A program made the translations under genes and the position numbers. A stretch of DNA of 12,149 nucleotides from Chthonomonadaceae bacterium (GTDB lineage Bacteria; Armatimonadota; Chthonomonadetes; Chthonomonadales; Chthonomonadaceae), in assembly GCA_043734985.1 (NCBI GenBank), contig JAYTEU010000052.1, positions 1 through 12,149 on the forward strand, given 5' to 3'. Positions 1-12,149 of this stretch are shown in pieces. Each line of letters starts with the position of its first letter. Positions within the stretch are counted from its first letter, which is position 1. The notes below the pieces were generated by a model, which was given only the letters and a program-made list of their open reading frames with translations, was not told the DNA's origin and did not search any database.

Positions 1-173
1 TCGCCATCGGCCAATCCCGGCGTATACACCGGCCGCTTCGTCACTTCCATCAACGGCGCGGGCGGCTTCTTTGCAGCGCCGTCCTGCGCGGGAACGGCAT
101 GCGCCCCGATTATTGGAACCATGCCTGCCATTAGCGCCGCAACGACGAAGCGTCTACACAATCCATAATTCAT
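1..173 (-). CDS. 5' portion of a secreted protein of unknown function (N-terminal Sec-type signal peptide). Partial: it runs off the left edge of the window.
   Basis: Minus-strand ATG at 171-173, preceded by AAGGGGAG (SD) 6 nt upstream. Translation is MNYGLCRRFVVAALMAGMVPIIGAHAVPAQDGAAKKPPAPLMEVTKRPVYTPGLADG...: a basic n-region, a hydrophobic core and an AHA-type cleavage motif typical of a signal peptide. The open frame continues to position 1, which is why the ORF track (no stop in window) does not list it. Confidence 0.45.
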   Translation of the reverse strand, partial: MNYGLCRRFVVAALMAGMVPIIGAHAVPAQDGAAKKPPAPLMEVTKRPVYTPGLADG

Positions 174-319
174 CGTCAACTCCCCTTTTCGCCGCGACGG
201 TCCCGCGGTCCCAGGTCTCGTTCGGCAACCATCAAGCTATTCCCTGCCTCGCCATTCCCGACGACAGAGCCGCGACACCAGACGTGGCTTTGAAGGAATG
301 AAGAATCTGACGTAACGAA

Positions 320-835
320 TTATTCCGCTTGACCGGCCCTGGCATCGTCGATGAGCATCTGCTGAAGGTCGAGCAGCTCCAAAACGTGCAGTCTGTCTTT
401 CGGACGGTCGGCGACACGTTTCATTGCAATGAGATCGTCGATTGAGGCCACACGGACATCCATGCCATAAATATCCATCGTTTCACCTCGGTTCCACAAT
501 CCCTCGAAGCTGTCAACGCCGTCGGGAACCGCAAGCAAGTCCATATCACCAACGTCAGTGGTCAGGGTGAGGTTGAGGACATTTCGGAAAGTCCGTTCGT
601 CCAAGATAAACGGGAGATCGGCAGGCACATTGCGGAGGCGTGCGTGACTCTTCCTTAATACTTCTGCGATCGCAGAAAGGTTTTCTTTACTGCGATCGTA
701 AGCCACGTCAATGTCACCCGTAATGTGGGTGGCGCCTCGCACAATCATGGCCAGGCCACCGATTACCACGAATCTAACATGGCCCTCAATCAGTCGACTT
801 ATTGCTGCGCGAAAGTCTGTATTCCCGACCTGCAC
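320..835 (-). CDS. Nucleotidyltransferase-fold protein (Pol-beta superfamily, minimal NTase), possibly a toxin/antitoxin or defence-module component.
   Basis: The ORF 320..880 has the classical hG[GS]-x(9-13)-DhDh NTase motif (VVIGGLAMIVRGATHITGDIDVAY) and a C-terminal AMKRVADRPKDRLHVLEL segment seen in small stand-alone NTases. The codon at 880 is TTG, not ATG. A GTG at 833-835 is preceded by GGGAG 7 nt upstream, so I place the start there. The precise start remains uncertain; TTG 880 is also possible. Confidence 0.65.
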   Translation of the reverse strand: MQVGNTDFRAAISRLIEGHVRFVVIGGLAMIVRGATHITGDIDVAYDRSKENLSAIAEVLRKSHARLRNVPADLPFILDERTFRNVLNLTLTTDVGDMDLLAVPDGVDSFEGLWNRGETMDIYGMDVRVASIDDLIAMKRVADRPKDRLHVLELLDLQQMLIDDARAGQAE

Positions 836-1031
836 GTTCAAACTCCCTAGATATTTGCAATGCCCGTTGGAGCCATTCAATTCGCTCTGTAGGTGTCCGC
901 CTCAGACTTGCGCGAAACATTGTCAGGTCGTAACCATTTGCGCCCTGGTCGAATTTGCCGGAGAGGGCGCGTTTAAGGAACTCCCGATGCTCCTCGGATA
1001 AATGTGCGTATTCGTCCTCTATTTCGTCCAT
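786..1031 (-). CDS. Small hypothetical protein (81 aa), the upstream partner of the NTase gene; its 3' end overlaps the NTase 5' end.
   Basis: ATG at 1029-1031 with a GGAGG SD at 1039-1043 (7-nt spacing). Translation is MDEIEDEYAHLSEEHREFLKRAL.... It has no recognisable domain and no HEPN Rx4-6H motif. It overlaps the NTase ORF by about 50 nt (about 95 nt if the NTase starts at 880). Confidence 0.5.
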   Translation of the reverse strand: MDEIEDEYAHLSEEHREFLKRALSGKFDQGANGYDLTMFRASLRRTPTERIEWLQRALQISREFERAGREYRLSRSNKSTD

Positions 1032-1053
1032 GGATCGCCTCCAATCTCAGCTA

Positions 1054-1059
1054 ATTGTA
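1054..1059 (-). promoter_or_regulatory. Candidate -10 element (TACAAT on the minus strand) for the small-ORF/NTase cassette.
   Basis: Minus-strand TACAAT lies about 22 nt upstream of the small-ORF ATG. No convincing -35 at 17 nt. Confidence 0.2.
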
Positions 1060-1209
1060 CCATGGCGCGCTTAAACCGCCCCTTAACACTCGCGAATGTC
1101 GGCGAGAATATTGCGCCAACTGCTGCTCAAGAGACCGCTTGCCTGAATAGGCTGGAAATTCGAGAACTTTTGTCGTAACCTGATGAACGCCTGATTGCCG
1201 CCGCGCTCC

Positions 1210-2925
1210 CTAACTCTTTCGCTTCTCCTCGCGAAATTGCGTATTCCGCCACTGGGCAAAGAGCGGCTTCAGCTTGTTGCGCTGGTATTTGCCGGTCGAT
1301 GTGACAGGAAAAGTGTCGCCGAATAGAACGACTTTGGGCGATTTGGCGAAAGGAAGTTCAGCGCGGCAAGCGGCGAGGACTTCAGCTTCCGAAATCTGCG
1401 ATTCGGGTTCGCGCTGTACGTAGGCTCCGATCTCCTCGCCGTAGATCGCGTTATCGAACCCAACCGCCATTGCGGCCCGAACGCCGGGAATCGCGGTCAG
1501 TACCTCATCGATATCGAATGGCGAGTAATTGACGCCGCCACGGATAATAAGCTCCTTGAGACGGCCGGTAATGAAATAGTAGTCCGCTCCATCCGTGCCT
1601 CTTTTGAGGAAGCCCTCATCGCCCGACCGAAACCAGCCGTGCGCAAAGGTGTCGCGATTCGCGTCCGGCCGCTTGAAGTAGTATTTCATCACGTTGGGAC
1701 CGCGCGCCACGATCTCGCCACGGACTCCTTCAGGCTGAGGATTTCCATCAGCGTCGTGAATGGCCATCTCATTTGCCGAAATCGGACAGCCGATGGAAGG
1801 GAATCCTCGATCGAACATCCAGTCGCGATAGGCCGCAGGGTCGAGGCCGATGGGCAAAAAAGTAGAATAGCAGGTCGTCTCGGAGAGTCCATATCCATGC
1901 ACGACTCGGAGGCCAAACGCCGAATCGAAACGGTGCGCCAATTCTGTGGAAAGCGGGCCCGCGCCGCAGATAAAGTGGCGGAAAGCGCTCAGGTCGAAAG
2001 CCGACAGGTCCTCCCCGCGTTCGCACAGAAACGCCAGCAGCGTCGGCACTACGCTGACCCACGTACACCGCTCAGCAGCCAGTGTCCGCCAGAATGTCTG
2101 AACGTGAAAACGGCGATTGAGAACGATGCTCCCTCCGGTATACAGCGGCGTCATTAGAGTGACCACTGTGCCGTTTACATGGTGGATCGGCAGGACGCAC
2201 ATAGCGCGGTCGTCGGCTGTGAACCGGTGCCATTCGGCGATGCCGTGCGCATCGGTCAGCAGGTTCGACTGATCGAGCACCACTCCCTTCGGCGCACCCG
2301 TCGTGCCGGAGGTGTAGACCAGCAGCGCCTCCGTCGAAGCCGGCATGTCGGCGTCCGGTTCGAGCAGGTCCGGCTGAGGCTCGTCCGAGGAGCCAGATCC
2401 GAGTGAATATTCCGGCGTCTCACCTTGTCGGCGAGTCACTCGTGTTAGGAGTTCAGGAAGAGCGACAGTGTCCAGTCGCGCTTCATGAGCTTCCGCGGCA
2501 AATACCGCTCGTGCTTCGGAGTTTTGGAGGATGAAGGCGATGCGGTCGTCGTCCTCGCCGGAATTTATCGGTACGACTGCAATCCCTGCCAGCCAGGCGG
2601 CGAAGTAAATCGCAACGGTGTAGGGATCGTTTCCGCGCAGTGTCGCAATCCGGTCGCCTGGCTTAAGGCCCATCTCATTGCGCATCTCGGCGGCCAGTCG
2701 GCGAACTGCGATGTAGAATTCGCGACAGGTGTACTCCGCCGCCCTTCCCGTGTCCTCATAGTAGGTCAGGAACGGTTTTTCGGGGTGTTCCGCCGAGCGA
2801 AAGGCCAGCAACGTTCCGATATTCGGCACGGTAAACTGCGGTTCCACAGAGTGCGACAACCGCCTCGCGTGCTCTATAAGTGCGGCCGTTTCCGGCAAAA
2901 TGCTCTCCGAATCGAAGGTCGTCAT
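1210..2925 (-). CDS. AMP-dependent synthetase/ligase (acyl-CoA synthetase / ANL adenylating enzyme family).
   Basis: ANL core motifs are present: YTSGTTGAPKGV (A3, P-loop), GYGLSETT (A5), FRSGDEGF (A7), GRLKELIIRGGVNYSP (A8) and PVTSTGKYQRNKL (A10 lysine). The tool start at 2943 is GTG; the ATG at 2923-2925 has GGAGG 8 nt upstream and is the preferred start. Protein is about 571 aa. Confidence 0.9.
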   Translation of the reverse strand: MTTFDSESILPETAALIEHARRLSHSVEPQFTVPNIGTLLAFRSAEHPEKPFLTYYEDTGRAAEYTCREFYIAVRRLAAEMRNEMGLKPGDRIATLRGNDPYTVAIYFAAWLAGIAVVPINSGEDDDRIAFILQNSEARAVFAAEAHEARLDTVALPELLTRVTRRQGETPEYSLGSGSSDEPQPDLLEPDADMPASTEALLVYTSGTTGAPKGVVLDQSNLLTDAHGIAEWHRFTADDRAMCVLPIHHVNGTVVTLMTPLYTGGSIVLNRRFHVQTFWRTLAAERCTWVSVVPTLLAFLCERGEDLSAFDLSAFRHFICGAGPLSTELAHRFDSAFGLRVVHGYGLSETTCYSTFLPIGLDPAAYRDWMFDRGFPSIGCPISANEMAIHDADGNPQPEGVRGEIVARGPNVMKYYFKRPDANRDTFAHGWFRSGDEGFLKRGTDGADYYFITGRLKELIIRGGVNYSPFDIDEVLTAIPGVRAAMAVGFDNAIYGEEIGAYVQREPESQISEAEVLAACRAELPFAKSPKVVLFGDTFPVTSTGKYQRNKLKPLFAQWRNTQFREEKRKS

Positions 2926-3084
2926 CGAATCATCCTCCGGCACGGTCTGTCAGGCGAAAGTTACTATACCGGCATCCCCCAGCATTGCGAGCAACGGTGA
3001 ATCGTCGATTTCCAACGGCAGCGTTACTCGCGCGCGGCGTCGGGACGACTCGTAGGTGGCAAAGGTCCACTCCGTCTCACACGA

Positions 3085-4509
3085 TCACAGAACGTACGGC
3101 GCACGGTAATCGCGGCTAAGCATCCGCGATGCCTCGTCATCATCCGCGATCGTCTCGGCAAGCGGATCCCATTTCAGCGAATCCCGGCGCAGCCGCATAG
3201 CGATGTTGCCGAGTTGAGTAATGGTGATCGAGCGATGCGCGACTTCGGCGGGAGCGATCGGTTCCTCGCGGGAAATCACGCAGTCGATGAAATTTCGGAA
3301 GTGATCGTCGCTCTTGTAAAGGTGGATTTCCTTCTCACCAATAGCGGAGTTAAATATGTCCGGCGAGCTTGCTTCGTGCTTGCCCCGATCCGCCCAGACC
3401 CAGCCGTCCTCGCCTTCCCATGTCACGCCCGGCCGCGGTTTCTGCCTGATTAGCGCCGGCTCGGTCGATCCTGGGGCGCTCCCCTCTTCATTGGCGACGG
3501 CTCGGTTGGTGTCGGACACGACCATAGTAACGCCGTTTGCGTATACGGCCTCAAAATAGTACGCGGTCGCCGTGTCCCAGAGTTCGTCGGGTGGAAACTC
3601 GCCCCGGGCATTCCGTATTTCAATCGGTCCGGTCAGATCGGTTCCCATGCCCCATTGCGCGCAGTCTGGATGGTGGCCGCCCCAATCCGTGACCTGCCCG
3701 CCTGAGTAGTCGAGTATCCATCGAAAGTTGACGTGACAGCGCGCGGGCGCATAGGGTTTGTAGGGAGCCGGGCCAAGCCACATATCGTAATCGAAGCCGT
3801 CCGGTACCGGTTCGGGCTTCTTTCGGTCTCCCGTCTTGCCAAGATCGGGCCGCCCGCCCGGCAGACCGCAGTAAACCGTCTTCAGCCTGCCGATACGCCC
3901 ATTTCGCACGAGTTCGCAGGCGCGCCGAAAGTGCGGGTCCGAGCGCTGCTGGCTGCCGGTCTGGAGTATGCGCCCGTGGTCCCGGACCGCGTTGGACATC
4001 GCGCGCCCTTCTGCCACCGAAAGCGAGAGCGGTTTCTGGCAATAAATGTCCTTCCCGGCACGGCACGCCTCAATGACCTGCAGAGCATGCCAGTGGTCGG
4101 GAGTAGCGATCTCGACGGCATCGATATCCGCTCTGTCCAGCAGCTCGCGATAGTCCGAATAGGCGGCGCAGGCTGAATGGGTTCGCCTGCTCATCCCCGT
4201 GGCATAGGCTTCGTCCACCGTCCGACGCGCCGGCTCTCGACCTGCAACCGCGCCATTCCAGTATCCGGCGCTTTCGCGGTTAGCGTCGCACACCGCGACA
4301 ACCTGCACGCGAGGGTCTTTGAGGAAACTGCGCATATCACCGGTGCCCTGGTTGCCCGTACCGATAAAGCCCATCGTAATTCGGCTGCCGGGCGGAACCG
4401 CGCCATTTAGCCCCAGCGCCGTCGCGGGCACTATTTCCGGAAAAGCGCCGATTTTAGGTGATGAAGGCTGCGCTTGCGCACTTTGCAGTATGTTGGCATC
4501 CGAAGTCAA
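3085..4509 (-). CDS. Gfo/Idh/MocA-family NAD(P)-dependent oxidoreductase.
   Basis: N-terminal Rossmann motif MGFIGTGNQGTGDMRSFLKDPRVQVVAVCD, followed by the ...EIATPDHWHA..., CQKPLSL and C-terminal alpha/beta region typical of the family. Start is ambiguous. The tool start at 4515 is TTG. I prefer TTG 4509, which has GAGAGGA 7 nt upstream. An ATG at 4374 immediately before the Rossmann motif has no SD. There is no obvious Tat or Sec signal in the N-terminal extension. Confidence 0.8.
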   Translation of the reverse strand: MTSDANILQSAQAQPSSPKIGAFPEIVPATALGLNGAVPPGSRITMGFIGTGNQGTGDMRSFLKDPRVQVVAVCDANRESAGYWNGAVAGREPARRTVDEAYATGMSRRTHSACAAYSDYRELLDRADIDAVEIATPDHWHALQVIEACRAGKDIYCQKPLSLSVAEGRAMSNAVRDHGRILQTGSQQRSDPHFRRACELVRNGRIGRLKTVYCGLPGGRPDLGKTGDRKKPEPVPDGFDYDMWLGPAPYKPYAPARCHVNFRWILDYSGGQVTDWGGHHPDCAQWGMGTDLTGPIEIRNARGEFPPDELWDTATAYYFEAVYANGVTMVVSDTNRAVANEEGSAPGSTEPALIRQKPRPGVTWEGEDGWVWADRGKHEASSPDIFNSAIGEKEIHLYKSDDHFRNFIDCVISREEPIAPAEVAHRSITITQLGNIAMRLRRDSLKWDPLAETIADDDEASRMLSRDYRAPYVL

Positions 4510-4666
4510 TTGCAATTCCTCTCACGCGATATTCGGCATCAAATTACTCGCTCGAGTTCTACAGAGACAGCCGCAACTCCTCCGCCATTAATACGCAACT
4601 TTGGGCCATTCGGGTGACTGCGAGCGCACATTTTCGGGATTTGTCCGTCAGGAGGTAGCTGAGGAC

Positions 4667-4694
4667 TATATACCGAATCCCGTACTGGCGTCAA
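4667..4694 (-). promoter_or_regulatory. Candidate sigma70-type promoter (minus strand) for the oxidoreductase gene.
   Basis: Minus-strand TTGACG (forward 4689-4694), 16-nt spacer, TATATA (forward 4667-4672). Predicted TSS near 4660 gives a leader of about 150 nt to the TTG at 4509. Confidence 0.3.
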
Positions 4695-4777
4695 AGCCTG
4701 CTCACCATCAAACCAGGTACGGGCACTTAAATACTGAGAACGGAATCACCCTGTACCCGAAACATCACTATACGTGA

Positions 4778-4820
4778 GACACGGCCATGTGGTTGATTCC
4801 ATCAACCACATGGCCGTGTC
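4778..4820 (-). terminator. Very stable hairpin (perfect 20-bp stem, 3-nt loop) 27 nt downstream of the flotillin stop. Probably a transcription terminator or 3' stabiliser for the nfeD-floT operon; no U-tract follows.
   Basis: gacacggccatgtggttgat-tcc-atcaaccacatggccgtgtc is a perfect inverted repeat. It lies 3' of the minus-strand flotillin stop codon (4850-4852). The sequence after the stem on either strand is not T-rich. Confidence 0.45.
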
Positions 4821-4849
4821 ACGGGAAACTCTTCTCCCGCGCCAATACC

Positions 4850-6919
4850 TTACTTGGCTTGTACCGGCTGCTTCTCCTTGACTTCCACCACGATCGCCTG
4901 GAGTGGCGGCGCGATCGCGGGCGCCGCCAGCGCCTCCTGAAGCGCGGCGATGAAGGCGGGATTCTCGGCGAGCGCGCGTGCCAACTGGTCGGTCATCTCG
5001 GGTGTGACAGGCTTGCCCGAGTCGGCTCCGGTCACGCGGGAGAGAGCGGGCTGGATCAGCGAGCCCAATTGCGAAAGGAGACTGCCCACCGCATCGGATG
5101 AGGCGGGCTTTACGAACCCGTTCGCGGAGGTGGAACCGTTACCTGAGTGTCCGTTGCCGTTGCCGCTGGCGGTACTGCCACTCGCCGGACCGTTGACAAA
5201 CCCCTCGATCATCGAGCGCACGCCGAATCCTTTGGCCATGTTGTCCAGCATGGTCGTCGCAGTTTCGGGGGTCCCATAGAGCGTCATATGCCCGTTCGAG
5301 AGGAAACTAGCTAGCGATCGCGCAAACTCTATCTGTACATCGCGGCCCGCCTGAATGGTGAGACGCTGTAATTCGAGCTGAATTCCGGCCTCGGCGAACT
5401 CCTGCCGGTTCTCTAGCTGTTGGCGCTCGACCGCGACCTTCGCCTGCTCGACGTTAACCTGCTCGCGCGCTACGTCGACCGCGACCATCTGCTGCGCCTT
5501 CTCACCGCGCGCGGCCATCTCTTTCGCCTGGGCGTCGGCCTCCGCCAGCGAGCGTTTGGCTTCGGACTGTTTCACCGCGGACTCCCGCTCGGCTTCCGCC
5601 AGTTTTACGCGAGTATAGGCATCCACGTCCGCCGTAGTCTGTTGGCGCAGCTTGTCCTGCTCTATCTGCTGCCGGGCGGCTATCAGCTTCTTATTTGCCT
5701 CGCGATCCGCCTCGGCCAACTGGGTCACCGTTGTAACCTGCTGCCCGGCCTTCTCCCGGTCCGCCTGCGCAAGGAACGCGCCCTCCTCGGCCTTGGCCCG
5801 GGCGGACTCCTGTTCGGCGACGGCGATCTGCTTTAGGCGCTCCGCAACCGCGACGCTTTTATCGCGTTCGACGCCGGCCATTTGGACCTGCTGCTCCTTC
5901 GCGATCTGCGCGGATTGGACTGCCTGCTCCTGCATGGCGCGTGCGACCTCGATCGACTGCTGGCGTGCAATCTCCTGTGTCTGCGTCTGTTTATCCTTTT
6001 CGATCTTGGCAAGCTCGATCTGGCGCTGCTGCGTGATCAAGGCCTCCTGCGACTCCCGCTCTTTATCCGCGCGGACCTTGGCGATCTCGGTCGCCTGCGA
6101 GGCCTCGGCCTCCGCCTGCTGCCGCTCCAGCTCCAGTATCTGCTGGCGGGTTTCAACGTCCTTTAGCTTGCGAGCGCGTTCGGCGGACCGGTCCAGGTTG
6201 TTCCGCTCGACCGCCGCGGCGGCCGTGATCTCCGTGATCTTTTTCTTACCCTGGGCATCGAACACATTATTGTCGCTAAGCTCGGCCGGATCGGTCTGAT
6301 CGAGTTCGGATATCGTCACGGACTCCAGCAGCAATCCGTTGGCTTCAAGATCCGACTTGACGTGCTCCTTGACCTTCTCGGCGAATTCGTCACGCTTGGT
6401 GTGGATTTCGAAGAGGTCCATTTGAGAAGCGATCGCGCGCAGCGCCGAAACGAGTTTCTCGCTAACGAGCGCCTCGACGGCCTCCGCGTTGACGCTGCTC
6501 TCTCCCAGGCTGCGAGCCGCATTGAGAATGTGCTCCTCGTCCGCCTGGACACGAATATAAAATTGGGCGAGCACGTTGGCACGCAGGTTGTCTCGAGTGA
6601 TCAGCGCATTCTGGCCGCGCGGGTTTACACCCAGCTTCATCGTGCGAAGGTTGATCTCCAGCATCCTATGAAAGACGGGCACCACCATCGCGCCCCCATC
6701 GAGCACGACCTTATTGCCGCCACGCCCCGTGCGCACAAAGGCCATGTCCGCGGCAGTCCGCCTGTAATAGGACATACATGTCATAAGACCACCTGCAATT
6801 GCCAGCGCAACTCCGCCGGCGCCCATTCCGACCAGCGCGCCAAGCGGCAGGCGGAAGAAACCGCCCACGGCCGCGACGATAATCATCGCAATTCCCAATA
6901 ATGCAATTATGAACCCCAT
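4850..6919 (-). CDS. floT: Flotillin-family protein (SPFH/band-7 domain protein, FloT/YqiK-like).
   Basis: An N-terminal hydrophobic membrane anchor (IIALLGIAMIIVAAVGGFF...), then an SPFH domain (…VVPVFHRMLEINLRTMKLGVNPRGQNALITRDNLRANVLAQFYIRV…). A long Glu/Ala/Gln/Arg-rich coiled coil (flotillin EA repeats) follows, then a Gly/Ser/Ala-rich C-terminal tail. The tool start at 6985 is TTG. The ATG at 6917-6919 has AAGGAG 8 nt upstream and is preferred (689 aa). It sits immediately downstream of the nfeD-like gene, the conserved nfeD-flotillin arrangement. Confidence 0.9.
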   Translation of the reverse strand: MGFIIALLGIAMIIVAAVGGFFRLPLGALVGMGAGGVALAIAGGLMTCMSYYRRTAADMAFVRTGRGGNKVVLDGGAMVVPVFHRMLEINLRTMKLGVNPRGQNALITRDNLRANVLAQFYIRVQADEEHILNAARSLGESSVNAEAVEALVSEKLVSALRAIASQMDLFEIHTKRDEFAEKVKEHVKSDLEANGLLLESVTISELDQTDPAELSDNNVFDAQGKKKITEITAAAAVERNNLDRSAERARKLKDVETRQQILELERQQAEAEASQATEIAKVRADKERESQEALITQQRQIELAKIEKDKQTQTQEIARQQSIEVARAMQEQAVQSAQIAKEQQVQMAGVERDKSVAVAERLKQIAVAEQESARAKAEEGAFLAQADREKAGQQVTTVTQLAEADREANKKLIAARQQIEQDKLRQQTTADVDAYTRVKLAEAERESAVKQSEAKRSLAEADAQAKEMAARGEKAQQMVAVDVAREQVNVEQAKVAVERQQLENRQEFAEAGIQLELQRLTIQAGRDVQIEFARSLASFLSNGHMTLYGTPETATTMLDNMAKGFGVRSMIEGFVNGPASGSTASGNGNGHSGNGSTSANGFVKPASSDAVGSLLSQLGSLIQPALSRVTGADSGKPVTPEMTDQLARALAENPAFIAALQEALAAPAIAPPLQAIVVEVKEKQPVQAK

Positions 6920-7030
6920 TTCACTCGCTCCTTTGGAAAAGCTACCAGGGTCCTTTCGCGCGCCGTTACACTCGCGAAAAGTCAATCGATCTCACATCTA
7001 CCGTAACTGACCGGGGCATCGCCCGGCTCA

Positions 7031-7810
7031 TCACTCCACAACTTCCTCCACAAGCAGATTGCCCCGAGTATCACTGTCGACCACGATGGCACGACGGCCC
7101 CGCTCGATCGGCGGGTGCCCCGGCGACACGCGGCAACTCTCATCGTGAAGGGATCCATAATCGTCATAGATCATTATTCGCCCGCTCGACTCGCTTACTA
7201 CATAAGCTACATTGCCTTTCAATCCGAAAAGGCCGTTCCGCGACACGACTGACGTCTCCTCCGTGGGCATCAGTCTCGAGATTAGCTCGGATGCAAGCCT
7301 AGCGCCCACAACTCCGCACCCGGCGGCAATGGCCATCACCGGCAGAACCTGGATCAGCGTGGGCGAATGGTTATCTCGCAGAAGCTGCTGCGCCGCGATA
7401 CAGCCGCTCAATCCCCACACCAGGAAAAACGCTTGAAGTACCATCGGAAGGGGAGCGCGGCCGACACCGAAGATAGCGAGCATCGTCTGCGCCTGGGCGT
7501 CGGCCGCCTTGCCTGCCGCGCGATGGCTCGATCCCGCCTTTTGGTTATCTGCCGCGGCGTGATGGCCGGCCGCATGAGCCGGCGCATTTCCCGCGGCATG
7601 GCCAGCTGCATGCATTGGCGAATGCGCGGCCGCGTGGCCGCCCCCGATGTGGCCGTGCCCTCCAGATGCGGAGATACCGCCGTGCATGCTATGGACGCCG
7701 CTGTGATGACTGAATCGAAACGTCGAAAGTAGCAGCAAAAGCGCGGCAACTCCAAAGGGAACCAGGAAAATTAGATAGTGCCAATGCAAAAGCAACGAAG
7801 GATTTAACAA
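7031..7810 (-). CDS. nfeD: NfeD-like (YuaF/YqiJ-type) membrane protein with a C-terminal OB-fold. It carries an unusual His/Ala/Gly-rich insertion after the first transmembrane helix.
   Basis: TM1 is LIFLVPFGVAALLLLLSTF, followed by the His-rich segment. Two further hydrophobic helices follow. The C-terminal GLKGNVAYVVSESSGRIMIYDDYGSLHDESCRVSPGHPPIERGRRAIVVDSDTRGNLLVEEVV resembles the NfeD beta-barrel/OB domain. Start is TTG at 7808-7810 with a GGAGAGGAG SD 6 nt upstream; there is no in-frame ATG nearby. It lies upstream of flotillin on the same strand, the canonical pairing. Confidence 0.75.
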   Translation of the reverse strand: MLNPSLLLHWHYLIFLVPFGVAALLLLLSTFRFSHHSGVHSMHGGISASGGHGHIGGGHAAAHSPMHAAGHAAGNAPAHAAGHHAAADNQKAGSSHRAAGKAADAQAQTMLAIFGVGRAPLPMVLQAFFLVWGLSGCIAAQQLLRDNHSPTLIQVLPVMAIAAGCGVVGARLASELISRLMPTEETSVVSRNGLFGLKGNVAYVVSESSGRIMIYDDYGSLHDESCRVSPGHPPIERGRRAIVVDSDTRGNLLVEEVVE

Positions 7811-7959
7811 AGAACGCTCCTCTCCGCTTCACGCTTACGTGGCATGCGATCACCGCCATCCTGCATGATTCAATTCACCGTCCTCATAGATTACTACTCT
7901 TATTCCATCAGTCATGGATTAGATATTTCTTGCATATTACATCGCAATTATGCCCTTCA

Positions 7960-7973
7960 TTGCAATATTGCAA
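7960..7973. promoter_or_regulatory. Perfect 14-bp palindrome TTGCAATATTGCAA, a candidate operator in the divergent control region.
   Basis: It is exactly self-complementary. It sits at about +13 to +26 relative to the putative nfeD promoter TSS. Related half-sites (TTGCATATT at 7930-7938; TTTGCAAAATT at 8290-8300) occur nearby. The surrounding 150 bp is noticeably AT-richer than the rest of the window. Confidence 0.35.
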
Positions 7974-7992
7974 TCAATCGCTTGGGACGTAG

Positions 7993-8021
7993 ATTGTAAC
8001 GCGCATTGCTACAACCGGCAA
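7993..8021 (-). promoter_or_regulatory. Candidate sigma70-type promoter (minus strand) for the nfeD-floT operon.
   Basis: Minus-strand TTGCCG (forward 8016-8021), 17-nt spacer, TACAAT (forward 7993-7998). Predicted TSS near 7986, about 176 nt upstream of the nfeD TTG. Confidence 0.3.
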
Positions 8022-8132
8022 TTCCTTGTCTCAGCACCCCATTGAAACAGGAATTCGGATTGATTGTCAACGCCTGACAGGACCATCCTCACGGACGGAT
8101 ACTAGTAACGCGCCCACGATCGGAACGATTGA

Positions 8133-8161
8133 TTGACCCCGGCAGGCCGGTAGTGTATAAT
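8133..8161 (+). promoter_or_regulatory. Near-consensus sigma70 promoter (TTGACC-N17-TATAAT) driving the 1203-aa gene.
   Basis: TTGACC at 8133-8138, exact 17-nt spacer, TATAAT at 8156-8161 with TG immediately 5'. Predicted TSS near 8168 gives a leader of about 150 nt. An AGGAGAG SD at 8306-8312 lies 7 nt before the ATG at 8320. Confidence 0.5.
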
Positions 8162-8319
8162 AGGAAGGAACCTGTGTCAGGATTTTAGTGGGCGAAGATG
8201 CCCGAACCAGGCTGCACCCTCGAACCGTAGACGTCAGGCCACGTTTGCTGGGGCATGGCGACCGGATTTCGCGATGAGGTTTGACCCAGTTTGCAAAATT
8301 TAATCAGGAGAGTTAACGC

Positions 8320-11300
8320 ATGAGTTTTGACGAACTCCCGCCGGACTCGGAGTCGCCTTCACGGGCTGAACGACCTTCCAAGTCCGAGCAGGAAGCGTCT
8401 GCACAGGATGCGCCGCCCGCTGGACCAACGCGCCGACGCCGCGCGACCAAGACGGGGTCTGCCGCGGCATCCGATCGCCCCGCGGAACCGAAACTGCCAC
8501 GCACGCGTTTCAAGAGTATAAAGTCCGATGACGTCAAGCCTGCCCCTCCGGCAGCGGAGCCTGAGCCGTCGGCGACGCCGCCAAAGAAGCGAAGAGGCAG
8601 CAAGAGCATGCCTTCAGAGGCTGCTCCACCTCCACCTGTCTCCCAGGAAGCCGAGGCTCAGCCGGAGCCAATTCCGCCGGCGCGACGTTCCCGACGCGCA
8701 AAATCCCCAGACACGAAACCGGTTCCGGACGCAGAACCGACTGCAGCAGAATCGATAGCGCCCCAACCGGAGCCTGCCGCTCCGCGCAAGCGCGCTCAGC
8801 GGACGCGCACGTCAATACGAACTGCAACGACCGGGGTGGAAACCACTCCCGACTCGCAGCAAGTCACAACGCCTGAAAACCCAATTCCAACATCGAAAGC
8901 AGGCTCATCGACAGCCTCGCCGGCAGTACTGGATTTGCCTGGTGGAGAAGCGGAATCCAACCCGGTCATAAGCTCGAAACCGCGCTCCCGTTCGCGAGCG
9001 AAGCGTTCCAGCGCGCCGGCCGAAGAGGTCGCTGCGCCCGATTCAGCCGCTTTAGAGGTCTCCACCGAACCTCAAGCTGATGCTATCGCTCCGACGGATA
9101 GCCCTGTATCACGAGCATCCCGCAGCCGCCGGGGGCGTGGACGCGGCAAACGTGAAGGAACACGAGCGGACAAACCCGAGACAGACGTCGTCACGGAACC
9201 CGAGATAGCCCTTCCGACGGCGCCATTGATCCCTCAGCCGCGTGTTATCGATCGTACGGTCGGATCGCATCTGGTCGTCCGTGGCGGCGTCCCCCAGCTC
9301 ACCATAGATAACGTAGCCTTTCCGCCTGTTCTCTTCTTCGGCAACGTACAGGAGTCCGGCGACAAGCAGCGCGTACTGTCTGAAGTGCGTCGAGCAGCGA
9401 GAGCCGGCGTGCATCTCCATTCGACGCTCGTTGAACTGCCCTGCCCACTTTCCGAAGCCACGCACGCACTTGACGAGATCGATCGTGCCATGCGGGCGAT
9501 CATGGAAGCGGACCCGCTCGGCTACGTGATGCCAAGGATCGTCTTCGTACCCGCTCGCGGCTGGAAACGTGAATATCCCACGGACATGGCCACATATGTC
9601 GATGGACCCTCCAGCGATCCGTCGCTCACAAGCGAGCGATTCTGGCGCGAGGCCGAGCACGCGATTGCGATCCTGGTTGCGCATCTCCAGGAATACGAGT
9701 GGAGCAATAGGATCTTCGGGTACCACCTTGAGCGTGGCGAATGGTTCCAACCCGCGGACCAGGGTTACGACCGCAGCATGGCGAATCGCGAGGCGTTCCG
9801 GGATTGGCTCAAAGAGAAGTATAAAGGCAGCCTAGTTGCGCTTCGTGCCGCATGGTACGACGGCAACGTTCAGTTCCACACGGCGGAGATTCCACCGGTC
9901 GTAGCCAAACCAAACCCACAGCGTGCATTTTTCGAAACGCGACGAGAGCGCAGCTCGATTGACTTCAATGAATTCACGTCGGAAAGCACTGCTGACCGCC
10001 TTGTGGCGCTCGCGGGAGCCGTTAAACGCGCAGCCGACGATCGAGCGCTCGTTTCCGTCTGTTACGGATACACGTTTGAATTTGGGCACGGGTACAGTGG
10101 ACACCTGGCGCTGAGTCGCCTGTTGGATTCACCCGATGTCGATCTCATCTGCGGTCCGCCTTCTTATCGCGACCGAAAGCCCGGTGGCGCCGCTTCCCTG
10201 CCGGCGCCGGTGGGTTCCATTCACCTCCATGGCAAGATGTGGCTGTCCGAAGACGACACAAAAACCTTTCTGGCTCCCGTGCAACAGGATCCGGAAGACT
10301 TCAACCCTAGACTGACTGACCGCTTACAGACGGAACAGGCCTACGCGCGCAGCATGGGCCGAGCGTTCTCCACAGACACCGGAATCGGTTTTATGGATCT
10401 TTGGGGCGAAGGTTGGCTCGACGATGACGGCTTGTGGGACCGAATCGCCTCGTTTACGGAGCAGTACCGATCGGTAATGGGCGCTGGAAGTCAACGGCGG
10501 CCCGCAGACGTTATTGTCCTGGTGGATGAGCAGAGTCTTCTGCATGTTCAGCGGGGAGAAGCGTTCTTTAGGAAGATCACCGGTGGAGTTCGCGAGCTGC
10601 TTCAGCGATCGGGGGTAGACTACAAAGTCTACTTACAGGATGACGTGGTCAATCCGGATTTCCCGGTGGACGCAAAGCTCTATCTCTTCGTGAATCCGTT
10701 TCGGCTGTCCGTGGACCAGCGGTCCGCTATCGCGGAAAAGCTTCAGAGCGGGGGTAGGACACTGGCGTGGATGTACGCACCCGGCTCGTGCGAAGCAAGG
10801 CCGCAGATCGGTGGCGCCATGGAAGAGAGTGCGAGCGGGGCCCTTGGGCTGACCCTTCGCCAACAGGAGTGGAACTCGGAGATCGGGTCTCGCGTCATCG
10901 AACAGAGGCATCCGGTTACTGAGGGGCTTACGGCGCGAGAGATCGGCGTTCGAGAGCGGTTGAATCCTTCGTTCTACGTGGAAGATCCGACTGCAACGGT
11001 AATTGCCGAGTATCTTGGCTCAGGACTGCCGTCGATCGCTGTCAAAAAGTGTGGAAACTGGCAGACCGTTTTCGTGGGTGAGCCGGCTCTAACTTGGGAA
11101 CTGTTCCGAGGCATCTGCAAATTCGCGGGCGTACATTTATGGACCGGGGGCGAGGACGTAGCCTACATCGGGAACAACTGGATAACGGTTCACGCCAATC
11201 GGGATGGGCACCGGGCCGTACGGGTTCCCGAATCGTCGGCAATTTACGATCTCACGGAAGGGCGGCTGGTGGCCGAGGATCTACGGGAACATCGATTCTT

Positions 11301-11931
11301 CCTGAAGGCGGGCGCCACGCGAACGCTTTGTATTGGGTCGGTCAGAATGTTTATGGATTTGGGCCTGCCCAATCTCAATGTTGCACCGCCACCCATTCAA
11401 AAGCAATCTCCGGCGAAGCCGCCGGAGTCTCAGCCTCAGCCCCAGGTCGCGCCCCCGCCCGCCCGGCCGGAACCTATCGCCGCTATGAGTTCGGATATGG
11501 AAACGCTTCAGGCCGTGCTGAGCCTGGATTTGAGCCAGATCGAAGGTCTAAGTCTGGACGAGTTTGAAGAAGAAGACGACAGCGGCGATGTGGTCACAAC
11601 CCTTGGCGACCCGGCTGAGGCGGAGGCGCGCCTGGCGGCGCTCCTGCCCGACGCGGAGCTTCTAACAGCGGGCAGACGGAGGCGAAGGCGGGGTGGCCGC
11701 GGTCGCGGCAGGCGTCGCCCTGACGAGATGGACGACGCAGTCACCGCCGATGAAGGCAAGGCAGGCGACCCAATTGTTGCTGCGGTCCTTACGGGGAACG
11801 TAAATGCCGAACCCACGGACATTCGTGCCGCGGACATTCGCCCGATCACCACACCGCCCGAAACCGCGCCTGACATTTCACGAGGCACATGGCCGGACCG
11901 AGAGGCAGACTCGTCGGACGAACCCCAATGA
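8320..11931 (+). CDS. Large multidomain protein with a glycoside-hydrolase family 42-like core, flanked by long low-complexity disordered termini. The core has a TIM-barrel-like region and a class-I GATase-like 'beta-galactosidase trimerisation' domain. Function unknown, possibly non-catalytic.
   Basis: ATG start with a good SD. Residues 1-300 are Pro/Ala/Ser/Glu/Arg/Lys-rich with no hydrophobic segments and no signal peptide. The core (~300-1030) has GH42-reminiscent motifs: ...IFGYHLERGEWF..., REAFRDWLKEKYKGSLVALRAAWYDGNVQF (compare the GH42 ...AFRxWLKxRYGxLxALNxAW), and HGKMWLSEDDTKTF (compare the GH42 nucleophile strand GKPFLLMEST). The segment ADVIVLVDEQ...GVDYKVYLQDDVVNPDFPVDAKLYLFVNPFRLSVDQRSAIAEKLQSGGRTLAWMYAPG fits the GH42 domain-B/GATase-like pattern. 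The C-terminal ~170 aa are acidic and Pro-rich with RRRRRRGGRGRGRRR. The family assignment is from memory of motifs, not from a search. Confidence 0.8.
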   Translation: MSFDELPPDSESPSRAERPSKSEQEASAQDAPPAGPTRRRRATKTGSAAASDRPAEPKLPRTRFKSIKSDDVKPAPPAAEPEPSATPPKKRRGSKSMPSEAAPPPPVSQEAEAQPEPIPPARRSRRAKSPDTKPVPDAEPTAAESIAPQPEPAAPRKRAQRTRTSIRTATTGVETTPDSQQVTTPENPIPTSKAGSSTASPAVLDLPGGEAESNPVISSKPRSRSRAKRSSAPAEEVAAPDSAALEVSTEPQADAIAPTDSPVSRASRSRRGRGRGKREGTRADKPETDVVTEPEIALPTAPLIPQPRVIDRTVGSHLVVRGGVPQLTIDNVAFPPVLFFGNVQESGDKQRVLSEVRRAARAGVHLHSTLVELPCPLSEATHALDEIDRAMRAIMEADPLGYVMPRIVFVPARGWKREYPTDMATYVDGPSSDPSLTSERFWREAEHAIAILVAHLQEYEWSNRIFGYHLERGEWFQPADQGYDRSMANREAFRDWLKEKYKGSLVALRAAWYDGNVQFHTAEIPPVVAKPNPQRAFFETRRERSSIDFNEFTSESTADRLVALAGAVKRAADDRALVSVCYGYTFEFGHGYSGHLALSRLLDSPDVDLICGPPSYRDRKPGGAASLPAPVGSIHLHGKMWLSEDDTKTFLAPVQQDPEDFNPRLTDRLQTEQAYARSMGRAFSTDTGIGFMDLWGEGWLDDDGLWDRIASFTEQYRSVMGAGSQRRPADVIVLVDEQSLLHVQRGEAFFRKITGGVRELLQRSGVDYKVYLQDDVVNPDFPVDAKLYLFVNPFRLSVDQRSAIAEKLQSGGRTLAWMYAPGSCEARPQIGGAMEESASGALGLTLRQQEWNSEIGSRVIEQRHPVTEGLTAREIGVRERLNPSFYVEDPTATVIAEYLGSGLPSIAVKKCGNWQTVFVGEPALTWELFRGICKFAGVHLWTGGEDVAYIGNNWITVHANRDGHRAVRVPESSAIYDLTEGRLVAEDLREHRFFLKAGATRTLCIGSVRMFMDLGLPNLNVAPPPIQKQSPAKPPESQPQPQVAPPPARPEPIAAMSSDMETLQAVLSLDLSQIEGLSLDEFEEEDDSGDVVTTLGDPAEAEARLAALLPDAELLTAGRRRRRRGGRGRGRRRPDEMDDAVTADEGKAGDPIVAAVLTGNVNAEPTDIRAADIRPITTPPETAPDISRGTWPDREADSSDEPQ

Positions 11932-12149
11932 CGAAAGTCCCGCCTGGCCCGAAGGAGTTGGTGGCCTTTAAGATCGGGGCACGGGCGCGCAAATTCCTGA
12001 TCGAAGGCTGTCCTATCGAAGGTTTCGAGGTGTTGTTAACTGCGCTTGCGGAGTCCGAAGTCAACGATCCGCCGCTGCACGCGCTGCTCGTAGTTGAGAT
12101 GACCAAGTTTGAGAAGCGGGTGGCTGCGGCCGACGATGCGGAAGACTGA
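11928..12149 (+). CDS. Small hypothetical protein (73 aa) translationally coupled to the large upstream gene.
   Basis: Its ATG at 11928-11930 overlaps the TGA stop of the 1203-aa ORF (ATGA). Translation is MTKVPPGPKELVAFKIGARARKFLIEGCPIEGFEVLLTALAESEVNDPPLHALLVVEMTKFEKRVAAADDAED, and the stop falls at 12147-12149. The tool's alternative ATG at 11889 would add 13 residues and a 43-nt overlap. No domain recognised. Confidence 0.45.
   Translation: MTKVPPGPKELVAFKIGARARKFLIEGCPIEGFEVLLTALAESEVNDPPLHALLVVEMTKFEKRVAAADDAED

Follow-up and report, generated by a model that had tools for sequence, protein, structure and literature searches.

Genes and features at the locus

The window, i.e., the whole 12,149-nt stretch of DNA that was analysed here, carries on its reverse strand a gene for an NfeD-like membrane protein of the YqiJ type, which is located directly upstream of a gene for a flotillin-like SPFH protein on the same strand, with a gap of 45 nt between the two. 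The features of this gene pair are given below with their positions in the window, the strand and, in brackets, the source of the assignment.

7811..8319, no strand: intergenic region shared by the NfeD-like gene and a divergently transcribed gene for a 1203-aa protein
7817..7825, reverse strand: Shine-Dalgarno-like sequence GGAGAGGAG, 6 nt before the TTG of the NfeD-like gene (read from the sequence)
7031..7810, reverse strand: gene for the YqiJ-type NfeD-like membrane protein, 259 aa, TTG start (list of open reading frames)
7715..7783, reverse strand: first transmembrane segment (TM1), aa 10-32, conserved (hydropathy; AlphaFold (AF2) helix 10-32 with pLDDT >90)
7511..7714, reverse strand: His/Ala/Gly-rich loop, predicted to be disordered, aa 33-100 (His count, AF2 pLDDT, homologues)
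7562..7612, reverse strand: segment of weak 12-nt periodicity that codes for HAAG-like tetrapeptides, aa 67-83 (TRF; small 15-nt repeat families)
7472..7510, reverse strand: short helix, aa 101-113, that precedes the conserved motif (AF2 secondary structure)
7445..7468, reverse strand: conserved G-x-G-R-A-P-L-P motif, aa 115-122 (homologue alignment, hhalign)
7382..7450, reverse strand: TM2, about aa 121-143 (hydropathy; AF2 helix)
7295..7357, reverse strand: TM3, about aa 152-172, with the helix running on to aa 180 (hydropathy; AF2 helix 152-180)
7043..7225, reverse strand: C-terminal five-stranded OB-fold of the NfeD type, aa 196-256, presumed to be the flotillin-binding module (AF2 strands 198-256)
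4850..6985, reverse strand: flotillin-like SPFH/Band_7 gene, 711-aa open reading frame, true start perhaps the ATG at 6919 (Band_7, E 4.7e-20)

The order of the NfeD-like and the flotillin gene is kept across the Armatimonadota, as it is found in 28 of 29 related genomes as well as in a homologous locus (L001). The SPFH protein also has a match to FloT, which is weak and far under the cutoff. Furthermore, the window encodes an AMP-dependent ligase, a GFO/IDH/MocA oxidoreductase, the 1203-aa protein and a nucleotidyltransferase, while L001 additionally carries a SAM synthetase and an AAA_21/RloB pair. No metal-homeostasis genes were found in the window or in L001. A scan for promoter and terminator consensus sequences gave promoter-like sites only in 7811..8319 and nothing decisive. 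The region 7700-8400 gave no Rfam match at E<=1, and the idea of an RNA element such as a metal riboswitch ahead of the NfeD-like gene was discarded on this basis.

A YqiJ-type NfeD homologue

The analysis shows the identity of the protein, a YqiJ-type homologue of NfeD belonging to the NfeD2 class, as well as its architecture and its operon. Taken alone, the window protein stays below the threshold of the Pfam family YqiJ_N (PF21001; 18.7 bits, cutoff 23) and does not match the Pfam family NfeD (PF01957), and its identity to E. coli YqiJ is low, with 17% over the aligned core. Of its 38 close homologues, 33 have a match to YqiJ_N at E<=0.1 (best 9.2e-6) and five have one to NfeD (best 0.008). 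An alignment of the 38-sequence profile to E. coli YqiJ by hhalign extends over 142 columns (probability 89.9%, E 1.7e-6) and spans the GRxP motif, TM2, TM3 and the OB domain.

E. coli YqiJ (DUF1449; YqiJ_N), which is encoded together with the flotillin YqiK, belongs to the NfeD2 class (Hinderhofer et al. 2009, PMC2636767). Like it, the window protein displays TM1, a loop, the GRxP motif, TM2, TM3 and the OB-fold, and has a flotillin gene immediately downstream. The motif G-x-G-R-A-P-L-P, of which G115 and P120 are invariant and A119 nearly so in the 38 homologues, is common to E. coli YqiJ (NIGRLP), and hhalign aligns it with the GRLP of YqiJ.

Both hydropathy (aa 10-31, 120-141 and 150-172) and the AF2 model place three transmembrane segments in the N-terminal part, with a soluble, all-beta domain at the C-terminus, and the two agree on the position of the loop between TM1 and TM2. 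The top PDB match in a Foldseek search was 3cp0, a soluble domain whose parent protein is described as a 'membrane protein implicated in regulation of membrane protease activity' (probability 1.0, E 1.1e-3; TM-score 0.77 normalised to the target, rmsd 2.7 A, 68 columns). Profile matches of the C-terminal domain to YuaF (2k14, E 0.13) and to 3wwv (E 0.24) were sub-threshold. The NfeD-type fold match and the weak profile match to 2k14 liken the window protein to B. subtilis YuaF/NfeD2 and S. aureus NfeD (partners FloT and FloA), which are membrane-anchored, have a cytoplasmic OB-fold and are encoded upstream of a flotillin (PMC2636767, PMC11222466). A His-rich module described for YuaF or S. aureus NfeD was not found in the searchable literature on NfeD proteins. 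The initial annotation of the protein as NfeD-like and paired with a flotillin is thus borne out by the YqiJ_N signal, the hhalign match to YqiJ, the fold of the OB domain and the SPFH gene downstream.

Composition of the loop between TM1 and TM2

Where the protein departs from E. coli YqiJ is the loop. It is about three times longer (~78 as compared to ~25 aa, counted as far as the aligned position), and it is rich in His, Ala and Gly and contains K/R, whereas the loop of E. coli YqiJ is short and of mixed His/Asp composition (~30 aa with 5 His and 3 Asp). It is also much longer than in YuaF, where TM1 is followed by just a short acidic turn. The claim that the loop is longer than usual therefore holds with respect to both proteins.

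The core of the His-rich segment (7523-7708, reverse strand; aa 35-96) consists of 62 aa, among which are 14 His, 16 Ala and 13 Gly. A His-rich stretch between TM1 and TM2 is therefore real, but the roughly 18 His that had been ascribed to it were an overcount; the entire TM1-TM2 interval has 14 His too, and the complete protein has 19. The peptide quoted at the time matches aa 34-88 exactly and contains 13 His among its 55 aa. The enrichment is far above chance (P ~4e-10 for at least 14 His in 62 aa, as compared to 2.5% His in the remaining protein). The other five proteins of the window have 1.7% His, with 0-1 His in their low-complexity regions. AF2 predicts the loop to be disordered, with pLDDT values mostly below 50 over aa 40-101 and no secondary structure over aa 33-100.

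Searches of Pfam and NCBIfam returned no metal-binding or transporter family, the Pfam signals of the protein and its homologues being just YqiJ_N and NfeD. The idea that the loop is part of a known metal-binding family was dropped, as no Pfam or NCBIfam match covers it.

Reading frame and DNA repeat

Two shadow ORFs overlap the same GC-rich loop stretch (7367-7732, forward strand; 7408-7755, reverse strand). Together with the weak periodicity of the DNA, they could be taken to mean that the His-rich stretch is an artefact of a wrong frame, or else that the locus is a contingency locus at which the gene is turned on and off by repeat slippage. We find either version hardly credible. The frame of the NfeD-like gene is correct, because the conserved parts on either side of the loop, namely TM1 and the C-terminal core, are read in the same frame in the 38 homologues, which rules out a wrong reading frame for the His-rich stretch. 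Furthermore, the differences in loop length among these homologues amount to whole codons every time.

As to the DNA itself, the GCATG/GCGTG units that had been noticed correspond, on the opposite strand, to His codons (8 CAT, 6 CAC) beside Ala and Gly codons. There is a periodicity, as had been supposed, but it is weak: the sole repeat that TRF found in the loop DNA has a period of 12 nt, a multiple of three, with 4.3 copies and 73% matches (7562-7612). The suggestion that the segment might vary in length between strains was not supported, in that four sequences of >90% identity have loops of equal length, which differ by substitutions only. Loop length does differ between species, and within one distant cluster of >90% identity, a single HHDV unit was gained or lost (P0110/P0191). 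A hypervariable tandem-repeat (contingency) locus was rejected on these grounds, namely the lack of near-perfect repeats and the equal lengths in the four near-identical sequences.

The loop across relatives

The His-rich segment had been put forward as a special insertion, a view that an alignment of homologues does not uphold. A loop of low complexity follows TM1 in all 38 close homologues and is His-rich in 37 of them (43-111 aa), and 118 of 121 distant representatives have a loop at the same site that is rich in His, His plus Asp/Glu, or Asp/Glu. These 121 are the nearest representatives at 50% identity with a scorable loop, while the core profile matches 1314 clusters overall. By loop class, they comprise 36 His, 52 His+acid, 30 acid and 3 other loops (median H+D+E 0.35), and loop length over the family ranges from 14 to 124 aa. 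Homologues thus carry the loop universally, as the initial annotation had considered possible, but a match to a known metal-binding family was not obtained. A description of this family-wide pattern of His- and/or Asp/Glu-rich loops is absent from the searchable literature.

In the 38 homologues, identity of the loop to the window protein is just 26%, as compared to 52-65% elsewhere (mean 65% for the N-terminus plus TM1, aa 1-32), while its His content is 19.7% +/- 4.2%, as compared to 2.6% in the rest of the protein. As judged from these comparisons, what is shown to be conserved across the family is the composition of the loop, not its sequence. The conservation of the loop type in almost every relative suggests cation binding. 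His residues at a spacing of i+4 are enriched (z 7.8) and adjacent HH pairs are depleted (z -6) relative to shuffles that ignore sequence relatedness. Some His columns of the loop alignment seem to be conserved, which may be an alignment artefact of low-complexity sequence.

A loop that diverges to this extent could also be a passive flexible spacer (entropic bristle), whose length and solubility matter and whose chemistry does not, with the His residues stemming from codon-repeat slippage and drift. Its low identity and the wide range of lengths fit this explanation, and the tetrapeptide periodicity of the DNA, together with the one-unit indel between near-identical proteins, indicates that expansion and contraction by slippage take place. 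Moreover, the three representatives classed as other possess basic loops of Arg, Lys and Gly that are poor in ligand residues, and the loop can therefore exist without cation-ligand chemistry. However, a spacer would not be expected to hold its His content steady at ~20% (sd 4%) while the loop sequence diverges, nor to be rich in H/D/E in so many of the representatives. The other disordered regions of the window have almost no His, and in two genomes, His-type and acid-type paralogues are maintained side by side in tandem. We therefore regard a passive spacer as unlikely.

Predicted topology

Since there is no K/R ahead of TM1, the N-terminus is predicted to lie outside. The K/R counts in the window's clade are 0 for the N-terminus, a median of 6 for loop 1, 0 for loop 2 and 2 after TM3. 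The same pattern extends to every loop class, with K/R-free N-termini, a K/R-poor loop 2 and K/R after TM3, while K/R inside the loop itself are found in His-type and 'other' loops only. The side of the membrane on which the loop lies had initially been left to prediction. Because of this charge distribution (the positive-inside rule) and the published location of the OB domain of NfeD, which is cytoplasmic and bound to the flotillin coiled coil (PMC11222466), it probably lies in the cytoplasm, as far as prediction and analogy with other NfeD proteins can tell.

With the opposite orientation, the loop would be periplasmic and could capture or sense extracytoplasmic metals. The acid-type loops of many relatives are without any K/R and, if considered alone, would suit a translocated segment. 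Nonetheless, this arrangement is very improbable, because it conflicts with the short K/R-free N-termini and with the K/R-poor loop 2 and richer post-TM3 region in every loop class, as well as with the K/R in the loop of the window's clade. Also, the OB domain would then be periplasmic, contrary to its published site and its binding of flotillin (PMC11222466).

Discussion

Disordered, cytoplasmic His-rich loops that bind metal and have a regulatory or sensing role are known from the ZIP, IRT1, ZnuB and ZnT transporters. CDF proteins and RcnA likewise have cytoplasmic His-rich regulatory loops. The loop studied here resembles them in being predicted to be disordered, in being His-rich and in lying between TM helices, probably on the cytoplasmic side. 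Unlike these transporters, its host displays no signal of a transporter fold or family and is the partner of a scaffold, and metal binding by the loop is putative. A second group for comparison comprises soluble His-rich metal-storage or chaperone proteins or tails from nickel or haem pathways, such as Hpn, HypB, SlyD and UreE, along with Plasmodium HRP2 and its AHHAAD repeats. They have in common with the loop a composition of His with Ala/Gly/Asp and short, periodic His spacings. In contrast to these soluble proteins, the module described here is tethered to the membrane within an NfeD protein and has no nickel or haem genomic context.

We propose, with moderate confidence, that the loop is an expanded, disordered TM1-TM2 linker of a YqiJ-type flotillin partner, and that it most likely serves as a reversible binder of metal or protons at the flotillin-NfeD assembly. 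In this model, the N-terminus would lie outside, followed by three TM helices and a cytoplasmic OB-fold that, by analogy with NfeD proteins already studied, would dock onto the flotillin encoded immediately downstream; for S. aureus NfeD and FloA, an interaction of the OB domain with flotillin is known (PMC11222466). The linker is a fast-evolving, low-complexity module, which is predicted to be intrinsically disordered and probably lies in the cytoplasm near the membrane. Residues of a kind that binds cations have been kept in it, as His with Gly/Ala in the Armatimonadota clade and as His plus Asp/Glu or Asp/Glu elsewhere. Many such loops, arrayed round the flotillin-NfeD assembly, would reversibly bind divalent metals (or protons), and this in turn may render the assembly, or its handling of client proteins, responsive to the cytoplasmic ion state. 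Metal binding by the loop is a reasonable and plausible hypothesis, and an effect on flotillin assembly is hypothetical as well. Besides the transporter loops, a precedent for a link to metal comes from Shewanella, where a knock-out of a yqiK homologue altered free iron and H2O2 sensitivity, and a metallochaperone role was proposed for its DUF1449 partner (PMC1468410). The proposal is weakened by the negative results for metal-homeostasis genes in the window and L001, for an upstream metal riboswitch and for known metal-binding families, as well as by the three basic, ligand-poor loops.

A related explanation dispenses with metal altogether. As a pH-responsive polyelectrolyte, the loop would become charged at its 14 His residues (pKa ~6-6.5) upon mild cytoplasmic acidification, and this could tune flotillin-NfeD assembly by altering loop extension or by attraction to anionic lipids or acidic partners. 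The predicted disorder of the loop is compatible with this. His-type loops contain K/R (median 5) and few D/E, and therefore are neutral to basic, and the acid-type paralogue that adjoins a His-type one in two genomes fits with electrostatic pairing. However, Asp/Glu, which do not titrate near neutral pH, occupy the same site in the greater part of the wider family, either alone or together with His, and regular spacings such as HxxxH and HDxD are more commonly a feature of ligand arrays, such that we consider a purely pH-driven role rather unlikely.

The proposal of a reversible ion binder can be taken one step further, though here it becomes speculative and, in our estimation, quite doubtful. 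YqiJ-type NfeD proteins might constitute an unrecognised ion-sensing subunit of bacterial flotillin assemblies, with numerous copies of the hypervariable loop at the cytoplasmic rim. By binding transition metals (or protons), these loops would make cage assembly, or the way in which client proteins are handled, dependent on metal, redox state or pH in the cytoplasm. The tandem His-type and Asp-type paralogues would then form a mixed ligand array whose chemistry is split over two genes. Such a subunit would also account for the iron and oxidative-stress phenotypes of yqiK-type mutants. 

The molecular role of NfeD proteins and of bacterial flotillins is poorly defined, and the loop pattern offers a concrete hypothesis that is cheap to test, namely that the loop binds metal and thereby affects flotillin assembly. 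If it is wrong, the loop would be another compositionally constrained, disordered linker. If it is right, flotillin microdomains would be linked to metal or pH homeostasis, and the iron and peroxide phenotypes seen in Shewanella upon loss of the yqiK homologue (PMC1468410) would become easier to understand.

A YqiJ-type NfeD-like protein encoded ahead of a flotillin

The gene pair under discussion lies as follows:

7031-7810, minus strand: NfeD-like gene, an ORF of 259 aa with a TTG start
6 nt before this TTG start, minus strand: GGAGAGGAG, by direct reading of the sequence
4850-6985, minus strand: flotillin-like SPFH/Band_7 gene, 711 aa (Band_7 E 4.7e-20)

The initial annotation of this DNA took the first gene to be NfeD-like and paired with a flotillin, which is borne out by a profile alignment to YqiJ, a fold match to 3cp0 and the SPFH gene 45 nt downstream on the same strand. 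Pfam finds YqiJ_N alone in the window protein, at 18.7 bits and under the cutoff of 23; among 38 close homologues (33-62% identity), YqiJ_N was found in 33 (best E 9.2e-6) and the NfeD C-terminal domain in five. The profile of these 38 sequences aligns with E. coli YqiJ over 142 columns (probability 89.9%, E 1.7e-6), spanning a common G-R-x-P motif, TM2, TM3 and the C-terminal domain. The AlphaFold model of the window protein (mean pLDDT 76.8) consists of:

aa 10-32: TM1
aa 33-100: stretch without secondary structure, pLDDT mostly <50
aa 101-113: short helix
aa 121-143: TM2
aa 152-180: TM3
aa 198-256: five-stranded beta domain

The top PDB fold match, 3cp0 (TM-score 0.77 normalised to the target, rmsd 2.7 A, 68 alignment columns), is a soluble domain from an NfeD-type protein annotated as 'membrane protein implicated in regulation of membrane protease activity', and the same region has sub-threshold profile matches to YuaF (2k14) and a stomatin-operon partner protein (3wwv). 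We hold this identity and architecture, those of a YqiJ/NfeD2 flotillin partner, with high confidence.

The two genes form an operon of the NfeD2-SPFH2 type, as defined by Hinderhofer et al. (PMC2636767). Their order recurs in a Chthonomonadaceae MAG (locus L001) and is kept in 28 of the 29 species-level genomes that the core motif retrieved, nearly all of them Armatimonadota (Chthonomonadaceae, Chthonomonadales, Capsulimonadaceae). This distribution makes a Chthonomonadaceae-like organism the most likely source of the window. The 711-aa SPFH protein gave a weak FloT-like signal, far below threshold; it combines a long coiled-coil region rich in Glu, Ala and Gln with a tail rich in Gly, Ser, Asn and Ala. 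Its ORF as listed begins at a TTG, and an internal ATG at ~6919, which may be the true start, opens the hydrophobic N-terminus (MGFIIALLG).

Elsewhere in the window, we noted:

8320-11931, plus strand: 1203-aa protein, divergent from the NfeD-like gene, with Pro/Ala/Ser/Arg-rich low-complexity ends; sole match GH42-like and marginal (E 2e-4)
8133-8161, plus strand: near-consensus sigma-70-type promoter (TTGACC-17 nt-TATAAT, 11/12) toward the 1203-aa gene, in the 509-bp intergenic region
320-880, minus strand: DUF6036/AbiEii-like nucleotidyltransferase
786-1031, minus strand: overlapping 81-aa ORF just upstream of the latter

Homologues of the 1203-aa protein are conserved neighbours in several Chthonomonadaceae loci, e.g., a 1162-aa gene in L001. 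Toward the NfeD-like gene, a consensus scan of the 509-bp region gave promoter matches of 9/12 at most. The nucleotidyltransferase and the 81-aa ORF could be a toxin-antitoxin-like pair.

A histidine-rich stretch between TM1 and TM2

Residues 35-96 of the window protein (7523-7708) comprise 62 residues with 14 His, 16 Ala and 13 Gly. The peptide first quoted for this loop matches aa 34-88 exactly, but the accompanying count of roughly 18 His was too high, since the entire TM1-TM2 interval has 14 and the entire protein 19. The enrichment is not due to chance (P of at least 14 His in 62 residues ~4e-10, against 2.5% His in the remainder of the protein). His makes up 1.7% of the window's other five proteins, and there are 0-1 His in low-complexity regions elsewhere in the window, namely at both ends of the 1203-aa protein and in the tail of the flotillin. 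The objection that the reading frame might be misassigned fails: TM1 and the C-terminal core, both conserved, flank the loop in one frame in the 38 homologues, among which loop lengths differ by whole codons only. GC content is 69% in the loop versus 56% in the remainder of the gene, and the loop coding region is overlain in other frames by two shadow ORFs of more than 110 aa each:

7367-7732, plus strand
7408-7755, minus strand

Both are open only through the GC-rich, low-complexity stretch, and the overlap at 7367-7755 could mislead gene callers.

The encoding DNA had also been described as an imperfect repeat of GCATG/GCGTG units that might vary in length between strains. Periodicity is present but weak: TRF reports a single array at 7562-7612 (period 12, 4.3 copies, 73% matches), coding HAAG-like tetrapeptides at aa 67-83, and the remaining repeat families are of 12-15 nt, except for a two-copy pair of 27 nt with 70% identity. 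The units themselves are His codons (8 CAT and 6 CAC in the loop), adjoining Ala/Gly codons, read on the opposite strand. Variation between strains was not seen, the loop being of equal length in four sequences from the cluster (>90% identity) to which the window protein belongs. One cluster member, P0040, carries 16 substitutions, 10 of them inside the loop, which is 29% of the protein; the loop thus evolves fast by substitution, with strain-level indels unseen. An artefact or a contingency locus as the source of the stretch is essentially excluded.

Between species, loop lengths vary. Among P0110, P0190 and P0191, proteins of one distant HD-type cluster (>90% identity) that are >96% identical, one member is short of a single HHDV unit in the loop, so that gain or loss of units by slippage does occur in the loop family. 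Such slippage lends itself to a rival reading, in which the loop is a passive spacer and its composition a by-product; what speaks against it is the constancy of that composition across homologues.

The loop across the family

The stretch had been regarded as an insertion in the NfeD-like protein. It is not peculiar to that protein: a low-complexity loop directly follows TM1 in all 38 close homologues (43-111 aa, median 74), and it is His-rich in all except P0034, where it is Asp/Gly/Glu-rich. Mean His content is 19.7% (sd 4.2%) in these loops versus 2.6% in the remainder of the proteins, and identity to the window protein is 26% in the loop versus 52-65% in other regions. Conservation thus bears on the composition of the loop rather than on its sequence. 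His is most frequent at the membrane-proximal start (consensus R-L-G-H-H-x-G-x-H-G-G-H-G-H), and ~12 alignment columns, a number possibly inflated by low-complexity alignment, have His in >58% of sequences.

A profile of the loop-free C-terminal core, searched against 1.84 billion representative proteins, retrieved 1314 clusters at E<=1e-3 and 582 at E<=1e-10. Loops were classified in the best 150 of the 1314, 121 of which had a recognisable TM1 and loop.

Loop classes among the 121 family representatives
His-type: 36/121; class of the window protein; K/R present, median 5
His+acid: 52/121; typically HDxDHDxD-like repeats
Acid-type: 30/121; Asp/Glu-rich
Other: 3/121; basic, Arg/Lys/Gly

These loops range from 14 to 124 aa with a median H+D+E fraction of 0.35; one His+acid example, P0102, has 26 His and 46 Asp/Glu in 116 aa. 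Compared with shuffled loops, His-type loops, which come from related sequences, are enriched in i+4 His spacing (z 7.8) and depleted in adjacent HH (z -6). E. coli YqiJ has a shorter version (5 His and 3 Asp in aa 33-62), about a third the length of the window loop. On this evidence the loop is a family-wide hypervariable module of cation-ligand residues, whose His/Gly/Ala flavour in the window is typical of its clade. Within that clade, a His-rich loop is ordinary.

On two contigs, a His-type gene is followed head to tail, in one operon, by an acid-type (Asp/Gly) NfeD-like gene:

L007: ORFs 1731-2714 and 2718-3617, then a single flotillin gene, 3731-5803
L033: 1163-1921, overlapping the start of 1918-2592 (P0034) stop to start; the contig ends just past the second gene

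In the window, the His-type gene stands without such a paralogue. That both genes are retained suggests that neither chemistry can stand in for the other, and the loops may cooperate as a mixed ligand set or via electrostatic pairing.

Topology and possible function

In the 38 homologues, the loop has a median of 6 K+R and the segment just past TM3 a median of 2; before TM1, and likewise between TM2 and TM3, the median is 0. In every loop class the N-terminus is short (~11 aa) and free of K/R, while K/R are few between TM2 and TM3 and present past TM3. This pattern predicts the N-terminus outside, the His loop inside, the second loop outside and the C-terminus inside, in agreement with S. aureus NfeD, whose OB domain is cytoplasmic and binds to the coiled coil of the flotillin (PMC11222466). 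The His loop is thus predicted to be cytoplasmic. K/R inside the loop itself occur in the His-type and 'other' classes only; taken alone, their lack in the remaining classes would suit the rival placement, a periplasmic loop, which is improbable.

In the best-supported reading, we infer that the loop is a disordered, membrane-tethered cation-ligand array on the cytoplasmic side of the flotillin-NfeD assembly. It would bind divalent metals, or protons, and would be present in many copies, provided that NfeD and flotillin assemble at ~1:1 as in QmcA-YbbJ (2024 study, as cited in PMC13086221). This reading is favoured because composition is conserved without sequence conservation, because one site alternates between His, His+Asp/Glu and Asp/Glu chemistries, because His spacing is regular, and because other disordered regions of this organism contain next to no His (0-1 in those of the window). 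Precedent comes from the ZIP, IRT1 and ZnuB transporters, which have His-rich cytoplasmic loops. The iron and peroxide phenotypes of a Shewanella yqiK homologue point the same way, and the study that reported them raised, as a speculation, a metallochaperone role for the DUF1449 partner (PMC1468410). Against a role in metal binding count the lack of metal-related genes near the NfeD-like gene in the window or locus L001, the failure to find a riboswitch upstream of it, and the lack of a Pfam match to a known metal-binding family in the window protein or the 38 homologues. A rival reading that does without metal is a pH-responsive polyelectrolyte. The three representatives with basic, ligand-poor loops count against the cation-ligand array as such.

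The window protein is of a known kind, a YqiJ/NfeD2 flotillin partner. His-rich cytoplasmic loops are likewise already known, but in transporters, whereas the host protein here is an NfeD2 flotillin partner. Our literature search did not find 'NfeD' together with 'histidine-rich', and within the literature searched DUF1449 appeared in the Shewanella study alone. The loop is thus a family-wide feature previously undescribed in the literature searched, and it offers a testable handle on the biology of NfeD proteins and flotillins.

Follow-up and report, generated by a model that had tools for sequence, protein, structure and literature searches.

Gene, putative promoter and neighborhood of a tailed GH42-like protein

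The window, i.e., the whole stretch of 12,149 nucleotides from a Chthonomonadaceae bacterium that was analyzed, carries a gene for a protein of 1203 amino acids, in which a core resembling glycoside hydrolase family 42 (GH42) is flanked by two tails predicted to be disordered (Table 1). A protein identical to this query was present on four metagenome contigs. The near-consensus sigma-70 promoter with a leader of about 150 nt proposed in the first-pass annotation, made from the sequence alone, was found as a promoter-like site, and the pair ATTGACC...GTATAAT was kept 5' of homologous genes at no fewer than 10 loci. The Shine-Dalgarno sequence CAGGAGA was kept in 14 of 14 aligned loci; the remaining leader was unconserved, variable in length and without an Rfam match at E ≤ 1. 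Conservation extends to the start codon, the Shine-Dalgarno sequence and the promoter-like pair, so that the N-terminal tail is translated.

The protein is acidic overall (pI 5.5). No hydrophobic stretch fit for a signal peptide or a transmembrane helix was found in its 1203 residues, nor a Tat motif with an h-region or a known sorting signal, and the highest 12-residue hydropathy within the first 70 residues was -0.54. The signal peptide was thus rightly annotated as absent, and the lack of any signal-like or transmembrane segment makes a cytoplasmic location the best reading.

Table 1. Features of the tailed GH42-like gene and its product, with positions in the window.
Feature	Position	Strand	Remarks
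Sigma-70-type promoter-like site	8133..8161	+	TTGACC-17 nt-TATAAT; consensus match 11/12
5' leader	8168..8319	+	~150 nt; Shine-Dalgarno at its end
Shine-Dalgarno CAGGAGA	8305-8311	+	7-8 nt 5' of ATG
CDS, tailed GH42-like protein	8320..11931	+	1203 aa; ORF confirmed real
Disordered N-tail, aa 1-300	8320..9219	+	Pro/Ala/Ser-rich blocky polyampholyte
N-terminal motif M-S-x-D-E-L-P-P	8320-8343	+	conserved
Basic cluster 1, PTRRRRATK, aa 36-44	8425..8451	+	RRRR conserved in family alignment
Basic cluster 2, PPKKRRGSK, aa 87-95	8578..8604	+	
Basic cluster 3, ARRSRRAK, aa 121-128	8680..8703	+	
Basic cluster 4, RKRAQR, aa 156-161	8785..8802	+	
Basic cluster 5, RSRAKR, aa 224-229	8989..9006	+	
Basic cluster 6, RSRRGRGRGKR, aa 268-278	9121..9153	+	R275 nearly invariant
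Domain A, aa ~310-722	9247..10485	+	N-terminal beta-hairpin, then (beta/alpha)8 barrel, clan GH-A type
E474 codon, candidate general acid/base	9739..9741	+	in GYHLERGEWF just past strand 4
Helices after strand 4, MANREAFRDWLKEKYKGSLVALRAAW, aa 487-512	9778..9855	+	only stretch directly similar in sequence to GH42 structures (4oif/5dfa)
E644 codon, candidate nucleophile	10249..10251	+	in GKMWLSEDD, strand 7 end
Domain B, aa ~730-940	10507..11139	+	alpha/beta; resembles GATase class I and GH42 trimerisation domain
Domain C, aa ~945-1017	11152..11370	+	beta-sandwich; AF2 strands 947-1006; covered by whole-chain GH42 alignments
C-tail, aa 1018-1203	11371..11928	+	Pro-rich linker, short helix, acidic run, poly-Arg box, variable acidic end
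Short helix AMSSDMETLQAVL, aa 1055-1067	11482..11520	+	conserved; AF2 helix, pLDDT about 72
Hydrophobic-acidic motif LDEFEEEDDSGD, aa 1079-1090	11554..11589	+	aligns with Fimbriimonadia C-tails
Poly-Arg/RGG box GRRRRRRGGRGRGRRR, aa 1118-1133	11671..11718	+	at least 90% conserved per column
ORF of 73 aa	11928..12149	+	conserved; start overlaps CDS stop (ATGA)

A word-indexed search yielded 141 homologues, and 144 species genomes contained relatives by pattern scan. Genes for tailed proteins are neighbored by housekeeping genes. Glycan-utilization neighbors were absent from the examined loci bar one (L006), where pectin-degradation genes lie downstream and a GH42 gene upstream. All 16 Fimbriimonadia loci had an Era-like gene in the flank downstream, with era directly downstream and, in the ten loci with coordinates read, its start overlapping the upstream stop or at most 7 nt from it. 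A MiaB/MtaB-type methylthiotransferase gene lies downstream in one Chthonomonadales subclade, and a DUF2092 gene, predicted to encode a periplasmic LolA-like protein, in 21 loci. By tblastn, the 73-aa ORF follows immediately in some 45 Chthonomonadales loci (46-75% identity), with the invariant motif AFKIGARARKF..EGCP.EG; it had no match in Pfam, NCBIfam or the PDB, and its product is a probable co-translated partner of the tailed protein. Directly upstream, a divergently transcribed pair of NfeD/YqiJ-like and flotillin genes was found in the window and in eight other loci, one of them at only 40% core identity; this adjacency is absent from most lineages. The neighborhood varies by lineage (Era, or MtaB-like, or 73-aa ORF with DUF2092, or flotillin); it provides no consistent functional link, and each adjacency goes back to what is essentially a single evolutionary event.

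Core fold and candidate catalytic residues

The core (residues ~310-1017) was modeled by AF2 with a pLDDT of 91.4 and a pTM of 0.92. Its TIM barrel, GATase-like domain and beta-sandwich were all recovered by AF2 and Foldseek, and the top 29 Foldseek matches were exclusively GH42 chains (E 1e-23 to 1e-20, TM 0.6-0.7 across the three domains). Together with an hhalign alignment of the family profile to GH42 N-terminal fragments (probability 98.9%, E 1.8e-17), this upheld the GH42-like fold assigned previously. The significant profile-profile alignment indicates homology, but not membership in GH42. Since identity to the best GH42 structural neighbors was only 11-14%, the core is regarded as a distant GH42-like protein and not as a GH42 member.

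The Pfam matches expected to Glyco_hydro_42 and Glyco_hydro_42M were obtained in part: Glyco_hydro_42 (PF02449) matched marginally (E 2e-4, 21.2 bits versus a cut-off of 21) and partially (residues 443-581, profile positions 109-237 of 376), whereas Glyco_hydro_42M (PF08532), like Glyco_hydro_42C (PF08533), did not match the protein sequence at E ≤ 1. The annotated GATase-like domain B therefore holds by structure but not by sequence. The NCBIfam search with the query protein yielded no match, and the PDB sequence search detected only the helix REAFRDWLKEKY..LRAAW. This helix pattern after the acid/base strand had been named as a GH42 signature, which agrees with its similarity to 4oif/5dfa.

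A family search returned 4213 cluster representatives with E ≤ 1e-3, of which 1505 also passed E ≤ 1e-30. The query core matched this family over its full length and shares R406, H469, E474-W475, Y582-G-Y584, H595, Y616, R619, K639, E644, D646, D693 and W699. As modeled, the core is a member of this large uncharacterised GH42-related family, with a predicted GH42-type three-domain fold. The tailed proteins form one clade within the Armatimonadota (Chthonomonadales, Armatimonadales, Capsulimonadales and Fimbriimonadia; core identity 34-77%), outside of which fall tail-less and secreted relatives. The tail-less relatives match Pfam GH42 at E 1e-12 to 1e-9, and the gene of one adjoins GH127 and GH38 genes; other relatives have signal peptides and extra folded domains. 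Judged by these features, the relatives outside the tailed clade look like ordinary enzymes.

E474 pairs in hhalign with E141 of Thermus A4 beta-galactosidase, the established acid/base of that enzyme. E644 lies in strand 640-645 of the AF2 model, and its candidate role as nucleophile follows from this position; the nucleophile-strand pattern GKMWLSE of the first-pass annotation lies at the end of strand 7. Tailed homologues were aligned in two sets, of 55 and 44 sequences, and both glutamates were invariant in each; in a third alignment, which adds tail-less and more distant relatives, they predominated. Each was present in 41 of 46 tail-less relatives. Thus, the candidate catalytic pair is retained. 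R406, W475, Y582-G-Y584, H595, Y616, R619, K639, D646, D693 and W699 were invariant or nearly so in the tailed clade, and R406, W475, Y582, Y584, H595, Y616, R619, K639, D646, D693 and W699 predominated in tail-less and secreted relatives. The N-E motif of clan GH-A has lost its Asn: R472 pairs with Thermus N140, and after it comes a one-residue insertion, G473, so that the motif reads E-R-G-E. E474 is invariant although the preceding Asn is replaced; since this Asn is not kept, catalysis may be altered. The tailed clade typically has an additional acidic residue, E/D471, which varies among tail-less relatives. Of the two Glu in HLERGEW, the second, E474, is more likely to be the acid/base than E471. 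The tailed GH42-like protein is probably catalytically competent as a retaining glycosidase, as far as residue conservation can tell.

The query resembles the GH42 enzymes (Thermus thermophilus A4 beta-galactosidase 1kwg, Geobacillus Gan42B 4oif and Bifidobacterium 4ucf/4uni/5xb7) in its three-domain architecture, the helix after strand 4, the aligned acid/base Glu, the Glu at the end of strand 7 and, by prediction, its cytoplasmic location. It differs in its low identity, its marginal and partial Pfam match without 42M or 42C matches, the E-R-G-E motif and its two long tails. GH164 beta-mannosidase of Bacteroides salyersiae (Bs164, 6t5o) and the GH35-type exo-beta-D-glucosaminidase GlmA (5gsm/5gsl) also matched the whole core (568-593 aligned residues) as GH42-like three-domain clan GH-A proteins outside GH42, but with 10-13% identity, Foldseek scores below those of GH42 and no disordered tails. 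Thus, the architecture is found again in separate families whose specificities differ.

Disordered tails with conserved motifs

In the AF2 model of residues 1-1200, residues 1-300 had a pLDDT of 29-43 and were without secondary structure. The C-tail stayed below a pLDDT of 50 outside two short helices, at residues 1055-1067 and 1098-1107. Charge blockiness exceeded that of shuffled sequences (z about 5 in both tails, 5.3 in the N-tail), in agreement with the earlier description of both tails as long, low-complexity and charge-patterned. The N-tail had been called basic. It has six basic clusters, versus 1.05 ± 0.88 in shuffles, and, with 49 K+R versus 42 D+E and a pI of 9.7, is a blocky polyampholyte and not simply basic. 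The C-tail contains 18 K+R and 36 D+E (pI 4.25).

Orthologues with like tails, which were to be sought according to the first-pass annotation, make up nearly all of the homologues. Their N-tails are of like composition and 150-490 aa long, with a net charge of about zero, and their C-tails are net-acidic (66-290 aa). The number of Arg/Lys clusters per N-tail, with Pro/Ala/Glu-rich linkers between them, is typically 5 and ranges from 2 to 9 in Chthonomonadales and Armatimonadales; in Fimbriimonadia, Lys is about equal to Arg and clustering is weaker. Charge blocks beyond shuffles (z > 3) were found in 80% of 74 homologues (median z 5.35). The features of the tailed subfamily, i.e., a disordered N-tail with basic clusters and an acidic C-tail with a poly-Arg box, are all present in the query. 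High G+C content may account in part for the preference for Arg.

The C-tail box RRRRRRGGRGRGRRR is near-invariant, and most complete homologues, down to a core identity of 34%, have a poly-Arg box in their C-tail. Together with an LDE(W/F) motif, it is common to Chthonomonadales and Fimbriimonadia; the counterpart of LDEFEEEDDSGD in Fimbriimonadia is a conserved (M/I)(K/R)L(D/G)EW followed by an acidic run. In the helix 1055-1067, D..TL.AVL is conserved in Chthonomonadales. Thus, the tails are not conserved folded domains; they are disordered, yet carry conserved short linear motifs, a result that goes beyond mere low complexity. Since the tails were kept across the phylum, they must do something. 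With their N-terminal peptide, basic clusters, hydrophobic-acidic motif and poly-Arg/RGG box, they are, on the strength of the alignments, conserved parts and not filler. A literature search found no GH42 enzyme with disordered tails of about 300 and 170 aa and no paper describing such an architecture. We know of no characterised GH42 enzyme with tails of this length, as had been assumed.

Possible roles of the tailed protein

The chances are about even that the protein is an active cytoplasmic glycosidase, probably multimeric, whose Arg-rich tails tether it to a polyanion or an acidic partner. Both tails, with about 300 aa in the N-tail and about 100-250 aa in the C-tail, would have been gained in one Armatimonadota-wide clade and kept since. 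The core would hydrolyze or transglycosylate a beta-linked glycoside with E474 as acid/base and E644 as nucleophile, and, by its fold, would probably oligomerise as GH42 enzymes do. The Arg-rich motifs may act as multivalent electrostatic tethers by which the enzyme is held, or enriched, on a polyanionic structure or on a partner protein that is acidic, with RNA, ribosome or nucleoid as the leading candidates suggested by tail composition. Acidic stretches beside the poly-Arg box may compete with this binding. The idea of a nucleic-acid or condensate scaffold, raised previously, would accord with the conserved Arg-rich motifs as well as with the RNA-related neighbors in two lineages.

It is unlikely that the core binds a glycan or metabolite without turnover, as a sugar-sensing regulator or pseudo-enzyme whose tails relay a signal to nucleic acid or another machine. 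The lost Asn, the clade-typical E/D471 and the scarcity of glycan-utilization neighbors would suit such a role, but pseudo-enzymes usually lose at least one catalytic residue, whereas both candidate glutamates, like the barrel residues around them, are invariant or nearly so over phylum-scale divergence, in tailed and tail-less proteins alike. This invariance argues against the pseudo-enzyme proposed as one option in the first-pass annotation, and AF2 revealed no recognisable DNA-binding fold in the tails. Equally improbable is an ordinary cytoplasmic glycosidase without a specific partner, its tails being entropic bristles, solubility spacers or polyampholytes that at most self-coacervate through basic N-tail blocks and acidic C-tail. 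Fast evolution between motifs, variable N-tail length, conservation that is mainly compositional (P, A, S, T, E, R) and the opposite net charges of the query tails are in line with this. However, a composition-only constraint fails to explain the near-invariant poly-Arg box or the conserved LDE(W/F) motif, N-terminal peptide and basic-cluster positions, and, since N-tails of homologues are about neutral, charge complementarity between the tails is not general.

Arg-rich peptides commonly bind acidic lipids, and the divergent flotillin pair lies upstream in the window; the poly-Arg box and basic clusters might therefore bind anionic phospholipids, possibly in flotillin microdomains, and hold the glycosidase at the inner membrane face on a glycolipid or lipid-linked glycan. 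This is very unlikely given the lineage-restricted flotillin adjacency, the acidic protein, the absence of an amphipathic cationic helix and the acidic nature of the predicted C-tail helix in the AF2 model. An envelope location by non-classical export, with Pro/Ala/Ser/Thr-rich tails as wall-spanning linkers and basic clusters on an anionic wall polymer, would accord with linker composition similar to that of extracellular CAZymes, with the DUF2092 gene and with secreted relatives of the core. The missing export signals make it highly improbable, and the secreted relatives sit outside the tailed clade, with classical signal peptides in place of tails.

A more far-reaching version of the tether, which we regard as unlikely, would make the protein a hub specific to the phylum: a multimeric enzyme, active on sugars, whose conserved Arg-rich tails assemble on RNA or ribosomes or form a condensate, with the 73-aa protein as partner. 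If true, carbohydrate status would be physically coupled to RNA/ribosome metabolism (cf. the era operon of Fimbriimonadia), and the protein would correspond to the RNase E scaffold, with a glycosidase as its base.

Plant BZR1-type beta-amylases BAM7/BAM8 (maize structure 7upv), to which the sugar-sensing reading may be likened, couple a glycosidase fold to DNA binding. They differ from the query in belonging to GH14, in having a folded BZR1 DNA-binding domain instead of disordered tails and in their degenerate catalytic function, whereas the candidate catalytic residues of the query are kept. The RNase E C-terminal scaffold (degradosome; alpha-proteobacterial BR-bodies) is a long disordered region with alternating charge blocks and Arg-rich segments. 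It binds RNA as well as partner proteins and drives condensate formation. The query is likewise a folded enzyme with long disordered regions, similar in composition and charge patterning to this scaffold, on which, as on BR-bodies, literature is available (PMC10412687, PMC13405055). It differs from RNase E in lacking sequence homology, in its glycosidase instead of nuclease core, in tails at both ends and in RNA binding that is hypothetical.

The core and its relation to GH42

The protein encoded by the longest open reading frame of the window, referred to as the tailed protein, consists of a core flanked by an N-terminal and a C-terminal disordered tail. Pfam Glyco_hydro_42 gave a single marginal and partial match to it (aa 443-581; 21.2 bits, cut-off 21), and the NCBIfam search gave none. 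Sequence searches of the PDB by phmmer/hmmsearch, performed with the single protein and with a 55-sequence profile, returned as their sole match the helix REAFRDWLKEKY..LRAAW of Gan42B, spanning 24-35 aa. A direct assignment to GH42 by sequence was rejected on these grounds, and since it failed, structure prediction and bridging via tail-less relatives were used instead.

The AF2 model of aa 296-1037, built with 55 homologues, reached a pLDDT of 91.4 and a pTM of 0.92. In a Foldseek comparison with the PDB, ranks 1-29 were all GH42 chains (E 1.8e-23 to 8.3e-20; TM 0.6-0.7 over about 750 alignment columns, 11-14% identity), followed by GH35-type GlmA and GH164. The GH42-like fold, which the first-pass annotation had read from sequence patterns, was thus clearly recovered. 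An exhaustive HMMER search with the core yielded 4213 sequences at E<=1e-3, each representing a cluster at 50% identity; 1505 of them had E<=1e-30. Among them were tail-less proteins of about 700 aa with roughly 30-35% identity to the core, as well as proteins that carry classical signal peptides and additional folded domains at the N-terminus. Eight of 10 tail-less relatives gave a Pfam GH42 hit; in five the E value was 1e-5 or lower, with a minimum of about 1e-12. One tail-less relative adjoins GH127 and GH38 genes. A profile of tailed and tail-less members aligned by hhalign with a small GH42 profile, made of three solved GH42 N-terminal fragments taken from alignments, with a probability of 98.9% (E 1.8e-17).

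The core is therefore homologous to GH42 and shares its architecture, yet belongs to a separate, large and uncharacterized family. It resembles GH42 most and would work like a retaining glycosidase of clan GH-A. As the core fails or marginally meets the sequence criteria of GH42 and lacks the N-E motif, the tailed protein was not filed under GH42. The family, with its 4213 representatives including secreted forms, could justify the creation of a new CAZy family.

Near the most distant tailed homologue (locus L006), a 691-aa protein with a precomputed Pfam GH42 annotation is encoded on the reverse strand (L006:2182-4257). Its matching helix lies at residues 405-498, unlike in canonical GH42, and hhalign of the tailed-family profile against it gave a probability of 0.5% and no meaningful alignment.

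Candidate catalytic residues

The motifs that the first-pass annotation had assigned to the acid/base and nucleophile strands proved to lie in the right places. In GYHLERGEWF, the second Glu is E474; hhalign matches it to the GH42 acid/base of Thermus A4 beta-galactosidase, E141, and the reconstructed Thermus fragment gives the right numbering for E141. The N-E motif of clan GH-A has lost its Asn, with R472 aligning with N140 and G473 being an insertion. By this alignment, the candidate acid/base is E474 rather than E471, the first Glu of HLERGEW. E644 is located in strand 640-645 (GKMWLSEDD) of the AF2 model, the strand-7 position of the nucleophile, and is the candidate nucleophile by its position in the predicted structure.

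Within the tailed family, E474, W475, K639, E644, D646, R406, Y582, Y584 and H595 are invariant, as are Y616, R619, D693 and W699. E474 and E644 are each present in 41 of 46 tail-less relatives. The earlier suggestion of a pseudo-enzyme is unlikely because the active-site residues are conserved, and it was rejected as the main reading; a sugar sensor is a rival of the same kind, in which the core would bind rather than cleave.

Position 471 (E471, window 9730-9732) precedes the acid/base Glu by three residues. Of 20 tailed proteins, 19 have an acidic residue (E or D) there, and this position is variable in the 46 tail-less relatives (E 10, N 10, H 6, T 5). An acidic residue here may mark a changed substrate, e.g., a positively charged or amino sugar.

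The disordered tails and their conservation

The promoter-like site and the Shine-Dalgarno sequence 5' of the tailed gene are listed below with the other features. In the aligned upstream regions of 14 homologous loci, ATTGACC...(T/A)GTATAAT and CAGGAGA-N7-8-ATG were kept, and the leader outside these elements varied in both sequence and length. Because both elements are conserved, the annotated start codon is genuine, and translation includes the N-terminal tail. The near-consensus sigma70-type promoter-like site seen in the first pass was confirmed, and good expression of the tailed protein is plausible from the consensus matches. A riboswitch or other leader RNA was rejected, as the 5' leader gave no match in Rfam and is unconserved beyond the promoter and Shine-Dalgarno sequence.

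Features of the window, of the tailed protein and of selected homologous loci
Feature	Position	Strand	Remark
DUF6036/DUF2204 nucleotidyltransferase-like ORF	320-880	-	overlaps 81-aa ORF 786-1031 (-)
Flotillin/SPFH gene, 711 aa	4850-6985	-	forms operon with NfeD/YqiJ-like gene
NfeD/YqiJ-like membrane protein gene	7031-7810	-	divergent, upstream of tailed gene
Promoter-like site TTGACC-17-TATAAT	8133-8161	+	11/12 consensus positions matched
Shine-Dalgarno CAGGAGA	8305-8311	+	5' of tailed gene
ORF of tailed protein, 1203 aa	8320..11931	+	longest ORF of window
73-aa ORF	11928-12149	+	start overlaps stop of tailed gene (ATGA)
Era GTPase gene	L082:8492-9388		Fimbriimonadia example; downstream of tailed gene
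MiaB/MtaB-type methylthiotransferase gene	L046:8552-9868		RNA-modification neighbour; also in L049, L055, L057
N-tail basic clusters	aa 36-44, 87-95, 121-128, 156-161, 224-229, 268-278
N-terminal island M-S-x-D-E-L-P-P			Chthonomonadales; Fimbriimonadia start MPRKK, Armatimonadales MRRRRNADAP
Conserved N-tail clusters			RRRR, KKRR, RKR, RSRSR, SRRGRGRGKR
Conserved C-tail helix island			D..TL.AVL
Hydrophobic-acidic motif			LDEF in window; (M/I)(K/R)L(D/G)EW in Fimbriimonadia
Conserved C-tail box			RRRRRRGGRGRGRRR, >=90% conserved per column
Terminal (V/M)FRKRE			Fimbriimonadia C-tails

In the AF2 model of aa 1-1200 (44 homologues), aa 1-300 showed a pLDDT of 29-43 and no secondary structure. 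In the C-tail, aa 1055-1067 and aa 1098-1107 formed short helices, with pLDDT values of about 72 and 59, respectively; the remainder was of low confidence. The N-tail is rich in P (50), A (45), S (38), R (32) and E (27) and carries 49 K+R versus 42 D+E (pI 9.7); the C-tail carries 18 K+R versus 36 D+E (pI 4.25). Six basic clusters were found in the N-tail, with 1.05 ± 0.88 expected from 2000 shuffles, and charge blockiness reached z values of 5.3 (N-tail) and 4.9 (C-tail). Long, charge-patterned disordered tails, the C-terminal one acidic, had been described in the first pass and were found as such. The absence of a signal peptide, also claimed there, held: the first 70 residues are without an h-region, and no 19-residue window exceeded a hydropathy of 1.0. 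A Tat/Sec signal was likewise rejected, there being no hydrophobic region after RRRR at aa 38-41. The absence of signal and TM-like segments suggests that the tailed protein is cytoplasmic.

As the principal new finding, the same plan was seen in all 120 homologues listed from a word-indexed search, incomplete entries aside. Their N-tails measure about 150-490 aa, with residue fractions of about 0.15 for K+R, 0.16 for D+E, 0.15 for P and 0.10 for hydrophobic residues; their C-tails measure about 70-390 aa and are net acidic. A scan with one genome per species detected relatives in 144 species, every named one belonging to the Armatimonadota. Core identity was 45-77% in Chthonomonadales and 34-42% in Armatimonadaceae, Capsulimonadales and Fimbriimonadia (including Fimbriimonas ginsengisoli). 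The nearest non-identical homologues share about 75% core identity, at which synonymous sites are expected to be saturated. Basic clustering in the N-tail exceeded z = 3 relative to shuffles in 80% of 74 proteins (median z 5.35) and was weakest in Fimbriimonadia. The poly-Arg box of the C-tail is present in most of the complete genes reconstructed from the species-scan loci.

A neighbour-joining tree computed from core columns grouped the tailed proteins into one clade, the sole exceptions being two 'non-tailed' members within it that are contig-truncated fragments. A single acquisition of the tails, followed by their retention, is the simplest history. A homology search with the C-tail only (aa 1049-1142) found no match and thus gave no evidence for a tail module on other cores. 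A regex scan for poly-Arg boxes in other proteins across about 1 Mb of fetched loci returned only chance runs and antisense-frame artefacts of the same poly-Arg site.

Thus, the tailed protein combines a GH42-like fold and a conserved candidate catalytic pair with charge-blocked disordered tails that bear conserved motifs and are retained across the clade. Bacteria rarely have long disordered regions, and in few cases is the function of such a region known. The tailed protein has kept about 400-500 disordered residues with conserved Arg-rich motifs, attached to a metabolic-enzyme fold, through phylum-wide divergence, which implies a selected function missed by annotation as 'hypothetical protein' or 'beta-galactosidase'. 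No bacterial glycosidase that is cytoplasmic and has long, conserved disordered tails was found described in the literature searched, whose coverage is incomplete. What is new is the evolutionarily conserved disordered appendage system; the fold is known, as is the chemistry that the core presumably performs. Such conservation should surprise specialists in CAZymes or bacterial disorder, and the hypotheses can be tested in cultivated Armatimonadota, among which are Chthonomonas calidirosea and Fimbriimonas ginsengisoli.

Two kinds of N-tail segment, RSRSR and SRSRRGRG (e.g., at 8989-9006 and 9121-9153 of the window), resemble the SR/RS dipeptide runs that undergo phosphorylation in SR proteins of eukaryotes. 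In C. calidirosea (L004), the region a few kb upstream of the homologue contains Ser/Thr kinase, PP2C and FHA genes; this is probably a coincidence.

Genomic context and possible role of the tails

Gene neighbourhoods were lineage-specific and mostly housekeeping. In Fimbriimonadia, all 16 loci (L067-L086) carry an Era-like gene (MMR_HSR1 + KH_2) in their downstream flank, directly 3' with stop and start overlapping or at most 7 nt apart in the 10 loci for which coordinates were read; an HAD hydrolase gene preceded the tailed gene in 10 of these 16 loci. In L082, the gene after era is ZipA_C-like. In a Chthonomonadales subclade, the next gene encodes a UPF0004 + radical-SAM methylthiotransferase of the MiaB/MtaB type. 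Glycan-degradation genes adjoined the tailed gene at one locus only (L006). The context leans slightly towards RNA or the ribosome in two lineages, and it is weak evidence because each adjacency is essentially one evolutionary event.

The core would act as a glycosidase or transglycosidase on a beta-linked substrate and would probably oligomerize as in GH42. The tails, conjecturally, could anchor the enzyme through multivalent electrostatic contacts with a polyanion or with an acidic partner. The most plausible targets would be RNA, the ribosome or the nucleoid, given that the motifs are of Arg and RGG type, that their patterning is like that of the RNase E scaffold region, and that era and MtaB genes are neighbours. 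Alternatively, the tails could be non-specific bristles or self-coacervate, readings against which the conserved motifs speak. Association with the membrane or flotillin is a further rival: the divergent NfeD/YqiJ-like and flotillin pair is also found upstream in 8 other loci, including L006 (40% core identity). Export by a non-classical route would be a rival to the cytoplasmic location; classical signal peptides occur among core relatives outside the tailed clade. Should the tails tether the enzyme to RNA, nucleoid, membrane or a condensate, a glycosidase would be organized inside a bacterial cell in a new manner, and the tailed protein would offer a tractable model of how disordered regions function in bacteria.

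Directly 3' of the tailed gene, the 73-aa ORF was found in about 45 Chthonomonadales loci with 46-75% identity and the invariant motif AFKIGARARKF..EGCP.EG. It showed no similarity in Pfam, NCBIfam or PDB, its homologues all being short hypothetical proteins; its product may be a partner dedicated to the tailed protein. DUF2092 and metK genes follow.

The NfeD/YqiJ-like product contains, after its first hydrophobic segment, a His/Gly/Ala-rich low-complexity stretch (about aa 35-100), HSGVHSMHGG...GGHGHIGGGHAAAHSPMHAAGHAAGNAPAHAAGHHAAADN, which might bind metal. The C-terminal third of the flotillin comprises a very long Gln/Ala/Glu-rich coiled-coil-like region and a Gly/Ser/Asn-rich low-complexity segment, and these account for the strong AT skew at 5500-6500. 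Near the start of the window, the DUF6036/DUF2204 ORF and the 81-aa ORF, also called as two genes on the source contig, look like a toxin-antitoxin-type pair (320-1031).
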